Part shown: positions 1-64,000 of the stretch, piece by piece | Layout: each line of letters starts with the position of its first letter | Numbering within the stretch: the stretch's first letter is position 1 | Sequence record: PQ724392.1 | Reading direction: 5' to 3' (one strand) | DNA: 64,000 nucleotides | Source: a phage | Made by a program: the position numbers and the translations under genes | Notes under the pieces: model-generated | What the model saw: only the letters and a program-made list of their open reading frames with translations | Told to the model about the DNA's origin: nothing | The model's database searches: none

Positions 1-23
1 TCCTTCAATTTCGTTTTCAATTG

Positions 24-497
24 TCATTTTAAACTCTTTCTAAGCTGCTTCTTAAATGAAGTCATTAATTGTGTTTTGGTGTCAGATTCATTATAAGTCA
101 TACCATTCAAAAGCATTTCCCGAATCATTTCTTCTTTCCCCAGACGACCGAACTCTTTGGCTTTGTCTGTTACAAAATTGGGGTGAATATTGTTTTCGGT
201 ATAATCAGATTTCAGATAGACAAGCAAACTCTCTAACCATTCCAGGTAGTCAACATCGCGACTTTTCAGACCCGAACGGCTGAACTTATGCTTCATTTGT
301 CCTTCTGTCCCATTGCACAGATTGCATAGTAACCCGCGAACCTTACCAGCTTTTGGCCCGTTCAATTCGTGGTCATGGTCAAGATGGTTGGCCTGAACAT
401 CGGAGTCCAAATCACGGTGGCAAATTGGACACTTACCAGCTTGTGCATCATAAAGTTTTTGTTTTTCTTCTTTGTATAATTTGCCAGTCAACAACAT
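24..497 (-). CDS. 49: Endonuclease VII (Holliday junction resolvase)
   Basis: 157 aa; near full-length match to remembered T4 gp49 (MLLTGKLYKEEKQK..., HLDHDHELNGPKAGKVRGLLCNLCN zinc site). Confidence 0.9.
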   Translation of the reverse strand: MLLTGKLYKEEKQKLYDAQAGKCPICHRDLDSDVQANHLDHDHELNGPKAGKVRGLLCNLCNGTEGQMKHKFSRSGLKSRDVDYLEWLESLLVYLKSDYTENNIHPNFVTDKAKEFGRLGKEEMIREMLLNGMTYNESDTKTQLMTSFKKQLRKSLK

Positions 498-532
498 AAT
501 AAACCCTTACCATTATTAGATAAGGGTATTTA

Positions 533-709
533 TTAAATCTTATAAAACGCGCGGTGTAACCGTTTAAATTGACGAATCATCTTTTTAGTAGGACGAGTAT
601 ACAATCCTACACAGGTAGCCATAAACTGGTCAGTTGGACTTCCTTTAATAAGAAGTTTCCAGACCTTGACACCATTTAACTTTTCGGTATAGACTAATGC
701 AGTTTTCAT
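533..709 (-). CDS. small hypothetical protein (58 aa), below ORF-track cutoff
   Basis: hand-translated open frame filling the gap; TAATG stop/start overlap with upstream ORF. Confidence 0.35.
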   Translation of the reverse strand: MKTALVYTEKLNGVKVWKLLIKGSPTDQFMATCVGLYTRPTKKMIRQFKRLHRAFYKI

Positions 710-981
710 TAAACAATCCTAAAACAAGGATAATGACATTCAACGTTACCATTATCAATTATCATATACTCAGTGATACAGGTCCATGACCCTTCAATTT
801 CTATGGTATCAAAAAGGTATTCATCTGTTTCAACAACGTCCCAAACATTACATTCAACATCAGGGTCAAAACGTTGTCTTAACGCCTGGATAACATCGCC
901 ATTTTTAAATCCTGCGTCTTGAAGCTCTTTCATAAATCCTGATTGAGCAGCCGCATGAATATTAACAATTTCTAAAAACAT
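709..981 (-). CDS. hypothetical protein
   Basis: 90-aa ORF in packed minus-strand early block. Confidence 0.55.
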   Translation of the reverse strand: MFLEIVNIHAAAQSGFMKELQDAGFKNGDVIQALRQRFDPDVECNVWDVVETDEYLFDTIEIEGSWTCITEYMIIDNGNVECHYPCFRIV

Positions 982-1154
982 TAAAAGGCCTCATCAGAAA
1001 AGCGGAGTTGAGCTTCAAGCCAATGGATATAATCCGCCGCGGCAAAAATTAAAGCAGATTCTTCATCAGGTAACTTACGGGAATCCGACAGTTCATAAAG
1101 TGATTTTTCAATCAGGCGGCCTTTATGACGGCCAATTTCAATTTTGGTACTCAT
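981..1154 (-). CDS. small hypothetical protein (57 aa)
   Basis: hand-translated open frame; TAATG overlap with upstream ORF. Confidence 0.35.
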   Translation of the reverse strand: MSTKIEIGRHKGRLIEKSLYELSDSRKLPDEESALIFAAADYIHWLEAQLRFSDEAF

Positions 1155-1271
1155 ATCCAAACTCCATATCGATTAAATCATTGTTTGAAGGTTCATTATA
1201 ATCTATTTCGGAATCGTTGTAAACAGGTTCCTCTGGCTCGACGGTTTCCCATCGAGCGGTGTACCATGGTT

Positions 1272-1592
1272 TTATAGCGTAATCCATTCTCTGATAGTTT
1301 GGGTTACGACACGTTCTTGGAGCTTGACCAGTTCAACAGTCGGGACCATATGGTCCCAGTCGGTATGATAAGAGCCGGTACGAGTTTCGTTTACAGCCAC
1401 ATGTACATTATGTTTTTTGCTGAAATAAATTGCCTGGCGATATTGGTATTTGCCAGATTGTGTCCATTCGCCTAATTCAACCGGAACCAGGTAGTCCGAA
1501 AATTCAAACTCGTATGATTCAGTAAACGCATCATGGTCTTCAATGATTTCGCTTAAAACAGCATCAACATCTAATTCATTTTCAATAGTCAT
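1272..1592 (-). CDS. hypothetical acidic protein
   Basis: 106-aa ORF; ATGA overlap with upstream gene. Confidence 0.55.
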   Translation of the reverse strand: MTIENELDVDAVLSEIIEDHDAFTESYEFEFSDYLVPVELGEWTQSGKYQYRQAIYFSKKHNVHVAVNETRTGSYHTDWDHMVPTVELVKLQERVVTQTIREWITL

Positions 1593-1897
1593 TGGTCACT
1601 CCAATAGCTTGATACTTCAAAATCAGGCTCGCCGTCGTCCCAGTACCAGGGACCCACCGGATGCCAATCGCCATGCTTATCTTCTTCATATTCTATAGAT
1701 TCAAGCCCAACGTATTGCCATTGGACTTCATAAGCAGTACCGCCGATTACAACAGTGTTCTCACCATACGGGTTAGCCACAGCAAAGTCAATACCTTCTT
1801 CCTTTGCCAGGGCGACCATGTATTCGTATAGTTTATATTCCAGGTCGTCTTCGTTGCCATCGCCCAGATAAATTGTTTGTCCGTCTAATTCACTCAT
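1589..1897 (-). CDS. hypothetical protein
   Basis: 102-aa ORF, Trp/acidic rich. Confidence 0.55.
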   Translation of the reverse strand: MSELDGQTIYLGDGNEDDLEYKLYEYMVALAKEEGIDFAVANPYGENTVVIGGTAYEVQWQYVGLESIEYEEDKHGDWHPVGPWYWDDGEPDFEVSSYWSDQ

Positions 1898-2070
1898 AAT
1901 TCCACCATAAATTCAAATAACTGGTCGCGTACACAAGTATCAGTCCAACCCCATTCGTTGGCTTCTTCTTTTAACCAATCCGGGAGATTTGCCAATACGG
2001 TTTCTTTACTAGGCGCAGGAGTATCAAACTCTCTTGCGCAGGTTTTATAGGCCATATCAAATTCGGTCAT
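1894..2070 (-). CDS. small hypothetical protein (58 aa)
   Basis: hand-translated open frame; ATGA overlap onto next gene. Confidence 0.35.
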   Translation of the reverse strand: MTEFDMAYKTCAREFDTPAPSKETVLANLPDWLKEEANEWGWTDTCVRDQLFEFMVEL

Positions 2071-2234
2071 TTAAAGTTCCAGAATGAAGCACCAACCAGA
2101 AATAAAGGCCAACAAATCATAGACGTCAGCCACCAGCAAAAGTCACCTGCACCGAAATCATCTAATTTAGCTAGGGTCTTAGCATAACCAATACCGATGA
2201 TAAGATACAAAATACCCAACAATAATTCAATCAT
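2067..2234 (-). CDS. small hydrophobic protein (55 aa), probable membrane peptide
   Basis: hand-translated; ATGA overlap with nrdC stop; one predicted TM stretch. Confidence 0.35.
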   Translation of the reverse strand: MIELLLGILYLIIGIGYAKTLAKLDDFGAGDFCWWLTSMICWPLFLVGASFWNFK

Positions 2235-2494
2235 TTAAAATATTCTCGCAGTTCAGTGAATCCGCCAATATGACTTCCGTCAGGAGCAAATACTTGCGGC
2301 ATGGTCAAACCAATTTGAGATTCGCGACCAAGTGCAGCCAGGAGTTGGGCAATCTTCTCATCATCAAACACACCTTTTTCTGGCATAACGTTGATGAACT
2401 CGTAAGGTTGTTTTTTAACATCCAAAAAACGTTTTGCATTATCGCAGAATACACAGCGATGAATAGATGAATCATAACCATATACTTTAAACAT
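2231..2494 (-). CDS. nrdC: Thioredoxin/glutaredoxin NrdC
   Basis: 87 aa; MFKVYGY...CVFCDNAK redox motif; close to remembered T4 NrdC. Confidence 0.85.
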   Translation of the reverse strand: MFKVYGYDSSIHRCVFCDNAKRFLDVKKQPYEFINVMPEKGVFDDEKIAQLLAALGRESQIGLTMPQVFAPDGSHIGGFTELREYFK

Positions 2495-2495
2495 A

Positions 2496-2738
2496 TTATT
2501 CCTTAATTCCTAATACTTGTTTGAAGGTCTCAGTATAATCGGGGTATTGACCGGTTTGTTCTTTATGTTTGACCATAATACCATAAACTTCTGAACGCAT
2601 ATTATTATATGAACGAGTTAAAGCAGATTTCAATACTGAATAACTATCCGGAAGTTTACCGTGTTCTTTATAATAGGCCAGAGTTAATTCACGGACCGCC
2701 TTATCAGCAGTCTCAAGATATTCTTTACGCTTTGCCAT
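2496..2738 (-). CDS. hypothetical protein
   Basis: 80-aa ORF. Confidence 0.5.
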
Positions 2739-3036
2739 TATCTACAATCTCATTATAAGCTGTATAGGCCGCTATTGCAATACACTCTTCTAACGGTAAA
2801 TTTGTATTTGGTTGGTTTATTAAAGCCGAATTAGCCCGGATTTTAAAAACAGTAATGGCATAATCAATTGAAGATTGAATATTACGATGGATGGAATCTA
2901 TACTAACTGTTGCACCGCAATCTTCAACGTATTGGAGACATATTCGGGTCGTTAATTCCTGAAGTTCTTTAAACAAGCCTTTCATCTCATCAGTCTCAAT
3001 GATATTTTGACTTTTAAATGGGTTTAAATTATTCAT
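2725..3036 (-). CDS. hypothetical protein (start trimmed to internal ATG)
   Basis: internal ATG at 3036 avoids overlap with upstream gene. Confidence 0.45.
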
Positions 3037-3316
3037 TTTCTTCTCGCTCAAATTTGTGTTTGCAATGTCTGCATTTATAACGAAGATTACTAGTCTGCCA
3101 ATGGACCAACTGGACCTGCTCAGTTCCACATTCTGGACAGTTTGGAACACGCTTAGAGGCGCGTTCACGGCGACGAACCATAGCCATTACCATATCCCAG
3201 TCAGTAACCTGGTTATAATCATCAGTCCAGTTTAAAAGACCTTTATTAACCCCCGCTGCGGGGGTCCATTCTGGAAATGCAGTTTCTGCAATATCTTCAG
3301 CTAAACGTTGTTTCAT
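3029..3316 (-). CDS. zinc-ribbon protein
   Basis: 95 aa; CPEC...CRHC Cys pairs. Confidence 0.5.
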   Translation of the reverse strand: MKQRLAEDIAETAFPEWTPAAGVNKGLLNWTDDYNQVTDWDMVMAMVRRRERASKRVPNCPECGTEQVQLVHWQTSNLRYKCRHCKHKFEREENE

Positions 3317-4302
3317 TTCAGCAGCTCCAGAGCTTGTTCCAGTTTATCCAGACGATTAGTTGATTCTTCCCAAAGTCGCTTGGCTTTGGTATAGTCTTCA
3401 GTTGCCTTTTTATTAACAGCAAGAGCTTTATTATACGCCATTTCCAGAGCAACAATTTCAGGCGCTTTTTGTTCCACTGGCTCATTATTCAGATTATCAA
3501 TCAGGTCTTCAAGGGTGGTTTCTTGCGGAGCATTCATAATTTCCTCACTTTTCTTTTTATAAATTTCTGCATCAGTTGGTTGTTTTGCGCATTTAACTTC
3601 ACGCAATGTCACCACAATTTTCCAACCTTTCCAACCATGAGCACTGGTGATAGGGTCTACTTTAATTTTTTCAACAGTGCGCATATAATTAAGGGCACAT
3701 TGCAGCTGTGAAGTAAGCGTGCTCGCGGCATCAAGATACTTTTTGACATTTTCTGGAGTAGCCACTGGCGTAAAGAATCCATACTTAACTGTAATAATTA
3801 CCTGGTTTTCACCAGACTCTTTAACCTTTATCATGTGCTCAGCCAAATGGGAGATAGTGCGATAATCGCTACCCATCAATTTTGTCGCTGATTTGATGAT
3901 AGACATTTTGTTATCTCTGAATTCACGAGCCCAGCAATTTGCGAATTCAGAAACAGTATAGCCTTGTTTATCAAGGTAGTATTTTTCAACATCACCAAAC
4001 CAATGATATCCAATTGTACCTTTACCATGTCTGGATTCAACGCCAAACTTATTAAGAAGGTCTTTATTAACTAGGTATGCCAGGACTCGGGAACCTTTAA
4101 AAGTTTTCTTGATATCATCTTTACCGGCACGGCTCGCAATAGTCGCAATGTCTTTCTTGAAGCGCCCGGATGCAACAATCGTCGAGTCAATCTGATTTAA
4201 CCAGTAATTGATAATTAAAAGGATAGCCGATTCACCTATTAATGGTTTTACTTTTGCATCGATAGTGGTGTTAAAGGCCTGGATATATTCGTTACGTGTC
4301 AT
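3313..4302 (-). CDS. hypothetical protein with C-terminal coiled coil
   Basis: 329-aa ORF; heptad-like C-terminus; promoter upstream. Confidence 0.6.
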   Translation of the reverse strand: MTRNEYIQAFNTTIDAKVKPLIGESAILLIINYWLNQIDSTIVASGRFKKDIATIASRAGKDDIKKTFKGSRVLAYLVNKDLLNKFGVESRHGKGTIGYHWFGDVEKYYLDKQGYTVSEFANCWAREFRDNKMSIIKSATKLMGSDYRTISHLAEHMIKVKESGENQVIITVKYGFFTPVATPENVKKYLDAASTLTSQLQCALNYMRTVEKIKVDPITSAHGWKGWKIVVTLREVKCAKQPTDAEIYKKKSEEIMNAPQETTLEDLIDNLNNEPVEQKAPEIVALEMAYNKALAVNKKATEDYTKAKRLWEESTNRLDKLEQALELLK

Positions 4303-4329
4303 AGTGTTCTCCTCATAAAGTAGGAATTC

Positions 4330-4359
4330 ATTATACTCCCTCCATCCTTGGAAGTAAAC
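4330..4359 (-). promoter_or_regulatory. sigma70-type early promoter (GTTTAC, 18 nt, TATAAT)
   Basis: read on minus strand just downstream of previous stop codon. Confidence 0.45.
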
Positions 4360-4360
4360 A

Positions 4361-5236
4361 TTATTTTAATGCTAAAATCGCCGCCTGCAATTTATTGCGT
4401 TGTGTTTCCATATTCTTGATGCGATTCAGAACATCCTGAATACCCTTTTTCTCATCTTCAATCAGACCGTTTAAGCGGTTGACTGATTCCTGGATAGCAT
4501 CAGCATGATAGCTCTCAATAGGCTTCATTGGTGGGTTAAAGATTTCAAGAGAGCTGTTTGGCTGGATTTTCCATTGATACATATTTTTAACTTCCAGTGG
4601 TGAAATTTTAGCCTGGTCGTAAGATTTAAACTGACCTGTAACTGCTGGGTTATATGCTGCAGTAGGGGTTTCCATTTCTGGTTCCTTTTTCTCTTGATAA
4701 GGAGCATAAGACAAAAGATATTCTTTAGTTAATTTAATATCAATGACTATAGTTTTAAGGAATTTTTCTGTTTGATGGATATAATTTGTATCTTCTTCAA
4801 ACGTGTATGCTTCAACGGCATGACGCATATAAAACAGAGCAATACCCATAACCTCTTTAAAGGTATCACAAAGAGCAACATCACCCTTAGTAGTTGGCTT
4901 GAACTTAATCTGCACGCCATCGTTCTTGATATTAATAATCAAGTTATCGGAGTTAAAATTATAGTTCTTGATGTTAACCGGAGCCTTGCGAATACGAAGC
5001 CCCGCAGCCAGGATTTCCTTAATGCTCTTACGAACTGTGGCACCAAACAAAAACGCAGGGCGGCGGCAGTAATCATTCAGAGAGTTAATTCTTACAATAC
5101 GTTGCCCATACCCCTGGGTGGCAGAACCTGATTTGATTTTACCAAAGTTAACCAGAGAATTCATCGCGATAAGACGGGTTGCACGACCTTCACGCTGTTC
5201 AAATCGAGAATATTCTTTACGTGTTTTAATTTTCAT
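4361..5236 (-). CDS. hypothetical protein with C-terminal coiled coil
   Basis: long ORF; start set to ATG at 5236 (alternatives 5260, TTG 5272). Confidence 0.55.
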   Translation of the reverse strand: MKIKTRKEYSRFEQREGRATRLIAMNSLVNFGKIKSGSATQGYGQRIVRINSLNDYCRRPAFLFGATVRKSIKEILAAGLRIRKAPVNIKNYNFNSDNLIINIKNDGVQIKFKPTTKGDVALCDTFKEVMGIALFYMRHAVEAYTFEEDTNYIHQTEKFLKTIVIDIKLTKEYLLSYAPYQEKKEPEMETPTAAYNPAVTGQFKSYDQAKISPLEVKNMYQWKIQPNSSLEIFNPPMKPIESYHADAIQESVNRLNGLIEDEKKGIQDVLNRIKNMETQRNKLQAAILALK

Positions 5237-5237
5237 A

Positions 5238-5453
5238 TCATAATCCAAATAATTTTTCATAGAGTTTAGCAAAAGGCCAGGTCACACACATTATAACAGC
5301 GACTACCCAGAATATAGGCCAGCAAAATGTTGTGAACGCCGCATCATACTCGTCCCCACTTTCGTAGGGACTATCAAACTTGTGGAGCAACAGGGTAGTA
5401 ATAAAACCTATCACAAGATAACCAAAAATAATGCTGATAATCAAAATAGTCAT
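5238..5453 (-). CDS. small membrane protein (2 TM)
   Basis: ATG at 5453 with AAGGA RBS; hydrophobic. Confidence 0.5.
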   Translation of the reverse strand: MTILIISIIFGYLVIGFITTLLLHKFDSPYESGDEYDAAFTTFCWPIFWVVAVIMCVTWPFAKLYEKLFGL

Positions 5454-5454
5454 A

Positions 5455-6300
5455 TTAATCCTTAAGCAATTCAATAACGTTCATCAGTTTCTGACGTTCG
5501 GCTTTCGCCGCGTTATTCAGTCCCGACAGACGGAAAATTTCATCATCTTGCTGCTGGATGGTGATGTTAAGCTCTTCAATCTGTTTAGTGAAAAGCTCAA
5601 TTTGCTCTGAATATTTTTCATTGCTTCGCACTGGAACAGGTTCCATTTTAGGAGCTTGTTCTGAAGGGCTGACTTCAAATTGGTCTTTAATTTGGCATAA
5701 TTTAATACGCTGGACGCCTCCAGTTTTAACATCATAAAAGGTAAGAATACCGTGACATTCCAGTACAGACAATGCCAAACGAAGATGGAATTTCCAATTA
5801 TCATATTGACATCCACTAAAAGAAGAAATACTGTATTCACCTTCTTTTTGACCTTTAATAACATTAAATAGTTTATAATCTAAAGAATTATTGGTTTTAA
5901 AGGTCATTTGTTTATCTTGACCGCTTGCTAAACGAGCGCCTAATGCCAATAAACGGCGCTGGTTTTTCCAAAGGTCTTTAACCACTTCATCAAACGTCAT
6001 GGTGTTAATCGCACGACCATAAAGGTCATAACCTTTATTATAATTTTTAAGTAAAATTTTGGCATTAGCACGAGACAACATACCTGAACGATGAAGAGAT
6101 TTCATGACTCGGTCTTCTAATGTAAGAAGACCAGTGGTCTTTTCAAAGATTTTAGTGAATTCAGCGGAATTAGTACAAACATTGAACTTATTCCACATCA
6201 TATATAGAACATTTAAAACCACATCTTTGGTGCTTGGTATACGACCAAATTTAACAACTTTTTTAACTTCAGAACGAATTTCATTAATTGCTTGCGACAT
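5455..6300 (-). CDS. hypothetical protein with C-terminal coiled coil
   Basis: 281-aa ORF. Confidence 0.6.
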   Translation of the reverse strand: MSQAINEIRSEVKKVVKFGRIPSTKDVVLNVLYMMWNKFNVCTNSAEFTKIFEKTTGLLTLEDRVMKSLHRSGMLSRANAKILLKNYNKGYDLYGRAINTMTFDEVVKDLWKNQRRLLALGARLASGQDKQMTFKTNNSLDYKLFNVIKGQKEGEYSISSFSGCQYDNWKFHLRLALSVLECHGILTFYDVKTGGVQRIKLCQIKDQFEVSPSEQAPKMEPVPVRSNEKYSEQIELFTKQIEELNITIQQQDDEIFRLSGLNNAAKAERQKLMNVIELLKD

Positions 6301-6363
6301 AATAATTTCCTCAATAGATTAATCAAAGGTCAGAACCATTATACCATCCTTGGTATAAAGCGT

Positions 6364-6888
6364 TTATGCGAGAACCGTCTTTAAACGCTCTTCAAACTTC
6401 TGAAGGAGTACCTGGCGCTCTGCTCTTTGTTTGGTATAGGTTTCAATACGCTCTGAAGTGAGATTGTATTGTTCATTAACTGATTCCCTCATGAATTCAG
6501 GAATCTCTTTACATGCTTTGATTTCATTGAACTTATCAAGCACCGCTTGTTGTTCAGCAATCAGACCATCATAATATTGGATATCTGATTTGATGTTTTG
6601 TACATCAGATTCAGTAGGCATATTTTTCTTTGCTCTTGTCGCCTGATACTCAGCATTAGTCTCTCTTGACCAGAACAAAGAGCGGTTTTTATTGGTGTTT
6701 TTATACACATCAACAATACCAACTGAATCAACAGTCACAATCCAGTTCCAGGCGTTTTTATAAGTTTGACCGCCTGATACTGTAATCTCACCCGCACAAG
6801 CAACATCATTAAAGAACTTGCTTTGTGCTTCTGATTTAAAATTACCATTATTGTAATTAATCAGATTAAAGATTGATTTCGCTTCCAT
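6364..6888 (-). CDS. hypothetical protein
   Basis: 174-aa ORF preceded by conserved leader cassette. Confidence 0.55.
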   Translation of the reverse strand: MEAKSIFNLINYNNGNFKSEAQSKFFNDVACAGEITVSGGQTYKNAWNWIVTVDSVGIVDVYKNTNKNRSLFWSRETNAEYQATRAKKNMPTESDVQNIKSDIQYYDGLIAEQQAVLDKFNEIKACKEIPEFMRESVNEQYNLTSERIETYTKQRAERQVLLQKFEERLKTVLA

Positions 6889-6924
6889 TTTATTCTCCAG
6901 TATTTGGTAACTCAGTATGGGAAC

Positions 6925-6953
6925 ATTATACGTCTATCCCCATACCATGTACA
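6925..6953 (-). promoter_or_regulatory. early promoter (TGTACA, 17 nt, TATAAT) in conserved leader cassette
   Basis: minus-strand reading; about 37-nt leader to ATG. Confidence 0.5.
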
Positions 6954-6956
6954 CAT

Positions 6957-7259
6957 TTAATTAAAAGTTCTTTCAGTATTTTCACCGCTGAACCAGACGC
7001 TCTTAACGGCTTGCTGGGCGCGGTAGAGCTGCTCCGCCATATAAACACCAAGGGCCTCAGCTTTACGCGTTCTGTGAGCTTCTGCGGCGACCATTTGCAG
7101 CTTATCCATCATGATAAGAGCTTTACATTTCTCCTTCAGAGCATATCGCTTCTTCTCTTCTGGAGTTTTGACCATTCCTCTTAACTTGTGCATTTTCAAC
7201 TTAAAATGGTCAGCAGATTTCAGACATGCATCAATCATGTCAATTTCATACTTTTTCAT
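6957..7259 (-). CDS. hypothetical protein
   Basis: 100-aa ORF. Confidence 0.5.
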   Translation of the reverse strand: MKKYEIDMIDACLKSADHFKLKMHKLRGMVKTPEEKKRYALKEKCKALIMMDKLQMVAAEAHRTRKAEALGVYMAEQLYRAQQAVKSVWFSGENTERTFN

Positions 7260-7265
7260 AATTCC

Positions 7266-7472
7266 TCACTTGCGACGACGTTTTGGTAATGGTTTAGGGA
7301 AGAACATTGCTTTACCTGCAGGGGTTAAAGTCACACGCAAAGCATTACCAATACCAAGGGATGCTTTAACCAGACCTTTGGCTTTTAACTCACCAAATGC
7401 TTGACGTTGTTCAGGGTCACGAGTGTTAACCATCAGACCTTTTTCACCAGCAGCTTTGATTAATTCTAACAT
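7266..7472 (-). CDS. small basic hypothetical protein
   Basis: 68 aa, Lys/Arg-rich C-terminus. Confidence 0.5.
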   Translation of the reverse strand: MLELIKAAGEKGLMVNTRDPEQRQAFGELKAKGLVKASLGIGNALRVTLTPAGKAMFFPKPLPKRRRK

Positions 7473-7513
7473 TTTATTCTCCGTTTGTTTATTTGGTAAC
7501 TCAGTATGGAATC

Positions 7514-7542
7514 ATTATGCCTCATGACCATCTGGTTGTACA
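7514..7542 (-). promoter_or_regulatory. early promoter (TGTACA, 17 nt, CATAAT) in conserved leader cassette
   Basis: same architecture as cassette at 6925. Confidence 0.5.
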
Positions 7543-7589
7543 CATATACTAAATAAAAATACTTAATAAAACCATAAAGGAGAAAGTTT

Positions 7590-8336
7590 ATGATTTTATC
7601 CGGAAGAACTGTTGATGAACTCAATGAAAAAGTCCAGGCTGCCTTGGCTAATAATTGGTATTTGTTTGGTTCTACTATGGTGTTGCCGAATACTCCTACG
7701 GATAGCAAAGAGCGTTTTTTCCAAACTATGTCCAGCTCGGAAACTCAGATACCGGGCCCGCCTGGTCCAAAAGGAGACCCGGGTGTACCAGGACCAAAAG
7801 GAGACCCAGGCGGGGATGGAAAGTCTTCTTATCAGATATGGCTTGACTTGGGAAATACAGGAACTGTTGATGATTTTTTAACTGATACAGCAGGAAAGAG
7901 GGAAAAATCCGAGGTGTTTTGGAGTGGTATAAACGTTCTATTAACTAATGGTGTGACTTCAAACATAATTAGTATTTTAAAGGGGATTCCGCCGACTGCA
8001 GGGACTCTATCTCCGTTTTTTAGAACCACTGATGATAAGTTGTGGCCATATAACCAAGACAGAAGCCTAATGTTTAAACTCAACCTTATTGGTAATTTTA
8101 CAGGAGCCTCGCAAGCTCGAAGTATAACATTAAATTTCGTTGGAACCAACGGAAACACTTATATACAGAATCGTCCGGAAAATGCTACAGATATTTTGTC
8201 TTTTACAACGTTCTTTAGCATTGATAAAGATGGGGCAATGGCAACCAATGGTACAGCTATAACTGTTATGCCAAATGGCGGCAACTTTACAATAACCTCT
8301 GCATTGTTAGTAGCCGAACAAACAGTGACTTCATAA
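7590..8336 (+). CDS. collagen-like repeat protein with beta-rich C-terminal domain
   Basis: 248 aa; AAAGGAG RBS; GPPGPKGDPGVPGPKGDPGGDG Gly-X-Y run; only plus-strand gene in the early block. Confidence 0.7.
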   Translation: MILSGRTVDELNEKVQAALANNWYLFGSTMVLPNTPTDSKERFFQTMSSSETQIPGPPGPKGDPGVPGPKGDPGGDGKSSYQIWLDLGNTGTVDDFLTDTAGKREKSEVFWSGINVLLTNGVTSNIISILKGIPPTAGTLSPFFRTTDDKLWPYNQDRSLMFKLNLIGNFTGASQARSITLNFVGTNGNTYIQNRPENATDILSFTTFFSIDKDGAMATNGTAITVMPNGGNFTITSALLVAEQTVTS

Positions 8337-8360
8337 ACAAAAAAAGGGCCAGATGGCCCT
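8337..8360. terminator. bidirectional hairpin terminator between convergent genes
   Basis: GGGCC..GGCCC stem flanked by A-run and T-rich tail. Confidence 0.5.
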
Positions 8361-8548
8361 TAGATTGCACTCCAAAAATTATGGAATCTTATAGTATTGA
8401 TAGCCCAGTTAACAAACCTGCGAGTTTGCTTGGGAGTTGGTTTGCATGTGTACTTGATATTGACCCGACGACCAGTTTCCCGACAGACTGCTTCGAGATA
8501 CCAGCGTCGACCTTTATTAGGTCTTCCGTATGATAAGAAGACCTTCAT
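8360..8548 (-). CDS. small basic hypothetical protein
   Basis: internal ATG at 8548 chosen to avoid overlap. Confidence 0.4.
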   Translation of the reverse strand: MKVFLSYGRPNKGRRWYLEAVCRETGRRVNIKYTCKPTPKQTRRFVNWAINTIRFHNFWSAI

Positions 8549-8555
8549 TTCTTCA

Positions 8556-9566
8556 TTAACGATAATAGGAATTGTGGTTGTCAAGATATACCTCTTCAAC
8601 AAACTTGTCCCAGAACTTCATGTCCACCTTCGCAGGCATACCGTTCTTAGCAGCCTGGATGGCCAGGACTTCAACTTCATCAACAGTATTTTCCAACAGG
8701 CCTTGAACTACTTTGAAAGGCATATCACCAGCTTTTATTGCTTTAATAATAGAAGCGTTTTTGAGCGGATAAACCAGGTCACCAGTTTGATAGATTTCCT
8801 TCAGCTGATATCCAGCTCGATAAGCATGGCTCAGAGCTTTCCAGTCAATACCTTCATTCGCTTCAGCCTTACGAGCACGTTCACCATATTCGGCATCAAG
8901 TTTATTCAGAGATTGCTTGAGCTCGATTAATGACAAAGTAGTTTGGTATTTACGACCGAGAATAGTATAGAACGTTTGAGGACCTGTTTTCTCATGGTTA
9001 TGAAATATCCATTCACAGAACTCGTTTTCAGGGAGTCTGTGTTTGATATCTTCTACCTTAGTACGTCGTTGCTTAGTAGAACCATCTTCTTGATAATCGA
9101 CCCATTGTTCAGGAATCTGGTTAACAATTTCCAATACACCACGCAGTGCAGCCAATCGAGAACCTTTAACACCATATTTGGAAGCTTGCTTACGGACGTA
9201 CCCCAAATAGGCTTTCATGTTAGTTGTATAGAACCGTGAACGGTTGTCCTGAATAAACTTCCATACATCTGGTAAATCGGATTTGACTACCAGGTCAGCC
9301 GGGGTGTGAATCATATCCAGAGCAACGGTTTCGCCATCGGCCGCCAGTTTAAAGAAATATTTCAGACTATAAAGTTCATGGTCAACATCATCTTTTGTAT
9401 TTTTGGTAGCCGTGTTATTCGTGTTCAGGTTTGTATGATTCATCGCGGTTCCGAGCAGGATATCTCGCGGATGTGGAACAAAGATTTCTTTAAAATCGAC
9501 ATCAGATTCTGGGGTACTTGTTCCATAAAGATGGCTACCGAAGTAGCCTTTCATAACTGTTCTCAT
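8556..9566 (-). CDS. nucleotidyltransferase-fold protein (Pol-beta/MNT-like motif)
   Basis: 336 aa; N-terminal YFGSHLYGTSTPESDVDF (GS, 10 residues, DxD) then helical region. Confidence 0.6.
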   Translation of the reverse strand: MRTVMKGYFGSHLYGTSTPESDVDFKEIFVPHPRDILLGTAMNHTNLNTNNTATKNTKDDVDHELYSLKYFFKLAADGETVALDMIHTPADLVVKSDLPDVWKFIQDNRSRFYTTNMKAYLGYVRKQASKYGVKGSRLAALRGVLEIVNQIPEQWVDYQEDGSTKQRRTKVEDIKHRLPENEFCEWIFHNHEKTGPQTFYTILGRKYQTTLSLIELKQSLNKLDAEYGERARKAEANEGIDWKALSHAYRAGYQLKEIYQTGDLVYPLKNASIIKAIKAGDMPFKVVQGLLENTVDEVEVLAIQAAKNGMPAKVDMKFWDKFVEEVYLDNHNSYYR

Positions 9567-10015
9567 TTCTTCGCCTCAAAATGGATTACTGGGCACATCT
9601 TAGATTTACGAGCTTTGATATATTGAATGAAAACATTTTCTTTAATTTCCTTTCCTTCACGTTTAGCTTTAATGCGTTCCCATTCTTTTTCTTCTTTACG
9701 TAAATCGTACCAGGCCCATAAATTCATTAGACCATACATTAGACCAAATGCTACCGTCAGAATAAGAGCCAGTGTAGCTAGTCCTAAAATAAACCCTAAA
9801 CCTAAACCGACCGGGGTGCTTAATACAAAGAAATGCTCTAATACACCTGCGCCCGCGACAGTTAATCCAAAAACCATACTACCGATAAAAACGGCACAAA
9901 CAAAACAAGCCCAAACCATTTTCCAGAAATAAGCACACAAAGAGTGTGGACGAGAATGACGGTCATAAAAACGGTCGTGGAAACGAGCGTGCCATGAGTT
10001 TGTATTGATAATCAT
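9563..10015 (-). CDS. membrane protein (2-3 TM) with charged C-terminal tail
   Basis: 150 aa; ATGA-coupled to the downstream nucleotidyltransferase gene. Confidence 0.55.
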   Translation of the reverse strand: MIINTNSWHARFHDRFYDRHSRPHSLCAYFWKMVWACFVCAVFIGSMVFGLTVAGAGVLEHFFVLSTPVGLGLGFILGLATLALILTVAFGLMYGLMNLWAWYDLRKEEKEWERIKAKREGKEIKENVFIQYIKARKSKMCPVIHFEAKK

Positions 10016-10026
10016 AATAATTTTCC

Positions 10027-10587
10027 TTAAGAGTTCATAGTTGGGATAACAGAGTTCAGATAAGAGACTAAAACTTTTAGCTCGTCCTTAGTAAATACCA
10101 CTTCACTTTCGCCGTCATGTCTTTGGACAATAGATAACAGGTCACGGCCGTTATGTTGATGCACAGTTAATTCAGTATTATAATCTAGTTCTTCTTCATC
10201 GCCTTCAAACGTTTCACTAGAGCGAATCAGTGCATCTTGTCCCGGAACTTTCCATTCAACTTCCGGTTTACATTCTTCCTGGAAGAGTTTGAAAATACAA
10301 TCAAAGAATTTATCAGAATCGCTAATGCTCAGGCATTCTATACCATTTTCCAGATTAAACCCATTTTCATTTTTATAGATATAAGCGTATAGCTCATCGT
10401 TAATATCGACAGGAGCACTGTTACGTCCATTGAGATAGTCAGCTCTATCCAAAACCATTAAATCATAAAGTGGTTTAATATCTTGGATAGTCAGTACGAT
10501 TTTATCGTCTTCTTGACAAAGCTCAATTGCGTTATTAACCACTTCAGCAGTCAGTTCGCCAAACAATTCAGTTGTTTCAATAATCAT
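10027..10587 (-). CDS. hypothetical acidic protein
   Basis: 186-aa ORF. Confidence 0.55.
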   Translation of the reverse strand: MIIETTELFGELTAEVVNNAIELCQEDDKIVLTIQDIKPLYDLMVLDRADYLNGRNSAPVDINDELYAYIYKNENGFNLENGIECLSISDSDKFFDCIFKLFQEECKPEVEWKVPGQDALIRSSETFEGDEEELDYNTELTVHQHNGRDLLSIVQRHDGESEVVFTKDELKVLVSYLNSVIPTMNS

Positions 10588-10597
10588 TTTCTGTTCC

Positions 10598-10813
10598 TCA
10601 ACGGTTATGTTTTAAAATACTATAAAGCGCTTCTACTTGGCTTGCATCCAGGTAAATAACATCATCATCTTGCTCAATGGAAATCCCACCGGTATTACCT
10701 TTAACAAAATTACATTCGCATACTTCAACTGGGCGGTATACGTCACCAACTGGATGCTCAGGCTCCAGAACAATCACACCATTTTCAGAATTACCGCTTG
10801 GGTCATATAACAT
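10598..10813 (-). CDS. hypothetical protein (start trimmed)
   Basis: ATG at 10813 with GAGGAAAA RBS. Confidence 0.4.
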   Translation of the reverse strand: MLYDPSGNSENGVIVLEPEHPVGDVYRPVEVCECNFVKGNTGGISIEQDDDVIYLDASQVEALYSILKHNR

Positions 10814-10904
10814 TACATTTTCCTCACTAACCACGAAAAGAATAAACCGATTAAAATAGGACCTATAATCATTGTTGACCAAGCCCAGGGTTCTAAGTAA
10901 TAAA

Positions 10905-11162
10905 TCATCTCATGCTCCTGTGCCAACAATTTCTTGGTTCACGTTTAAAAATTTCATCATGCATTGATTGACAACCAACACAATATATCACACCTTTAAT
11001 CGCTTGTCTCCGCGCTTCAGGAATTTTTTCGTCGCAGTCAAAACAGAATTCAGCAGACTCCCTTTCAACTGCAACTTGTGCTCGTGCGTGAACGATAGCG
11101 GCTTGGACAACCGCTTCCATCTCTAACTGTTCAGCACCATCTTTTGTAAATCCAACAGCCAT
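10905..11162 (-). CDS. DksA/TraR-family C4 zinc-finger protein
   Basis: 85 aa; CFDCDEKIPEARRQAIKGVIYCVGCQ fits the TraR/DksA zinc-finger pattern. Confidence 0.6.
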   Translation of the reverse strand: MAVGFTKDGAEQLEMEAVVQAAIVHARAQVAVERESAEFCFDCDEKIPEARRQAIKGVIYCVGCQSMHDEIFKREPRNCWHRSMR

Positions 11163-11344
11163 TATGCTTTCAACTCATTCAGATACTCAACCATGGCTGC
11201 TTTAGAGTTAGCCAAATCTCGTTTACACTGCTCTATTCCGGAATATGAATAGCCTTCACAATGTTCGACTGCAATATCATAAGAATCGCGTTCAATAGCA
11301 GTAGCAAGTTTAAGGATTTTTTCAATCTGTTCAGTAGTTAACAT
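11162..11344 (-). CDS. hypothetical protein
   Basis: 60-aa ORF. Confidence 0.45.
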   Translation of the reverse strand: MLTTEQIEKILKLATAIERDSYDIAVEHCEGYSYSGIEQCKRDLANSKAAMVEYLNELKA

Positions 11345-11348
11345 AATA

Positions 11349-11585
11349 TCACCAGTATTTTTTGATGGTAGAAATTAATTCTTGAGCTTGAGTGGTCTTC
11401 AGCTTACACCCACAACCCTTTAAGGTATCTTTAAGGAGCCATGGCTCCTTGAGCTCGTCCTTTTCCAGTCGGATTCTATATCCGCGGTAATCAGCAAATA
11501 TGCTTCCGTCATCAAATATCTTAATTTCAAGAATATGATTATTGGTTTCATATTCTAATGAAACCATGGTATTTGTAAGTTTCAT
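11349..11585 (-). CDS. hypothetical protein (start trimmed)
   Basis: ATG at 11585 forms TAATG junction with upstream ORF. Confidence 0.45.
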   Translation of the reverse strand: MKLTNTMVSLEYETNNHILEIKIFDDGSIFADYRGYRIRLEKDELKEPWLLKDTLKGCGCKLKTTQAQELISTIKKYW

Positions 11586-11791
11586 TATTCCACCACATAT
11601 GATAATGAGAAAATTGCCGATGAAAGATGAGTAGCATCTTCTTCGCACAGTTCAAATGGAGCTTTCTGTAAGAGTTCAACCACTTCTTCATCAGTGGCAC
11701 TGTCCATAAAGATTGCATAATCATTAAGATAGATAACAACCTCATCACCAGTATTAACTGCATCAATCTTGATATTTTTAATTCTCATCAT
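11585..11791 (-). CDS. hypothetical acidic protein
   Basis: 68 aa; GAGGAG RBS; promoter upstream. Confidence 0.5.
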   Translation of the reverse strand: MMRIKNIKIDAVNTGDEVVIYLNDYAIFMDSATDEEVVELLQKAPFELCEEDATHLSSAIFSLSYVVE

Positions 11792-11816
11792 GTTCTCCTC
11801 AGTAGTTGATGGGATA

Positions 11817-11846
11817 ATAGTACACCCTTTTTATGAGGATGTAAAC
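11817..11846 (-). promoter_or_regulatory. early promoter (GTTTAC, 18 nt, TACTAT)
   Basis: minus-strand reading. Confidence 0.45.
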
Positions 11847-11858
11847 CCCCTAAATGAA

Positions 11859-11886
11859 AAAAGGTCCACCCGAAGGCAGACCTTTT
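11859..11886 (-). terminator. rho-independent terminator
   Basis: GC stem with TTCG-like loop followed by U-run on minus strand. Confidence 0.5.
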
Positions 11887-11889
11887 GAA

Positions 11890-12273
11890 TTACTCTAGTG
11901 TTAACAGATACTTAGTCTGAAAGAAAACTCCAACGATATCGTCCAGAGTCGATTGAATAGCCTTAGGTACAACTTTATAGACTCTTTCCGAGCTTTTAAT
12001 CATTTCATCTAAAAACAAAATTGTATCTTTCGGCAAGTCCGAGGCGGACGGTAATGCAGCTTTGTATTGTTTCCCGCTGTAACCTAACCATTGCTCACTG
12101 AACTGGTCGAGTGGACCTTGGATTTCTGTGAAGTAGAAATCATAAGCTTTATGGCGGGCGTAACTTTTGGTTTCAAGATGGGCAGATTTAAAATAAGCCA
12201 AAGAGACTAACAACCACCCAATATATGAATCCACCTCAGACCCACGACCCGTTACGAAATCATCAAATTTCAT
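11890..12273 (-). CDS. hypothetical protein
   Basis: 127-aa ORF. Confidence 0.5.
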   Translation of the reverse strand: MKFDDFVTGRGSEVDSYIGWLLVSLAYFKSAHLETKSYARHKAYDFYFTEIQGPLDQFSEQWLGYSGKQYKAALPSASDLPKDTILFLDEMIKSSERVYKVVPKAIQSTLDDIVGVFFQTKYLLTLE

Positions 12274-12556
12274 CTTCCAATTTTACCTTCATTAATTTAG
12301 CGTATTCGACTGCAGCAGCACGGCCATCAATTTGACATGTGATTTCATTTACACATTGGCTCTTATTGTTCCATTCAGTTTTAATAAAAGCCCAAAATTG
12401 TTCGGACTGCTCGACGCTTGGTTCTTTGAATTGCGAATAGATTTGCATCGCACTATCTGCATACTGGGTAAATTTACCATCTGTCGCAGAGGACATATTT
12501 GGGCCTAAACAGCCCATTAGTAATAGACTTAGAGAAAGTCCTCGAATAAGGTCCAT
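12263..12556 (-). CDS. rI: Lysis inhibition regulator rI-like membrane protein
   Basis: 97 aa from ATG 12556; signal-anchor plus C-terminal similarity to remembered T4 RI; sits next to tk. Confidence 0.65.
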   Translation of the reverse strand: MDLIRGLSLSLLLMGCLGPNMSSATDGKFTQYADSAMQIYSQFKEPSVEQSEQFWAFIKTEWNNKSQCVNEITCQIDGRAAAVEYAKLMKVKLEDEI

Positions 12557-12630
12557 AAAGGACTCCTTATTGTTGGTCATGATTACGCTTTGCAGCCTTA
12601 ACATAGCGGAATACTAGTTAGTAACTGTAT

Positions 12631-12906
12631 TTATAATCTTTTAAATTTGAAACAATACATTGCAAATAAATCAGAAAAATGTCTATCAACCCATATTCTT
12701 TGCACTGGACTAGTCACAGTCAGCATATAATGTGATTTTTGTAAATTTATTCCATTTTTATTCGGGCATTCTTTATTAACAGAATGGTACGTGCTTGCTA
12801 CTATTTCAATTTCCCTTTCATATCTCTCGCTATCTGTTTGTGTGGGAATAAATGCAATTCCAGCAATAACAAAAATAGAGATATACGTCCAAACCTTGTA
12901 TACCAT
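12631..12906 (-). CDS. membrane-anchored hypothetical protein
   Basis: 91 aa with N-terminal hydrophobic helix. Confidence 0.5.
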   Translation of the reverse strand: MVYKVWTYISIFVIAGIAFIPTQTDSERYEREIEIVASTYHSVNKECPNKNGINLQKSHYMLTVTSPVQRIWVDRHFSDLFAMYCFKFKRL

Positions 12907-12913
12907 GCGAACC

Positions 12914-13486
12914 TCAGCTTGTTAATTCGAGCCAATGTTTTCTGCATAAAGATACGTACGATTCATTCCCACCGACTAACACTTGCTCGCCGTCCTTTAC
13001 AGCAGCACCGTCGATTACTCTCGCGGTCATGGTTGCTTTCCGGCCGCAATGACAGACGCCCTTTAATTCAACCAGTTTATCCGAAATAGCCAGAAGTCTG
13101 GCTGAACCGGGAAATAATTGACCCCGAAAATCTGTTCTTAACCCGTAACACATAACGGGGATATTGTAATTATCAACCACTTGAGCTAACTGGTCAATTT
13201 GCTCTGGTAACAAAAATTGAGCTTCATCGACCAGGACGCAATGGATATCCTTTTGAGACTCGGCCCATTTATAGAATTCAAACAGGTTCATGTCGGCCGT
13301 TACCAGGTTTGCTTCCTGGCTAATACCAATACGTGATTTAATTTCAGATTCCGAGTCCCGATTATCAATAACAGGTTTTAGCAAAAGCACACTCATTCCA
13401 CGCTCTTTATAGGAATAAGCTGCAGTCAGCAATGAAGCTGTTTTGCCTGCATTCATTGCTGCGTAATGATAAATTAAACTCGCCAT
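12914..13486 (-). CDS. tk: Thymidine kinase
   Basis: 190 aa; P-loop AMNAGKTASLL; zinc-ligand Cys in C-terminus. Confidence 0.9.
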   Translation of the reverse strand: MASLIYHYAAMNAGKTASLLTAAYSYKERGMSVLLLKPVIDNRDSESEIKSRIGISQEANLVTADMNLFEFYKWAESQKDIHCVLVDEAQFLLPEQIDQLAQVVDNYNIPVMCYGLRTDFRGQLFPGSARLLAISDKLVELKGVCHCGRKATMTARVIDGAAVKDGEQVLVGGNESYVSLCRKHWLELTS

Positions 13487-13495
13487 ATCACCTTC

Positions 13496-13681
13496 TTAAA
13501 GCGTATTCACATAAGCTATTAATTCGTTTTCTTTCGCATCAAATCGATTAGCAAATTCTTCCTGATGTTCGGCATCTATCGGACCATATTCATCGTAAAA
13601 AGCGTTTGCTTCTGTATGCTCATCCAAAAGCTCATGGATAAGCTCAAACAATCTACTTTTCTGACTAATACTTAAACTCAT
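13496..13681 (-). CDS. hypothetical protein
   Basis: 61-aa acidic ORF. Confidence 0.45.
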   Translation of the reverse strand: MSLSISQKSRLFELIHELLDEHTEANAFYDEYGPIDAEHQEEFANRFDAKENELIAYVNTL

Positions 13682-13884
13682 TTCGGTTCACCATATCGCA
13701 CAAATTTAGGATGTTCGCAATAACCAGAATGAAAACCTTCACCCTTATGATTAGAACATCCTTTATTAGAACAGTACCACCAGTAATCAAATTCACATTC
13801 CATTTCGTCGTTGCATAAAGCTGCGATTACTGGCCATTCGCATTTTTCACATTTGGCCGTTTTAAGAATTCGGGCTTGGCTCAT
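13678..13884 (-). CDS. Cys-rich small protein, probable zinc binding
   Basis: 68 aa; CEKCEW, CSNKGCSNH, CEH motifs. Confidence 0.5.
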   Translation of the reverse strand: MSQARILKTAKCEKCEWPVIAALCNDEMECEFDYWWYCSNKGCSNHKGEGFHSGYCEHPKFVRYGEPK

Positions 13885-14078
13885 AATTCAATTCCGTCCA
13901 TAGCCAAAATTCTTTTTCGTTGGGCCTTGAGAGCTTCATTAGCCCGGTCATAATCTTCTTGACTACCGCTAGGCTGTAAAGCCGCTACTTTTTTGGCCAA
14001 GTGAATAAGCTTATCCAAGTTTTCAACAATACGTTCTTGTTCTTCATTCAGGCTCATAACCATTGCACCTTTAAGCAA
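13881..14078 (-). CDS. hypothetical protein
   Basis: 65-aa ORF. Confidence 0.45.
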   Translation of the reverse strand: MLKGAMVMSLNEEQERIVENLDKLIHLAKKVAALQPSGSQEDYDRANEALKAQRKRILAMDGIEL

Positions 14079-14266
14079 TATTCTTCTACATGCTGTTTAC
14101 GTTTATTTTTATCTATAAAAGTATATTCAACAAATGTTCCAATATAGTCTTTATCTACATCATGTGGACTATTAATTGGGCATTTAGTACGGCAAATGCG
14201 TTCCCATTGACGAATAATTTCCACCTTGTTTTTAGGGTCAAACGGATGCGGGTAATGTGCTTTCAT
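14054..14266 (-). CDS. hypothetical protein
   Basis: 70-aa ORF. Confidence 0.45.
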   Translation of the reverse strand: MKAHYPHPFDPKNKVEIIRQWERICRTKCPINSPHDVDKDYIGTFVEYTFIDKNKRKQHVEEYCLKVQWL

Positions 14267-14717
14267 AATCCACCACTATTAAATCAATATCAGGAGTAAA
14301 CATGTCGATTAATTTAGAAACCTTTTCCCAATCTCCACCTGCAATACCACAACCAATGCGAGGAATGTAAATTACCGGTTTAAACAAAAGGGTTTCTGCT
14401 TGTAGATTTAATTCTATCATACAATTTACTAAAGCACCATAATCAAGATTAGGGCCCGGTTCATATTGGGTGTACAAATTATAACACATACCAAACCCAG
14501 TAGGTTTATGTTTAAAAACAATAGACATATCGCCTAATTTATCACGAGAACCATATTCAGTGGTGGTTTTATCTATTTCTAAAACTTTTGGATAGGCCTT
14601 CGCCAACTGTCCAGCTACACCAGAACCCATTGTGTGAAAGCAGTTGCAACCATGAGCAATAATATTGCCTTGAAGAAAGAGGGCGACGATATCGCCCTTA
14701 ATATACTGGGTAATCAT
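14238..14717 (-). CDS. macro-domain protein (predicted ADP-ribose binding/hydrolase)
   Basis: 159 aa; AHGCNCFHTMGSGVAGQL and IGCGIAGG motifs resemble macro-domain signature. Confidence 0.6.
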   Translation of the reverse strand: MITQYIKGDIVALFLQGNIIAHGCNCFHTMGSGVAGQLAKAYPKVLEIDKTTTEYGSRDKLGDMSIVFKHKPTGFGMCYNLYTQYEPGPNLDYGALVNCMIELNLQAETLLFKPVIYIPRIGCGIAGGDWEKVSKLIDMFTPDIDLIVVDYESTLPASV

Positions 14718-15073
14718 TTAGAGTTCAATCCTCTATTATATGAATCCACTAACCTGTCAACCATACTGGTGCAGGCCGCCTTATATTTTGCACTTGAAAG
14801 AATGCAATCCATTTCAAATAATTTCTTTTCATATTTGTTGGATAATACATTCTTTTTCAAAAGTGTATGTTCAACATCATTTTGGCCATCTTTATATGCC
14901 GCGGTGAGCTTGGCACTGAACTGGATTATACAATCCACATTGCTTGCTGCGCAATAATCTTTGGCCGTCCTCGTTGCATATTCTATGATGCTGTTGTTGT
15001 CGTCGCTCTGTACTGAAGCTATTCCTCCCGTGCTGAATACTAACCCTATGGCTAAAGTGATAACTCTTACCAT
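14714..15073 (-). CDS. secreted/periplasmic hypothetical protein
   Basis: 119 aa with signal peptide; four Cys. Confidence 0.5.
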   Translation of the reverse strand: MVRVITLAIGLVFSTGGIASVQSDDNNSIIEYATRTAKDYCAASNVDCIIQFSAKLTAAYKDGQNDVEHTLLKKNVLSNKYEKKLFEMDCILSSAKYKAACTSMVDRLVDSYNRGLNSK

Positions 15074-15075
15074 TT

Positions 15076-15618
15076 TTAATCCACCGTTTTTAATAGGCCT
15101 CGTGATTTTAAGTAGTTAGCTTTTTCTAGGACCTGTGAAGCATACGTATTACCAGCTTTCACATTCCATCCTGCGTTATATGATGATAGTGTTTTCCTTA
15201 TATCCCCCTTATGAATATTCAACCAGTATGAAAGCTCAATGTAAGCCCAGCGTGCACTGTTCTCTCTCTTGCTTATCATCTTGATTATTTCTTTATCTGT
15301 CATTGTCCACCCAACCTGTTTCACGCGTTCGCGCACGGTTGGAAGATAATTTTGGAATATACCATATGCATGATGCTTATCTTTATTTAATCCAGTATTA
15401 ATCCCAGCAGAACTCTCCTGCCAGGTTAAACCAGCCATGATATATCCCAAACCATTATGTTGGTGCGGATTTTCTTTGTACTTACCATTTTTCTGGAACT
15501 GTTCTCCAAACGCATAAGCATATTGGAGGTTTTCCATTTGTTCATTACTGAAAGTAGGCTCTACGCTATGGGCAGACATACTAACTGTCAATAGTAAGGT
15601 GGCGATTACTTTTTTCAT
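15076..15618 (-). CDS. secreted lytic transglycosylase-like protein (T4 vs.1-like)
   Basis: 180 aa; signal peptide; GLTWQESS...AYGIFQ SLT-type motif. Confidence 0.7.
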   Translation of the reverse strand: MKKVIATLLLTVSMSAHSVEPTFSNEQMENLQYAYAFGEQFQKNGKYKENPHQHNGLGYIMAGLTWQESSAGINTGLNKDKHHAYGIFQNYLPTVRERVKQVGWTMTDKEIIKMISKRENSARWAYIELSYWLNIHKGDIRKTLSSYNAGWNVKAGNTYASQVLEKANYLKSRGLLKTVD

Positions 15619-15628
15619 GAATTCCCCA

Positions 15629-16087
15629 TTAGATATAAATCACTTTTGTGCTAATTTTTCCTTCCAGACGATTAGAGTTAACAAACGCCATACGACAACA
15701 CATGGTCGGAGACTTCCCAGGAATAGCGGGGTTAACTGTCATTCCTAACCACAGGTTCTTGTCTGTAATTTCCAGACGAAGTGGACGGTAGTTCACATTC
15801 GGGTCAATTTGTGCTTCAACTTCCGGGAGTGGTTTCATCTCCAAGAATTCAACGATTTCTTTTACATGTGGTGTGATTTTTCCAAACAAGTCAAAAACAT
15901 ATTGTTCATCAATTTCACGTTGGATTGCACGGTCCAACAGATGTGGACTGTACTTAATGAAGAATGCCTCAAGGCCTGCTTCTTTACAAGCCTTGTTGAT
16001 AGCATTATTAATTTTGAGGAACTCCGTTTCAAAAATGCGACGAAGTTTATTGCGGCGAATGTAAACACTTGAATCGATAGTAGTCAT
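15629..16087 (-). CDS. regB: Endoribonuclease RegB
   Basis: 152 aa from ATG 16087 (AAAGGAG RBS); strong similarity to remembered T4 RegB. Confidence 0.85.
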   Translation of the reverse strand: MTTIDSSVYIRRNKLRRIFETEFLKINNAINKACKEAGLEAFFIKYSPHLLDRAIQREIDEQYVFDLFGKITPHVKEIVEFLEMKPLPEVEAQIDPNVNYRPLRLEITDKNLWLGMTVNPAIPGKSPTMCCRMAFVNSNRLEGKISTKVIYI

Positions 16088-16114
16088 AATTATCTCCTTT
16101 TGTTTGATGGGATA

Positions 16115-16143
16115 ATCATAACTCATTTCAATCTGCTTGTACA
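16115..16143 (-). promoter_or_regulatory. early promoter (TGTACA, 17 nt, TATGAT) upstream of regB
   Basis: minus-strand reading; -35 overlaps upstream stop codon. Confidence 0.45.
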
Positions 16144-16723
<580 letters not shown>

Positions 16724-16727
<4 letters not shown>

Positions 16728-16942
16728 TTCACTTCCTCATCAGATGCATTATCATATTCTACCAAACGAAGGCCATCATATCCGCCACGAACAGAGATAT
16801 ATGTACTCGGATAAACAATTTCTTTACCATTCCATTGGCCACCGTCCCAACATTCCATAAAGCCTTGTTCGCCCTGTTCGTGGAACCAGTCAACAAACAT
16901 CTTCAGAGCTTCTTCAGAACCTTCAATAGTCAATTTAGACAT
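16724..16942 (-). CDS. hypothetical protein
   Basis: 72-aa ORF. Confidence 0.45.
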
Positions 16943-17231
16943 ATTTTTTCCAGTCAGAAATCATATGAATCTCTTGGTCATACGTCAAGAGACTACGAGT
17001 TATAATGCCCTTACAAGGCCCTGAGATGAACTCGAGGGTGAAGTAAGGAACCTGTTTCATTAATCGGATACTAGGAGCGTGGCATCTAAAACGAGAGCCC
17101 TTAAAGGGCCCTGACATGAATACATATTCTAATGGATAGAAATAAGCATATTCAAAATTTGTAGTAAGGTCCTCTCTTCGGACCTTACGTGAGAAATAGC
17201 AGAACTCAAAAAGTTCTTCATCAGTCATCAT
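16935..17231 (-). CDS. hypothetical protein with internal duplication
   Basis: 98 aa; FMSGPFKGSRFRC / FISGPCKGIITRS repeat. Confidence 0.5.
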   Translation of the reverse strand: MMTDEELFEFCYFSRKVRREDLTTNFEYAYFYPLEYVFMSGPFKGSRFRCHAPSIRLMKQVPYFTLEFISGPCKGIITRSLLTYDQEIHMISDWKKYV

Positions 17232-17755
17232 TGCATTCCTATCACAAAGAACAGTGGCAGAGGTTTAGAACCTTGGCACATAAATTTATTCATCATTGTC
17301 TGATAAGCTTCATAGAACTTATCCATCGCTGGTAGGCGAATAGGCTCTTCAATAATAATCAATAATCGGGTAACAGACAGTCCACGATATTTGTGAAAAT
17401 GATCTTCATCTAAAAATGAACGAACAGTATCATATACAACAAAACCAGGTCGTTCAACATTAAGATGTGGCTGTGCTTTAGAAACCCGCTTTATTATATC
17501 ACAGATTTCTCGTGAGCGATGCGAAGAACTCGACATAACAATTACATCATTACCCTTAGAAACCCAATCCGCAGCGAACTGCGCAATGGCACTTGTTTTA
17601 CCTGTTTGTCTTCCGCCGTCAAGTCTAAGAGTACCAAACTCTTGCATTCTTGAAGCGGGTTCATACCAGGTGTATTGGTCTGAATCTAAGCGTTCAATGG
17701 CGCGTTCAGCGAAGGCGTGCATTAAGGTTAGATAAATTGGAGTTAAAAATTTCAT
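17228..17755 (-). CDS. P-loop NTPase-like hypothetical protein
   Basis: 175 aa; GGRQTGKTSA Walker A-like and LLIIIEEP Walker B-like. Confidence 0.55.
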   Translation of the reverse strand: MKFLTPIYLTLMHAFAERAIERLDSDQYTWYEPASRMQEFGTLRLDGGRQTGKTSAIAQFAADWVSKGNDVIVMSSSSHRSREICDIIKRVSKAQPHLNVERPGFVVYDTVRSFLDEDHFHKYRGLSVTRLLIIIEEPIRLPAMDKFYEAYQTMMNKFMCQGSKPLPLFFVIGMQ

Positions 17756-17915
17756 AGTTGCCTCTTAGTTGTGGGGCCGTTCCTTGGCACATAATTCATC
17801 CGTGTATCCGTATGTAAACCCCTTACCGCACTTGGGCTCGACCTTATTACAGGTAGGGAAAGGTCCATCACTCAGAGGACGCGACGTTCATGAGGAGAGG
17901 GCCGGCTTGCCTTTA

Positions 17916-18215
17916 TTAGAAAGAACCAGAGCCTTTAATTGTGTTCTGGCGACCTTTATTTTCTAATTCAGAATGGTCGATTTCATATGCTTGTGCTACG
18001 CCAAAGGCCTTTTTAACTTTAGCTAAAGAGCCTTTAGATGTGACAATATTAAAAGTATTGCCTTTAGTAAAATCAACCAAATCCACTTGTACACCCTGTT
18101 TACCGAGGCTTGCTACAATAGCATCAACATATTGTTGGTCTAAATTGCCCTGGACTCCGATTTGAAATGCTTTGGGAGCTTTGGCTTCAGTAATAAATTC
18201 TTGATACGTTTTCAT
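17916..18215 (-). CDS. internal-protein-like capsid-targeted protein
   Basis: MKTYQEFITE N-terminus matches the T4 internal-protein capsid targeting sequence. Confidence 0.6.
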   Translation of the reverse strand: MKTYQEFITEAKAPKAFQIGVQGNLDQQYVDAIVASLGKQGVQVDLVDFTKGNTFNIVTSKGSLAKVKKAFGVAQAYEIDHSELENKGRQNTIKGSGSF

Positions 18216-18263
18216 TTTATATTCCATTGTTTGGTTGATAAAATCATTATACAACCTTTTTAG

Positions 18264-18680
18264 TTAAGCGTACACAGCTTTCCCATAGTATTTGTACCAA
18301 GCAGGCTTTTGAGAAATTTTCTCATTCAGTCTAGCTTGACTGATTTCAATTGACCAGATTGATGGTTGATAATCATTCTTCCATTCATCAGGAATATCAG
18401 TTAAATCTTGGGTAGAAATATCTTTTATGTTAAACCCTCGCTTTAAACATTCCGCAATAAGTTCTTGATGCCGGTTTTTAAGGAACAAAAGCTTATCATA
18501 AAAGAAGGTGACATGACCAGTCCCTAAAAGGAAAGATGATGGGATTTTAAAGTCAGAAACCTTTTTACCATTTTGTACATGCTTACGAACAGCACCAAAC
18601 ACGCGAGGAAGTTCACGATATTCAGCCATAAGATGTTGGTCAGCGAGTTCAGATACCAGGGTTAAATTAATGCGAGTCAT
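18264..18680 (-). CDS. denV: Endonuclease V (pyrimidine dimer glycosylase)
   Basis: 138 aa; near-identical N-terminus to remembered T4 DenV. Confidence 0.9.
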
Positions 18681-18735
18681 GTTTGTTCTCCGTAGTTGAT
18701 AGGGTCATTATAACCCTATCATTTGGAGATGTACA

Positions 18736-19005
18736 TCATTTCTTAGAGTATTGACCCATAAGTTTAGCGATATCACCCAATTTCTGATTAAACAAATAAT
18801 CCACTTCTTTGCCAGATTTATCTACAATTTGCCACTGACCATTTCCTTTGTTGCCAAAGGTCCAATCACCAACTTTAAATGAAGTTCCATTAACTTTTTT
18901 AATAGAAGTAAACTCAAAGCCTTCTTTCTTAGCTAAAAATGCCATGCGGCTTTCATCTGATTCATTTAATACAGATTCAGCCAAAAATTCTTGATACGTT
19001 TTCAT
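18736..19005 (-). CDS. internal-protein-like capsid-targeted protein
   Basis: MKTYQEFLAE targeting sequence; directly downstream of lysozyme e. Confidence 0.65.
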   Translation of the reverse strand: MKTYQEFLAESVLNESDESRMAFLAKKEGFEFTSIKKVNGTSFKVGDWTFGNKGNGQWQIVDKSGKEVDYLFNQKLGDIAKLMGQYSKK

Positions 19006-19013
19006 ATTTTACC

Positions 19014-19505
19014 TTATTTGTATGCGTCAAAAGTTCCGGTACGGAACGTTTCTATAACTCGTTTGGCTCGGTTCGGAGTCTGGACTTTATACCATCTTGA
19101 GTCCGCCAGTTCCTTGGCAGCCGCTTCCCATGATTTAGCCTTCAGCAATCGCATACCCTTAGGAAAACCAGCAACACCAGCAACACCCATCTGGAATACC
19201 ATATTAATGAGTGCACAACGACGAACTTCATCCAGTACATCATAAACAGGTTTTAAGACAGGATGTCTCAAGATTCCGGCTTTAGCCTTTTCGACCGAAC
19301 GGTTAAACAGTGTTTCGGCTTCGTGCTGGGTTATACGACCATTACAGACACGACCCATGAGCTTATCGAGCTCGGCGCGAGCAACATCTTTAGATGGGTT
19401 CTTAGTTATCAGTTGTCCGATGCCAATGGTCCAATAGCCTTCAGTATCTTTATACAAATCCAACTTACAACCTTCATCTATACGTAACATTTCGAATATA
19501 TTCAT
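19014..19505 (-). CDS. e: Lysozyme (endolysin)
   Basis: 163 aa; [12 protein letters not shown]...[13 protein letters not shown] colinear with T4 lysozyme. Confidence 0.95.
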
Positions 19506-19531
19506 AATACCCCCTTATATAGGGGTATTTA

Positions 19532-19990
19532 TTATCCGAAAATTTGAGTCATTACCTTGTACATCGATTTGCCCATCACATACTGCCATTGACTCGGTTT
19601 AATCAGAGCAAATGCATCGAACTCTGGAACCGAACTACCATCCGGGAAGGTATGATAGGCAGAGCATTTACTATGTCTGAACTGCTCATGCTCGACCGGA
19701 ACCGTGTACAAAAACAGGTGAAGATTTTTGTTATCTGAATAACGGAATTCACCCAGGTCCTTTAAGAATGCCGGGTCGTATTGGGTAAACCCAGTTTCTT
19801 CTTCGGTTTCACGGATAGCCGCTTCAATCGGGGATTCACCAGCTTCAACATGACCCTTGGGGGTGTCCCATTTGTGTGCAGGCATACCTGGTTTACGAGA
19901 ACCAGTCACACGACCCATGAATAACTCTTTATCTTCGGTCATGAAAATAATGCCAGCAGATAATTCTTTCACCTTGTTTTTCTTACTCAT
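19532..19990 (-). CDS. nudE: Nudix hydrolase NudE
   Basis: Nudix box GHVEAGESPIEAAIRETEEETG; start (ATG 19990 vs GTG 20023) uncertain. Confidence 0.75.
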   Translation of the reverse strand: MSKKNKVKELSAGIIFMTEDKELFMGRVTGSRKPGMPAHKWDTPKGHVEAGESPIEAAIRETEEETGFTQYDPAFLKDLGEFRYSDNKNLHLFLYTVPVEHEQFRHSKCSAYHTFPDGSSVPEFDAFALIKPSQWQYVMGKSMYKVMTQIFG

Positions 19991-20219
19991 CGTCACGTTT
20001 CCATGATTGGTTAAAAATATCACTCATTAAAAATTCAAGTCTATTTTCCAATGAAGGGCTTTCACTACTAGAAACTTGAACCATGTAGTCAGAAATAGGT
20101 CGGAACATATCCAAGTCAGTTTCTAAATCATCTTTGATTTTCTCTTCTGGTGTTCCAGTGTCATAGGAATACAGATAAGAATCACATGACTCGGATTTAA
20201 TATAAATTGCAATACTCAT
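19983..20219 (-). CDS. hypothetical acidic protein
   Basis: 78-aa ORF. Confidence 0.45.
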   Translation of the reverse strand: MSIAIYIKSESCDSYLYSYDTGTPEEKIKDDLETDLDMFRPISDYMVQVSSSESPSLENRLEFLMSDIFNQSWKRDDE

Positions 20220-20803
20220 TTACGGCATTCCTCAATAAAGGAGTTCAATGTATTTTTCTTAGTGATATCGTCATATACCTTTTTAACTTTAGAAATACGA
20301 AAAGGTACTTCAATAACCATAGTCCATAAAAATGATGCAATAAGCCCAGCGAGAGCAGTAGAAAAGCACGCACCCATTACAGCTACAGGTGCTTCATTTT
20401 TGCCTGTCAAGAAAAACCACAGGAATGGTAAAAATAAGATTCCAGCCCAGGCATAAAACCTGGAACAAATTAACTTATCAAATTCATCACTCCAGGTACG
20501 AAATCCATATTTCTTGCTATAAGAAATTAATGGGTCGGGTGTCTGTTCTTTGAGCGGTTCTGGTTGATGCCCATTAATGATGTATCCCATTTTATATTCC
20601 TTAATTAAAAGCTCTTTCACATGACGATTGCATCGCGACCAATCAACATTTTCCACCTTGATTCCTTCATCACCATCATCAAGGTTCGCCCAATATTTTT
20701 TGGTAATCATAAATTCATCTCTTGATACAATTATACCTGCATTTTCTGCCCGGCGGATGAAGTTTACATCAACACCCATGCACCCGGGCTCATAAAGGGC
20801 CAT
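20216..20803 (-). CDS. membrane protein with FIEECRK C-terminal tail
   Basis: 195 aa; TM helices in C-terminal half. Confidence 0.55.
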   Translation of the reverse strand: MALYEPGCMGVDVNFIRRAENAGIIVSRDEFMITKKYWANLDDGDEGIKVENVDWSRCNRHVKELLIKEYKMGYIINGHQPEPLKEQTPDPLISYSKKYGFRTWSDEFDKLICSRFYAWAGILFLPFLWFFLTGKNEAPVAVMGACFSTALAGLIASFLWTMVIEVPFRISKVKKVYDDITKKNTLNSFIEECRK

Positions 20804-21489
20804 TACCAGCCCTCCATAGGGAATTCCAGATATACTTGAGCATTAACGCGGATTTCATTTGTAATCTTTTTAACACGGTCAGTATTACGAGACACACGAC
20901 CAAACCAGCGCCACCCGTTACTTACTGCGCGAGAACCTGTATGCCATGTCTGCCAATCAAACTGGAGCAATGTGCGGTCAGGAGCATCCCACTTGGTTAA
21001 TTCATTGGACTCAATTTTTTCCAGAACTTCTTTATGCCACTGACGATAGATAAGTTCGCCTTCAGGAATCTGACTAAATTGCGCAGTTCCGGTTGCAAAA
21101 TAAGTAGGACACACATCAGCGTTAACAAGACCAAGAATATGTTCAGAATGGTAACGAGGATTATCATAATCAGGTTGCCCTGCAGTAATAAAGTGTTGAC
21201 CAACCGGAATATCCGGGCGTGGTACATCGTCATGGTGATAACCTGGGATAGCAGGATACCAACCAGGCATCAGCATATGAACCCGAGAATCAAATACAAC
21301 CTGGTCGGTGTTCCAATCATCCGGCAAACTCATGATAAAGCTACGAGTAATAGGACCGCCATTGTCAAAAGCGAAAGCCAATGAGCTGTTGAAGAACATA
21401 GTTTCGTTTTTGATTTTATCATTAGAAATTTTACCAGCGAAACTGCCTACTGCATGAGCTTGAGAATTAAAAGTTTTTGGACCGTTCAT
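20803..21489 (-). CDS. hypothetical protein
   Basis: 228 aa, Trp/His-rich. Confidence 0.55.
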   Translation of the reverse strand: MNGPKTFNSQAHAVGSFAGKISNDKIKNETMFFNSSLAFAFDNGGPITRSFIMSLPDDWNTDQVVFDSRVHMLMPGWYPAIPGYHHDDVPRPDIPVGQHFITAGQPDYDNPRYHSEHILGLVNADVCPTYFATGTAQFSQIPEGELIYRQWHKEVLEKIESNELTKWDAPDRTLLQFDWQTWHTGSRAVSNGWRWFGRVSRNTDRVKKITNEIRVNAQVYLEFPMEGW

Positions 21490-21548
21490 AATATTTTCCT
21501 CATTGATTGTGGGACCATTGTGTCATAGTCCCACTTAGATGTACATAC

Positions 21549-22508
21549 TTATTTTGTGAAAGGACGAATTAAATGCTGGTTAGCTTTGAAACGTTTAACA
21601 TAGTCTTCGTGACCCAGGGTGTTGTACATATTAACCACTTCCTGGTAATGTTCCCAGGCATACTCGCGGAACCATCCAGAAGTAATGGAGGTGCAGACTT
21701 TTTCCAGCGCAATATGGAAGCTCACGGATGGAGAGATATTGAACTCATTGGGAACCTGCGAACGCTCCAGAGCGAGTACACATGCTTCTTCATAAACCCC
21801 TGCCAGTTTAATAATCTCAGGGAGTGCTTCAAATTTTTCACGCGAGGTCATAACTTCTGAATCATCCTTCATATAGAACTTATATGCAGGCTTATCAGCA
21901 AGCGCCACGGCCTCGTGGATGGAGTCATGGTCAAGGGTATAGATTGTATCATTAAAGAAAGTTTTCTTGCCCACGTCTAGTTTAGGGTGGCTATACGACA
22001 ATGTTTCTGCCTGGCGCTGCAGCATGATTTTCTGCAGTTCATCATTAAGAACAACACCCTTATTGCGAAGGTAATTAATATGACTCATGGTCTTCAGGAA
22101 GAATGGATTGTTCTTCAGGTAACGATGAGACAGTTTAATTGCCAGACAAATATCAGGAGTCGCCCAATAGAAACCTGTAAGACGGTCTTTCTTAATATGA
22201 TTTTCAGCGTATTTCAAGAGACGATAACTTGAGGTGAAATCTTCATCTTGAAGCTCACCAGTAATTTCTCGTACGTTAGTCAGGGCACGGACAATATAAG
22301 CTTCAAAATAGGTTTCTTTTCCATTGTACATACATTTAAAAGCTTGGACATCAGGGTTATCCACAGGAACATGAGCACCGAACATACGTGCTTTAAAGTG
22401 GTTCCAGGAGCCCTGGTCAGCGATAAAGTCCCAATCAGAGTTTTCAATTTTCTGACTTTCAATCAGACCAGCGTTATGTAATGCACGAGAACCAATAACT
22501 AACATCAT
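21549..22508 (-). CDS. hypothetical protein with possible nucleotidyltransferase-like N-terminus
   Basis: 319 aa; VIGSRAL...NSDWDFIA (GS then S-D-x-D). Confidence 0.55.
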   Translation of the reverse strand: MMLVIGSRALHNAGLIESQKIENSDWDFIADQGSWNHFKARMFGAHVPVDNPDVQAFKCMYNGKETYFEAYIVRALTNVREITGELQDEDFTSSYRLLKYAENHIKKDRLTGFYWATPDICLAIKLSHRYLKNNPFFLKTMSHINYLRNKGVVLNDELQKIMLQRQAETLSYSHPKLDVGKKTFFNDTIYTLDHDSIHEAVALADKPAYKFYMKDDSEVMTSREKFEALPEIIKLAGVYEEACVLALERSQVPNEFNISPSVSFHIALEKVCTSITSGWFREYAWEHYQEVVNMYNTLGHEDYVKRFKANQHLIRPFTK

Positions 22509-22521
22509 AATATTTTCCTCA

Positions 22522-22689
22522 TTAGTAAAGACGAGTTACTTCATATTTTCCAAGTGCCGATTTTTTCGCTTCAATTCGTGAGGCAGCAAGATTGGCGGCC
22601 TCTAGTGAAGAAAATTGAACCACTTGAGAAGTATTCTGTCTTACTCCACCTTGCGGGTGAGTGACAAAAACAATAAAAACATTATACAT
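22522..22689 (-). CDS. small hypothetical protein (55 aa)
   Basis: hand-translated; GAGGAAAA RBS. Confidence 0.35.
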   Translation of the reverse strand: MYNVFIVFVTHPQGGVRQNTSQVVQFSSLEAANLAASRIEAKKSALGKYEVTRLY

Positions 22690-22699
22690 AATATTTTCC

Positions 22700-22900
22700 T
22701 CAAATAATACCGTATGCGTAAATATCTCTTTTAATGCAGGAAACTACTTCTTCCAGAGAATCACAAACACGTTCTGTGACGCCTGCGTAATCACCACTGA
22801 TGGTTACTTTAATGCCATCAGAAACTTCCTGGAGATTAACCTCCAGTTGGTTGACTTTGGCTTCGTTCAGAACTTTGATTAATTCGTTTGCGATAGACAT
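22700..22900 (-). CDS. hypothetical protein
   Basis: 66-aa ORF. Confidence 0.45.
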   Translation of the reverse strand: MSIANELIKVLNEAKVNQLEVNLQEVSDGIKVTISGDYAGVTERVCDSLEEVVSCIKRDIYAYGII

Positions 22901-22964
22901 TTTTATTCTCCTGTTCTGATAACGTGATTGTCATCAGTTGATAGGAGTATAGTAACACAGTTTT

Positions 22965-23294
22965 TTAGACTTGTATACTGCTTCTACAATATTCTAAAAA
23001 TAATTTATCGTTGTCTACCTTATCCCAACGACGCCAAGATGGATTCCAGACCAGAGCGTTGTCACCGCAATCATTGAGCTTAAAGTGGTCGTAGTACATA
23101 GCTATATGTCTGGTTTCGTCACCAGAGAACCCCAGTATATGCTCACCGTGGGTATGATACATATGATGATGCATTGAGAGGTCGCATTTGTAAAACATCT
23201 CACGTTTACCACGAACGAACAAGAAGGCTTGCCCATTCATATAGAATTCTTTATCTGTTTTCAAAAGATATTTGAATACCGAATCTTTATGCAT
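22965..23294 (-). CDS. His-rich hypothetical protein (possible metal binding)
   Basis: ATG 23294 with AGGAGG RBS; HHHMYHTHGEH cluster. Confidence 0.5.
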   Translation of the reverse strand: MHKDSVFKYLLKTDKEFYMNGQAFLFVRGKREMFYKCDLSMHHHMYHTHGEHILGFSGDETRHIAMYYDHFKLNDCGDNALVWNPSWRRWDKVDNDKLFLEYCRSSIQV

Positions 23295-23324
23295 AATTCC
23301 TCCTACCACATCCTTGTGATTAAA

Positions 23325-23552
23325 TTATTTTCCTAACGAAATACGAGTAGGTTTTTTACCGAAATATTCTTCATAGGAACCATCTAAACGACCCGCTTTA
23401 GACCGACAATACGAATCATACTTTTTGTAATAAGTCAACTCGTTATTATAACGTGGATGTCTATCAGCCATAATAATACTTAATGGCCAACCTTTGGCAT
23501 AATCACGAAGACCATTTATTTTACGAATATATCTTTTCTTTAATTTTAGCAT
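23325..23552 (-). CDS. small basic hypothetical protein
   Basis: 75-aa ORF. Confidence 0.45.
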   Translation of the reverse strand: MLKLKKRYIRKINGLRDYAKGWPLSIIMADRHPRYNNELTYYKKYDSYCRSKAGRLDGSYEEYFGKKPTRISLGK

Positions 23553-23770
23553 GAGCTCGGGTGCCAGATTTTACCGTCAGGTTGAGCAACGAAGGTACGA
23601 CCAGCTTCTTCACCATAACAAGAGCTGTTCAGCCAGTCTTCAAGACGAACCTCACCATCATATTCGTCAAGCTCAATACCGAAATCTTGAGCGTTAGCCA
23701 TATCTTTTACTTTCTTATACAATGCAGCCAGTTCAAGTGCTGCTTTTTCTAATTCATTAATATCAGACAT
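23546..23770 (-). CDS. small acidic hypothetical protein
   Basis: 74-aa ORF. Confidence 0.45.
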   Translation of the reverse strand: MSDINELEKAALELAALYKKVKDMANAQDFGIELDEYDGEVRLEDWLNSSCYGEEAGRTFVAQPDGKIWHPSSC

Positions 23771-23779
23771 TTTTATTCC

Positions 23780-23992
23780 TTAGCATTCGTAAGAGGATGA
23801 TACCCAAGAGGTACCACTAATAGTAATACAACCGTTATAAAGCGTGATATGTCGTTCTAAGTCACGAACACCATCAATGTAGATATCAGCTTCTTCGCGT
23901 TCTTCTTTACAAATCTGGATAACGTTTTCAATAGCTGCCGCGGCAGTACGGATTGCACAATCTAATTCACGAGACATATAATTCCTTAACAT
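23780..23992 (-). CDS. small protein, WVSSSxxC-tail family member 1
   Basis: 70 aa ending WVSSSYEC. Confidence 0.5.
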   Translation of the reverse strand: MLRNYMSRELDCAIRTAAAAIENVIQICKEEREEADIYIDGVRDLERHITLYNGCITISGTSWVSSSYEC

Positions 23993-24267
23993 TCAGAAGA
24001 GGAGGACACCCAACCGCCATTTTCCAGGTCAGTTGTATAGTCATGAGTGTTAACAATAGCCCATTCAGGATGGCCATGTTCTTCCCAATGGGCAAGGTCA
24101 GCTTTCAAGGCACCAGGAGAATAATAGTCACCGCCCATACCGCGAGCAGGGTATATATTAAAATGAGTCTCATATTTGTTTGCAATTTCCTCGGCACGAC
24201 GAATAGCTTTATGGATATCATTTACTGCGTTAGCCAGTTCTTTATTTTTACGGTAATCATTCATCAT
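23986..24267 (-). CDS. small protein, WVSSSxxC-tail family member 2
   Basis: 93 aa ending WVSSSSEC. Confidence 0.5.
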   Translation of the reverse strand: MMNDYRKNKELANAVNDIHKAIRRAEEIANKYETHFNIYPARGMGGDYYSPGALKADLAHWEEHGHPEWAIVNTHDYTTDLENGGWVSSSSEC

Positions 24268-24276
24268 AGCGTTTCC

Positions 24277-24567
24277 TTAGCACATTGCCGAAGAGGAGAC
24301 CCAAGCACCAACTGTAACGACACCGTTTTCAACTTCGCCGCCGTTGTTTTCAATTTCATCTTTAAACCACTGGGAGCACTCATAACCGACAGGATAATAT
24401 GTACGGCCTGAACCATAATCACCGGTACCGAATTGGATACCATATTCATCTGCGATTTCTTCACAGTGTTTTTCAATTTCAGAGGTCTTATTTAGAAGAG
24501 AATAGATAGCTTTTTCTGCAGATTTCTCATCATAATACTTGGGGATAGCAATTTCAATTTTATTCAT
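24277..24567 (-). CDS. small protein, WVSSSxxC-tail family member 3
   Basis: 96 aa ending WVSSSAMC. Confidence 0.5.
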   Translation of the reverse strand: MNKIEIAIPKYYDEKSAEKAIYSLLNKTSEIEKHCEEIADEYGIQFGTGDYGSGRTYYPVGYECSQWFKDEIENNGGEVENGVVTVGAWVSSSAMC

Positions 24568-24917
24568 GATTTACATTCCTTAATAAAGGTTTCAAGGTCA
24601 TTACGTTTTGTTTTGTCTAGGAACTTATTATACTCAGCCATTGCTGAAGCATATCTCTTCCGACTAGGAGCATTCACGGCGTTTGTGTGACAAATATCAT
24701 ACACAACCGGGATAAAATAAGCCACAACAGCCGGAGCGATTATCATAAAGAAACCCATCTCAATGGGCATGACTCCCTCGATTGCAGCCATAACCGTGGT
24801 CATTACCAGACCAACCAAACCACCGAGCATACCGGTGACAATTCCCAATAATAAATTGCCGCCAATATCATATTCAGCCAATTGATAAACATGTGATGCA
24901 AGACTAGGCCGTTCCAT
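24564..24917 (-). CDS. membrane protein (2 TM) with FIKECKS tail
   Basis: ATG 24917 with AAGGAGG RBS. Confidence 0.5.
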   Translation of the reverse strand: MERPSLASHVYQLAEYDIGGNLLLGIVTGMLGGLVGLVMTTVMAAIEGVMPIEMGFFMIIAPAVVAYFIPVVYDICHTNAVNAPSRKRYASAMAEYNKFLDKTKRNDLETFIKECKS

Positions 24918-25299
24918 TACGAACCTCCTTAATAAATTCTTCGGCACATTTAATTTTGTGCTCTTCTTGTAGGGAAACACATTTTTGTTCCCACTCTTTA
25001 ACTCGCCCACGATATCCTTTATTCATATGATTTTGATGCCACACATTTATCAATATCATACTCAGGACCGTAATAAAAGGAGCTGCGATTATTAGCGCCC
25101 AGGCAACTCCAACACTGATGATATCCATATCCCCACAAAGCACCATCATTATAACCCCAACGATGCACATGGACAAAGCTCCAAATGGAGGCATAAGGTC
25201 TTTATCAATCTTGTCTGCGTATACAAATTTTTCTGGTTTACTTGGCAGATATAGCGTTCGCATTTTGAACCCCTTTAGCATATTCACGACATTCAGCAA
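24904..25299 (-). CDS. membrane protein (2 TM) with FIKEVR tail
   Basis: 131-aa ORF. Confidence 0.5.
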   Translation of the reverse strand: MLNVVNMLKGFKMRTLYLPSKPEKFVYADKIDKDLMPPFGALSMCIVGVIMMVLCGDMDIISVGVAWALIIAAPFITVLSMILINVWHQNHMNKGYRGRVKEWEQKCVSLQEEHKIKCAEEFIKEVRNGTA

Positions 25300-25810
25300 T
25301 AAAACGATTAAGCTTACGTTTCCGTTTACGACCCTCTAATGTATACTCAGCCGCCAAATCAAGAAGCTCATCTTTATCATAATTTTTAATATCAGTATAA
25401 GTTGGGCGGCGGTCAACCATTCCAAAGTGGTCACCATTTTCCAACATCAAATAACACACCAAATGGTCATCATCGTCCGCATTAATAAGCTGCTTATAAT
25501 CACTTGGTTCATTTAACGCATACACAGAATAACTCAGCCCAGCGAATTCCACTCGTTGAATACCCAGATTTACGTCAATAATTTCCAAGGCATCTGCAAA
25601 AGAAAGGTCTTCAGCTAAAGCAAAAATAAAAGGCAATTTGGTAGTATCGCCGCGACTTGTTGTTCTTCTTAAGAAATCATTGGAATAGCCCAAGTCGCGT
25701 CGGATTCTATAAAGAACTGTGTTAGTTTCAGTGGCAAGACCACTACCGCCAAACCATTCCACATTTGATAAAAGATTATCATATAAAGTCATAATTTTCT
25801 CCTCTCCCAA
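25238..25810 (-). CDS. hypothetical protein with FIAECR C-terminal motif
   Basis: 190-aa ORF; start may be internal. Confidence 0.5.
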   Translation of the reverse strand: MGEEKIMTLYDNLLSNVEWFGGSGLATETNTVLYRIRRDLGYSNDFLRRTTSRGDTTKLPFIFALAEDLSFADALEIIDVNLGIQRVEFAGLSYSVYALNEPSDYKQLINADDDDHLVCYLMLENGDHFGMVDRRPTYTDIKNYDKDELLDLAAEYTLEGRKRKRKLNRFIAECREYAKGVQNANAISAK

Positions 25811-25834
25811 TTAGGGGGCTTTGCCCCCTTTATC

Positions 25835-26428
25835 TTACTTAAGTGAATTGATGTATTCTTCAATGTCAGCGGACGTGGTATCCACACCAACCTGTGGACC
25901 TTTGAAAGTTTCAACACGCATCAAGGTGTCTTCAATATCAATCTTAGTCAATGCAGCGATTTCAACAACATCATCTGCAGTCGCAATACCCAGGGCAGAT
26001 ACCTTACGGGTTTCGCGGATGTATTCCAGTTTAACAGCTAGTTCCTGACGAGAATCATCCAGCTCTTTAACTTTCAATTTAATTTCATTACGCATTTCAA
26101 CATAATCGTCTGCCTTCTTACGAAGTTGTTTAGCAGTGCGACGATACAGGAGACCCAGTTTAGCATGGACCTGGACATCCGCGCCATCAGCAATCAGTTT
26201 GCGGATTTCACGCTCTTTTGAGGCGGCGAGTTGGTCTTTTTCATTCGCTAACTCGCGGATGCGTTTTTCTTCATTAACAGACTTAACGTGGGCGGTCTGG
26301 AGCTCAGTAATCTTGTCAATCAGGGTAGACGCCGCTTGAGTATATTGGTCTTCAATAGACAGGTTTTTTGCCATTGCAGTACCCAGTTTGGAGCGGATGA
26401 ATTCAACAAGTTTCTTTAAAGTATTCAT
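25835..26428 (-). CDS. coiled-coil protein (weak PspA-like pattern)
   Basis: 197 aa, largely heptad-rich alpha-helical. Confidence 0.55.
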
Positions 26429-26500
26429 GGTATTTCCTTCAGTTGGTTAATGTTTTATTATCCAGGGAACATACTATCATGTTCCCATTAAAGCACTAAT

Positions 26501-26806
26501 TTAGATTTTGTTTTCCTGCACACCATAATAAAGTTCATCAGACACAATATCCAGGATGCGGCGAACATATTCATCATGGTATTGGCAGTCAAAATCAAAT
26601 GCAACAGTAGTTTCCGCTTCACGAGTGAATTTAACTTGCACATTCAGGTGATTAACAACGTTAGTTAATTTATCAGTAAAGAACTCTTTTGCTACCGCCT
26701 GTTGGACTTGCACTTTAAACTTGGTGTTACGAATCATATTTTCAGCAGATGCGAAATTACCAGTTTTATCAAAGTCAACAAGCGCCAGGTTGATGATGAA
26801 TTTCAT
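26501..26806 (-). CDS. hypothetical protein
   Basis: 101-aa ORF behind leader cassette. Confidence 0.5.
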   Translation of the reverse strand: MKFIINLALVDFDKTGNFASAENMIRNTKFKVQVQQAVAKEFFTDKLTNVVNHLNVQVKFTREAETTVAFDFDCQYHDEYVRRILDIVSDELYYGVQENKI

Positions 26807-26847
26807 TTTATTCTCCAGTGTTTTATTTGGTAACTCAGTATGGAATC

Positions 26848-26877
26848 ATTATGCCTTAAAGCAGGGGGCTTGTATAC
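26848..26877 (-). promoter_or_regulatory. early promoter with -35 (GTATACA) in hairpin loop (PeSL-like cassette)
   Basis: GGGGG..CCCCC hairpin, 17-18 nt, CATAAT, conserved leader. Confidence 0.5.
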
Positions 26878-26889
26878 CCCCTTTTTGAA

Positions 26890-27333
26890 TTAAATTTCAA
26901 ATTCTTTGCGGAAGTTGGAAGCATAAGACTGAACTGATGCTTTGTTGAATCCAAACTCACGCACAATCATATCAATAACAGCTCTGCGAGCAGCACCATT
27001 AGACATATTAACAGTTTTGAACATATCATAGCATAAATCTTTGTTGCTCATACCGGAGCGTTTAGGTGCCTTACGTTCAGCTTTTGGTTCAGCTTTAGGA
27101 GTAGGTTTAACTTCTGGTTTAACCTGTCCATCATTCAGACCTTTAAAAATTTTACCTGCCAGAGTTGCCAGTTTAGCAGCTTCGCCACGAGTGATACCAA
27201 ATACTGCCGGGTTAAATGAAATACCTTCAGCTGCCAGACGTTTGAAGAACATACGTGCTGCGGATTGTGCTTCAGCTTCAGAAGAGTTGTTTAATGCCAG
27301 CTTAACGTACTTAACCAGTTTTGAAGTTTTCAT
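26890..27333 (-). CDS. hypothetical protein, paralog of 27415-27840
   Basis: 147 aa; shared tail GAARRAVID...VQSYASNFRK. Confidence 0.55.
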   Translation of the reverse strand: MKTSKLVKYVKLALNNSSEAEAQSAARMFFKRLAAEGISFNPAVFGITRGEAAKLATLAGKIFKGLNDGQVKPEVKPTPKAEPKAERKAPKRSGMSNKDLCYDMFKTVNMSNGAARRAVIDMIVREFGFNKASVQSYASNFRKEFEI

Positions 27334-27373
27334 TTTATTCTCCAGTGTTTATTTGGTAACTCAGTATGGGATA

Positions 27374-27403
27374 ATTATACACTATCCCACCTGGAAGTAA
27401 AAC
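27374..27403 (-). promoter_or_regulatory. early promoter (GTTTTAC, 17 nt, TATAAT) in conserved leader cassette
   Basis: minus-strand reading; -10 within GGGATA..TATCCC hairpin. Confidence 0.5.
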
Positions 27404-27414
27404 ACTTTTCTCAA

Positions 27415-27840
27415 TTATTTTTGAGCTTTGCGGAAGTTGGAAGCATATGACTGAACAACAGTCTTTTTGATATCATGGGTGTTAACCAGAACATCAATCA
27501 GGGCGCGTCGAGCTGCACCATCTGCCATATCAATTTCTGCAAATGCCTGGAAGCAAATGTCACGAGCATTACCAGATTTAGACTGGATTTTTTCTTCTTT
27601 AACTTCTTCAATTGGGAATTCAATCATTTCAGCTTGGATTAATTCAATGATAGATTCTTTTGACTGTTTGGTGTTTACCTTCAGTTCAGAATTAAGGGAC
27701 TTAGCGATGGCAACAATCTGGGTTGAAGTCAGATGAATAAGTGCATCTTCACGAATGCAGATTTCACATACTTCGTCGGCAACCATTTTGTTAGTGATGC
27801 GGGTAACAGAGAATGCAGAAGTCAGGGTCAGGAAGTTCAT
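27415..27840 (-). CDS. hypothetical protein, paralog of 26890-27333
   Basis: ATG 27840 with GGAG RBS; shared C-terminal tail. Confidence 0.55.
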   Translation of the reverse strand: MNFLTLTSAFSVTRITNKMVADEVCEICIREDALIHLTSTQIVAIAKSLNSELKVNTKQSKESIIELIQAEMIEFPIEEVKEEKIQSKSGNARDICFQAFAEIDMADGAARRALIDVLVNTHDIKKTVVQSYASNFRKAQK

Positions 27841-27891
27841 TTTATTTCTCCAAAGTTTTGTTTGATTCAGTGTGTAACTCAGTATGGAATC

Positions 27892-27920
27892 ATTATGCAT
27901 CCAGTCAATTCGGATGTACA
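27892..27920 (-). promoter_or_regulatory. early promoter (TGTACA, 17 nt, CATAAT) in conserved leader cassette
   Basis: third copy of the conserved leader. Confidence 0.5.
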
Positions 27921-27958
27921 CTACTTTTTGAAGAAAATTTCAAATTTATTCGGGGTAT

Positions 27959-27980
27959 AAAAAAGCCCGCAATGCGGGCT
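27959..27980 (-). terminator. rho-independent terminator
   Basis: AGCCCGC..GCGGGCT hairpin followed by U-run on minus strand. Confidence 0.55.
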
Positions 27981-27981
27981 G

Positions 27982-28536
27982 TTAGTTCTTATAAAAGCGG
28001 AACGGATTTATATGAAAGGCGAGCATAGCCTTAGGGATTGGTCGGGACAGAAGACTCTTGAGCTTCCAGCCACAATAAACGCGCAGATAAAAGGTGATTC
28101 CACCGACCTTAAGATAAGGAACAGAAGCAAAAACACCCCAGGCATTATCCGTCCACATCCAGAGCCAGCCATGGTGAGCTTTGTCTGGGGAGCCGGATTC
28201 AACATCAGGATTACCTTTATAATGGAATTCTGAATTGCAATCACGACCAAGCTTGTGGTAAGCAAAATTGTATGCTTTATTTCGCCAGAGCCAGGCTACT
28301 CGTTGGAAGTAAACACCTAACGGCCATTTTCGGATTTTTGACCAACGTTCGACATGACCCCGGTCGCCATCAATCGGATTGTCATATGTCATCATCCAAT
28401 CAAATCCGAACGGAAGTTTACCAGTCTTTTTATTATGGAATGGAACTACAAATGGAGCCAGGATAACGGCCAGAATCATGGAGATAAAATCCAGCGGAAC
28501 TAACAGAATCCAACTCAAATATTTTAACAGTTTCAT
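27982..28536 (-). CDS. membrane-anchored Trp-rich hypothetical protein
   Basis: ATG 28536; N-terminal TM helix; TATAAATC late-like box upstream. Confidence 0.5.
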   Translation of the reverse strand: MKLLKYLSWILLVPLDFISMILAVILAPFVVPFHNKKTGKLPFGFDWMMTYDNPIDGDRGHVERWSKIRKWPLGVYFQRVAWLWRNKAYNFAYHKLGRDCNSEFHYKGNPDVESGSPDKAHHGWLWMWTDNAWGVFASVPYLKVGGITFYLRVYCGWKLKSLLSRPIPKAMLAFHINPFRFYKN

Positions 28537-28560
28537 ACGTTTCTCTTTAGTTGATTTATA

Positions 28561-28587
28561 AAAAAGCCCCAACCTTTCGGAAGGGGC
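28561..28587 (-). terminator. rho-independent terminator
   Basis: GCCCC..GGGGC hairpin with U-run on minus strand. Confidence 0.5.
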
Positions 28588-28625
28588 TATACCTTGTCGG
28601 GGTTCCACCTGCAAGGCAAGTGTTC

Positions 28626-29009
28626 TTATCCGCGAGCGAATGCCATTGCAGCGCGTTCGTTGGCACGGTCGGTGATGTTCAAGAATTTATCACGAGCGAT
28701 TTCGATTGGAGCGCCAACCCAGTCAGCAGCTCCATTACCCGGAGACTGTTTAGGGCGAACCATATAAGTTGAAACTTTGGAACCGGCTAGTTTGGCACCT
28801 GGCGCCGCGGCATTTTTAACGTCTTTAGCTTTGATGCCAAACCCAGTTACGATACCCCAAGAAACGCCATTAACTGGTTTCTTGAACATAACACGGTCAC
28901 CAATTGAAACACCGGCTTTTTCTGGAGCCACTAAAGAAAATTTACCAGCTTCAGTCAGTACAGATTCGGTGATGGTATTGCGATTTAAAAATTCTGCATA
29001 TGTAAGCAT
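28626..29009 (-). CDS. internal-protein-like protein (degenerate targeting sequence)
   Basis: MLTYAEFLNRN N-terminus; perfect TATAAATA about 32 nt upstream. Confidence 0.5.
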   Translation of the reverse strand: MLTYAEFLNRNTITESVLTEAGKFSLVAPEKAGVSIGDRVMFKKPVNGVSWGIVTGFGIKAKDVKNAAAPGAKLAGSKVSTYMVRPKQSPGNGAADWVGAPIEIARDKFLNITDRANERAAMAFARG

Positions 29010-29040
29010 TTTGTTTTTCCATTATTAGGGTTGTTGTTAA

Positions 29041-29048
29041 TATTTATA
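29041..29048 (-). promoter_or_regulatory. T4-type late promoter TATAAATA
   Basis: exact 8-mer on minus strand upstream of 28626-29009. Confidence 0.45.
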
Positions 29049-29241
29049 TTCCATAGTACCGGATGCACCATCCGCTCGGATTTCTCATACTACCGGGCGC
29101 ACCGCCCGCTCTGGAAAAACTCCGTAAAAGGGTGCGCCGTTTCAGCTGTGGTAGTAAAGAACCAGAACACAGTAAAACTGTGGGAGGAACTATACTTCAG
29201 GGAACTTCAGTCCGACGACTTACCGGTAGCGACCCGGTTTC

Positions 29242-29481
29242 TCATTCAATTGTAATAGCTAATTTGACTTTAACAACCTTATAATTGGAATCAAGGTCAT
29301 TGAATTCCATAAAATTTGTTGCTAATCTGCGAGTCGGGAAACTTAGATATTTATTATGCTCAGGTGGAGCAGTTAATGCAAACCATGGGACTTGTTTATC
29401 ATTTTCATCAAACTCATCAAAGCTATAAACCAGCTCGTTGTTGGTTATATCCATAACTGCATATGATTCACTAATAACCAT
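29242..29481 (-). CDS. hypothetical acidic protein
   Basis: ATG 29481 (GAGGA RBS) chosen so ORF does not overlap tRNA. Confidence 0.45.
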   Translation of the reverse strand: MVISESYAVMDITNNELVYSFDEFDENDKQVPWFALTAPPEHNKYLSFPTRRLATNFMEFNDLDSNYKVVKVKLAITIE

Positions 29482-29496
29482 AATATCCTCGGTAAT

Positions 29497-29573
29497 TGGT
29501 CGGGGTGGTGGGATTCTAACCCACAACCTACGGTTTAGAAGACCGTTGCTCTATACAATTGAGCTACACCCCG
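29497..29573 (-). tRNA. tRNA-Arg (anticodon UCU), CCA encoded
   Basis: hand-folded cloverleaf: 7-bp acceptor, D-stem GCTC/GAGC, anticodon loop CTTCTAA, T-arm GTGGG-TTAGAAT-CCCAC. Confidence 0.8.
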
Positions 29574-29575
29574 GG

Positions 29576-29649
29576 TGGCCCCATCCGGACTTGAACCGGA
29601 AACCTGCCAGTTATGAGCCGGATGCTCTAACCAATTGAGCTACAGGGCC
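29576..29649 (-). tRNA. tRNA with CAU anticodon (Met or Ile-lysidine type)
   Basis: hand-folded cloverleaf: acceptor GGCCCTG/TGGGGCC, T-arm TCCGG-TTCAAGT-CCGGA; abuts tRNA-Arg. Confidence 0.75.
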
Positions 29650-29654
29650 TAAAA

Positions 29655-29930
29655 TTAAATTACAAATCCAGCGGGAGCATTATCATCTTTAACCATATGC
29701 TGAATTGTATGATAAGTCATTTCTTCTGGAGCAACCAGATAAGCCGCCGTATTAACCAACGGGATTAATTTGACTTTATTAAATGTTGGACAACCAATTG
29801 ACATAAAGGTTTCGCCTGTTGGATGCTGAATTTCGCCAAATTGGCACTCATACGAGATAGAGCAACGTTTGGTAGTGGTTGTCTTTGTTTTAGGGTCATA
29901 AAAAGCTAATTTTAATACTAACATAAACAC
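29655..29930 (-). CDS. hypothetical protein
   Basis: 91-aa ORF upstream of tRNA pair. Confidence 0.45.
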   Translation of the reverse strand: MFMLVLKLAFYDPKTKTTTTKRCSISYECQFGEIQHPTGETFMSIGCPTFNKVKLIPLVNTAAYLVAPEEMTYHTIQHMVKDDNAPAGFVI

Positions 29931-30045
29931 CTCAAGTAAAATTAAGTAAAGTAAGTTTGATTAATAGCACATGCTATTATGAAAGGTTCTTTGAGGGAAG
30001 AACCTTTGGTAATAGAGGGTACTTATTAATAATAACACATTTTTA

Positions 30046-30528
30046 TTAAAGCATATCAAGCGCTTTAACAGATGGGATTCGGATTTCTTCTTCGATTATA
30101 TATAGCTTAACATAAGAAATTACACGCATGAAATCGCCATCATATTCGCAAGCCATACCAAGGAGCTCAGTAAGGGCTTCATTCAGGTAGTATTCTTCAT
30201 CATCGCCATTTAGCAATGCATCTAAATCTTCTACACCCAAAACCTTACTTAAAAATTCATGGGTTAACTGACCAGATTTTACGCCAGATTCAATGTGGGC
30301 AATAACCAAGTGTTTAACCACATCCCATTTTGAATTACCACATTTGTTGTGGTTGTTGCAATGCGAACCATGGAAAAGTTCCAGGATATATTTGTACTGT
30401 TGGATTTCTTGTTCTTCTACACCAAATACAGTCTGGGTTTTATAATTATCACCATCATTTTCCCAGGTTTCAATTTCAATCACATAACCTTTAGGGATGG
30501 TCTGACCAAATTTGATATTCATTCGCAT
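30046..30528 (-). CDS. hypothetical protein
   Basis: 160-aa ORF. Confidence 0.5.
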   Translation of the reverse strand: MRMNIKFGQTIPKGYVIEIETWENDGDNYKTQTVFGVEEQEIQQYKYILELFHGSHCNNHNKCGNSKWDVVKHLVIAHIESGVKSGQLTHEFLSKVLGVEDLDALLNGDDEEYYLNEALTELLGMACEYDGDFMRVISYVKLYIIEEEIRIPSVKALDML

Positions 30529-30908
30529 GTGCCTTCATCAACAATAGTATGTGTATTGGCATTGACAATCTGCCACCAGTCAAAGCGATTGGAACCATAA
30601 CAAGGCTTATTCTCGTTTTCTTTAATGATAACACGCAGTTCATCTTCAGTCGCAGCCTTTGCGATTAAGTCAGCATAACCGCCACGAGGATAATAGCTAT
30701 CACCAGCAAAGAGCAAAAAGTTTGTTTTGATATTCTTGAATTCTTCAAGAGTAATAACTGTTCCACCCGGTTGAACAATATCTACATAACTATATCCTAA
30801 TTTCTGTGCTTCATTTACCGCTTCGAGCAGGGTGTCGTGTGCCCACCCAATTTGACAATCTGGTTTTTCAGATGGGTTTGCCTGATAATCCGCATACACT
30901 TTATACAT
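30519..30908 (-). CDS. hypothetical protein (start trimmed)
   Basis: ATG 30908 with AGGTGA RBS. Confidence 0.5.
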   Translation of the reverse strand: MYKVYADYQANPSEKPDCQIGWAHDTLLEAVNEAQKLGYSYVDIVQPGGTVITLEEFKNIKTNFLLFAGDSYYPRGGYADLIAKAATEDELRVIIKENENKPCYGSNRFDWWQIVNANTHTIVDEGTCE

Positions 30909-30909
30909 T

Positions 30910-31095
30910 TTACTCACCTTTGGAGATTTTATCCATAACGAAAGAGATTGAACCAATTAAAAATGCAACTACTAAAGAGATTATATTCTCAGAAGTTGAA
31001 AGCATATTCAACATAAAGCCAGCAAACATGCTAAAACCAAAAGCGGTAACAGCAACAAGGGCAGTAACATTTCTAATTAATTCGCAACGTTTCAT
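30910..31095 (-). CDS. small membrane protein
   Basis: 61 aa, 2 TM; GAGGAG RBS. Confidence 0.45.
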   Translation of the reverse strand: MKRCELIRNVTALVAVTAFGFSMFAGFMLNMLSTSENIISLVVAFLIGSISFVMDKISKGE

Positions 31096-31154
31096 TTTAT
31101 TCTCCTCAGTAGTTGATGGGATAATTATAATGCAGTTATCCCATCGCGTATACT

Positions 31155-31397
31155 TTATTTTAAGTCTTCCAGACGTTTTTTCATCTTGGTGCCGTTCTTA
31201 GCAATCTCGCCTGCATCGGAACAAAGAGCAAGGAGAGCTTTAACTTTACCCTGGTCGCCTTTAAAAGATGATGCATCTACTGAATCAGCAAGTTCTTTGA
31301 TACGTGCAAACAGGCGCTCTGCTTCAGCAAGGGCTTGACCAAGTTTAACTTCCATACCATGAGAAGATTCTGTTATAAATGTTTGATAAGTTTTCAT
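31155..31397 (-). CDS. internal-protein-like capsid-targeted protein
   Basis: MKTYQTFITES targeting-like N-terminus. Confidence 0.55.
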   Translation of the reverse strand: MKTYQTFITESSHGMEVKLGQALAEAERLFARIKELADSVDASSFKGDQGKVKALLALCSDAGEIAKNGTKMKKRLEDLK

Positions 31398-31442
31398 GTT
31401 GTCTCCAAGCCATAAAAAGGGGATAATTATCCCCTTGTATTA

Positions 31443-31742
31443 TTACATCTTACTACCACGGATTACACCATAAGCGGCGAAGTCGTCAGTGATATTTTTA
31501 GGGGTGTTCTTACCAGTTTCAATGAAGGCAATGCTTGATTTCTGACTAAAAGAGGTAATTTTGTTATAGTTAGAGTCAAGGAAGGTATAACCATTTTTAC
31601 GCAACTGGTCAAAGTCTTCAGCGTCGCCTTTACCTTTGAAGTCAACCCATTTGTAGGTGTTTTTCTTCTGAAGGCCAAGAGGCCAGGTTTTTGCTTCCGC
31701 CAGGTAATTGTTTTCTACCAAAAATTCATGAAAAGTTTGCAT
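31443..31742 (-). CDS. internal-protein-like capsid-targeted protein
   Basis: MQTFHEFLVEN targeting-like N-terminus. Confidence 0.55.
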   Translation of the reverse strand: MQTFHEFLVENNYLAEAKTWPLGLQKKNTYKWVDFKGKGDAEDFDQLRKNGYTFLDSNYNKITSFSQKSSIAFIETGKNTPKNITDDFAAYGVIRGSKM

Positions 31743-31750
31743 TTGAAATC

Positions 31751-32023
31751 CTATTTAAGATAAATTGCATATTTTTTATAACCAGCTGTCTCATGACGGA
31801 GACCCTTGTCATTGGCAAAACGCTCAATGTTATTAATTTGGTTCTGGTCAAGTTCTGAAATGTCAAACGCGAAAAAGTTGCGTTTGTTGCCAATTGTTAT
31901 ATGGTCAGTTAAGTCAATGCTATACAGGTGATTGATATTGTCAATCATAGCTTTGACTGCTTTACTAATTTTTACTTCTTCATTCAGTTGTGACTCGTTG
32001 AAAAATTCATTGAAAGTTTTCAT
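31751..32023 (-). CDS. internal-protein-like capsid-targeted protein
   Basis: MKTFNEFFNES targeting-like N-terminus. Confidence 0.55.
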   Translation of the reverse strand: MKTFNEFFNESQLNEEVKISKAVKAMIDNINHLYSIDLTDHITIGNKRNFFAFDISELDQNQINNIERFANDKGLRHETAGYKKYAIYLK

Positions 32024-32031
32024 AAGAAACC

Positions 32032-32364
32032 TTATTTATAAAGTTTTGCCAGTTCTTTACGTCCGCGAGCAGACATAATAAATTGTTCATCGCCAATTTT
32101 AAAATAAGCCATACCGCCGTCAACAGCGATACCAATTTCTTTAGTACCTTCTTTGCCTTTCCACTTGCCACCAGATTTCAGGACAGCTTCAACTGCAGCT
32201 TTGGAATATTTGGATGTTTGAAAACGTTCATTACCAATCTGAAAGAAAACACCATCTGCATTTTTGGTTAAACCAAATTTCAGAGAGCCTTCACTATCAT
32301 CAATTGATTTGGTCTCATTGATGGCGGATTCAGCTAAAAACTCGTTATAAGTCTTGAGGTTCAT
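32032..32364 (-). CDS. internal-protein-like capsid-targeted protein
   Basis: MNLKTYNEFLAES targeting-like N-terminus; early promoter upstream. Confidence 0.55.
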   Translation of the reverse strand: MNLKTYNEFLAESAINETKSIDDSEGSLKFGLTKNADGVFFQIGNERFQTSKYSKAAVEAVLKSGGKWKGKEGTKEIGIAVDGGMAYFKIGDEQFIMSARGRKELAKLYK

Positions 32365-32399
32365 TTTAACTCCGTTTGTTCATTCGTTGGTGTAGGAAC

Positions 32400-32428
32400 A
32401 TAATACTGCACCTACACTCATTTGTACA
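32400..32428 (-). promoter_or_regulatory. early promoter (TGTACA, 17 nt, TATTAT) with hairpin over -10
   Basis: minus-strand reading just downstream of 57B stop. Confidence 0.45.
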
Positions 32429-33119
<691 letters not shown>

Positions 33120-33120
<1 letters not shown>

Positions 33121-33797
33121 TATATTACCTTATTAATTTTATCAAAAAGTTCTTCGAGTGTGCCATTGTTTTTAATAACAATGTCACTAGCTAGTGGTGG
33201 AAGTCCAGCTTCCGTAATGTGTGTATCGGTAGAATGATTTGCTTCATCGCGTTCTACAAAGATTATTGTAGCACCCATCGCCCGAAGCGAATCAAGTTCG
33301 TTCTTTTGACGAACATCTGGGACAACGTAATATTTATATCCAGAATAGAGGTTGTCAAGATAATCGCACGCAAAAGTTTTAATCCAAAACATGCTGTCGA
33401 ACTCTGTACAAACGATGTCAGTTCCAAGGGTCTGCATGAAACGTCTAACTGTCCAGGGCTCAACATTATTTAGTGTGTGAAATTCAATGATTTTACGAAC
33501 CATATCTGGATTCGGAAGGTCAAGATTGTATTGTTGTTTCAACCATTCAAGAGCATCAACCAGAAGAATATAAGCTTCGGTGTTGTTCATTATCAAGGTT
33601 TTTTCACGGTCATAACCTTGTCCATCAAAATTTTCCAGGGTCAAATTGTGTGGCAGGTCTTGACGAATCCACGCTTTATAAAGCGCTTCTTTAATCGGAC
33701 CTGCAAGCTGCCACTTTGTTCCGTTTTGACTAATAACATAATCAGCAGTCGTATCTTTACCACTGCGTTTTTTACCCACAATCGCAATTAATTTCAT
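33120..33797 (-). CDS. 1: Deoxynucleoside monophosphate kinase
   Basis: 225 aa; P-loop GKKRSGKDT; T4 gene order. Confidence 0.85.
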
Positions 33798-34393
33798 ACA
33801 TTTCTCATAGATGGATGCATTGACTTAGACCTGATTTCCTGTTGCATTGCTGCATTACTATCAATCTGTGGTCTACCTTCTATTATTATACCATCAATTT
33901 CTACAGCAAAAGACTTAAAGTTAAAAGTTGCTGTTGCATTGATAGCCGGGTCAGAATCTTCTTTATATGAGTACTGAATCTCTGACAGGTCGGACGGCCA
34001 TGCTCCATAGTAATGGATTGACATGACAATTTTGTCCTTGTTGTTATCTAAGATATGAAGCGTGACCGCTTCGGGGCGACCCTTCGGATGCCATGCTTTT
34101 GATTCGTGTGTGATGTAGTTGTTGAGCGAGAGCATCCATTTATAAATGTCAAGCCATGCTCTTAGGTCTTTGTCACACAGAAAGTTAACAATCAGTGGGT
34201 CGAATTCTATTGTACTACCAGGAAGACTGGAGCGATTTATACCTTGTGTTCCCCCAGGAACATCTGTCACAGGGATGTGAACACCAGGGAGGGTAACGTC
34301 TTGAACGTTGAGTTTAAAGGTCTGTGTGAGGTTTGAATCGCTTACCTCTAATATAAAGTTAGTCGTGTTAGTTTGATTATATAAACCTGACAT
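33794..34393 (-). CDS. 3: Tail completion / sheath stabilizer gp3
   Basis: start set to ATG 34393 downstream of gene 2 stop; position in 4-2-3-1 order. Confidence 0.7.
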   Translation of the reverse strand: MSGLYNQTNTTNFILEVSDSNLTQTFKLNVQDVTLPGVHIPVTDVPGGTQGINRSSLPGSTIEFDPLIVNFLCDKDLRAWLDIYKWMLSLNNYITHESKAWHPKGRPEAVTLHILDNNKDKIVMSIHYYGAWPSDLSEIQYSYKEDSDPAINATATFNFKSFAVEIDGIIIEGRPQIDSNAAMQQEIRSKSMHPSMRNV

Positions 34394-34478
34394 AATGCAC
34401 CTTGTTTGCTTTAAAACAATCAGTGTTATAATGGTTCTAGACCTTTGGTCCTTACCAATAACACTGACCGATAATAGA

Positions 34479-35312
34479 TTATGAATTTCTCCATACTTTC
34501 TGGGAAGAGAATCTTTTGCCTTTCGACATAAATTGTTGCAGCGGAAGCATAACAACGTTTGCCCAGTCGCTGGGCTTGATTTCAGTGATAGTACCTTTTA
34601 TATTGCCAGGTATATATGCTTTAATCATCTGGTCAGCCCCTTTAAATCCCTTCACCTTTGACCAATCAATCTTCAGATGAGTCTTGTTTGTAATCGTAGG
34701 AGTATTAGCATATTGCTTAAGAAGTTCCTCAAGGAACTCTTGACGTGCCTTCGGTGGAATATAGTGCAAGTTCAAACCATACATCAAATTGTGCTTACCT
34801 AACCCAAGATAAATGATTAACGGATATTTGTCCCAGTACGGAAGAGTATCCTTATGCTTTGCATCATAGATATAAGCATAAAGTTTGCCTGGTTGAGGTT
34901 TAGCCGTTACGTGGCCGCGAACTGATTTCTTAATTGTCTCTGCGAACCATCTGGCGGATTTGGTGTTGCTTGCAGCGCCTTCGTTAGCAATCTTATCTCT
35001 TATGCTCTTCCTAAAGCTATTCACCATTATCAGCTGGCGTTCAGCCTTCGTAAGTTTACCAGCAGGTTTCTTTTTGAGCTTGGATACTTTATAAGCAGTC
35101 TGAATTCTTGAATGATACCTCGACATGCTTTTGGTAAAGGTCGAATAGTTGATTCCTTTCTCTTCAGCAAACTTTTTCGAGGTCATTCCTTTTTCTTTTG
35201 CTGTATAAAATTCAACCCCTATCTCAACCCATTGTTGTTCTGATTTACTGGGTTTCGGACCTGGTTTATCTGCAGATTCATTGATAAATGTAAAAATACT
35301 CATCCTTTCCAT
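34479..35312 (-). CDS. 2: DNA end protector gp2
   Basis: 277 aa; basic protein between 4 and 3. Confidence 0.8.
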
Positions 35313-35749
35313 CCTAATTTTTTCAGTGAGTTTTCAGTGATTATCCTGAACGTTATACCCATTTTATCTGCGGTAGCTTGCGCAGCTTTCCATTTGTCAG
35401 AGTTAACACTCCAGGTGTACATCTCGTTAATAAATCTCTTTTTACTCGCGGCTGTATTATTAACTGGCTTGGTTGGAGGTCTTGTTTCTTTTAATGGCTT
35501 AACTTCGAAAAAGAACTGTTGTCCTGTATCAAACTTAACCCAGAAATCCATATAATATCTGCGCTTTTTCCCTTCAGCATTGCAGAAGTATGGAATAATC
35601 ACAGTCTCAGAGCCCCATTGAACAACGTTCGGATGGTTGTCGAGCCATCTCATCAGCCACGCCTCCCAGCTTGACCGGTATTGTATTTTCTTCCAGTCGC
35701 CCTTATATTTTTCTATATTAGTGGGCTTAAATTTCCCGGAGTATGCCAT
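35300..35749 (-). CDS. 4: Head completion protein gp4
   Basis: 149 aa; MAYSGKF...[14 protein letters not shown] matches remembered T4 gp4. Confidence 0.9.
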
Positions 35750-35777
35750 ATAGCCTCCTAATAAATATTGATATACT

Positions 35778-35785
35778 TATTTATA
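35778..35785 (-). promoter_or_regulatory. late promoter TATAAATA for gene 4
   Basis: exact 8-mer on minus strand about 29 nt upstream of gene 4 ATG. Confidence 0.45.
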
Positions 35786-35797
35786 AATGGAGGCTTT

Positions 35798-36400
35798 ATG
35801 CTTTTTTCATTTTTTAACCCAATTGATTATGATGCTAAAACAATCAGAAAAAACTCGGCATCATTAACGAAAGAAGATGTCTTAAGCATCCCAATGACTG
35901 ACATCTTCAGAAACTATCGTGCATATTTTGATAAGGTCGCGGTTAATTATACACCGAAAACATATTACATCGCCGGAGCTCCGAGACCTGAAGAACTTGC
36001 ATATCAGCTCTATGGTAATACTCAACTCTATTGGGTTCTCCTTATGCTTAATAATATCTATGACCCGTATTATGGTTGGATATGTTCACAAGAATCATCG
36101 TATCAGGCATCCATTCAACGCTATTCGAATATAGGTGGTAATCAGGTTCTTTATCATGTAAATGAAGATGGTGAAAAATTCTGGAATCTTGTTTCTTATC
36201 CTGATAATCCATACACATGGTATGATAAAGGTGATAAGAACAAATTATACCCGCAATATGAAGGCCCATTAGCTGCAGTGGATATCTACGAAGATGCTAT
36301 TCGCAAAAATGAATATAAACGAGAAATAAAGATAATCGACCCTAATGATATCGAATCATTTATTTCGGCATTAATCCGCGAGATGGAGAAGGCGCTATGA
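35798..36400 (+). CDS. 53: Baseplate wedge protein gp53
   Basis: 200 aa from ATG 35798 (GGAGG RBS); MLFSFFNPIDY matches T4 gp53 start. Confidence 0.85.
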   Translation: MLFSFFNPIDYDAKTIRKNSASLTKEDVLSIPMTDIFRNYRAYFDKVAVNYTPKTYYIAGAPRPEELAYQLYGNTQLYWVLLMLNNIYDPYYGWICSQESSYQASIQRYSNIGGNQVLYHVNEDGEKFWNLVSYPDNPYTWYDKGDKNKLYPQYEGPLAAVDIYEDAIRKNEYKREIKIIDPNDIESFISALIREMEKAL

Positions 36401-38139
36401 TTAATATGTCAGATAGTGTAAGTTGGTTCGTCGGTGTTGTCGAAGACCGAATGGACCCACTTCAACAAGGTCGTGTTCGTGTCCGGGTATGGGGTATGCA
36501 CCCATATGAGAAATCACAAGGGCCTGTAAAAGGTATCAGAACTGAAGACCTGCCATGGATGTCCGTACTGATGCCAACATCATCTGCATCGGTTTCTGGT
36601 ATTCAAACTGCCATGACTGGTATGGTACCAGGGACTCAGGTATATGGTCACTTTTTGGACAAGTGGAAGCTCAATGGATTAGTCCTTGGTACATATGGCT
36701 CAGCATCAAGACAGAAGGCAAACACAACAGAAGGTTTTAGCGACCCCACAGGGCAATATCCGCTTTATGTGGGCAATGATGCTGCTGCGCTTAACCGAGG
36801 CGGTGAGGTCGGTTATGATGACACTTCAAACGTAATACAAGATGCAAACACTGATGTAGGTATTAATCCAGACGGGTTAGATTTAAGCCAAGTTAAGCCT
36901 GATGATAATCCTAATTTCACAATAGAAAACATGCTTCACCGCGATGAAGGTCTTCGTCTGAAAGTATATTGGGACACTGAAGGTTATCCTACTATAGGTA
37001 TAGGACACTTAATTACACCACAACCTATTAGAGATATGAATCAGATAAACAAAATATTATCTAATCAAATAGGCCGTGAAGTTAAAGGTAACCCTGGTGC
37101 AATATCAATGGACGAGGCTTCTAAGTTATTCCAAGAAGACCTTAAAAAAGTCCAAAATGATATAGGTAGACATAGTGTTGTAGGTCCGGTTTACAATAAA
37201 GAAAACCGTTCAAGACAAATGGCTCTTGAAAACATGGCTTTCCAAATGGGATTAGGTGGACTTGCTAAATTCCGTGGAATGCTTAGTGCAATGTTAATAG
37301 GCGATTATAAAAAGGCATTTGAGGAAGCTCGTAATTCAGTATGGTTTAACCAAACTAAAGGGCGTGCATCAAGGGTATCAATGATTATCCTTACTGGTAA
37401 TATGGAATCATATGGTATTATGGCCCCTAAAGAAATGGAATTTAAAGGGCGTTCATATAGGATGATTCAAACCTTTGCGGCCCCTACAAATTCTGACCCG
37501 GCCGACCCGTGGACTCCAGAAGATACGAGGATTCTATTTAAAGAGCCAGAATCAAGTTACAAGGGCGAATATCCTTATGTGCAGACAATGCAAACCGAAG
37601 GCGGACATATTCAGGAATTCGATAACACTCCAGGACAAGAACGTTATCGACTGATTCATCCGACCGGTTCCTATGAGGAAGTTGCACCAGATGGTCGTAA
37701 GACTTCGAAGACGGTAGCCGATGGCTATTATATGACCCAGGGTGATTCAAGCACTTATGTTGGTGGGAATAATAAAGTCAACGTTGGCGGTGACGAAACC
37801 TATTACAATATGGCTAACGTTCGTCGTCAGACCGATGGAAACGAAACCATCCATATTCGTGGTAACGAAGAGAAAACTGTAGAAGGTAATGGAACACTCA
37901 GAGTTAAAGGCAACGTTACTGTTATTGTTGAAGGAAATGCTGATGTTACTGTTAAGGGTGATGCGACTACCTTAGTAGAAGGTAATGAAACTCGCACGAC
38001 TAATGGTAATTTAAACTGGACTGTAAATGGTACCGTATCTTGGACTTGTGCAGGTGCTTGGTCCGAGACTATGGCTTCAATGAGTTCTATTGCATCTGGT
38101 CAATATACTATTGATGGTTCGAGGATTGACATTGGCTAA
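36397..38139 (+). CDS. 5: Baseplate hub subunit and tail lysozyme gp5
   Basis: 580 aa; internal lysozyme domain; C-terminal VxGxxxxx beta-helix repeats. Confidence 0.9.
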   Translation: MINMSDSVSWFVGVVEDRMDPLQQGRVRVRVWGMHPYEKSQGPVKGIRTEDLPWMSVLMPTSSASVSGIQTAMTGMVPGTQVYGHFLDKWKLNGLVLGTYGSASRQKANTTEGFSDPTGQYPLYVGNDAAALNRGGEVGYDDTSNVIQDANTDVGINPDGLDLSQVKPDDNPNFTIENMLHRDEGLRLKVYWDTEGYPTIGIGHLITPQPIRDMNQINKILSNQIGREVKGNPGAISMDEASKLFQEDLKKVQNDIGRHSVVGPVYNKENRSRQMALENMAFQMGLGGLAKFRGMLSAMLIGDYKKAFEEARNSVWFNQTKGRASRVSMIILTGNMESYGIMAPKEMEFKGRSYRMIQTFAAPTNSDPADPWTPEDTRILFKEPESSYKGEYPYVQTMQTEGGHIQEFDNTPGQERYRLIHPTGSYEEVAPDGRKTSKTVADGYYMTQGDSSTYVGGNNKVNVGGDETYYNMANVRRQTDGNETIHIRGNEEKTVEGNGTLRVKGNVTVIVEGNADVTVKGDATTLVEGNETRTTNGNLNWTVNGTVSWTCAGAWSETMASMSSIASGQYTIDGSRIDIG

Positions 38140-38173
38140 TATACTTCCAATGAGCACTGACCTAGGAGACTCC

Positions 38174-38671
38174 ATGGAAGGAGCCTCCATCGATGTTACG
38201 TTTACAGCTCAATTAGAAACAAACGAAACATTAGTCGAAATAAATATAACTGAATATGAGGCCACCCCTGGCGTTAATGTTGAGGGGAATCATCTTTATG
38301 GTGTTTATGAATCCGTGTTCGGATTTGCAGATGATGCACTTAAATATCGGCTTGATGATGAATTCAAAACTGCTGGTTCATGGGAAGACCTTCCTACCGA
38401 TAAGAGTACTCAATTGTATCTCTGGAGGGCCCCATCGAGCCTCCAGAAGGTCTTTTCATACACGGTAACCCTAACCTATGATTTTCAAGAAGAGAGCTCT
38501 GGCGGAGACACAGGGAACTCTGGTGGCAGTAATAGCCGTGCAGTTAATGAGACCGACCCACCTCCTGCTCCAGTAAGAAAGACAATGACAAAAGTTTACA
38601 CAAAAACTATCGTTGGCAACTGGTCAAGATGGGCAGATAAATTGCGTTCATACGTATACGCGAGGGATTAA
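38174..38671 (+). CDS. 5.1: gp5.1-like hypothetical protein
   Basis: ATG 38174 with AGGAG RBS (alternative 38150); position between 5 and 5.4. Confidence 0.5.
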
Positions 38672-38964
38672 TGGCTGGATTAAGTTTTAATCAATGTGTT
38701 ACAGCAGGCCACGAAGCATGGCCGCCGACTGTAATTAATGCAACTCAAGGTAAAGTATTCACCGGGGGAATTCCAGTATTAGTTGCCGGAGACCCTATTA
38801 CCGAGCATACCGAAATTAAAAAACCATATGAAACCCACGGCGGAGTAACACAACCGCGTACATCAAAGGTATTTGTTACTGGTAAGAAAGCTGTTCAAAT
38901 GGCAGACCCGATTTCATGTGGTGATACTGTGGCTCAAGCCTCATCAAAAGTCTTTATAAAATAG
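38671..38964 (+). CDS. 5.4: PAAR-repeat spike-tip protein gp5.4
   Basis: 97 aa, same size and position as T4 gp5.4. Confidence 0.7.
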
Positions 38965-38972
38965 GAAATAAA

Positions 38973-40919
38973 ATGGCTACTCCTACGAATTACCAATTAA
39001 CAAGAACCGTTAACGCTATCCCAAAAGTATTTGTGGGAGCTACGTTTGAAGAAATTAAAAAGAACATCATCGACTGGTTATCAAGCCAGGATGAATTTAA
39101 GGATTATGATTTCGTAGGTTCGCGAATGAATATCCTGATTGACATGCTTGCATATAATACATTGTATATGCAGCAGTTTGCTAATACAGCGGTTTATGAA
39201 TCATTTATCGGAACTGCAAACTTAAGGTCTTCAGTTGTTCAGGCTGCGCAGGATAATGGATATCTTCCATCTTCTCGCTCGGCTGCAAAGACTTCGGTTA
39301 TGTTGACATGTTCTCATGCTCTGCAGCCATCGAATATTGAAATCCCACGAGGAACTAAATTTCTGGCTTATGCTCGTGATACATCAGCTGACCCTTATGT
39401 TTTTGTTACCACGGAAAACGTTATCGCGGTTAAAGATATTAACAACCAATACCTTCCGATTGTATCTCTGGCACAGGGTCGTATTATTCGTACGGAACTT
39501 TTATATGACCCGAAACAACCTATTCTTATCCGCGACCCGGATATTGACCGCAAAGAAGTTAAGTTATATGTGAATGGTGTTGAGTGGGATGACTGGACGA
39601 ACAAATCAATGGTTCACGCTGGTTCGACTTCCACCATATTTTATATGCGTGAAACAATCGATGGCTATACCGAATTTTTCTTCGGTGAAGGCGAATCCAC
39701 CAAATCTGTGGCCGGTGGCGTTATGGAAGCCAACTATATTGGCGGTCTTAAACCTGTGCAAGATTCAACAATTGTTATTGAGTATCTTCGTACTTCCGGG
39801 GCAGATGCAAACGGCGCTGTCGATTTCAGTTATGCTGATACGTTGTCTTATATCACAGTGGATAAGATTACTGAAAACTACAATAATGACCCTGATTATG
39901 TCGGTGCTGATGGTGGTGGTGACCCAGAAGATATCGAACGTATCCGTGAACTGGCTGTTGTTAAACGTGAAGCGCAGATGCGTGCTGTCACCGGAACAGA
40001 TTATGATACCTTCGTATCCGAAAGATTTGGGTCAATTGTACAAGCCGTACAGACGTTTACAGACGCTAATAAACCTGGATATGCGTTTATATCAGTTAAG
40101 CCTAAATCGGGCTTGTATCTCACTGCAGTGCAGCGTGAGGACATCCAGAACTACCTTAGCGAGTTCAACGTATCAACAATTACACCATCGGTAATTTCTC
40201 CGGATTATTTGTTCCTTAAACATAATATCAAAGTGTCTTATGCGCTGAACAAATTGCAAGAATCTGAACAATGGTTGCAAGCACAAATCATTAATCAGAT
40301 TGACCGTTATTATATTGATGAAGTTGAAATCTTTAACAGAAGTTTTGCTAAGTCAAAAATGCTTACATACGTGGATAATACCGACCATAGTATTCTTGGT
40401 TCGTCTGCAACCATTTCGATGGTGCGTGAGGTCCTGAACTTCTTTAAGACTCCAGAATCCGGCATTAAATACTATAACCAGTATGGCAACCGTTCAGTCG
40501 AATCAAGCGAATTTGAATTTGTTCCGACTACAGGTGAAGCCTATAACGTTCGCATTGTTGCAACTGATAAAGATTCTCGTGGTGATGGCAAAATGGTAAT
40601 TGGTCCATTCCGTCCGGGTGATGTTATCGAAAACGTAAACATCCAGCCTTACCTACAAGATGACTTTAATAAAATGGAAGCTCCGGCTGACCAAACAGTT
40701 TATTACGCAATTGGCGAAATTGACTATTACTCTGACTATATTTTTTGGGATATCGCCGCGATTGGATTGACATCCGAGCGCTTTGAAGTTCAATCAATCG
40801 AACTTTATGCAAGTCCCAACCAAGATAATATATACACGCAAGATGGTTCACTGATTGTATTTGAGAATGACCTTCGTCCGCAATATACAAAGATTGACCT
40901 TGAACCGATTACACTATAA
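38973..40919 (+). CDS. 6: Baseplate wedge protein gp6
   Basis: 648 aa; T4 gene order and size. Confidence 0.9.
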   Translation: MATPTNYQLTRTVNAIPKVFVGATFEEIKKNIIDWLSSQDEFKDYDFVGSRMNILIDMLAYNTLYMQQFANTAVYESFIGTANLRSSVVQAAQDNGYLPSSRSAAKTSVMLTCSHALQPSNIEIPRGTKFLAYARDTSADPYVFVTTENVIAVKDINNQYLPIVSLAQGRIIRTELLYDPKQPILIRDPDIDRKEVKLYVNGVEWDDWTNKSMVHAGSTSTIFYMRETIDGYTEFFFGEGESTKSVAGGVMEANYIGGLKPVQDSTIVIEYLRTSGADANGAVDFSYADTLSYITVDKITENYNNDPDYVGADGGGDPEDIERIRELAVVKREAQMRAVTGTDYDTFVSERFGSIVQAVQTFTDANKPGYAFISVKPKSGLYLTAVQREDIQNYLSEFNVSTITPSVISPDYLFLKHNIKVSYALNKLQESEQWLQAQIINQIDRYYIDEVEIFNRSFAKSKMLTYVDNTDHSILGSSATISMVREVLNFFKTPESGIKYYNQYGNRSVESSEFEFVPTTGEAYNVRIVATDKDSRGDGKMVIGPFRPGDVIENVNIQPYLQDDFNKMEAPADQTVYYAIGEIDYYSDYIFWDIAAIGLTSERFEVQSIELYASPNQDNIYTQDGSLIVFENDLRPQYTKIDLEPITL

Positions 40920-40938
40920 GCCTCTTCGGAGGCTTTTT
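40920..40938 (+). terminator. intercistronic hairpin terminator (GCCTC-TTCG-GAGGC, T5)
   Basis: immediately after gene 6 stop. Confidence 0.5.
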
Positions 40939-40947
40939 AAGGAAACC

Positions 40948-43900
40948 ATGATGAGTGTTAAAGCCCCTTATGTAACCAGCTTACGGATTGATAAACTATC
41001 TGCTAACCAGGTTAGCATAAAATGGGATAATGTTGGCGCCAACTTTTATTATTTTGTTGAGATTGCTACGACAAAAGAAAATGGTGTTGCTATTCCAGAA
41101 GAAAATCTGTTATGGAGGAATTTAGGTTATACTCCAGACAATGAATGGTTCGAACAAGATTTTATTCGTCCAGTATCATTTTACAAAATGCGTGTTGCTG
41201 TTGCAGCAATGGGTTTTGAACAATCTGATTGGGTTTATACCGAAGAATTTGAAACCTTTGCAACTAACGCATACACATTTGAGCACATGCGTGAATTTAC
41301 ATTAACAAATAAATTCATCGAAGAAAAATTTACAAACAATAACCAGGCTTATATCAACTTTAATAATGATGCAATTATGGCATCGCTGATGTCTGAAGAT
41401 TTTAGCTTTACTCCTGCTTATTCTCATTTGTCTTCAATTTCAAACTATGTATTAAAAGAAGACCAATATCACGAAATTCAGGGTAGTATTCAGCCGGTGT
41501 GTAATGATGTTAATCGTACAATGATTGCTGAACTTGGTGGTGTACTGTATTTGTTTGAACGATTCCAGACAACTGTCAAAGTCTCCAATGATAAAGGGCA
41601 GAACTGGTATTATGTAAAATTGTTTAATGACCGTATCGGTAACCCAGTATCGCGCACAATTTATTATCAATCAGATACAACAACTTATGTACTCGGGTAT
41701 GACCGAATTTTTTACGGTCGCAAATCAAGTGACATAAGATGGTCTGCTGATGATGTTCGATTCAGTTCTCAGGACATAACATTTGCAAAAATTGGTTCGG
41801 ATATCAATCTTGGATTTGATATTGAAATATTTGGCACATACGCAAGACTTCCTGCTTATATCTCGACAATTGCCGAAGCAATCACTACGACCGATTCCAT
41901 GATTTACGTTGCTGGGCGCGACCGCGTGTACAAAGCTAAATCTTCTGATGCTCCAATTGATAACGACCCCAACTCCCCAACATTCGGTGAAAAATTATTT
42001 GAAGCTGGATATAGCACAATAAGTGGTAACCCAAAAGCTGTTTGTTATAAGATGGATGCAATTGATGGTGAAGTATTTGCATTAATCACGGGGGAAGTAA
42101 AAGAAGAGCGACAAGACCCGACTAAACCTGAAAACGTTGTCGATTCGTTATCTAAGGGCGTTTATAAATTAAATGCTGACACCGATACATGGACACGAGT
42201 TTTTGGTAACACAGAGGATGAACGTCGACGTATTGAACATGGTTACACAAGCATGTCAACCGACGGAATTGAACTTTTTATCAGTTCAAGTAACTTCCGT
42301 TATTCCGTAGAGCCGGATACTGAACTCCCTGCTAAGTATCCTGAAGAAGTTAACGAAGCAGTCAAATATGTGTATGACGAACAATGGATACATGACAAGC
42401 ATTATTTGATGATGAGTTTTAGGTCGAATAAAGATTCAGGTTGGGAAGAGTTTAAACCTGGCCGTATGTCATATTACGCTGAACCGTTCTTTAACTGGTC
42501 TCGTCGTGATGATACTCGTTGTTGGATTACTACGTCAGACAGAGCTCTGGTTGTATATAATGACATGCTATATCAAAAGATTATCGATACCTTTGGTGGT
42601 TCATCCCCTGAACGTATTGTACACGAATACTGGAATAAAGGTCAAGTAAAAGTTACTTCTCCTAACATCGAATTCAATGGCTTTAAAAAATACGCCTCGG
42701 GTATTATGTTACACAAAAATACTGGAGAGCTTATTGGTTATTTTGAATTTGACTATCGTAAACGTGATGAAGTTAGATTAATCTGGAAACCGAAAGAAGT
42801 TATGTTCACTGCAGAATTACAGAACCAGGAACATGATATTCCATGGACCCCAGATAATGACGAACAAGAGAAAGACCCAGACTTGCGTCCTCTTTTAACA
42901 AAGATGGTTCCGGATAGTTATTTGCTCCAGGATAGCAACTTCGAAAAATTCTGTGAATATTATTTGCAGTTTATCAGTGATGGCTCTGGTACCTATTATA
43001 ACAACCTTTTGAACTTGATTCGCAACCAGTACCCGCGCGAGGAAGATGCATGGGAATACCTTTGGAGCGAAATGTACAAAAGAAACATATATTTGTCAAA
43101 GACCAAGCGCGACGAAGTAGTTCGTTTCTTTGAAGCAAGACAGTCTGATTTTTGGGCAACTAAGGGGACTGAAGCATCCTATAAATTTTTGTTCAAATTG
43201 TTATATAATGAAGACGTTGAAATCGATATTGAATCCAAGAACGGAACCGAGTATGACATAATCGTCGAATCTGATAACATCAGCGAAGATATTGTTGGAC
43301 AAACAATTTACACACCAACTGGTCGCAGTAACGTTACCTATATGGAACGTGACTACAAACAGGGTAAATTGAGATGGCGTATCACGATTCATAACTTACT
43401 TGGTCGCTTTATTGTTGGGCAAGAAATTAAATCCGAAAGGACTTCCTTTGAAGGCATGATTGTTCAGGGTGTTCGTGGGAAAGAATTACTTAGCAACAAC
43501 ATCGATTATATCAACCGAAATCGTTCTTACTATGTAATGACCATTAAATCAAGTCTCCCAACATCTCGTTATCGTAATGACGTATTGCGATTTGTTCATC
43601 CGGTTGGATTTGGATTCGTTGGAATTACATTATTGACAATGTTTGTTAATGCAGGTCTGTCATTAAAACATACAGAAACCATTATCAATAAACTGAACAA
43701 CTATCGTTGGTCGTCAGGTATTCCGTCAGAATGGTGCGACCGTATCGCAGTTATTGGGGCCGATGGAAACATTGAGCATAGTCCTGTTACAGGTGAAGCA
43801 GTATATAATATTGCTCCTAATGCAGGTTTACCATTCCCATTACCAGCAGATTATGATGCCGAAAACGATTTTTCGGATTTTCATGGGACTCTCCCGTCTG

Positions 43901-44046
43901 AACGTCGTAAAAAATACAGTCCATTGTTTGACCAGTCTGCCGTGACTTTTGCTAACTGGCGCAATTTGGTTAATCAACGTCTTAAGGATGATATTGGTAA
44001 TCCACGCGACCCGAAAGAACCCACACAGGTAAAGGTAAATGAATAA
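40948..44046 (+). CDS. 7: Baseplate wedge protein gp7
   Basis: 1032 aa from ATG 40948 (AAGGAAACC RBS). Confidence 0.9.
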   Translation: MMSVKAPYVTSLRIDKLSANQVSIKWDNVGANFYYFVEIATTKENGVAIPEENLLWRNLGYTPDNEWFEQDFIRPVSFYKMRVAVAAMGFEQSDWVYTEEFETFATNAYTFEHMREFTLTNKFIEEKFTNNNQAYINFNNDAIMASLMSEDFSFTPAYSHLSSISNYVLKEDQYHEIQGSIQPVCNDVNRTMIAELGGVLYLFERFQTTVKVSNDKGQNWYYVKLFNDRIGNPVSRTIYYQSDTTTYVLGYDRIFYGRKSSDIRWSADDVRFSSQDITFAKIGSDINLGFDIEIFGTYARLPAYISTIAEAITTTDSMIYVAGRDRVYKAKSSDAPIDNDPNSPTFGEKLFEAGYSTISGNPKAVCYKMDAIDGEVFALITGEVKEERQDPTKPENVVDSLSKGVYKLNADTDTWTRVFGNTEDERRRIEHGYTSMSTDGIELFISSSNFRYSVEPDTELPAKYPEEVNEAVKYVYDEQWIHDKHYLMMSFRSNKDSGWEEFKPGRMSYYAEPFFNWSRRDDTRCWITTSDRALVVYNDMLYQKIIDTFGGSSPERIVHEYWNKGQVKVTSPNIEFNGFKKYASGIMLHKNTGELIGYFEFDYRKRDEVRLIWKPKEVMFTAELQNQEHDIPWTPDNDEQEKDPDLRPLLTKMVPDSYLLQDSNFEKFCEYYLQFISDGSGTYYNNLLNLIRNQYPREEDAWEYLWSEMYKRNIYLSKTKRDEVVRFFEARQSDFWATKGTEASYKFLFKLLYNEDVEIDIESKNGTEYDIIVESDNISEDIVGQTIYTPTGRSNVTYMERDYKQGKLRWRITIHNLLGRFIVGQEIKSERTSFEGMIVQGVRGKELLSNNIDYINRNRSYYVMTIKSSLPTSRYRNDVLRFVHPVGFGFVGITLLTMFVNAGLSLKHTETIINKLNNYRWSSGIPSEWCDRIAVIGADGNIEHSPVTGEAVYNIAPNAGLPFPLPADYDAENDFSDFHGTLPSERRKKYSPLFDQSAVTFANWRNLVNQRLKDDIGNPRDPKEPTQVKVNE

Positions 44047-45043
44047 TTCATCTGTAGTTTATCGTTCGATAATTACCTCGAAATTTCGAACTGAAAAAAT
44101 GTATAACTTTTATAAAATGATTGGTAACGAGCCCGACCAGAATACGATGTATGTAACATTCGGTCGTGCTGAACCCTGGGCTTCGAATGAGAATGACCCG
44201 GGGTTCGCCCCTCCTTATCCGGTTGATACAGCACAAGGTGTTGAAGATACTTGGACCAATATGATGGGGGCAGTCAAAGTTTATAAATCAATGCTTGATT
44301 GTGTTGTCCCACGTAAAGACTGGGGCGATATCAGATATCCTAATCCGCTTAACTTCCAGGTAGGGGAAATTGTTGTAGCTAACAGTGCTCCATATAACCG
44401 AACTGATGTTGGTAAAGGTTGGATGGTTTATCGTTGTGTAGATGTTCCTGATGTTGGGACTTGCTCCATTTATTCCATTATCAATAAAGAAGAGTGCTTA
44501 AAACTCGGTGGTAAATGGACGGCAGAATATAACTCGACGAGAGCTCCGGCAGGGACTGGCGACACTGAAGGACGAGTTGATATGGGCGATGGTTATCTAT
44601 GGGAATATTTGTATGAGATTCCGCCTGATGTATCCATCAACCGTTGTACTAACGAATATATTGTTGTTCCATGGCCTGAAGAAATCGAAGAAGACCCGTC
44701 ACGTTGGGGTTACAAAGACAATATCAGCTGGCAACAAGATGATTTCGGTTTAATATATAGAATCAAAGGATATACAATCAGATTTAAAGCATTTATGGAT
44801 TCCATTTACTTCCCAGAATTCAGTCTCCCGGGAAACAAAGGCTTCCGACAGCTGTCGATTATATCCAACCCACTTGAAGTTAAAGTACATCCTAATGACC
44901 CAAATATCAAAGCAATCAAAGAATACTACGATGCAATTGATTTGGACCGTCATTCTGGGGAAATGATTTATATGGAAAACCGCCCACCAATTATTCGTGC
45001 AATGGACCAGACAGAAGAAGTTAACATTATTTTTGAATTCTAA
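44039..45043 (+). CDS. 8: Baseplate wedge protein gp8
   Basis: 334 aa, identical length to T4 gp8. Confidence 0.85.
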   Translation: MNNSSVVYRSIITSKFRTEKMYNFYKMIGNEPDQNTMYVTFGRAEPWASNENDPGFAPPYPVDTAQGVEDTWTNMMGAVKVYKSMLDCVVPRKDWGDIRYPNPLNFQVGEIVVANSAPYNRTDVGKGWMVYRCVDVPDVGTCSIYSIINKEECLKLGGKWTAEYNSTRAPAGTGDTEGRVDMGDGYLWEYLYEIPPDVSINRCTNEYIVVPWPEEIEEDPSRWGYKDNISWQQDDFGLIYRIKGYTIRFKAFMDSIYFPEFSLPGNKGFRQLSIISNPLEVKVHPNDPNIKAIKEYYDAIDLDRHSGEMIYMENRPPIIRAMDQTEEVNIIFEF

Positions 45044-45046
45044 CTA

Positions 45047-45068
45047 GGGACCTTCGGGTCCCTTTTTT
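45047..45068 (+). terminator. rho-independent terminator (GGGACC-TTCG-GGTCCC, T6)
   Basis: between gene 8 stop and gene 9 late promoter. Confidence 0.6.
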
Positions 45069-45072
45069 ATTC

Positions 45073-45080
45073 TATAAATA
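45073..45080 (+). promoter_or_regulatory. late promoter TATAAATA for gene 9
   Basis: exact 8-mer about 28 nt upstream of ATG. Confidence 0.6.
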
Positions 45081-45107
45081 TAGCTATATCAATAACGAGG
45101 CTTACCT

Positions 45108-45977
45108 ATGATTAATCAAACCCCAAAATTATTAGTAGACATCGGCGAGATTGGTAACGCCAGCACCGGTGATATTCTATATGAAGGCGGTCGTAAACTG
45201 AACGTGGATTTAGACAGTTTGTATAATACATTTGGCGACCAGCGTCTGTACTCTGTGAACAATGGAGAAAACACCCAGGTCCTTCATGCGACTGGGTACT
45301 ATCAAAAAGCTACAAATATCATCGAATGGAACTCAACTGTTGCTCTCGGTTCTATGCGTGATGTCAATACTGCCGAAGGTGTTATCACTGCAAGAATTGC
45401 AAAAGGTAAAGCAGGTGAAGGTGTTATCTTTATTAACTCCAATGGTTCATTATCTACCTCGATGCCTCTGGAAGTTGAACTACAAGGCACGGATTCATTC
45501 CTGACCGCTGCAACGAACAAAATGAAATTTACTCAGCCTTATACAAAAATTACATTGTGGTGTATTGACGATGCTAACGGCGTAGGGACCTGGGACTACA
45601 AAATTGAAAGTATGTTTGGTAACCAATCTGTATTGCTCGACAAAACATACAATATGAGCTCGGTTGTTCGTGATATTCCAATCGCTTACCGCGCAGATTA
45701 TAAAACTATCAAATTGATGCTTACGGCTATTTCAACAGACGAAACTAAATACAAAGCATCAGAAATGTTACTTTACATCGACCTTAAGGACCGCAAGGTA
45801 TATAGCACAGAATACGCTGTAATCAGACGTGGACAAGCTAACGACGATGATGAGATATATGCTATCGATTTTAGAATTGATAACCAGGATATCATACAGG
45901 CGGCTATAAGCTCACCCACTGCCATGAAGCTCGCTATTAAAGTAATTTCCGCCCAAACAATCGGAGTACCGGTATAA
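45108..45977 (+). CDS. 9: Baseplate wedge / long tail fibre connector gp9
   Basis: 289 aa, position and size. Confidence 0.85.
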   Translation: MINQTPKLLVDIGEIGNASTGDILYEGGRKLNVDLDSLYNTFGDQRLYSVNNGENTQVLHATGYYQKATNIIEWNSTVALGSMRDVNTAEGVITARIAKGKAGEGVIFINSNGSLSTSMPLEVELQGTDSFLTAATNKMKFTQPYTKITLWCIDDANGVGTWDYKIESMFGNQSVLLDKTYNMSSVVRDIPIAYRADYKTIKLMLTAISTDETKYKASEMLLYIDLKDRKVYSTEYAVIRRGQANDDDEIYAIDFRIDNQDIIQAAISSPTAMKLAIKVISAQTIGVPV

Positions 45978-47788
45978 TGAAACAGAATTTAAAAATTGGC
46001 AATATGGTTGATGATGGTACTGGTGATTACCTTCGTCTCGGCGGTCAAAAAATAAATAATAACTTTGATGACCTTTATTATCAGCTAGGGGACGGTGAAA
46101 ATCCCCATGCAGCTGGTGCATGGAAAACTTGGACTACGCAAGAAGGCACCGAGTTGTCCGCTGTTATGGGTCGAAGCTATACCATCGATACATCAGCCGG
46201 TGCAGTTCGAGTTATCCTTCCAAAAGGAACAACTCAAGAATACAATTATGTAATTCGCTTGCGTGATGTGTTTGCTACCTGGCAAATCAACCCGGTGACA
46301 ATTGTTCCTGCAGTTGGGGATACGATTAAAGGCTCACCGAATCCAGTAGAAATTAAACGCAACTTAGCCGACCTTGAACTTGTATATTGTTCACCCGGTC
46401 GTTGGGAATATATCGATAATAAACAAGTCGATAAAATTTCAAATAACGACGTTGCCACAGTTGCATCCCAACAGTTTATTGCCACCGAAGGACAAACTGA
46501 CTTTATCAATGTGTTTGGTGCTATTCCATATAGCGTATCGAACTTAGAAGTCAAACATCGTGGTAACGACCTGTTTTATGGTAAAGATGATATTTTCGAC
46601 CCGGTGAATGCTGAATTTGGTTCCCCTGGTGCAAACCCTGGTGAAATCGTTGCGCTTGATGGTAAAAGCATCCGTCTGAAAATGCCATGTGCTGAAGGTG
46701 ATACTGTTATCATCCGAACATTTAATGATGGTATTGCTCAATGGCGTAGTTCGTATAATCGTCGTGATATACTTGTTCGTAGTCAAGACAGGACCAAAGA
46801 AACAACAATTAATGGTTCTTTGATTGTTACAGATTTGACAACCAAACACACCTTTACAATTGAAGAACTTGGTATTTCTCCGGGTAGCCCAATTAACCCA
46901 AACGCATGTCAGGTATTCATTAACAGTATTTTGCAACATCAAGCTGGTACTGCGGGAACTCCAGTATTTTATTGTGAAGGTGCACAAGGTTCTACTGCTG
47001 CAGAATGTAGTGCAAATGGTGGTAGCTGGTCTGAATCAAACCAGGATTATTTGCTGCAATTTGATGATGATAACCGTATCGAAGGCATTAGCATTTACCG
47101 TGAATTTGAAGACGGTGATATTCTGTCAGTCATTTGGTACAATAACGATATCGGCACAACTATGACCATGGATGAAATCCGTGATGAGACTGATACTCTT
47201 TATGTTTCTCAGGGAAATACGTTGAGCCTAACCGGTCGTGTGCGTATTACAGATTTTGATAATCCGTTTGCACCAAACGTTGAACCAGTCGGTCTTCAGG
47301 AAGTTGTTCCATCTTCTGTTGGCGCTATCTTTGAATTATTCTATCCGGTCGGTACAATTTACGAAAATACGGTTAACCCAAATAACCCGGTTACTTATAT
47401 GGGATTTGGTTCATGGAAACGTTTGAAAGAACGTGTAATTGTTGCCTGGTCAGACGACCCTGCCTCAAACTTCCATACAAACAATAATGACCTGGATTCT
47501 GGTGGTAACCCACAAGCGACAGCAGGTGGTACAGGTGGTAGCGTTGAAGTTCATATTAAAGATATAAACGTACCTAAACTTGAAACTGATGAGAAGGTTT
47601 TAGTTGTTGATGATAATGGTCCGATTGTTGTCGGTGGTTGTCAGGTAGACCCAGATGCACAAGGTCCAGCCTATACCAAATACAGAGAAGACAAAGCCAC
47701 CATTAATCAGGCGCAAGACCCTCAAGCTCAACCGGTTTATACAATGCCTCCATATTTGATTGCTCATCGCTGGGTAAGGATTGCTTAA
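45977..47788 (+). CDS. 10: Baseplate wedge and tail pin gp10
   Basis: 603 aa, position and size. Confidence 0.85.
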   Translation: MKQNLKIGNMVDDGTGDYLRLGGQKINNNFDDLYYQLGDGENPHAAGAWKTWTTQEGTELSAVMGRSYTIDTSAGAVRVILPKGTTQEYNYVIRLRDVFATWQINPVTIVPAVGDTIKGSPNPVEIKRNLADLELVYCSPGRWEYIDNKQVDKISNNDVATVASQQFIATEGQTDFINVFGAIPYSVSNLEVKHRGNDLFYGKDDIFDPVNAEFGSPGANPGEIVALDGKSIRLKMPCAEGDTVIIRTFNDGIAQWRSSYNRRDILVRSQDRTKETTINGSLIVTDLTTKHTFTIEELGISPGSPINPNACQVFINSILQHQAGTAGTPVFYCEGAQGSTAAECSANGGSWSESNQDYLLQFDDDNRIEGISIYREFEDGDILSVIWYNNDIGTTMTMDEIRDETDTLYVSQGNTLSLTGRVRITDFDNPFAPNVEPVGLQEVVPSSVGAIFELFYPVGTIYENTVNPNNPVTYMGFGSWKRLKERVIVAWSDDPASNFHTNNNDLDSGGNPQATAGGTGGSVEVHIKDINVPKLETDEKVLVVDDNGPIVVGGCQVDPDAQGPAYTKYREDKATINQAQDPQAQPVYTMPPYLIAHRWVRIA

Positions 47789-48453
47789 TGAAAACATTAA
47801 CGAATAAAAAGGCTGGAGTAATTTCCCGCCTTGCTAGTTGCTTAGAATTTCAAAATACATCAAAAAATATTACGGCTGTCATGGGTCAACGAGCAATCGG
47901 CGGCCCATCCGCAACACAAACAACCGAGGGTATTTTTTATCCAACAGTTCAGAGCGCAATAGATGATATTGCGTTTCGATATGAGCTTCCGGTTGGCAGT
48001 GTAATTACTAATACGAATAACCTTTCTCCTGCGGCAATCAGTCAGTCGGATAAAATTAAATTTACCGGGTCTATTTCTGGTGCTGGAGTTGGTGATACTG
48101 TTTTATTTTTCATTTTTGGTATTCCAGTTGAGGTTATTGTCGGGGATTCGGCTGTATTAGTTGCTTCCAAGGTTAACGATGCTTTGCTGGCGGCTGTTGC
48201 TGATAGTTTAATTGTGTCAAGCTCTGCAATTGATAGTGTAGACCAGTCTATATTAAATATTACATATAACGACTATCAAAACCATAATTTTGCACCCTTT
48301 ACTCAATATGGTTGTACGCTTAGCCAGACTATTATACAGCAACCGCGCGGTGGTTATGGTTCCTGGGAATATCTTGGAACTTCAACCCAGACATTATCAG
48401 GTGGCACAGCAGATGGCGCAATTTCACTTTACCATTATAAGCGAGTATCGTAA
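47788..48453 (+). CDS. 11: Baseplate wedge and tail pin gp11
   Basis: 221 aa, position and size. Confidence 0.85.
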   Translation: MKTLTNKKAGVISRLASCLEFQNTSKNITAVMGQRAIGGPSATQTTEGIFYPTVQSAIDDIAFRYELPVGSVITNTNNLSPAAISQSDKIKFTGSISGAGVGDTVLFFIFGIPVEVIVGDSAVLVASKVNDALLAAVADSLIVSSSAIDSVDQSILNITYNDYQNHNFAPFTQYGCTLSQTIIQQPRGGYGSWEYLGTSTQTLSGGTADGAISLYHYKRVS

Positions 48454-50003
48454 TGACAACGACTAACACGCTAAAACACATTAGCGATAAATCCGAATAT
48501 AAAACATTCGACCCGACGGGAACAGCTTTCCCGTCGACTGTTACCAACGTACAAGAGGCTTTAGGGTCTCTTAATAAAATTGCGTTAGATGGTTATATCC
48601 CAGCCTCATCCGAAACGACCGCAGGACTCATCAGGCTAGCCACCACACAAGAAGTTATTGATGGTATTAGTCCAGACTCTGCTGTCACCCCAGCGACCTT
48701 AAAAGCTCGTTTAGACATTCCTACGCAAGCTACAGAAACTTATGTAGGTATTACCCGTTATGCAACCAATGCCGAAGCAATTGCCGGGACAGTAACCGAT
48801 GCAGCTATTGTTCCATCTTCATTAAAAGCAACAATTGATAATGTTTTTACTGTTCGTGTTGGTACTGAAAATAACCTGGGTGTTCTTCGTATTAGTACCG
48901 AGGATGCAGCTTTAGCTGGCACAGATGACACAACCGCTATGTCTCCGTTGAAAGTTGCTCTGGCAATTGGCAAAGCAACAGCAGCGCTTCCAACTTATTC
49001 AACTGCCACACAAACTGTTTCTGGTTTAGTACGAATTGCTACAAATGCTGAAGTGCAAGCAGGAACCCTGGGTGACGGTGTAGCAATTTCTCCAGCAGGT
49101 TTAAATGCTCGTACAGCAACACAAGACCGCGCTGGGATTATTCGTCTTGGTAATCAGTCAGAGATTAATAACAGTGCTGATGGTGTTGCGGTAACTGGCG
49201 CAACTCTTAATGGTCGTGGAGCCACAACCGATAATCGCGGCGTCGTTAGATTAACTACTCAGGCTGGGGTTGCTCCTGGTGGTGATGGTGCCGGTGCACT
49301 GGCTTGGAATGCTGATGTAATCAACACTCGCGGTGGTCAACGAATTAATGGAAGTCTTTCTTTAGATTATATTTCCACCGGCAATTTTGATTCCAATACA
49401 GCTCATATGGGCGGTCAATTACTTTCTACACAGCGTTATGCTTCTGAACGGGTTCCGGTTGGAACGGTGATGATGTTCGCAGGTGATAGTGCTCCTCCTG
49501 GCTGGATTATGTGTCACGGCGGCACCGTTAATGGTGACCAATTCCCTGACTATCGAAATACTGTTGGAACTCGTTTCGGTGGCGATTGGACCAACGTCGG
49601 TATTCCTGATATGCGTGGTTTGTTTGTTCGTGGTGCTGGTACCGGTGGACATATTCTGAATAACCGTGGTCAAGATGGTTATGGCAAAGACCGTTTGGGT
49701 GTTGGTTGTGATGGTTCATGGGTCGGTGGTGTACAAGCTCAGCAAATGTCATATCATAAACACGCGGGTGGTTGGGGTGAATACCAACGTAACGAAGCTC
49801 CATTTGGTGCATCAGTTTATCAAGGTTATCTGGGTACAAGAAAATATGCAGACTGGGATAACGCTTCATATTTTACTAACGATGGATTTGAACTCGGTGG
49901 CGGCAGAGATGCTTTAGGTACGTTAAACCGTGAAGGTCTTATTGGTTATGAAACTCGCCCATGGAATATGTCTTTAAACTATATTATCAAAATTCATTAC
50001 TAA
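48453..50003 (+). CDS. 12: Short tail fibre gp12
   Basis: 516 aa; Ala/Thr-rich repeats; C-terminus ends IKIHY. Confidence 0.85.
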   Translation: MTTTNTLKHISDKSEYKTFDPTGTAFPSTVTNVQEALGSLNKIALDGYIPASSETTAGLIRLATTQEVIDGISPDSAVTPATLKARLDIPTQATETYVGITRYATNAEAIAGTVTDAAIVPSSLKATIDNVFTVRVGTENNLGVLRISTEDAALAGTDDTTAMSPLKVALAIGKATAALPTYSTATQTVSGLVRIATNAEVQAGTLGDGVAISPAGLNARTATQDRAGIIRLGNQSEINNSADGVAVTGATLNGRGATTDNRGVVRLTTQAGVAPGGDGAGALAWNADVINTRGGQRINGSLSLDYISTGNFDSNTAHMGGQLLSTQRYASERVPVGTVMMFAGDSAPPGWIMCHGGTVNGDQFPDYRNTVGTRFGGDWTNVGIPDMRGLFVRGAGTGGHILNNRGQDGYGKDRLGVGCDGSWVGGVQAQQMSYHKHAGGWGEYQRNEAPFGASVYQGYLGTRKYADWDNASYFTNDGFELGGGRDALGTLNREGLIGYETRPWNMSLNYIIKIHY

Positions 50004-50011
50004 GGACCAAA

Positions 50012-51637
50012 ATGATTAATAAACTCAGTCTCAAAGAACTGCCGTATAGCATCGGTATTCCAGACGAAGGTCAACAGAGAATTCGTTGGATACAAAACGG
50101 CGATTGTATGACTGCGGCCAGTACCAAATATGGTCATGATGGTAATTTGAACGCCGCTGCAGTTGGCGTTCAAACAAACGTAGATACACTCGACGACAAC
50201 TCAAATGCATCTAAAGAAAAAATAAACGAAATTATTGATAACGTCAATAATATTCAGGAAGCTTTGAATATAACAACTAACACGGAAGTTGTTAAACAAA
50301 TTGAAAAAAACCGTACGGATATTCTTGACCTTGATGAACGTCAATTTAATACCGAATTGTTATCAAGCGAAACATCTGAAGACCTTAAAAAGTTAAAAGA
50401 AGATGTTGGTGTTTATGACCCGTTAACCGATTCATATTATCGCACAGTTCGTAATGACCTCGTATGGATTAAAAATGAATTAGGCCAGTATGTTGACCAA
50501 GATATAAATGGTCTCCAGGTTATCGGCAATCCGTCAAAAGGCATGAAACGCCGCATCATCGATAACAGTTCGGCTATTGTTGCCCATGGAGTTCGTATTA
50601 AGACTCTTGAAGATAACTATCATGATTCTGATGTTGGTTCTCTTAACGTAAAAGTAATTAAAATTCGTGAAGAATTAGGTGAGTCTACTTTAGCAACAGG
50701 TAAACCGGCTGTATTTGTTCGACTGAATACTCTTGATGGTAAAGCAGTTGAAATTGACGAAGATATTGCCAACATTCAAGAAGCTATTGGTTTTGGTACC
50801 GGACTTGCAATTACAACTCGCGTTGAAAATCTTGGTGGACGTGTTTCGGTCAATGAAACAGATATTGCGAATATCAAACCAAGACTTGCTAAGGTTGAAG
50901 CTGATATCGGCACCGCTCTGGAACCGTTAACAATTAATGGTCGAATCAGTGCTTTGCGCTCGGATGTTAATGGCTTACAGGTTGTTGTTGGTCAGGATTC
51001 AAGCTCTGGTTTACGCGGAACCACTGCATGGCTTTCTCAGAGAATCGGTACAGAGCAATCTCCGGAGCCAAACACTATCACGTATAAGTTGAATGCGACC
51101 ACTACACTGGCTAACGAAACTGCATCAGGCCTTCAGGATGTACAGGCCGAAATCGGTACAAATAACACTGGTATGAAAGGCTCTATTTTGACTTTAACTA
51201 GCCAGATGAATGGTACAAACCCTAACGGTGCTACTGTGGCTGAACGTGGTGTTCTTCCGGTTGTAATTAACTTGGATATGCTGATGGCGTCCAAGCTGAA
51301 CGACGCACCATTGGACAATAAGTTATATGGTCGCAAGCAAGGAAACTGGACTGAAATTATCGATACCAGAACCGAGATTGATGCAATTAAACTCGATACT
51401 GCAAAAATTGCACCATTAACCACTCGCGTGACAACCCTTGAAGGTACAGTAACTCCGCTCCCTGGTCGCCTGGATGCGGCCGAGGCGAAGATAACTACTT
51501 TAGAAGGTAAAGTATCAGCCTTAGAAACAGAGCTCGCCAAAAGGCCTCCTGTCGCTCCTGCAGCTGATGGTCTCCCTTATGTGCTCGTTGATAATGCATG
51601 GGTTCTTTTGTCTACATTCGTGACTGTTGGACCATAA
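50012..51637 (+). CDS. wac: Fibritin (neck whiskers)
   Basis: 541 aa from ATG 50012; coiled-coil segments; C-terminal foldon-like ...PYVLVDNAWVLLSTF. Confidence 0.85.
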   Translation: MINKLSLKELPYSIGIPDEGQQRIRWIQNGDCMTAASTKYGHDGNLNAAAVGVQTNVDTLDDNSNASKEKINEIIDNVNNIQEALNITTNTEVVKQIEKNRTDILDLDERQFNTELLSSETSEDLKKLKEDVGVYDPLTDSYYRTVRNDLVWIKNELGQYVDQDINGLQVIGNPSKGMKRRIIDNSSAIVAHGVRIKTLEDNYHDSDVGSLNVKVIKIREELGESTLATGKPAVFVRLNTLDGKAVEIDEDIANIQEAIGFGTGLAITTRVENLGGRVSVNETDIANIKPRLAKVEADIGTALEPLTINGRISALRSDVNGLQVVVGQDSSSGLRGTTAWLSQRIGTEQSPEPNTITYKLNATTTLANETASGLQDVQAEIGTNNTGMKGSILTLTSQMNGTNPNGATVAERGVLPVVINLDMLMASKLNDAPLDNKLYGRKQGNWTEIIDTRTEIDAIKLDTAKIAPLTTRVTTLEGTVTPLPGRLDAAEAKITTLEGKVSALETELAKRPPVAPAADGLPYVLVDNAWVLLSTFVTVGP

Positions 51638-51641
51638 CAAA

Positions 51642-51660
51642 AGGGCTTCGGCCCTTTTTT
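51642..51660 (+). terminator. rho-independent terminator (AGGGC-TTCG-GCCCT, T6)
   Basis: immediately after wac stop. Confidence 0.55.
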
Positions 51661-51662
51661 CG

Positions 51663-51670
51663 TATAAATA
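51663..51670 (+). promoter_or_regulatory. late promoter TATAAATA for gene 13
   Basis: exact 8-mer about 19 nt upstream of ATG. Confidence 0.6.
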
Positions 51671-51688
51671 CAGTAAAGAGGAAAACAT

Positions 51689-52627
51689 ATGGCAACTGAA
51701 TCATACAACCCGAAACAATTAAAAGATGCAATCCTTCGACGTCTTGGTGCTCCAATTACGAATATCGAAGTTACGACCGAACAGGTCTATGATTGCATCC
51801 AGCGTGCATTAGAATTATATGGCGAATATCATTATAATGGTTATAACAAAGGTTATCAGGCTTTTTATATCGGTCATGATGATGTTTCACAACAGAAATT
51901 TCGCGATGGTGTTTTCGATTTAAAAGGCCGTAATATTTTTGCAGTAACGCAGATTATTCGTACTAACGTCGGTTCATTAACTTCGATGGATGGTCAAGCT
52001 ACATATCCATGGTTCACAGATTTTGTTCTGGGACTGGCCGGGATTAACGGTGGAATGGGTAGCTCATGTAACAGCTTTGGTCCAAATGCTTTTGGTGCAG
52101 ACCTTGGTTATTTTACACAGCTTATGCAATATCGTTCAATGATGCAAGACCTGATGGTTCCGCTTCCGGATTACTGGTATAATGACGATACTGAACAACT
52201 TAAAATTATGGGCAACTTCCGTCAGGGAGATGTGATTGTAATTGAAGTTTATACCAAATCGTATAACGGCGTGGATTCAATGGTAGGTAATACAGCTGGA
52301 TATGGTTTTGCTTCGGCCGATTGTGATAATCCGTGGAATGCTGGCGCACAGTGGGATAACCCAGCGCGCAGAATAAGCGGTATGAGAGCCGGTGAGGACC
52401 TTGGGCTTCAAGATGGTGCATACAACAACCGTTGGGTGAAAGACTATGCCACAGCGCTCGTTAAGGAAGTTAACGGCAACGTATTGGCTAAACACCAGGG
52501 GATGATGATGCCAGGTGGTACCACGGTTGATGGTGTTCGTTTAATTGAAGAAGCTCGTATGGAAAAAGAACGTCTCCGCGAAGAACTTGACCTGCTGGAT
52601 GCACCGACTCCTATATTGGTGGGCTAA
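51689..52627 (+). CDS. 13: Neck protein gp13
   Basis: 312 aa, position and size. Confidence 0.85.
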
Positions 52628-53412
52628 TGGCTACTTATGACGCAAGATTATTCGCCCGGCTCGAAGACGGGACCGGGTATGACAATACCAATGCTACAGA
52701 GATATTGAACCCTTATGTAAACTTTATGCATCATGAAAATACCCAGACTTTAGCCGATGCTATTGTTGCTGAAAGTATTCAGATGCGCGGGATGTCTCTC
52801 TATTATATCCCAAGACAATTCGTTAAACCAGATTTGTTATTTGGTGAAGACCTCCAGAGTAAATTTGATAAAGCATGGAAATTTGCTGGATATCTGGATA
52901 CGTTCGATGCATATCAGGGTGATGGTTCTATCTTTAGTAAATTCGGTATGACTGTGAACGATGAAATTACAATATCCATTAACCCTAATCTGTTTAAACA
53001 CCAATGCAATGGAACTGAACCTATTGCCGGGGATTTGATTTATTTCCCTCTTGATAACAGCCTGTTCGAAATTACATGGGTGCAACCTTATGACCCATTC
53101 TATCAGGTAGGTCAAAATGCTATCCGTAAAATCACCGCGAGCAAATACATTTACTCTGGAGAAGAGCTTAAACCCGAATTGCAACGAAATGAAGGTATTA
53201 ATATTCCAGAATTCAGTGAGCTCGATTTACAACCAATCCACAATATCGACGGTCTTACAGATATCAGCGATATCCCTTATGCTGAATCCAATGAGATTAA
53301 CACAGAAGCAGCTGAATATGTTAAACCATATTTTGTGCAGAATGGTCGTGGACTTGAGGCTCCACCTAAGGCAAAACAGGATAGCTTTGACGATAGTTTC
53401 TTTGATGAATAA
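52627..53412 (+). CDS. 14: Neck protein gp14
   Basis: 261 aa, position and size. Confidence 0.85.
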
Positions 53413-53455
53413 ATACATTTATTAATGCGCCCGAACTGGGCGCCTGGAGGTTACT

Positions 53456-54327
53456 TTGTTTGGGCATTTTTATAATTCGTCTCTGCGTCGCTATATCGTT
53501 TTAATGGGCGATTTATTTTCCCATGTACAAGTGGCCAGAACCAGAGAAGACACTGGACTTAAATATATTAAGGTCCCTATTTCTTATGCTTCAAAAGAAA
53601 AATTCATGATGCAGCTTGGAAAATGGACCGCTATTCAGAATACACCGACTCCTGACATGTCACCACAAGAACGTGCTGCTCAGAAGGCTAAAATCGAGAC
53701 CGTATTGCCCCGTATGAACCTACATATGGTTGACTTGATGTATAACGGGCAATATAAAACGGCTCTCCAGAATCACACACAGGCGCGATTTGCTAATAAC
53801 GACCCTCGCAAGCAGATATCTCAATATTCTCCTGTGCCGGTCAAAATGATTTTCGAGCTTGGAATATATACAAGGCATCAAGATGATATGTTCCAGATTA
53901 TCGAACAAATCATGCCTTACTTCCAACCACATTTTAATACAACTATCACCGAACTTTACACGAATGAAATTACATTCGAACGTGATATAAGAATCGTATT
54001 GCAGTCAATTGCTATGGATGAGCAAATTGAAGGTGATGCAATGACTCGTCGTAGACTCGAATGGTCCATTATGTTCGAAGTTAACGGTTGGTTATATCCA
54101 CCGGTCAAGGAAGTAGCCGGGGAAATCCGTACTATCTATCTTGACTTCTTTGCAAATTCCAGAGAGCTTGCACCGGAGGGCAATTTCGAATCTGTTGACT
54201 CGGAAGCTGTTCCACGAGACGTCGACCAAGAAGACTGGCAAGGTGAATCTGTTCAAACATATTCGCAGGATATTCCTGTACCGGTTGACCCAGCACCGCC
54301 AGCCCCAAGAAAAAATAGGGTACCACT

Positions 54328-54331
<4 letters not shown>
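53456..54331 (+). CDS. 15: Tail sheath stabilizer/terminator gp15 (TTG start)
   Basis: [13 protein letters not shown] aligns with T4 gp15 N-terminus; first codon is TTG with GGAGG RBS. Confidence 0.8.
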
Positions 54332-56638
<2,307 letters not shown>

Positions 56639-56667
56639 AAGTAAAGCAAACTATTAGAGGACTCAAA

Positions 56668-58647
56668 ATGGCTTTATTATCCCCGGGCATTGAGCTCAAA
56701 GAAACAACGGTACAAAGCACTGTTGTTCGTAACGCGACGGGTCGTGCGGCGCTGGTTGGTAAATTCCAGTGGGGCCCAGCTTTCCAGGTAACTCAAATTA
56801 CAAACGAAGTTGAACTTGTTGATTTGTTTGGTGGTCCGAATAATGAAACAGCAGATTACTTTATGAGTGGGATGAACTTCCTGCAATATGGTAACGACCT
56901 CCGTACTGTACGTGTTGTTAACCGTGACGAAGCTAAAAACGCATCCCCTATTGCTGGCAATATTGAAACTACCATCGTAACTGCTGGTACAAACTATGCT
57001 GTCGGTGATGTTATTCAGGTTAAACACAACCAGACTGTTGTTGAACCGGCTGGCCGTGTGACCAAGGTCGATGTTGATGGTAAAATTCAGGCAATCTTTA
57101 TTCCTACCGATAAGATTATTGCATTTGCCAAAACTATTAACCAGTATCCTAATTTAGGTAGTGCATGGACTGCGGAAGTTACAACCACTTCTTCTGGCGT
57201 ATCTGGTACCATCACCGTTGGGAAAATTGTTACCGATTCTGGAATTCTGTTGACTGAAGCAGAAAATAGTGAAGAAGCAATTACTTCTCTGGAATTCCAG
57301 GCATCATTAGCAAAATATGCAATGCCAGGTGTTGTTGCTCTTTATCCAGGTGAAATCGGTTCGACTCTGGAAGTTGAAATCGTATCTAAAGCTGAATTTG
57401 AAAAAGGCGCAGCTGCAAATCTGAATATTTTCCCGGGCGGCGGAACGCGTGCTTCTGTGGCTCGTGCCGTGTTTAACTATGGCCCTCAGTCTGAAAACCA
57501 ATATGCAATTATCGTTCGCCGCGATGGTGCAATCGTCGAAAACGTTGTTTTGTCTACCAAGCAGGGCGAAAAAGATGTTTACGGTAATAACATTTATCTG
57601 GATGACTACTTTGCAAAAGGTACTTCCAACTACATCTATGCAACATCTCGCAACTGGCCTGTAGGCTTCAGTGGTATCATCAATCTGTCTGGTGGTATTT
57701 CTGCAAACGATAAGATTACCGCTGGTGATTTGATGCAAGGTTGGGACCTGTTTGCTGACCGTGAAGCACTGCATATTAACCTGCTTATCGCTGGTGCAGT
57801 AGCTGGTGAAGGTGATGCAACCGCTTCCACTGTTCAGAAACACGTGGTTTCTATTGCTGACGAACGTCAGGATTGTCTGGCATTTATTTCCCCACCGAAA
57901 GGTCTGTTGGTTAACGTTCCTCTGACCCGTGCAGTGGATAACCTGATTGACTGGCGTACAGGTGCTGGCGCATTTGATACTGATAACATGAATATCAGCA
58001 CGACTTATGCAGCGATTGATGGCAACTATAAATATCAGTATGATAAATATAATGACGTTAACCGTTGGGTTCCTCTGGCAGCTGATATGGCTGGTCTGTG
58101 TGCTCGTACTGATGATGTTTCTCAGCCTTGGATGTCTCCGGCTGGTTATAACCGCGGTCAGATTCTGAACGTTCTGAAATTGGCTGTTGAACCACGTCAG
58201 ACCCAACGTGACCGCATGTATCAAGAAGCTATCAACCCGGTTGTTGGTTTCGCAGGTGGTGATGGTTTTGTTCTGTATGGTGATAAGACTGCAACTAAAG
58301 TTCCATCTCCGATGGACCATATTAACGTTCGTCGTCTTACGAATATGCTGAAGAAAAATATCGGTGATGCATCCAAATATAAACTGTTTGAGCTTAACGA
58401 TAACTTCACTCGTGCATCATTCCGTATGGAAACTTCTCAATACTTGGATGGTATTCGTGCACTTGGTGGCATTTATGAAGGTCGTGTAGTTTGTGATACT
58501 ACTAACAACACCCCGTCGGTCATAGACCGAAATGAGTTTGTTGCTAGCATTTATTTTAAACCTGCGCGCAGCATCAACTACATCACTCTTAATTTCGTAG
58601 CCACTAGCACTGGTGCTGATTTTGATGAGCTGATTGGGCCACAATAA
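56668..58647 (+). CDS. 18: Tail sheath protein gp18
   Basis: 659 aa, same length as T4 gp18. Confidence 0.95.
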   Translation: MALLSPGIELKETTVQSTVVRNATGRAALVGKFQWGPAFQVTQITNEVELVDLFGGPNNETADYFMSGMNFLQYGNDLRTVRVVNRDEAKNASPIAGNIETTIVTAGTNYAVGDVIQVKHNQTVVEPAGRVTKVDVDGKIQAIFIPTDKIIAFAKTINQYPNLGSAWTAEVTTTSSGVSGTITVGKIVTDSGILLTEAENSEEAITSLEFQASLAKYAMPGVVALYPGEIGSTLEVEIVSKAEFEKGAAANLNIFPGGGTRASVARAVFNYGPQSENQYAIIVRRDGAIVENVVLSTKQGEKDVYGNNIYLDDYFAKGTSNYIYATSRNWPVGFSGIINLSGGISANDKITAGDLMQGWDLFADREALHINLLIAGAVAGEGDATASTVQKHVVSIADERQDCLAFISPPKGLLVNVPLTRAVDNLIDWRTGAGAFDTDNMNISTTYAAIDGNYKYQYDKYNDVNRWVPLAADMAGLCARTDDVSQPWMSPAGYNRGQILNVLKLAVEPRQTQRDRMYQEAINPVVGFAGGDGFVLYGDKTATKVPSPMDHINVRRLTNMLKKNIGDASKYKLFELNDNFTRASFRMETSQYLDGIRALGGIYEGRVVCDTTNNTPSVIDRNEFVASIYFKPARSINYITLNFVATSTGADFDELIGPQ

Positions 58648-58704
58648 TTATCATCGCTTAGAATGAATTAATCAGTTAGAAACCGTAGAACCATTATACA
58701 GTGG

Positions 58705-58712
58705 TATAAATA
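58705..58712 (+). promoter_or_regulatory. late promoter TATAAATA inside loop of a 10-bp hairpin
   Basis: exact 8-mer between inverted repeat CCGTAGAACC / GGTTCTACGG. Confidence 0.55.
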
Positions 58713-58791
58713 AAAGCATAATCGGTTCTACGGGCTCCTGTGGTTGATTCTGGGAAGCCATTATCTTGAGATGATGAATCATATTACCTAG

Positions 58792-58799
58792 TATAAATA
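58792..58799 (+). promoter_or_regulatory. late promoter TATAAATA for gene 19
   Basis: exact 8-mer about 52 nt upstream of ATG. Confidence 0.55.
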
Positions 58800-58851
58800 C
58801 ATGCATCAGGGACGCGTTCGCGCGACCTGTGTCTATAAAGAGGATTCCTTA

Positions 58852-59343
58852 ATGGAGTTGACCGATATCACACGCGCTTTCGAATCCGGCGACTTTGCTC
58901 GCCCTAACCTGTTCGAAGTCGAAATCCCATTCCTGGGTAAAAACTTTGCTTTCCATTGTAAAGCAGCCCCGATGCCAGCAGGCATTGTAGAAAAAGTTCC
59001 TGTCGGTTACATGAACCGTAAAATCAACGTTGCGGGCGACCGTACATTTGATGACTGGACTATTACGATTTATAACGACGATGCTCATAAAGTTCGTCAA
59101 GCAATTGTTGATTGGCAAAACCTGTGTCACGGTATGACTAACGAAATCACCGGTGCAGCTCCTGCTGATTATAAGAAAACCGCTACTGTCCGCCAGTTCC
59201 ATCGTGATGGCAAGACCGTTACGAAAGAAGTTGTTATTACCGGCATGTGGCCAACCAACGTTGGGGAAGTCCAGATGGATTGGGACAGTAACAACGAAAT
59301 TGAAACGTTCGAAGCAACGTTCGCAATTGACTGGTGGGAATAA
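58852..59343 (+). CDS. 19: Tail tube protein gp19
   Basis: 163 aa from ATG 58852 (AAGAGGA RBS); matches T4 gp19 length and N-terminus. Confidence 0.9.
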   Translation: MELTDITRAFESGDFARPNLFEVEIPFLGKNFAFHCKAAPMPAGIVEKVPVGYMNRKINVAGDRTFDDWTITIYNDDAHKVRQAIVDWQNLCHGMTNEITGAAPADYKKTATVRQFHRDGKTVTKEVVITGMWPTNVGEVQMDWDSNNEIETFEATFAIDWWE

Positions 59344-59344
59344 G

Positions 59345-59352
59345 TATAAATA
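59345..59352 (+). promoter_or_regulatory. late promoter TATAAATA for gene 20
   Basis: exact 8-mer just after gene 19 stop; UUCG hairpin in leader. Confidence 0.55.
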
Positions 59353-59400
59353 AAGTTATTATGAGGCTTCGGCCTCATTTCCCAAACTTCGGAGACTCTA

Positions 59401-60975
59401 ATGGCAGGTTTTAACACAATACTAAATTTTCTTAAGCCTTGGGCTAAAGAAGATGAACAAGAATATAAGCAACAAGAAAAAAATAATTTAGAGTCAATGA
59501 CCGGGCCGAAGTTTGACGATGGGGCTCGCGAAATTGAGTCACAAGAACAAAACGTCCCGTATAATGCATTGATGCAACAGATGTTCGGGAGTAATGAACC
59601 TGAAGTAAAAAATACCAGGGAATTAATTGACACATACCGCAACTTACTAAATAATTATGAAGTTGATAACGCGGTGCAAGAAATTGTGTCTGATGCTATC
59701 GTTTTTGAAGACGGTAAAGATGTTGTAGCTCTTAACCTTGATGCTACCGAATTTAGTCAGAAAATTAAAGACCGAATCCTCGAAGAATTCACGGAAGTTA
59801 ATAACCTCCTTAATTTCGAGCGCAAAGGTTCTGACCACTTTAAACGTTGGTATGTGGATTCTCGAATTTTCTTCCACAAAATTATCAACCCAGCAAAACT
59901 TAAAGATGGGGTCCAAGAACTTCGTCGCCTTGACCCAAGACAAATCCAGTTCATCCGTGAAATCGTTACACGCATGGAAAATGGTACAAAAATTGTCGAC
60001 GGTTACAGAGAATATTTTGTATACGATACTGGCCATGAAAGTTATTGTGCCGATGGTCGTATATATGAAGCAGGTACTAAAATAAAAATTCCTCGTGCGG
60101 CGATTGTATATGCGCATTCTGGATTACTCGATTGTTGTGGCAAGAATATCATCGGATACTTGCAACGAGCAATTAAACCTGCAAACCAATTAAAACTATT
60201 AGAAGATGCTTTAGTCATTTATCGTATAACTCGTGCACCAGACCGCCGAGTCTTTTATATCGATACCGGGAATATGCCGTCTCGTAAAGCAGCAGCACAT
60301 ATGCAACATATTATGAATACGATGAAAAACCGTGTCGTATATGATGCAACCACGGGTAAAATCAAAAACCAACAGCACAACATGTCTATGACAGAAGACT
60401 ATTGGTTGCAACGCCGTGATGGTAAAGCTGTCACCGAAGTTGACACTCTCCCGGGTGCGCAAGGCATGTCGGATATGGACGATGTTCGCTGGTTTAAGAA
60501 CAACCTATATCAGGCTCTCCGAATTCCATTATCTCGTATCCCTAATGACCAAAACAGCGGCGTTATGTTTGATGCGGGCGCGACAATTACTCGCGATGAA
60601 TTGAATTTCTCTAAATGGATTAGGCAGCTACAGAATAAATTTGAAGAAGTTTTCCTCGACCCGCTTAAAACCAACCTTATCCTGAAAAAAATTATTTCAG
60701 AAGAGGAATGGGAAAAGGAACTAAATAATATTAAAGTTACGTTCAACCGTGATAGCTATTTCACCGAAATGAAAGACGCAGAAATCATGGAACGCAGAAT
60801 CAATATGCTAACGATGGCTGAACCGTTTATCGGTAAATATATTTCGCATCAAACGGCTATGAAGGACTTCCTCCAGATGTCTGATGAAGAAATTAATCAA
60901 GAAGCTAAGCAAATTGAATTGGAGTCCAAAGAGGCTCGTTTCCAAAACCCTGAAGAAGAAGAAGAGGATTTCTAA
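59401..60975 (+). CDS. 20: Portal vertex protein gp20
   Basis: 524 aa, same length as T4 gp20. Confidence 0.9.
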
Positions 60976-61226
60976 TGGATGATTTATTTGAAGCCATTAA
61001 ATCAAACGACCTCGTAGCCGTTCGCAAATATTTTGCTGAAAACATTGGCCCAGTATGCGGTAGTTTGATTGAAGAACGTAAGATTGAAATTGCACGTTCC
61101 ATCATGATTGAAGGCGAAGAGCCTAAAGAAGATGATGAAGACGGTAAAGCAGAAAAGAAAGACAAAAAAGAATCTGATGACGCTGACGAAGGCGACGATG
61201 ATGAAGATGATGAGGACGATGAATAA
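60975..61226 (+). CDS. 67: Prohead core protein gp67
   Basis: 83 aa with polyacidic C-terminus. Confidence 0.7.
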
Positions 61227-61654
61227 TGTTTATTATCCCTGATGATTACGAATTAACTCTTGAAAACATTGAAAGTGTTTCCGAAGAAGCTCAGGGACAA
61301 TTTGATTCATTATCTGAAGCCTTAGAAAAAGACGATATAAATATTATTGTAGAAAACATGTTTGCAGCCGGTGAATATGAAAAAGCAACGGTTATCGGTG
61401 CGCTGAATGAAGGTGTTCAGCTTAACGAATTTATCGTTAAACATGTATCGTCTCGCGGTGAGTTAACCCGCACAAAAGACCTAGCTACTCGTAAGCGTAA
61501 TGCTTTCCAAACAACTGGTCTTTCTAAAGCTAAACGTCGTCAAATTGCCCGTCTGGCTACTAAAACAAAAAGAGCAAACCCATCTACGCAAATCAGAGCA
61601 GAGCGCAAGCGCAAAAAAGCTCGAGCTAAGCGTAAAGCATTCGGACTTGATTAA
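61226..61654 (+). CDS. 68: Prohead core protein gp68
   Basis: 142 aa, ATGA-coupled. Confidence 0.7.
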
Positions 61655-62292
61655 TGGAACAGAAACCAGAGTTACTAATCGAACACTGGGGTCAACCGGG
61701 CGAAATTAAAGATGGCGTACCGATGTTGGAATCTCATGATGGTTCCAGCACCGGTTTAAAGCCAGGACTTTATATTGAAGGTATTTTCCTACAAGCTGAA
61801 GTTGTTAACCGTAATAAACGACTTTATCCTAAACATATTTTGGAAAAAGCCGTTGCTGATTATATGACAGAACAGGTTGCTACTAAACAAGCTTTAGGAG
61901 AATTAAATCATCCGCCCCGTGCTAACGTCGACCCTATGCAAGCCGCTATTATTATTGAAGATATGTGGTGGAAAGGTAATGATGTATATGGCCGCGCACG
62001 TATTATCGAAGGCGACCATGGCCCAGGTGATAAACTTGCTGCAAATATAAGAGCAGGTTGGATTCCAGGTGTATCTAGTCGTGGACTTGGTTCCTTGACT
62101 AAATCAGCAAAAGGTTATAGCATCGTTAATGAAGGTTTTAAATTGACGGTTGGAGTAGACGCAGTATGGGGGCCAAGTGCTCCGGACGCTTGGGTCAAAC
62201 CAAAGCAGATTACAGAATCACAAACGGCAGTTGCCGATACCAGTGCCGATGACGCCTTTATGGCTCTCGCAGAGGCTTTAAAGACGTTATAA
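61654..62292 (+). CDS. 21: Prohead core scaffold protein and protease gp21
   Basis: 212 aa, same length as T4 gp21. Confidence 0.9.
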   Translation: MEQKPELLIEHWGQPGEIKDGVPMLESHDGSSTGLKPGLYIEGIFLQAEVVNRNKRLYPKHILEKAVADYMTEQVATKQALGELNHPPRANVDPMQAAIIIEDMWWKGNDVYGRARIIEGDHGPGDKLAANIRAGWIPGVSSRGLGSLTKSAKGYSIVNEGFKLTVGVDAVWGPSAPDAWVKPKQITESQTAVADTSADDAFMALAEALKTL

Positions 62293-62295
62293 ATA
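62288..62295 (+). promoter_or_regulatory. late promoter TATAAATA for gene 22
   Basis: exact 8-mer overlapping gene 21 stop codon. Confidence 0.5.
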
Positions 62296-62324
62296 AATGT
62301 ATATCTTAACAACAGGACTACAAA

Positions 62325-63143
62325 ATGCTTAAAGAACAACTCATTTCTGAAGCTCAGAATATCGATGCTTCCGTTGCTCTCGATAGTATTTTCGAATCAG
62401 TTAATTTGTCCCCGGAAGCGAAAGCTACCTTCGGCACTGTATTCGAAGCTACTGTCAAGCAACACGCCATCAAACTGGCAGAATCTCACATTCACGCCAT
62501 CGCTGAAAAAGCTGAAGAAGAAGTCGAAAAGAATAAAGAAGAAGCCGACGAAAAAGCAGAGAAAAAACTGAAAGAATCTGCAGCTAAATTCCTGGACCAC
62601 GTTGCTAAAGAATGGCTCGCTGAAAATAAACTGGCTGTCGACCGTGGCATTAAAGCTGACCTGTTCGAATCCATGTTCACCGGCATGAAAGAACTGTTCG
62701 TTGAGCACAACGTTGTTGTTCCAGAAGAATCTGTCGATGTTGTTGCAGAAATGCAGGAAGAACTGGCTGAACAGAAAGAAGAAACCGCTAATCTGTTCGA
62801 AGAAGTTGCTAAGCGTGATGCTTATATCAATTATGTCCAACGTGAAGTTGCGTTGACTGAAGCGACTAAAGACCTGACTGAATCTCAAAAAGAAAAAGTT
62901 GGTTCTCTGGTAGAAGGCATGGAATACTCTGATGCATTCGGTACCAAAATTGGCGCTATCGTTGAAATGGTTAAAGGTCAGGTAGAAGCCACCAACAAAC
63001 CAATCACCGAAGCCGCTATAAATAAAAATGTAGACGATGCTGCGGCACTGAATTACATTTCAGAAGCAGTTGAAGAAAAAGGCACCAAGCCTACCCTGTC
63101 CTTTGCGGACTTGTCTGCTCTCGCAGCATCACGAATTTCTTAA
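62325..63143 (+). CDS. 22: Prohead core scaffold protein gp22
   Basis: 272 aa, acidic coiled coil. Confidence 0.85.
   Translation: MLKEQLISEAQNIDASVALDSIFESVNLSPEAKATFGTVFEATVKQHAIKLAESHIHAIAEKAEEEVEKNKEEADEKAEKKLKESAAKFLDHVAKEWLAENKLAVDRGIKADLFESMFTGMKELFVEHNVVVPEESVDVVAEMQEELAEQKEETANLFEEVAKRDAYINYVQREVALTEATKDLTESQKEKVGSLVEGMEYSDAFGTKIGAIVEMVKGQVEATNKPITEAAINKNVDDAAALNYISEAVEEKGTKPTLSFADLSALAASRIS
63017..63024 (+). promoter_or_regulatory. late promoter TATAAATA for gene 23, inside gene 22
   Basis: exact 8-mer about 140 nt upstream of gene 23 ATG. Confidence 0.45.
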
Positions 63144-63164
63144 TTTAATAAGGTTATACAACAC

Positions 63165-64000
63165 ATGAAAAAGAATGCATTAGTTCAAAAATGGTCCGCT
63201 CTGTTGGAAAACGAAGCTCTTCCGGAAATCGTTGGTGCTTCCAAACAAGCTATCATCGCTAAAATCTTTGAAAACCAGGAACAAGATATTCTGACCGCTC
63301 CTGAATACCGTGACGAAAAAATCTCCGAAGCATTTGGTTCTTTCCTGACCGAAGCTGAAATCGGTGGTGACCATGGTTATGATGCTACCAATATCGCTGC
63401 TGGCCAGACCTCTGGTGCAGTAACTCAGATTGGGCCGGCAGTTATGGGCATGGTTCGTCGTGCTATCCCGCATCTGATTGCGTTTGATATTTGTGGCGTA
63501 CAGCCTCTGAACAACCCGACTGGCCAGGTATTTGCCCTGCGTGCAGTTTACGGTAAAGACCCTGTAGCTGCAGGTGCTAAAGAAGCTTTCCATCCGATGT
63601 ATGCTCCGAACGCTATGTTCTCTGGTCAGGGCGCTGCTCAGACTTTTGAAGCACTGGCTGCAGGTAAAGTTCTGGAAGTTGGTAAAATTTATTCTCACTT
63701 CTTCGAAGCAACTGGTTCCGCACACTTCCAGGCTGTTGAAGCTGTAACCGTTGATGCTGGCGCTACTGATGCTGCTAAACTGGATGCTGAAGTTACCAAA
63801 CTGCTCGAAGCTGGTCAGCTGGCTGAACTGGCTGAAGGTATGGCTACCTCCATCGCCGAACTGCAAGAAGGTTTTAACGGTTCCTCTGATAACCCGTGGA
63901 ACGAAATGGGCTTCCGTATTGACAAACAAGTTATCGAAGCTAAATCTCGTCAGCTGAAAGCAAGCTACTCTATCGAACTGGCACAGGACCTGCGCGCTGT
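63165..64000 (+). CDS. 23: Major capsid protein gp23 (5' partial, runs off window)
   Basis: hand-translated from ATG 63165; long identical stretches to remembered T4 gp23 (PEIVGASKQAIIAKIFENQE..., GQTSGAVTQIGPAVMGMVRRAIP...). Confidence 0.95.
   Translation, partial: MKKNALVQKWSALLENEALPEIVGASKQAIIAKIFENQEQDILTAPEYRDEKISEAFGSFLTEAEIGGDHGYDATNIAAGQTSGAVTQIGPAVMGMVRRAIPHLIAFDICGVQPLNNPTGQVFALRAVYGKDPVAAGAKEAFHPMYAPNAMFSGQGAAQTFEALAAGKVLEVGKIYSHFFEATGSAHFQAVEAVTVDAGATDAAKLDAEVTKLLEAGQLAELAEGMATSIAELQEGFNGSSDNPWNEMGFRIDKQVIEAKSRQLKASYSIELAQDLRA

Follow-up and report, generated by a model that had tools for sequence, protein, structure and literature searches.

Besides its tRNA genes, bacteriophage T4's tRNA operon contains rnaC and rnaD, which give rise to two RNAs that are expressed late; they were among the earliest small RNAs described from a virulent phage, and since the 1970s they have lacked a known function (PMC4933390, PMC3014915, PMC9697503). 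In the T4 genome (NC_000866) rnaD is annotated at 71053..71171 as a 'small, stable RNA; species 2 RNA', directly after tRNA-Arg and followed by rnaC. A discrete stable RNA of about 115-120 nt has been shown during infection for T4 only (PMC9697503; PMC3014915). An evolution experiment from 2025 reports that, when a T4-like phage was adapted to a semi-permissive host, every line acquired a convergent SNP within rnaD (PMC12685909). T4 also provides a precedent for what follows downstream of rnaD at the locus described here: the ribosome-binding sites (RBS) of the T4 genes e, soc, I-TevI and segB are hidden on early or middle read-through RNA and are free on late RNA (PMC2988022).

The DNA analysed here (the window) is a stretch of 64,000 nucleotides from the phage sequence record PQ724392.1. 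Over the 1.1 kb around the interval 29010-29241 it shares 93-99% identity with coliphages of Gaprivervirus (among them EAWsc9 and VR20), which identifies the source, on sequence grounds, as a T4-like coliphage of Gaprivervirus (Straboviridae, Tevenvirinae). The interval had been flagged in an earlier note as a structured non-coding region. We propose that it is composite, consisting of an ortholog of T4 rnaD and the leader of a downstream gene, ORF127, in which the ribosome-binding site may be sequestered in the manner known from T4; we put the probability of this overall reading at roughly 80%. The minus strand is the local direction of the genes, and the local late promoters are on the same strand. 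In the order of transcription, the locus comprises:

29574..29649, minus strand: tRNA with anticodon CAT (ARAGORN, Rfam)
29497..29573, minus strand: tRNA-Arg (TCT) (ARAGORN, Rfam)
29242..29481, minus strand: ORF80, 79 aa, phrog_33509, of unknown function, between tRNA-Arg and rnaD
29131..29245, minus strand: rnaD ortholog, predicted length 115 nt (homology, nhmmer E=1.2e-12)
28626..29009, minus strand: ORF127, an orphan late gene (conserved coding pattern)
28558..28624, minus strand: double-hairpin intrinsic terminator module (homology E=1.3e-10, fold z=-3.2)

The tRNA with the CAT anticodon is called Met by ARAGORN and tRNA-Ile2 in the annotation of the 99%-identical phage EAWsc9, while tRNA-Arg (TCT) is the tRNA that immediately precedes rnaD in both T4 and RB3. 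With two tRNAs, the cluster is smaller than that of T4, which has eight. The UGA stop of ORF80 (29244-29242) overlaps the 5' end of rnaD. The terminator module lies directly after the stop codon of ORF127, and is homologous to the one found 3' of rnaC in RB3 and T4, and immediately 3' of rnaD in IME341. A sigma-70-like promoter (TTGTTA-16-TACAAT, 29276..29249), which would initiate at the 5' end of rnaD, was set aside because promoter-like sites of this kind number five here, against 4.9 expected by chance.

Comparison of the interval with phage genomes by blastn matched 742 records, most of them over only the first 45-116 nt of the gene strand, and those matched records that carry an annotation under the match (RB3 and RB5) name the feature rnaD. 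With RB3 rnaD as the query, nhmmer matched the window over 29243..29131 (E=1.2e-12). Both termini of the rnaD annotated in T4 are present in the window, 5' AUGAGAAACC and 3' GGCGCACC; alignment with annotated rnaD gave a shared 5' AUGAGAAACCGGG... and a shared 3' ...ACGGCGCACC, and alignment with the rnaD of NC_000866 gave the same 5' AUGAGAAACCGGGUCGCUACCGGUAAGUCGUCGGACUGA and the same 3' CACAGC-GAAACGGCGCACC. These shared termini place the predicted RNA at 29245..29131 (115 nt), with a start 4 nt outside the reported end of the flagged interval. It has the same strand as its T4 counterpart and lies in the tRNA operon, downstream of tRNA-Arg. That this segment of the minus strand is the ortholog of T4 rnaD, the ~119-nt 'species 2' or band D small stable RNA of the tRNA operon, is in our view close to certain. 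The copy is new as well as unannotated; it differs in its apical hairpin, lacks rnaC as a partner and has an inserted ORF upstream of it. Homology searching of the whole 64-kb window revealed no rnaC. By analogy with T4, rnaD would be co-transcribed with the tRNAs and ORF80 and then excised from the polycistronic transcript, to accumulate as a rod-shaped RNA.

More distant relatives were sought by scanning IMG/VR for the patterns of three rnaD motifs and of the hairpin motif described below. This returned about 20 true T4-like contigs and no distant homologs, the remaining matches being chance ones in G+C-rich contigs, as judged by nhmmer and inspection. PSD2002, at 77% identity, proved to be simply a type-A rnaD (see below). 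Within the 64-kb window, a search for antisense targets of rnaD or of the leader gave only matches of 11-13 nt, which is the chance level.

In the interval 29010-29245, ARAGORN found no tRNA or tmRNA and the Rfam tRNA model (RF00005) had no match even at E<=10; with Rfam as a whole, at both the gathering and the E<=10 thresholds, only the two upstream tRNAs were matched. The annotated rnaD/rnaC locus of RB3, run as a control, was not matched either, and because Rfam has no model for rnaC or rnaD, its negative result for the interval is uninformative. The earlier note, which had been unable to fold a tRNA cloverleaf here and had suggested ARAGORN and Infernal with Rfam as a check, is thus borne out as regards tRNAs, but the Rfam part of that check is misleading, since it misses a locus where rnaD is annotated. 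Folding energy proved no better a guide. The whole interval (on both strands) and every part of it gave MFE z-scores of -0.7 to -1.5, not significant against shuffles; rnaD of the window scored z=-0.79, and as genuine T4 rnaD likewise scored only z=-0.83, folding energy was dropped as a criterion. The earlier suggestion that the interval might encode an RNA analogous to the small stable RNAs of T4 was correct, the relationship being homology to rnaD and so exceeding analogy, but the 232 nt are not one structured RNA, their fold as a whole being no better than those of shuffled sequences.

The secondary structure of rnaD was assessed with an alignment of 22 distinct sequences drawn from phage records and IMG/VR contigs, all of them close relatives (Tevenvirinae). 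Folds of single sequences agree on a rod, in which a 5' hairpin (P0) is followed by a closing helix (P1), the internal loop GACUGA/GAAA, which is invariant, a further helix (P2) and a long apical hairpin:

29222..29238, minus strand: P0, stem of 5 bp (ACCGG/CCGGU) and 7-nt loop GUCGCUA, the loop invariant (folds, alignment)
29213..29219, minus strand: 5' strand of P1, GUCGUCG, pairing with 29139..29132 (CGGCG-C-AC, with one bulged C)
29203..29206, minus strand: 5' strand of P2, (A/U)GUU, pairing with 29147..29144, AGC(U/A)
29152..29198, minus strand: apical hairpin P3, hypervariable, of type B in the window (alignment, folds)
29132..29139, minus strand: 3' strand of P1, 29138..29131 being also the GGCGCACC arm of an 8-bp inverted repeat

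Scored on the alignment, the proposed structure had 90.1% of its cells paired, and sliding the 3' partners by 1-3 columns brought this down to 32-46%, although it should be borne in mind that the structure was derived from the same sequences. The covariation score is 0.214, compared with 0.03-0.09 for the slid controls, and was reached by none of 500 shuffles. Twelve pairs show changes on both sides among the 22 sequences, and pairs 5/21 and 37/108 covary. The closing pair of P0 covaries (A-U in 18 sequences, G-C in three and G-U in one), and the outer pair of P2 is A-U in nine, U-A in nine and a U-U mismatch in four; the columns of P1 are all invariant, and this helix is hence neither supported nor contradicted. 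An alternative register for P2, GAUG/CAUC, fits T4-type sequences only and was rejected in favour of NGUU/AGCN, and readings of the invariant loops as a kink-turn or a T-loop did not, by eye, fit the respective consensus.

The rnaD scaffold is nearly invariant across the 742 records, whereas the apical 45-50 nt fall into three unrelated sequence types, each predicted to form a hairpin in its own sequence. Type A is found in T4, RB3 and VR20; type B in the window, IME341 and L016; and type C in L013, L018 and L044. Across Tequatrovirus, Dhakavirus and Gaprivervirus the types have been exchanged without regard to the scaffold alleles on either side, with which they occur in several combinations, and such mixtures of apex and scaffold point to recombination inside the rnaD gene. 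Because the loops of the scaffold are invariant and the apex is freely exchanged, we think that rnaD more likely works via proteins or processing enzymes that recognise its conserved scaffold, and is less likely to be a fixed antisense RNA. The surroundings vary too. On the 5' side, rnaD adjoins tRNA-Arg at its CCA end in some relatives and a different ORF at its TAA stop in others; a third arrangement, that of the window, has the TGA stop of ORF80 in this place. On the 3' side, homology ends right after ...GCGCAC(C/A), and what comes next is rnaC, the terminator module directly, or the ORF127 cassette. In the window a 505-nt segment (29130..28626) occupies exactly the slot that rnaC has in T4, from the 3' end of rnaD to the terminator.

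This segment consists of ORF127 and its leader, which together form one cassette inserted precisely between the 3' end of rnaD and the operon terminator. Searches of Pfam and PHROGs matched nothing to ORF127; a search of 5.8 billion proteins yielded a single cluster (98% identity, essentially the same protein), and tblastn against phages found nothing beyond the same 16 phages that carry the hairpins described below. All 39 variable sites in the gene among eight genomes are in third-codon positions and all are synonymous, a pattern that marks ORF127 as a real gene under very strong purifying selection. The stretch 29130..29010 of the minus strand is its leader, and contains:

29086..29111, minus strand: hairpin unit 1, GAGCGG-GC-GGUGC-GC-CCGGUAGUAUG, stem-loop 29108..29094
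29052..29077, minus strand: hairpin unit 2, GAGCGG-AU-GGUGC-AU-CCGGUACUAUG, stem-loop 29074..29060
29041..29048, minus strand: TATAAATA, a late promoter motif of the T4 type, 32 nt upstream from the ATG of ORF127 (29009)

Between 29111 and 29052 the 26-nt unit GAGCGG-RY-GGUGC-RY-CCGGUA-S-UAUG occurs twice, 34 nt apart (two matches against 0.04 expected), and each copy forms a hairpin of 5-6 bp. The differences between the two stems are compensatory, GC/GC in one and AU/AU in the other; furthermore, in unit 1 of five of the eight genomes GGACG...CGUCC replaces GGGCG...CGCCC, and in unit 2 of two of them an A-U pair has become G-U. Part of unit 1 (29103..29096, GGUGCGCC) is complementary to the 3' end of rnaD. 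The hairpins do not resemble intrinsic terminators, in that no U tract follows them, GUAGUAUG and GUACUAUG coming next. The hairpin module was found in 16 phage records only, exactly those that have ORF127, and elsewhere in IMG/VR the motif has only chance matches in G+C-rich coding DNA. By sequence and position, TATAAATA at 29048..29041 qualifies as a predicted T4-type late promoter; the motif occurs 16 times in the window, against 5.4 expected, always on the local gene strand. Relatives differ at 0-5 of the 111 nt of the leader, compared with 6-23 of the 128 third-codon positions of ORF127, and the leader is thus under constraint, being far more conserved than the neighbouring synonymous sites.

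Every element that the earlier note had described is present. The hairpin CGGAT-GGTGC-ATCCG (29060-29074) is one of the two copies of the 26-nt unit, and the late promoter is where it was said to be. The 8-bp inverted repeat is indeed perfect (GGCGCACC at 29096-29103 and GGTGCGCC at 29131-29138 on the plus strand, 27 nt apart), but is of a kind to be expected by chance: perfect 8-nt inverted repeats number five in the same 1.2 kb, and a rough estimate of the chance number is also about five. The interval is richer in G+C than the window (0.474 versus 0.404), as is the adjoining ORF127 to an equal degree, and the statement that no sensible ORF fills it on the gene strand holds, the only one being of 26 aa with a GTG start; two ORFs of 73-74 aa are antisense. 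What for the most part does not hold is the use made of these features as evidence for a small RNA, because it is to the leader of ORF127 that the CGGAT hairpin belongs, together with the late promoter and one of the repeat's two arms.

It is tempting to suggest that this leader silences translation of ORF127 on read-through RNA in the T4 style, a proposal to which we give slightly less than an even chance. Two segments of the leader are central to it:

29112..29120, minus strand: 5' arm GUUUUUCCA, a perfect 9-nt complement of 29021..29013
29013..29021, minus strand: 3' (RBS) arm UGGAAAAAC, in which lies the sole SD-like GGA, 8-9 nt upstream from the AUG of ORF127

The 3' arm ends 4 nt before the AUG, and the late promoter sits between the two arms (29120..29112 and 29021..29013). 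In a read-through transcript from upstream, GUUUUUCCA would pair with UGGAAAAAC, and this pairing would close a three-way structure in which both GGUGC hairpins are enclosed and the ribosome-binding site is hidden. A transcript from the late promoter would start inside the structure and so lack the 5' arm, leaving it translatable. When 29130..28985 was folded as a model of the read-through RNA, the helix between the arms was found, around both hairpins and an inter-tail helix, in the MFE and in the centroid structure, with a pair probability of 0.88 and with the RBS arm 8% unpaired; the late transcript as modelled had hardly any structure (MFE -3.3 kcal/mol) and left 54% of the RBS arm unpaired. 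When the precursor was modelled in its unprocessed form, the 3' end of rnaD paired instead with GGUGCGCC (P=0.83), and the probability of the arm helix fell to 0.03. This competing pairing is the 8-bp inverted repeat of the earlier note; although statistically at chance level, it may be of consequence, given that the two loops are complementary to the end of rnaD. The predicted helix, of 9 A/U-rich bp spanning about 90 nt, is weak, and the z-score of the region is only -1.39. In the eight genomes the arms are invariant save for 1-nt indels in U/A runs, and hence show no covariation. As for the hairpins enclosed by the arms, the sequestration model leaves the GGUGC identity of both loops unexplained.

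A different role for the twin GGUGC hairpins would be in the 3' processing or the stability of rnaD and the transcript of the tRNA operon, acting as a nuclease barrier or docking on the rnaD 3' end GCACC, rather than in the control of ORF127. Both loops are complementary to this terminus, the complementarity extending in unit 1 to a perfect 8 bp and the resulting pairing dominating the modelled precursor, and in each of the 16 genomes rnaD has the hairpins directly on its 3' side. On the other hand, hundreds of phages have rnaD without the hairpins, with rnaC or the terminator next, and this implies that maturation of rnaD is independent of them; they co-occur strictly with ORF127, and the 8-bp inverted repeat is at chance frequency here. 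We therefore regard the processing role as unlikely, though it is the most serious of the alternatives to sequestration. It is less probable still that the two 26-bp direct repeats act as DNA, as sites for protein binding or as recombination sites from or for the insertion of the ORF127 cassette. They do recur with a 34-bp period, and their place is the 5' edge of the 505-bp cassette, whose insertion is precise, and an 8-nt repeat, ATGAGAAA, is present at the 5' end of rnaD and again between the units. However, the changes within the units preserve complementarity inside the strand, including a G-U wobble that is meaningful only in RNA; the cassette contains no recombinase or endonuclease gene; and the motif occurs nowhere else in the window, its matches in viral contigs being those already dismissed as chance. 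Late promoters of T4 need no upstream binding sites, which also counts against a function as DNA.

The remaining alternatives concern the interval as a whole. A protein might be encoded on the plus strand, where there are indeed ORFs of 74 aa (29031-29255) and 73 aa (29063-29284), and CDS features overlap the region in the records of P8, UPEC01 and pEC-M719. This seems hardly credible, given that such a gene would run antisense to all the genes and late promoters that this half of the window contains, that the frame is open across rnaD in type B only and is broken in the other two types, A and C (27-35 of 42-43 codons), and that the sequence is explained by a known RNA gene on the opposite strand. 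Nor is it at all probable that a tRNA gene has decayed here, or that the interval is an intergenic remnant with no function. Its location in a tRNA cluster smaller than that of T4 and its unremarkable fold energy would suit such an origin, but neither ARAGORN nor the tRNA covariance model found anything tRNA-like, and the near-invariance of the rnaD scaffold and the conservation of the leader relative to adjacent synonymous sites are not what a remnant would show. The composite of rnaD and an ORF127 leader thus remains the preferred reading. A bolder extension of it, which we consider a long shot, is that rnaD combines its conserved scaffold (P0 with the loop GUCGCUA, P1, GACUGA/GAAA and P2) with an exchangeable apex as a host-range or anti-defence RNA, whose 3' end is coupled to ORF127 through the GGUGC loops. 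If so, the apex would set target specificity in an arms race, which would match the pattern of apical shuffling, and the complementarity of the twin loops to the 3' end of rnaD could couple processing of rnaD to translation of ORF127.

The locus does not solve the decades-old question of what rnaD does, but it adds comparative facts. That rnaD is kept where rnaC has been lost means that the two RNAs are separable, and the invariance of the scaffold and its two loops, while the apex swaps among three unrelated hairpins, is a fact that comparative work can use. The slot 3' of rnaD emerges as a hot spot, which may be empty or hold either rnaC or a late-gene cassette. In most genome records rnaD is unannotated, and it is absent from Rfam; as a consequence, spurious antisense CDSs are sometimes called over it, a misannotation that a covariance model built from the present rnaD alignment would cure. 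The ORF127 cassette, for its part, would be a compact candidate for temporal translational control of the T4 type, operating on an orphan gene.

Compared with T4 rnaD, the RNA gene in the window shows homology over its full length, the same sequences at both termini, the same strand, tRNA-Arg upstream and the same predicted helices P0, P1 and P2. It differs in its apex, which is of type A in T4 and of the unrelated type B here; in its spacing from tRNA-Arg, which is 1 nt in T4, whereas here a 79-aa ORF intervenes whose stop overlaps the 5' end of the RNA; in what follows, which is rnaC in T4 but not here; and in its 3' end, where T4 encodes CACCA and the window has a C after ...CACC, so that no CCA is encoded. 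There are likenesses to tRNA as well: rnaD belongs to a tRNA operon, the 5-bp stem of P0 carries a loop of 7 nt whose second position is U, and the T4 RNA ends in CACCA. Unlike a tRNA, however, rnaD has no cloverleaf according to ARAGORN and the Rfam tRNA model, and is predicted to be a rod. With T4 rnaC (species 1 RNA) the ORF127 cassette shares its slot, between the 3' end of rnaD and the terminator module, but no sequence similarity. The leader of the cassette resembles those of T4 e, soc, I-TevI and segB (PMC2988022) in having an SD-complementary segment upstream of the late promoter and the promoter between the two arms. It departs from them in that the arms are about 90 nt apart and surround two repeated hairpins, instead of forming one local hairpin, and in that the predicted helix has only 9 bp, is A/U-rich and lacks covariation. 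The ORF127 leader may accordingly be viewed, with its mechanism as a proposal only, as a lineage-specific variant of a known regulatory design of T4.

The variable tip of rnaD, the ortholog of the T4 species 2 small stable RNA, and the open reading frame abutting the 5' end of the gene are located as follows:

29152-29198, minus strand: apical hairpin of rnaD, compared with loci L001-L063 from related phages
29242-29481, minus strand: ORF80, 79 aa, phrog_33509

Three sequence types of the apical hairpin, unrelated to one another, were found among the window and loci L001-L063. These types are shuffled across the genomes of Tequatrovirus, Dhakavirus and Gaprivervirus, independently of the flanking scaffold alleles, which implies that there are recombination breakpoints within the 115-nt gene itself. 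Read on the plus strand at 29222-29238, the 5' hairpin of rnaD (P0) followed by TTTCTCATT gives a terminator-like score, and one GenBank record (SA20RB) carries an annotated 'terminator' at the homologous place; this plus-strand signal is probably a by-product of the rnaD gene.

Upstream of P0, ORF80 is present as an insert separating tRNA-Arg from rnaD, a gap of only 1 nt in T4, and the opening bases of rnaD are overlapped by the ORF80 stop codon. Another ORF, with the stop codon TAA, terminates at the same spot in other phages, and the 5' boundary of rnaD therefore emerges as a recurrent insertion point. Within the 3' end of ORF80 lies a candidate sigma-70-like promoter (TTGTTA-16-TACAAT, 29249-29276, minus strand), whose predicted start at about 29243-29241 coincides with the 5' end of rnaD; it may mean nothing, because promoter-like sites occur in this region at the frequency expected by chance.

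Downstream of rnaD, and more distantly upstream, three further features were identified:

28558-28624, minus strand: double-hairpin intrinsic terminator module (z = -3.2)
28626-29009, minus strand: ORF127, an orphan gene
31751-32023, minus strand: ORF, compared with EAWsc9 by coordinate mapping

Pfam and PHROG searches with ORF127 gave no match, and among 5.8 billion proteins searched the sole match was a single, 98%-identical cluster; only 16 phage records contain the gene. Across eight genomes all 39 variable sites are synonymous third-codon positions, a pattern of extreme purifying selection on the protein. Expression of ORF127 is predicted to be driven by a late promoter. The late promoter motif TATAAATA occurs 16 times in the whole window, against 5.4 expected: each of the five copies between 12.6 and 35.8 kb lies on the minus strand, and each of the 11 from 45.1 kb onward on the plus strand, so that the direction of late transcription should switch between about 36 and 45 kb. 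On coordinate mapping, the ORF at 31751-32023 appears to match a small EAWsc9 gene annotated as a homing endonuclease, which is flanked there by two internal head protein genes.

The phage retains two tRNA genes, compared to eight in T4, one of them being:

29574-29649, minus strand: tRNA with anticodon CAT, called Met by ARAGORN

Its counterpart is annotated tRNA-Ile2 in the 99%-identical phage EAWsc9, and tRNA-Ile in the T4 reference. The tRNA/rnaD operon ends at the conserved terminator module, which in RB3 and T4 is placed after rnaC (the species 1 RNA) and in IME341 directly after rnaD. Depending on the phage, the interval separating rnaD from this module holds nothing, rnaC, or ORF127 with its structured leader.

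Follow-up and report, generated by a model that had tools for sequence, protein, structure and literature searches.

What is encoded between the homologs of trna.4 and gene 57B, where T4 has the single gene ipI and the phage DNA analyzed here has four tandem genes? The DNA, below called the window, is the whole 64,000-nucleotide stretch of record PQ724392.1; its source is a Gaprivervirus, a T4-like coliphage related to T4 and resembling VR7 and ECML-359. A preliminary description had noticed that the four ORFs start with variants of the T4 capsid targeting sequence (CTS) and that three ORFs elsewhere do so as well. We therefore asked whether these seven ORFs are genes for internal proteins (Ips).

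Seven ORFs with a common leader

The ORFs, with their N-termini, are as follows.

31155..31397, minus strand: Ip5-type internal protein gene, 80 aa, MKTYQTFITES (ORF list, phrog_3499)
31443..31742, minus strand: internal protein gene, VR7 ORF154c ortholog, 99 aa, MQTFHEFLVEN
31751..32023, minus strand: Ip9 internal protein gene, 90 aa, MKTFNEFFNES
32032..32364, minus strand: candidate internal protein gene, 110 aa, MNLKTYNEFLAES
18736..19005, minus strand: internal protein gene in the denV/e interval, 89 aa, MKTYQEFLAES
17916..18215, minus strand: Ip7 internal protein gene in the vs.8/denV interval, 99 aa, MKTYQEFITEA
28626..29009, minus strand: candidate internal protein gene downstream of a tRNA pair, 127 aa, MLTYAEFLNRNTITES

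Coordinates, strand and quoted N-termini of the four consecutive ORFs (31155-32364) were verified, and the three further leader-bearing ORFs were found where they had been reported. A regular expression for the leader matched 7 of 751 ORFs (ATG-ORFs of at least 40 aa, six frames), precisely the seven listed; a looser pattern admitting GTG and TTG starts gave one additional match, which was spurious and lay on the non-coding strand. Chance similarity, raised as a concern in the preliminary description, was checked with 200 windows simulated from a second-order Markov model of the window, none of which contained a leader match, compared to seven in the window itself. Pooled pN/pS against the VR7 orthologs was 0.05 (individual values 0.03 to 0.08), which shows that the ORFs are real genes under purifying selection.

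The four tandem genes occupy the interval that corresponds to the T4 ipI locus and is bordered by the following genes.

30910..31095, minus strand: trna.4 homolog
32429..32884, minus strand: gene 57B, anti-CBASS nuclease Acb1 (Pfam Acb1, E=1.2e-59)

The order trna.4 - ipI - 57B in T4 bears out the earlier statement that T4 has one gene here. In public records three array genes are labeled Ip5, "internal head protein" (VR7 ORF154c) and Ip9, and the fourth is "hypothetical". The Ip5 gene matched phrog_3499, "internal head protein" (E=2.4e-41), and is annotated ip5 in ECML-359. The 99-aa ORF at 31443..31742 shows 97% identity to VR7 ORF154c, which is labeled in the same way (phrog_2667, E=5.9e-21; pN/pS 0.06), and 32% identity over the full length to VR7 ORF127c. 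Ip9 is 99% identical to VR7 ip9 (phrog_7673, "internal head protein", E=1.7e-56; pN/pS 0.03). The 110-aa ORF is the ortholog of VR7 ORF156c, which is labeled "hypothetical" because its annotated start conceals the leader. In EAWsc9 the 110-aa gene is called "profilin" and the 99-aa gene "homing endonuclease"; no search supported either label, and both were taken as spurious.

Two further genes stand either side of denV, in the ipII/ipIII neighborhood. Ip7 is 97% identical to VR7 ip7 (phrog_2667, E=8.4e-43; pN/pS 0.08). The 89-aa protein matched phrog_8765, "internal virion protein" (E=4.6e-37), and its homologs in T4-like phages of Enterobacter, Serratia, Edwardsiella and Proteus adjoin the lysozyme gene; VR7 and ECML-359 have no 89-aa Ip gene in the denV-e interval. 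PHROG internal head or virion protein families thus take five of the seven proteins, and close relatives annotate ip5, ip7 and ip9.

Behind the leaders, the bodies had been called unrelated. This held in BLAST comparisons of body against body, with the first 14 residues removed beforehand, in which no pair reached E<0.1, but not entirely at the level of profiles, which hint at distant links: phrog_2667 matches both 99-aa ORFs (31443..31742 and Ip7), and phrog_3966 together with hhalign connects the 89-aa and 110-aa proteins (E=6.6e-8, probability 94.6%). The latter signal came mostly from the leader, and body homology between these two families is not claimed. Pfam and NCBIfam scans of all seven proteins gave sub-threshold noise only, and PDB sequence searches with five of the seven gave no meaningful match.

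Leader, predicted cleavage sites and the 127-aa ORF

In six ORFs the protein start closely matches MKTYQEF(I/L)AE, the 110-aa protein having two extra residues ahead of KTY (MNL-KTY). The leaders are almost the same as in T4 IPII and IPIII (MKTYQEFIAE) and resemble the longer IPI leader MKTFKEFTSTTTPVSTITE. Cleavage was predicted behind the first (L/I/V/F)-x-E from residue 9 onward, a rule that recovers the published 76-residue T4 IPI* (PMC3012670). In five ORFs the leader ends in an (L/I)-x-E-type site, and the predicted cuts (slashes) are MKTYQTFITE/S in Ip5 (ITE10), MQTFHEFLVE/N in the 99-aa ORF154c ortholog (LVE10; additional site LAE16), MNLKTYNEFLAE/S in the 110-aa protein (LAE12; additional site INE17), MKTYQEFLAE/S in the 89-aa protein (LAE10; additional site LNE15) and MKTYQEFITE/A in Ip7 (ITE10). 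The first site of Ip9, MKTFNEFFNE/S, has F at P3 in place of the consensus L/I (FNE10) and is followed by LNE15. Of the seven mature forms predicted, six are basic (pI 8.8 to 10.1), including that of Ip5 (70 aa, pI 8.8).

The leader is conserved as a peptide. It is unchanged across 12 homologs of the 110-aa family and 12 of the 89-aa family, in which the adjoining linker varies, it is retained in homologs of only 50-60% identity from phages of other genera, and its residues are kept with varying codons (Thr ACT/ACG/ACA, Glu GAA/GAG, Leu/Ile TTG/TTA/ATT/ATA).

The leader of the 127-aa protein, MLTYAEFLNRNTITE/SVLTE/A, is atypical. It agrees with the consensus at T3, Y4, E6, F7 and L8, and the term "degenerate" used before is apt, as L2 and R10 replace K2 and E10; the predicted sites are ITE15 and LTE20. 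This ORF might not encode an internal protein at all, its N-terminus resembling the leader by chance or being a decayed remnant. Besides the two exchanges, such a reading is favored by the lack of any Pfam, PHROG or NCBIfam match, by the restriction of the family to 16 "hypothetical" entries from phages, with identities of 99% or more, which form a single cluster among 5.8e9 proteins, and by a poor structure model (AF2, pLDDT 60.8, too poor for a structure search). However, its sole distant body homologs among 1.84e9 representative proteins, P0003 (MYTFKEFLVESELDLITEA) and P0004 (MKSFKEFMLSEK), both begin with CTS-like leaders, and P0003 comes from a T4-like contig. Moreover, apart from a 5-aa insertion, the leader aligns with that of the phrog_2280 family (MKTYNEFLNESVLTEA), which has the same genomic position. 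VR7 Ip7 also begins MLTY, and T4 IPI also lacks Glu at position 10 and is cleaved at ITE19. Finally, the perfect late promoter noted before was confirmed: the T4 consensus TATAAATA stands at 29048-29041 (minus strand), 39 nt ahead of the ATG. We consider it unlikely, though by no means far-fetched, that the 127-aa ORF is no internal protein gene. It belongs to an unannotated family whose distant homologs begin with CTS-like leaders too, which is a small new lead.

The site of this gene, downstream of a tRNA-Arg, is outside the ipI and denV-e loci, yet it is recurrent, which is another small new lead: phrog_2280 family members stand at the tRNA-adjacent locus in many genera (144 phage records, all labeled "hypothetical"). 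The stretch 29050-29245 (minus strand), which separates the tRNA-Arg from the 127-aa gene, was considered as a stable RNA and rejected (no Rfam match, fold z-score -0.9).

Relation to the T4 internal proteins and possible functions

With T4 IPI, IPII and IPIII the window genes share the CTS, the (L/I)-x-E motif, two neighborhoods, size and basic charge. The arrangement differs: T4 has ipII and ipIII both between denV and e, whereas in the window denV stands between two such genes. When aligned to ipI, ipII and ipIII, as had been proposed, the leaders agreed and similarity was limited to the first 11 to 29 residues; sequence comparison detected no body similarity to the three T4 proteins. Polymorphic Ip cassettes (Ip5-Ip10 and others) are known from T-even and related phages and are annotated in VR7, VR20/25/26 and ECML-359. 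The window has direct orthologs of Ip9, Ip7, ORF154c and ORF156c, at 97-99% amino-acid identity, and of Ip5, in a common array architecture with varying content.

The CTS and processing by gp21 have been described (PMC5694885, PMC3012670), and, as in T4, the protease and scaffold genes are present in the window.

61654..62292, plus strand: gp21 prohead core serine protease, which would take off the leaders (Pfam Peptidase_S77, E=4.9e-102)
62325..63143, plus strand: gp22 scaffolding core protein, where CTS proteins would be recruited (Pfam T4_CASP, E=5.6e-91)

The domains Peptidase_S77, T4_CASP, GP67 and Portal_T4 (gp20) all lie within 59401-63143. Together with the leaders, the loci, the PHROG labels and the annotation of relatives, gp21, gp22, gp67 and the portal support the earlier proposal of a diversified set of injected proteins, whose packaging and injection we infer. 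As Rao and Black (2010, PMC3012670) already describe such a set and the polymorphic Ip locus has been known since 1994 (Repoila et al., as cited in PMC3012670, PMC4122927 and PMC12373910), the proposal restates published biology and is supported, not new.

Very probably, the seven ORFs are T4-type Ip genes that are shuffled as cassettes and whose products are targeted, processed and injected and likely act against host defenses. By analogy with T4, an N-terminal CTS of about 10 residues, M-K-T-(Y/F)-x-E-F-(L/I)-x-E, would dock each protein onto the gp22 core during prohead assembly; gp21 would then cut behind the Glu of (L/I)-x-E, and the leader would exit the head. The mature protein, mostly basic and of 7.5 to 12 kDa, would remain with the packaged DNA and enter the host alongside it. 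There, each unrelated body would most likely counter a different host defense upon DNA entry, as suggested by T4 Ip1, Ip2 and Ip3, each of which inhibits a distinct GmrSD type IV restriction variant (Silas et al. 2025, PMC12373910); variants of such modification-dependent nucleases would be the most probable targets, GmrSD being an enzyme that attacks glucosyl-hmC. Since the bodies resemble neither IPI, IPII, IPIII nor solved structures by sequence, anti-GmrSD and, more generally, anti-restriction activity is suggested by analogy. The literature searched contained no virion proteomics or functional results for these proteins or this phage group.

The only usable structure model, that of the 110-aa protein, resembles the Whirly/PUR fold and not IPI*. 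It predicts two beta-beta-beta-beta-alpha repeats at moderate confidence (best pLDDT 74.8, four remaining models 53-64). The likeness to MRP1/MRP2, PBF-2 p24, Pur-alpha, StWhy2 and SsgA is one of fold only, with sequence identities of 8-13%. This predicted fold is a new lead. Tentatively, and as a proposal that falls a little short of probable, we suggest both that a third, so far unrecognized Ip locus exists directly downstream of the tRNAs in T4 relatives outside Tequatrovirus and that the 110-aa protein is an injected, Whirly/PUR-like binder of single-stranded nucleic acid. If true, the latter would argue for a different target than GmrSD.

A nucleic-acid-binding type of fold would also suit the view that the leader-packaged proteins are mainly a generic basic, DNA-associated filler, serving charge, condensation or ejection without a specific host target. 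The basic charge predicted for six mature forms fits this view as well, and in the T4 head internal proteins number about 1000 molecules and touch DNA phosphates through their lysines (PMC3012670, PMC5694885). A filler, however, leaves unexplained the unrelated folds, the strong purifying selection on every distinct body and the cassette turnover among 98%-identical phages, and specific GmrSD targets were found for all three T4 Ips. We thus regard it as quite improbable.

Cassette turnover at the ipI locus

Across 28 related loci, the number of leader-bearing genes downstream of 57B ranges from 0 to 5. ECML-359 and EAWsc9 are 98% identical phages, yet differ from the window by an additional Ip6-like gene, and the combination in the window (110 aa, Ip9, 99 aa and Ip5, without the Ip6-like gene) was unlike that of every relative inspected. 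The sequence elements of the array and of the 127-aa gene are listed below.

29041..29048, minus strand: TATAAATA, T4 late promoter consensus, 39 nt ahead of the 127-aa ATG
32033..32040, minus strand: TATAAATA motif, overlapping the 110-aa stop codon, 17 nt ahead of the ip9 ATG
31114..31146, no strand assigned: stem-loop GATGGGATAAC...TTATCCCATC with embedded TATAAT, between ip5 and trna.4
31417..31436, no strand assigned: stem-loop AAGGGGATAATTATCCCCTT between ip5 and the 99-aa gene, with a minus-strand T-run behind it

The consensus TATAAATA was found at only two of the seven genes (127-aa and ip9), the remainder having near-consensus motifs or no late motif. The motif at 32033..32040 is too near ip9 for a normal leader and may serve downstream genes. 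Sigma-70 and terminator scans over the array locus were no richer than shuffles.

The junctions are bounded by repeats. The Ip6-like gene of ECML-359 and EAWsc9 is flanked by two stem-loops of the 31114..31146 type, and at both borders of this indel a Shine-Dalgarno sequence and an ATG succeed the TATAAT-bearing stem-loop. The ribosome-site context GGAGACAAC-ATG-AAA-ACT-TAT-CAA is common to ip5 and the Ip6-like gene, and a 59-nt repeat, D1, spans the junction and leader-coding sequence of array ORFs 2 and 3. A polymorphic IP locus and shuffling mediated by PeSLs (promoter-early stem-loops) have been described for T4-like phages (PMC4122927), and PeSL shuffling (Arbiol 2010; Comeau 2014, PMC4122927) likewise involves stem-loop copies, a TATAAT-like box, a Shine-Dalgarno sequence and an ATG at indel borders. 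The putative elements of the window differ in that scoring found no convincing -35 element, and whereas classical PeSLs lack a second repeat, the window has one, the conserved leader-coding 5′ end. Diversity would be upheld not by point mutation but by cassettes being gained, lost and swapped, with swapping proceeding via the border repeats, i.e., the ribosome-site and leader-coding 5′ ends and the repeated intergenic stem-loops.

That the common N-terminus is a mere by-product of a copied DNA module for translation initiation or recombination, as the shared ribosome-site context and the 59-nt repeat might suggest, can hardly be right, because the leader amino acids are kept despite differing codons and in 50-60%-identical homologs of other genera, and the T4 leader peptide alone suffices experimentally for capsid targeting (Mullaney and Black 1996, as cited in PMC5694885 and PMC3012670).

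The Ip array of the window is a known, variable anti-defense gene set, most members of which are already annotated. It adds no new principle; comparison with close relatives provides a repeat-bounded case of cassette loss or gain, and phage annotation would gain from corrected start codons of the VR7 ORF156c type and from marking the leader in phrog_2280, phrog_3966 and the 127-aa family. Internal proteins enter with the DNA, ahead of phage gene expression, and are thus the first counter-defense of the phage. Targets are known only for T4 Ip1-3; the window offers seven candidates for matching to host defenses: five labeled families (Ip5, Ip7, Ip9, the ORF154c type and the 89-aa type) and two unannotated ones.

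The leader-bearing gene set

At the DNA level, the internal protein (Ip) locus of the window shares 94-98% identity with those of the Gaprivervirus phages EAWsc9, ECML-359, vB_EcoM-VR7, VR20/25/26 and SP18, which are T4 relatives of the Tevenvirinae. Reading of the ORFs confirmed that 31155-32364 contains four minus-strand ORFs in series, of 80, 99, 90 and 110 codons with gaps of 8-45 nt, whose N-termini are those quoted in the preliminary description, and that three more ORFs elsewhere carry the capsid targeting sequence (CTS, here called the leader). T4 has, as described, a single gene at the position of the array, ipI occupying the same site.

Leader-bearing genes of the window and flanks of the array
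31155-31397, minus strand: Ip5, 80 aa, ip5 in the ECML-359 annotation
31443-31742, minus strand: 99 aa, orthologue of VR7 ORF154c (97% identical), 'internal head protein' in RefSeq
31751-32023, minus strand: Ip9, 90 aa, 99% identical to VR7 ip9
32032-32364, minus strand: 110 aa, orthologue of VR7 ORF156c (98% identical)
17916-18215: Ip7, 99 aa, 97% identical to VR7 ip7
18736-19005: 89 aa
28626-29009: 127 aa
30910-31095: trna.4, flank of the array
32429-32884: 57B, opposite flank, followed by 57A and gene 1

The leader pattern matched exactly 7 of 751 ORFs (ATG start, at least 40 aa, six frames), all of them listed here, and a looser pattern that also allowed GTG and TTG starts added only a TTG ORF on the non-coding strand. 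As no match occurred in 200 second-order Markov simulations of the window, the gene set is a genuine feature, far beyond chance. For the four genes comparable with VR7 codon by codon, pN/pS was 0.03-0.08 (pooled, 0.05), showing that they are functional and under strong purifying selection.

In profile searches, PHROG families of internal head or internal virion proteins took five of the seven ORFs; the 110-aa protein fell into phrog_3966 ('unknown function'), and the 127-aa protein matched no PHROG family. The annotation of VR7 ORF156c (17107-17472 of the fetched locus L003) begins at an ATG 11 codons too early and so buries the leader; this probably explains why the gene was never labeled as an Ip. 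In EAWsc9 (locus L002), the labels 'homing endonuclease' for the 99-aa gene (2253-2552) and 'profilin' for the 110-aa gene (2842-3174) were unsupported by any search.

Likeness to T4 IPII and IPIII did not extend past the first 11-16 residues, and T4 IPI was matched by none of the seven window proteins. With the first 14 residues removed, no pair among the seven gave a BLAST match below E=0.1, so that the description of the bodies as unrelated holds at this level. Profile links nevertheless suggest older relationships: phrog_2667 takes both the 99-aa ORF154c-type protein and Ip7, bridged by VR7 ORF127c, and an hhalign comparison of the 89-aa with the 110-aa family gave an alignment (E=6.6e-8) that rests mostly on the leader. 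The leader was kept in 12 of 12 homologues of the 110-aa family (Edwardsiella, Salmonella and other phages). An AlphaFold2 model of moderate confidence (best pLDDT 74.8; other four models, 53.5-63.7) predicted two beta-beta-beta-beta-alpha repeats in the 110-aa protein, which are also discernible in its sequence (FFQIGNERFQTS / YFKIGDEQFIMS).

Cassette turnover at two loci

Across 28 related viral contigs, 0 to 5 leader-bearing genes lie directly downstream of 57B, in many combinations.

Gene order after 57B
Window: 110 aa - Ip9 - 99 aa - Ip5
ECML-359 and EAWsc9: window order plus an Ip6-like 84-aa gene
VR26: 110 aa - Ip9 - Ip5 - Ip6
VR25: 110 aa - Ip9 - 99 aa - Ip6
VR7 and VR20: 110 aa - Ip9 - 99 aa - ORF153c - Ip6

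In the closest relatives, the extra Ip6-like gene (MKTYQEFINEA...) is located between ip5 and trna.4 (1596-1965 of the fetched locus L001 versus window 31095-31155). In ECML-359 a TATAAT-containing stem-loop, GATGGGATA(A/G)C...TATAATTATC(C/T)CATCAACTACTG, followed by a ribosome site, stands on either side of this gene, giving two copies, whereas the window has one copy, exactly at the indel junction, which is the signature expected of recombination between repeats. The stem-loops resemble the promoter-early stem-loop (PeSL) elements, which have been put forward as agents of gene shuffling in the hyperplastic regions of T4-like phages, and the authors of that proposal explicitly tied them to earlier observations at the IP locus (PMC4122927). 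A second set of repeats consists of the 5′ ends that encode the leaders, with their ribosome sites. The low pN/pS values show that the Ip set diversifies by swapping cassettes rather than by fast point mutation.

The second Ip locus shows the same degree of mosaicism, since gene orders around denV differ: vs.8 - ip7 - denV - 89-aa Ip - e in the window (17916-19505), ip7 - ORF127c - ip10 - denV - e in VR7, and denV - ipII - ipIII - e in T4, while denV directly adjoins e in ECML-359. The Ip7 and 89-aa genes, on opposite sides of denV and adjoining the lysozyme gene e, occupy the counterpart of the T4 ipII/ipIII neighborhood. Ahead of three Ip genes, the junction has the sequence T(A/T)(T/C/A)AAATA(A)GG (32033-32040, 18999-19013), overlapping the stop codon with which the gene before it ends (…YK* for the 110-aa protein and lysozyme alike). 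This sequence resembles a late promoter, yet lies too near the ATG for a normal transcript leader.

Processing motifs and a proposed anti-restriction function

In the published T4 model, internal proteins are drawn by the CTS to the gp22 scaffolding core, and gp21 takes off the propeptide by cutting C-terminal to Glu. About 1000 mature internal proteins per head stay with the DNA and enter the host on ejection (PMC5694885, PMC3012670). At 59401-63143, the window carries genes for the portal gp20, gp67, the protease gp21 (Peptidase_S77, E=4.9e-102) and the scaffold gp22 (T4_CASP in Pfam), and an ORF at the gp68 position. A cleavage rule taking the first (L/I/V/F)-x-E at residue 9 or later recovered the known 76-residue IPI* of T4 and predicted mature window proteins of 70-112 residues, six of them basic (pI 8.8-10.1) and Ip9 neutral. 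Five of the seven leaders contain a second (L/I)-x-E 5-6 residues past the first (LAE16 in the ORF at 31443, LNE15 at 31751, INE17 at 32032, LNE15 at 18736 and LTE20 at 28626). These sites recall the multiple propeptide sites of phage prohead proteases (PMC5694885) and suggest two-step trimming or alternative mature N-termini.

T4 Ip1, Ip2 and Ip3 were shown to inhibit a different GmrSD-type type IV restriction enzyme each, and all genes of the Ip loci were proposed to target variants of this system (Silas et al. 2025, PMC12373910). The preliminary description had thus read the genes correctly, and its interpretation as a diversified set of injected proteins is supported, being the accepted one. 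For the window proteins, we infer all steps after translation, namely packaging, cleavage, injection and action. The array lies in an anti-defence neighborhood, since the gene directly upstream of it, 57B, encodes the anti-CBASS nuclease Acb1 (Pfam, E=1.2e-59).

The 127-aa gene and a tRNA-proximal locus

Only the 127-aa ORF has a weak leader, position 2 being L instead of K and FLxE being replaced by FLNR. Several independent results support it as a putative member of the set. VR7 Ip7 likewise starts MLTY. T4 IPI, also without Glu10, is cleaved at ITE19; motifs of this kind in the 127-aa protein are ITE15 and LTE20. The late promoter noticed earlier conforms to the consensus and lies 39 nt upstream. 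Apart from a five-residue insertion, the first 22 residues align with MKTYNEFLNESVL(T/N)EA, the leader of a 153-205-aa family (phrog_2280) found at the same site in JS98-like and many other T4 relatives. When 1.84 billion representative proteins were scanned exhaustively with HMMER, only three matched: a 53-residue fragment (P0002) 88% identical to residues 1-52, and the sole two distant relatives of the body, which start MYTFKEFLVESELDLITEA and MKSFKEFMLSEK and of which one sits in a T4-like contig.

A tRNA-Met/tRNA-Arg pair lies 488 nt upstream of the 127-aa gene, and in T4 relatives outside Tequatrovirus, leader-bearing genes recur downstream of tRNA-Arg at a distance of 300-1000 nt (window 28626-29009 and fetched loci L007 9210-9593, L010 7809-8282, L011 8947-9564, L008 9465-10028, L014 8033-8497 and L030 8967-9428). 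T4 has no leader-bearing gene at this site, e.8 in the equivalent place being without leader. In other genera the site holds phrog_2280, a family that occurs in 144 phage records, is 'hypothetical' in all 30 of the records listed and has 'unknown function' in PHROGs. On the minus strand, a GC-rich and hairpin-rich stretch (29050-29245) separates the late promoter from a small ORF that follows tRNA-Arg, with two similar 'hairpin + TA(G/C)TATG' units at ~29055-29115, a position that in T4 holds the stable RNAs rnaC and rnaD; this stretch had no Rfam match and a fold z-score of only -0.9.

Leader-bearing Ip genes are a textbook property of T-even-type phages, and with most of the genes already named in GenBank and PHROGs the feature is already known. 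Absent from annotation are the leader of the 110-aa protein (ORF156c/phrog_3966), the 127-aa family and the recurrent tRNA-proximal locus (phrog_2280). A third Ip locus by the tRNA genes would be a modest extension of the two described in the literature consulted (PMC12373910), and the three unannotated points are useful to curators and to screens of injected proteins against defence systems.

Follow-up and report, generated by a model that had tools for sequence, protein, structure and literature searches.

What fills the long gap between the sheath and tube genes of this phage: a regulatory region, a small gene, or what is left of an insertion? In the 64-kb stretch of DNA analyzed here (the window), gene 18 (sheath, 659 aa) extends from 56668 to 58647, with its stop codon at 58645-58647, and gene 19 (tube, 163 aa) begins at the ATG at 58852, in frame with the 58801 ORF. 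The N-terminus of the latter product, MELTDITRAF, aligns with T4 gp19, and gene 20 starts at 59401. The non-coding 18-19 spacer (58648-58851) measures 204 nt, exactly the gap given in the original prediction, and its unusual length was also confirmed, as it is the largest in the late block, where the remaining gaps span 8 to 91 nt.

Judged by its sequence, the phage is T4-like and belongs to the genus Gaprivervirus. Positions 58548-58952 are 100% identical to Escherichia virus TH40 and 94 to 99.8% identical to ca. 25 further genomes. Within each genus the spacers are near-invariant, against 3 to 12% divergence in the flanking coding DNA. For a broader view, 18-19 junctions were compared at ca. 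110 T4-like loci, with spacers of 18 to 204 nt. Two exact TATAAATA boxes had been reported in the spacer and both are there, at 58705-58712 and 58792-58799; the window holds 16 such boxes, compared with 5.4 ± 2.2 in shuffles.

Coding potential and the gene 19 promoter module

The earlier view that the spacer has no plausible ORF was borne out. The annotated candidate, a 44-aa ORF on the minus strand (58672-58806) labeled hypothetical protein in some GenBank records (P8, UPEC07, and others), is neither conserved nor matched to a family. It gave no Pfam or PHROG match, is cut short in VR25 (20 aa) and in VR7 and DCP80 (12 aa), and has lost its start in TH57, and a search of the spacer for any conserved ORF found none. 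A small protein gene, either this ORF or the 6-codon ATGATGAATCATATTACCTAG, would agree with the label in those records; set against its broken or start-less copies, the missing family matches, and the fact that no Shine-Dalgarno is visible in the sequence, we consider it extremely improbable. In annotation, the spacer is best kept non-coding; both the 44-aa “hypothetical protein” and gp19 in its 180-aa form are artefacts. An Rfam scan of 58000-59500, with E values up to 10, returned chance matches only, with E above 1 and scores well short of the gathering thresholds.

The right third of the spacer is, by its motifs, an ordinary late module made up of a promoter, a UUCG hairpin, a Shine-Dalgarno, and the start codon. 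The proximal late promoter of gene 19, P2 (58792-58799, plus strand), is an exact 8-bp TATAAATA box like those of T4-type late promoters, co-oriented with and upstream of a late gene, invariant in 12 genomes and with a predicted start at ca. 58805. The distance from the box to the gene 19 ATG is 52 nt, compared with 18 to 48 nt at other late genes in the window. At 58810-58827 on the plus strand, 5 nt from where the P2 transcript is predicted to begin, the GC palindrome that had been noticed before the gene 19 RBS is present and folds as a 5′-UTR hairpin with a UUCG loop (GG-a-CGCG-UUCG-CGCG-a-CC). In the alignment, 98.6% of the cells of this helix (helix 6) were paired. The loop is swapped between UUCG and UACG in TH54, TH15, and TH57 and, apart from these swaps and a few one-sided changes, the P2 module is invariant across the 12 genomes. 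The Shine-Dalgarno GAGGA (58840-58844) and the start codon (58852-58854) follow on the plus strand. The gp19-gp20 spacer contains a similar module, TATAAATA followed by the leader hairpin AUGAGGC-UUCG-GCCUCAU.

Hairpins close to the 5′ end shield E. coli and T4 messages from 5′-end-dependent decay. We infer such a protective role for the 58810-58827 hairpin, so that gene 19 mRNA would be re-initiated mainly at P2 (ca. 58805) and its message guarded by the 5′-proximal UUCG hairpin. The P2 transcript leader as a whole gave a folding z score of -0.5, which is not significant.

A long hairpin directly after the sheath gene

The perfect 10-bp inverted repeat of the original prediction was found as described, with CCGTAGAACC at 58683-58692 and GGTTCTACGG at 58724-58733 on either side of a 31-nt loop that encloses the first TATAAATA. 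Perfect inverted repeats of at least 10 bp appeared in 16 of 1,000 dinucleotide shuffles of the spacer (1.6%), and there are only 10 in the whole 64-kb window. The hairpin that can be drawn here is wider than that repeat, reaching from about 58648 to 58777.

In the MFE fold, a three-tier hairpin of ca. 130 nt forms on the sense strand (58648-58777, plus), directly 3′ of the gene 18 stop. Its basal helix pairs TTATCATC (58648-58655) with GATGATGA (58770-58777) and is paired in all nine of the nine genomes without gene 19.1 (see below). The middle helix joins GAATTAATCA (58665-58674) to TGGTTGATTC (58741-58750), including two U.G pairs. The inner 10-bp stem is prolonged by AUUAU/AUAAU pairing; its 5′ arm is invariant in 12 Gaprivervirus genomes, and its 3′ arm is deleted in VR26. 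RNA folding also upheld a structured spacer, with a z score of -2.88 for the MFE fold (dinucleotide shuffles), and the left 146 nt reached -40.3 kcal/mol versus -25.0 in mononucleotide shuffles (z of ca. -5). The equivalent regions of VR25, SP18, VR7, Dhakavirus, and Marfavirus fold as well, with z scores from -3.5 to -7.3.

Several substitutions fall within the helices. In the middle helix, changes between U.G and C-G and between U.G and U-A preserve pairing in SP18, TH54, and TH15, and in VR25 both arms have changed and the fold is retained. A metagenome variant (L108) has a C-to-T change in the 5′ arm of the inner stem that gives a U.G pair, and a Dhakavirus sequence (L024) shows a wobble change of the C-G to U.G type in the outer helix. 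In the VR7-type genomes, which carry 19.1, the flanks of the invariant core differ and another outer helix is formed by TAAATGTA and TACATTTA. Overall, 92.7% of the helix cells were paired, versus 33 to 44% with slid partners, a control that is generous because the structure was taken from the window’s own sequence. Covariation support within the genus is thin, and the inner stem never varies there and is therefore uninformative in this respect. The wobble-pair changes suggest a structure of the sense-strand RNA. Among eight lineages, the sense strand folds more stably than the antisense strand in four, about equally in three, and less stably in VR7, a mixed outcome that is therefore suggestive and no proof of structure at the RNA level.

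The transcripts concerned can be narrowed down by considering the box in the loop. P1 (58705-58712, plus strand) is an exact TATAAATA consensus, invariant in the genus and in VR26, with a predicted start at ca. 58718, and it lies 139 nt before the gene 19 ATG, an atypical distance. RNA started from 58718 showed no unusual structure (z of -0.82). Since this RNA lacks the 5′ arms and is unstructured, the large hairpin belongs to transcripts reading out of gene 18, and P1 would yield a second, longer leader unable to form it. We also considered the P1 block as a tandem copy of the P2 block and rejected this, as the similarity outside the TATAAATA core was reached by 764 and 978 of 2,000 shuffles.

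Every T4-like 18-19 spacer examined opens with a hairpin right behind the gene 18 stop. In coliphage-type relatives (spacers of ca. 100 to 200 nt), one or two TATAAATA boxes precede gene 19, and in the most distant loci, with short spacers, none does. The ca. 130-nt hairpin takes the place of the GC hairpin found 3′ of gene 18 in the T4-like phages examined. Late transcripts leaving gene 18 would fold it, and it could act as a 3′ barrier, a stabilizer, or a partial stop for the sheath mRNA, the role that a simple GC hairpin would take at the same position in other T4-like phages.

An alternative, raised in the original prediction, is an attenuator or terminator that would reduce read-through between the two genes. 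The position directly after the stop codon would fit, in Klebsiella phage PhiKpNIH-6 the homologous inner hairpin bears the label “terminator” and is followed by TTT, and clear intrinsic terminators do exist in other late spacers of the window, such as gp8-gp9 and wac-gp13 (GC stem, UUCG loop, and U-run, then TATAAATA). However, the stem in the window is followed by GCTCCTGTGG, with no U-run, and its loop is 31 nt, so the 58648-58777 hairpin is not a classical terminator. A scan for sigma70 and terminator consensus sequences found nothing above background on the plus strand, only a weak 6-pair mini-hairpin at 58728-58743. Besides, gene 19 has its own promoters, and its level therefore need not depend on read-through. 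We regard this reading as quite unlikely.

The suggestion that the hairpin sets the sheath:tube ratio fared no better, given a late promoter of gene 19 itself 52 nt upstream and a hairpin without a U-run. Sheath and tube are assembled in roughly equal copy number. The hairpin does not pair with the Shine-Dalgarno or ATG of gene 19 either (58840-58854, outside 58648-58777).

Cleavage is another conceivable role, with RNase III or another endonuclease separating the sheath and tube messages. The substrate would be suitable, a long imperfect duplex of ca. 40 pairs with internal loops that is specific to read-through RNA, the P1-started RNA being unstructured. Nevertheless, neither Rfam nor known sites gave a match, RNase III is not mentioned in the T4 post-transcriptional review searched, and we hold a processing site to be distinctly improbable.

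The minus-strand promoter motif in the hairpin loop

The loop of this hairpin can also be read on the opposite strand. Positions 58693-58718 of the minus strand form a candidate MotA/AsiA middle promoter, with TGCTTTT (58718-58712), 13 nt, and TATAAT (58698-58693), and a predicted start at ca. 58686, directed antisense into gene 18. The middle-promoter consensus is (a/t)(a/t)(a/t)TGCTTtA at 12 ± 1 bp from a sigma70 -10 element TAtaaT (PMC2988021). The MotA box in the loop, TTA-TGCTTTT, agrees at six of the seven core positions with a spacer of 13 nt, and the -10 element is perfect. The pattern TGCTT-N13-15-TATAAT occurs five times in the window versus 0.22 expected, the loop site being one of the five, and by our estimate the combination of an exact TATAAT with a MotA box matching at 6/7 positions is in itself not a great rarity, as chance alone would give ca. 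0.3 cases across the late half of the window. MotA and AsiA are annotated in VR7, of the same genus, and their region lies outside the window. The polarity of the candidate is that of the minus-strand early block (1-35750), with no ORF downstream.

The motif is shared beyond the genus. The spacers of Gaprivervirus, Dhakavirus (JS98/VR5 type), and Marfavirus (F48/Marfa type) are otherwise unalignable by eye, and the only 8-mers common to them are CATTATAC and TATAAATA(A); any shared 8-mer among the three was obtained in only 48 of 5,000 shuffles. On the minus strand CATTATAC reads GTATAATG, a perfect sigma70 -10 element. In all three genera it is located in the apical loop of a two-tier hairpin, 31 to 44 nt after the gene 18 stop, and the stems around it have unrelated sequences between genera, that is, the hairpins are non-homologous. 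The Dhakavirus and Marfavirus loops keep CATTATAC and have no TATAAATA there, and in both (CGCTGTA and TGCTAAA, respectively) a GCT core is found 13 nt from the -10, as in Gaprivervirus. All the variable positions of the loop spare the -10, the MotA box, and TATAAATA.

VR26 is informative as well. In this genome both stem arms are gone, a GC hairpin has been acquired behind gene 18, and the block CC-ATTATAC...AAAAGCATAA is intact, so the hairpin and the promoter block are separable units. T4-type late promoters consist of an 8-bp box that precedes the start by about one helical turn and require no flanking sequence (PMC2988020), which is why the conservation of the whole loop block is better explained by the minus-strand reading. 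In the original prediction the first TATAAATA was taken only as a late promoter; the box is exact, but a middle promoter on the minus strand suits the conserved block that surrounds it no less well.

We also searched for copies of the elements of this block. TATAATGGTTCT occurs at three sites only in the 64-kb window (6332 minus, 34426 plus, and 58687 minus). One occurrence, after a CGCTTTA box, stands where a promoter would normally be, 36 nt before the minus-strand gene 5455-6300, and the one at 34426 may be a coincidental by-product of a terminator U-run. The loop block, searched for in public viral contigs, was recovered from three Gaprivervirus genomes only and is therefore not a widespread repeat at that stringency.

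A reading confined to the sense strand would reduce the locus to a post-sheath hairpin plus two late promoters of the tube gene, the minus-strand match being an inactive AT-rich by-product. T4 itself has a hairpin and two TATAAATA boxes at this junction without a minus-strand TATAAT, other lineages (L040, L041, L044, and L045) also place TATAAATA in or beside the post-18 hairpin, and this reading fits as well with the absence of a minus-strand gene downstream and with the chance expectation given above. It does not account for the block preserved in VR26 without stem arms, nor for loops in two other genera that hold CATTATAC and a GCT core at 13 nt without TATAAATA. It remains in our opinion a real but doubtful alternative.

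For the minus-strand motif, we put the odds that the promoter is active at somewhat short of even, and the odds that it serves a dedicated function below that. None of the 58 middle promoters listed for T4 is at 18/19 (PMC2988021). If it is active, MotA/AsiA-modified RNA polymerase would fire leftwards from the loop at middle times, antisense to gene 18. The most developed proposal, a working MotA/AsiA promoter in at least three genera that transcribes antisense into the sheath gene from inside a sense hairpin, yielding either an “anti-late” RNA, which would delay or adjust the expression of the sheath, or an R-loop primer of the ori(34) kind, with the motif perhaps doubling as a landmark for 19.1, is in our judgment unlikely. 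An active promoter would nonetheless provide a defined, conserved source of the both-strand transcription long known in T4 late regions, and a layout that is new, in which the loop of an RNA hairpin encloses a promoter of the opposite sense.

Gene 19.1 at the spacer edges and comparison with known systems

Some relatives carry an additional gene, 19.1, at this junction. Type-A 19.1 (201 to 216 aa) is located between the gene 18 stop and the hairpin in VR7, RZ, DK-13, TH57, and DCP80, i.e., at the point 58647..58648 of the window, and occupies the same place in Dhakavirus; these cassettes bring a sigma70-like promoter and a stem-loop leader. Type B (227 aa) is found in VR26 immediately before gene 19, where the segment equivalent to 58741..58851 is replaced by a leader plus 19.1, with the late promoter of gene 19 inside the 3′ end of 19.1, and analogous replacements exist in Dhakavirus. 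Both types recur in Dhakavirus and further lineages, and a homologue is located exactly between 18 and 19 in Shewanella phage Thanatos-2 and Pectobacterium phage POP12. Searches with 19.1 gave no significant match in Pfam, NCBIfam, or PDB, and in PHROGs only phrog_5104 (unknown function) and weak endonuclease matches; its product is predicted to be like an HNH fold. Presence or absence at one fixed intergenic site is the pattern of a free-standing homing endonuclease and its empty site. Sister phages carry 19.1 at either edge of the spacer, and therefore the window holds the empty allele.

The original prediction had linked the spacer to insertion, as a possible remnant of a lost one. The link to insertion is supported, as the site is a hotspot at which 19.1 is polymorphic among relatives, but the remnant is not: genomes with and without 19.1 have the same invariant hairpin core and the same P2 block, and therefore the spacer is not debris of the insert. 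A functionless scar left by deletion of 19.1 would agree with the occupation of the site in sister genomes and with a loose resemblance, judged by eye, that the spacer bears over its first ca. 30 nt (ATTATC among them) to the VR7-type cassette at its 3′ end. Apart from the shared core and P2 block, the near-invariance of the spacers within genera while the flanking coding DNA diverges and the compensating changes that maintain the structure speak against such a scar, and we consider it very improbable.

With a probability that we place at roughly 0.6, the spacer is a T4 late-type region for transcription and RNA stability, enlarged by a promoter-stem-loop cassette and representing the empty allele of a mobile-gene site. 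The comparison across relatives supports the general picture of a non-coding, regulatory spacer with a conserved hairpin. The spacer would be mostly ordinary for T4-like phages, with one mildly novel feature, the conserved antisense middle-promoter motif in the loop of a sense hairpin. A plastic spot thus exists even in the conserved virion module of T4-like phages, where a promoter-stem-loop block and an HNH-like 19.1 are gained and lost across genera. As the 18/19 junction tolerates an insert of 0.6 to 0.7 kb in nature, it is a candidate payload site for phage engineering.

Part of the arrangement is found in T4. Its 18-19 spacer (NC_000866, 100516-100631) is non-coding and contains GGCCTGTTTCGGCAGGCC, TATAAATA, ca. 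55 nt, a second hairpin, and a second TATAAATA, so that T4 also has a hairpin after gene 18, there with a UUCG-type loop, two exact boxes, and then the gene 19 RBS. The combination of a hairpin with two late promoters at this junction therefore already belongs to T4 and is not peculiar to the phage of the window. The two spacers are analogous and not identical: that of T4 has 116 nt instead of 204, a short GC stem, a first box that is not in the loop but closely follows the stem, an opposite strand free of TATAAT, and no sequence similarity recognizable by eye, and its UUCG hairpin precedes the promoters instead of lying in the leader. The T4 GenBank records show no regulatory features at 18/19, and a literature search for T4 maps of transcription starts and terminators found nothing relevant.

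The logic of P1 has a parallel in the T4 genes e, soc, I-TevI, segB, and mobE, in which a late promoter lies inside a hairpin that the read-through RNA folds and the late-start RNA cannot (PMC2988022, PMC3014915). The window behaves likewise, read-through RNA having z scores of -2.9 to -5 and P1 RNA one of -0.8. Those hairpins, however, hide the next RBS, whereas in the window the RBS of gene 19 lies more than 100 nt off, outside the hairpin.

For the minus-strand motif, the nearest parallel is P34i, which has an origin role at ori(34). T4 late regions do contain middle promoters, P34i among them (PMC2988021). The candidate resembles it in its MotA-type sequence, its early/middle polarity, its location in a late structural region, and the lack of an obvious protein to express, and it differs in that T4 has no such promoter at 18/19 and that the window shows no sign of origin activity or of an unwinding element.

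Gene 19.1 is comparable to the T-even HNH genes mobA-E (PMC2988022) in being intergenic, patchy, HNH-like, and always at one locus, and the VR26 copy resembles the seg and mob genes (PMC2988022) in that the late promoter serving the essential gene downstream lies within its 3′ end. Unlike mobA-E, it is assigned to no curated family and is absent from the window, and its nuclease role is putative.

Finally, the PeSL/PmSL elements of T4-like phages are short intergenic units, conserved over tens of bases, of a sigma70 or Mot-box promoter and a stem-loop (PMC2839356, PMC4122927). They cluster in hyperplastic early regions, where they border ORF insertions, deletions, and replacements, face the downstream gene, and end in its Shine-Dalgarno and start codon (PMC2839356, PMC4122927). 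Similarly, the element of the window is an intergenic candidate promoter with a stable stem-loop and, in two genera, has type-A 19.1 on its left and type-B on its right, and the block may well behave like such a cassette, marking the edges where 19.1 is gained or lost. However, its stems enclose the promoter, whereas the published stem-loops are beside or inside it; the promoter runs against the coding sense of a core structural gene and is followed by no ORF; and its setting is the conserved tail/head virion module instead of a hyperplastic region. Because it is antisense to a core module, with stems that enclose the promoter and no hidden RBS, the element of the window is a member of none of these kinds, while sharing features with each of them.

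Hairpins and late promoter boxes in the late genes

UUCG tetraloops are a recurrent feature of the late spacers in the window. Between genes 19 and 20 (59344-59400), a copy of the T4-type late promoter box, TATAAATA, at 59345 is followed by a leader hairpin, AUGAGGC-UUCG-GCCUCAU; the gp8-gp9 and wac-gp13 spacers carry terminators with UUCG loops and then TATAAATA. Exact copies of the box also lie within coding sequence and on the coding strand, one inside gene 17 (56132-56139) and the other inside the sheath gene 18 (58027-58034); the T4 annotation gives gene 17 internal starts. For the tube gene 19, a 180-amino-acid version of the ORF, extended over 58801-58851 by an in-frame ATG, was rejected as spurious. 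This ATG is upstream of the predicted transcription start of the gene's late promoter (P2), and no Shine-Dalgarno sequence precedes it. In several GenBank relatives gp19 is labeled “tail fibers protein.”

The sheath-tube junction and other oddities in relatives

Type-A gene 19.1, an HNH-like gene to the left of the long hairpin, has a leader made up of a sigma70-like promoter and a stem-loop in phage VR7 (L005, 1823-1889) and in two other extracted 18-19 loci (L019 and L132). The stem is GCGCGTAT/ATACGCGC in VR7 and Dhakavirus, and in VR7 it contains one TATAAATA. This predicted leader would imply plus-strand “early-type” transcription within the late module. VR26 (L004, 611-640) lacks the arms of the long hairpin and has an additional GC hairpin, GGGGAtgaaagTCCCC, immediately 3′ of gene 18, which looks like a natural exchange of one post-sheath hairpin for another.

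In the record of Escherichia phage DCP80 (PQ671644, 141 kb, L003), gene 19 does not follow gene 19.1 and the spacer; the sequence there runs into a DNA primase and into unrelated genes on the minus strand. This record, which includes runs of N, is probably rearranged or misassembled. In the large-terminase region of Shewanella phage Thanatos-2 (MT457553, L104, 1-1980), two ORFs match Terminase_6N, the first of them also matching Tn7 TnsA-like N, and the terminase gene may have been split or have received an insertion.

Hairpins with promoter-like sites elsewhere in the window

An intergenic hairpin with a perfect 10-bp stem (34385-34485, z -4.67) separates two minus-strand genes and carries on the plus strand, in antisense direction, a MotA-type promoter-like site, TGCTTTA-13 nt-TATAATGGTTCTA. 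The U-run of the minus-strand terminator, read on the opposite strand, supplies the “MotA box” of this site, and the match may therefore be coincidental. On the minus strand of 6300-6400, 36 nt upstream of the gene at 5455-6300, CGCTTTA-12 nt-TGgTATAATGGTTCT is likely a middle promoter. Its predicted -10 is overlapped by the stem TTATACCA/TGGTATAA, after which comes a second hairpin, and 13 nt are common to this composite and the hairpin element between genes 18 and 19. As a composite of promoter and stem-loop, the 6300-6400 site resembles PeSL and PmSL, the published promoter-plus-stem-loop cassettes of T4-like phages.
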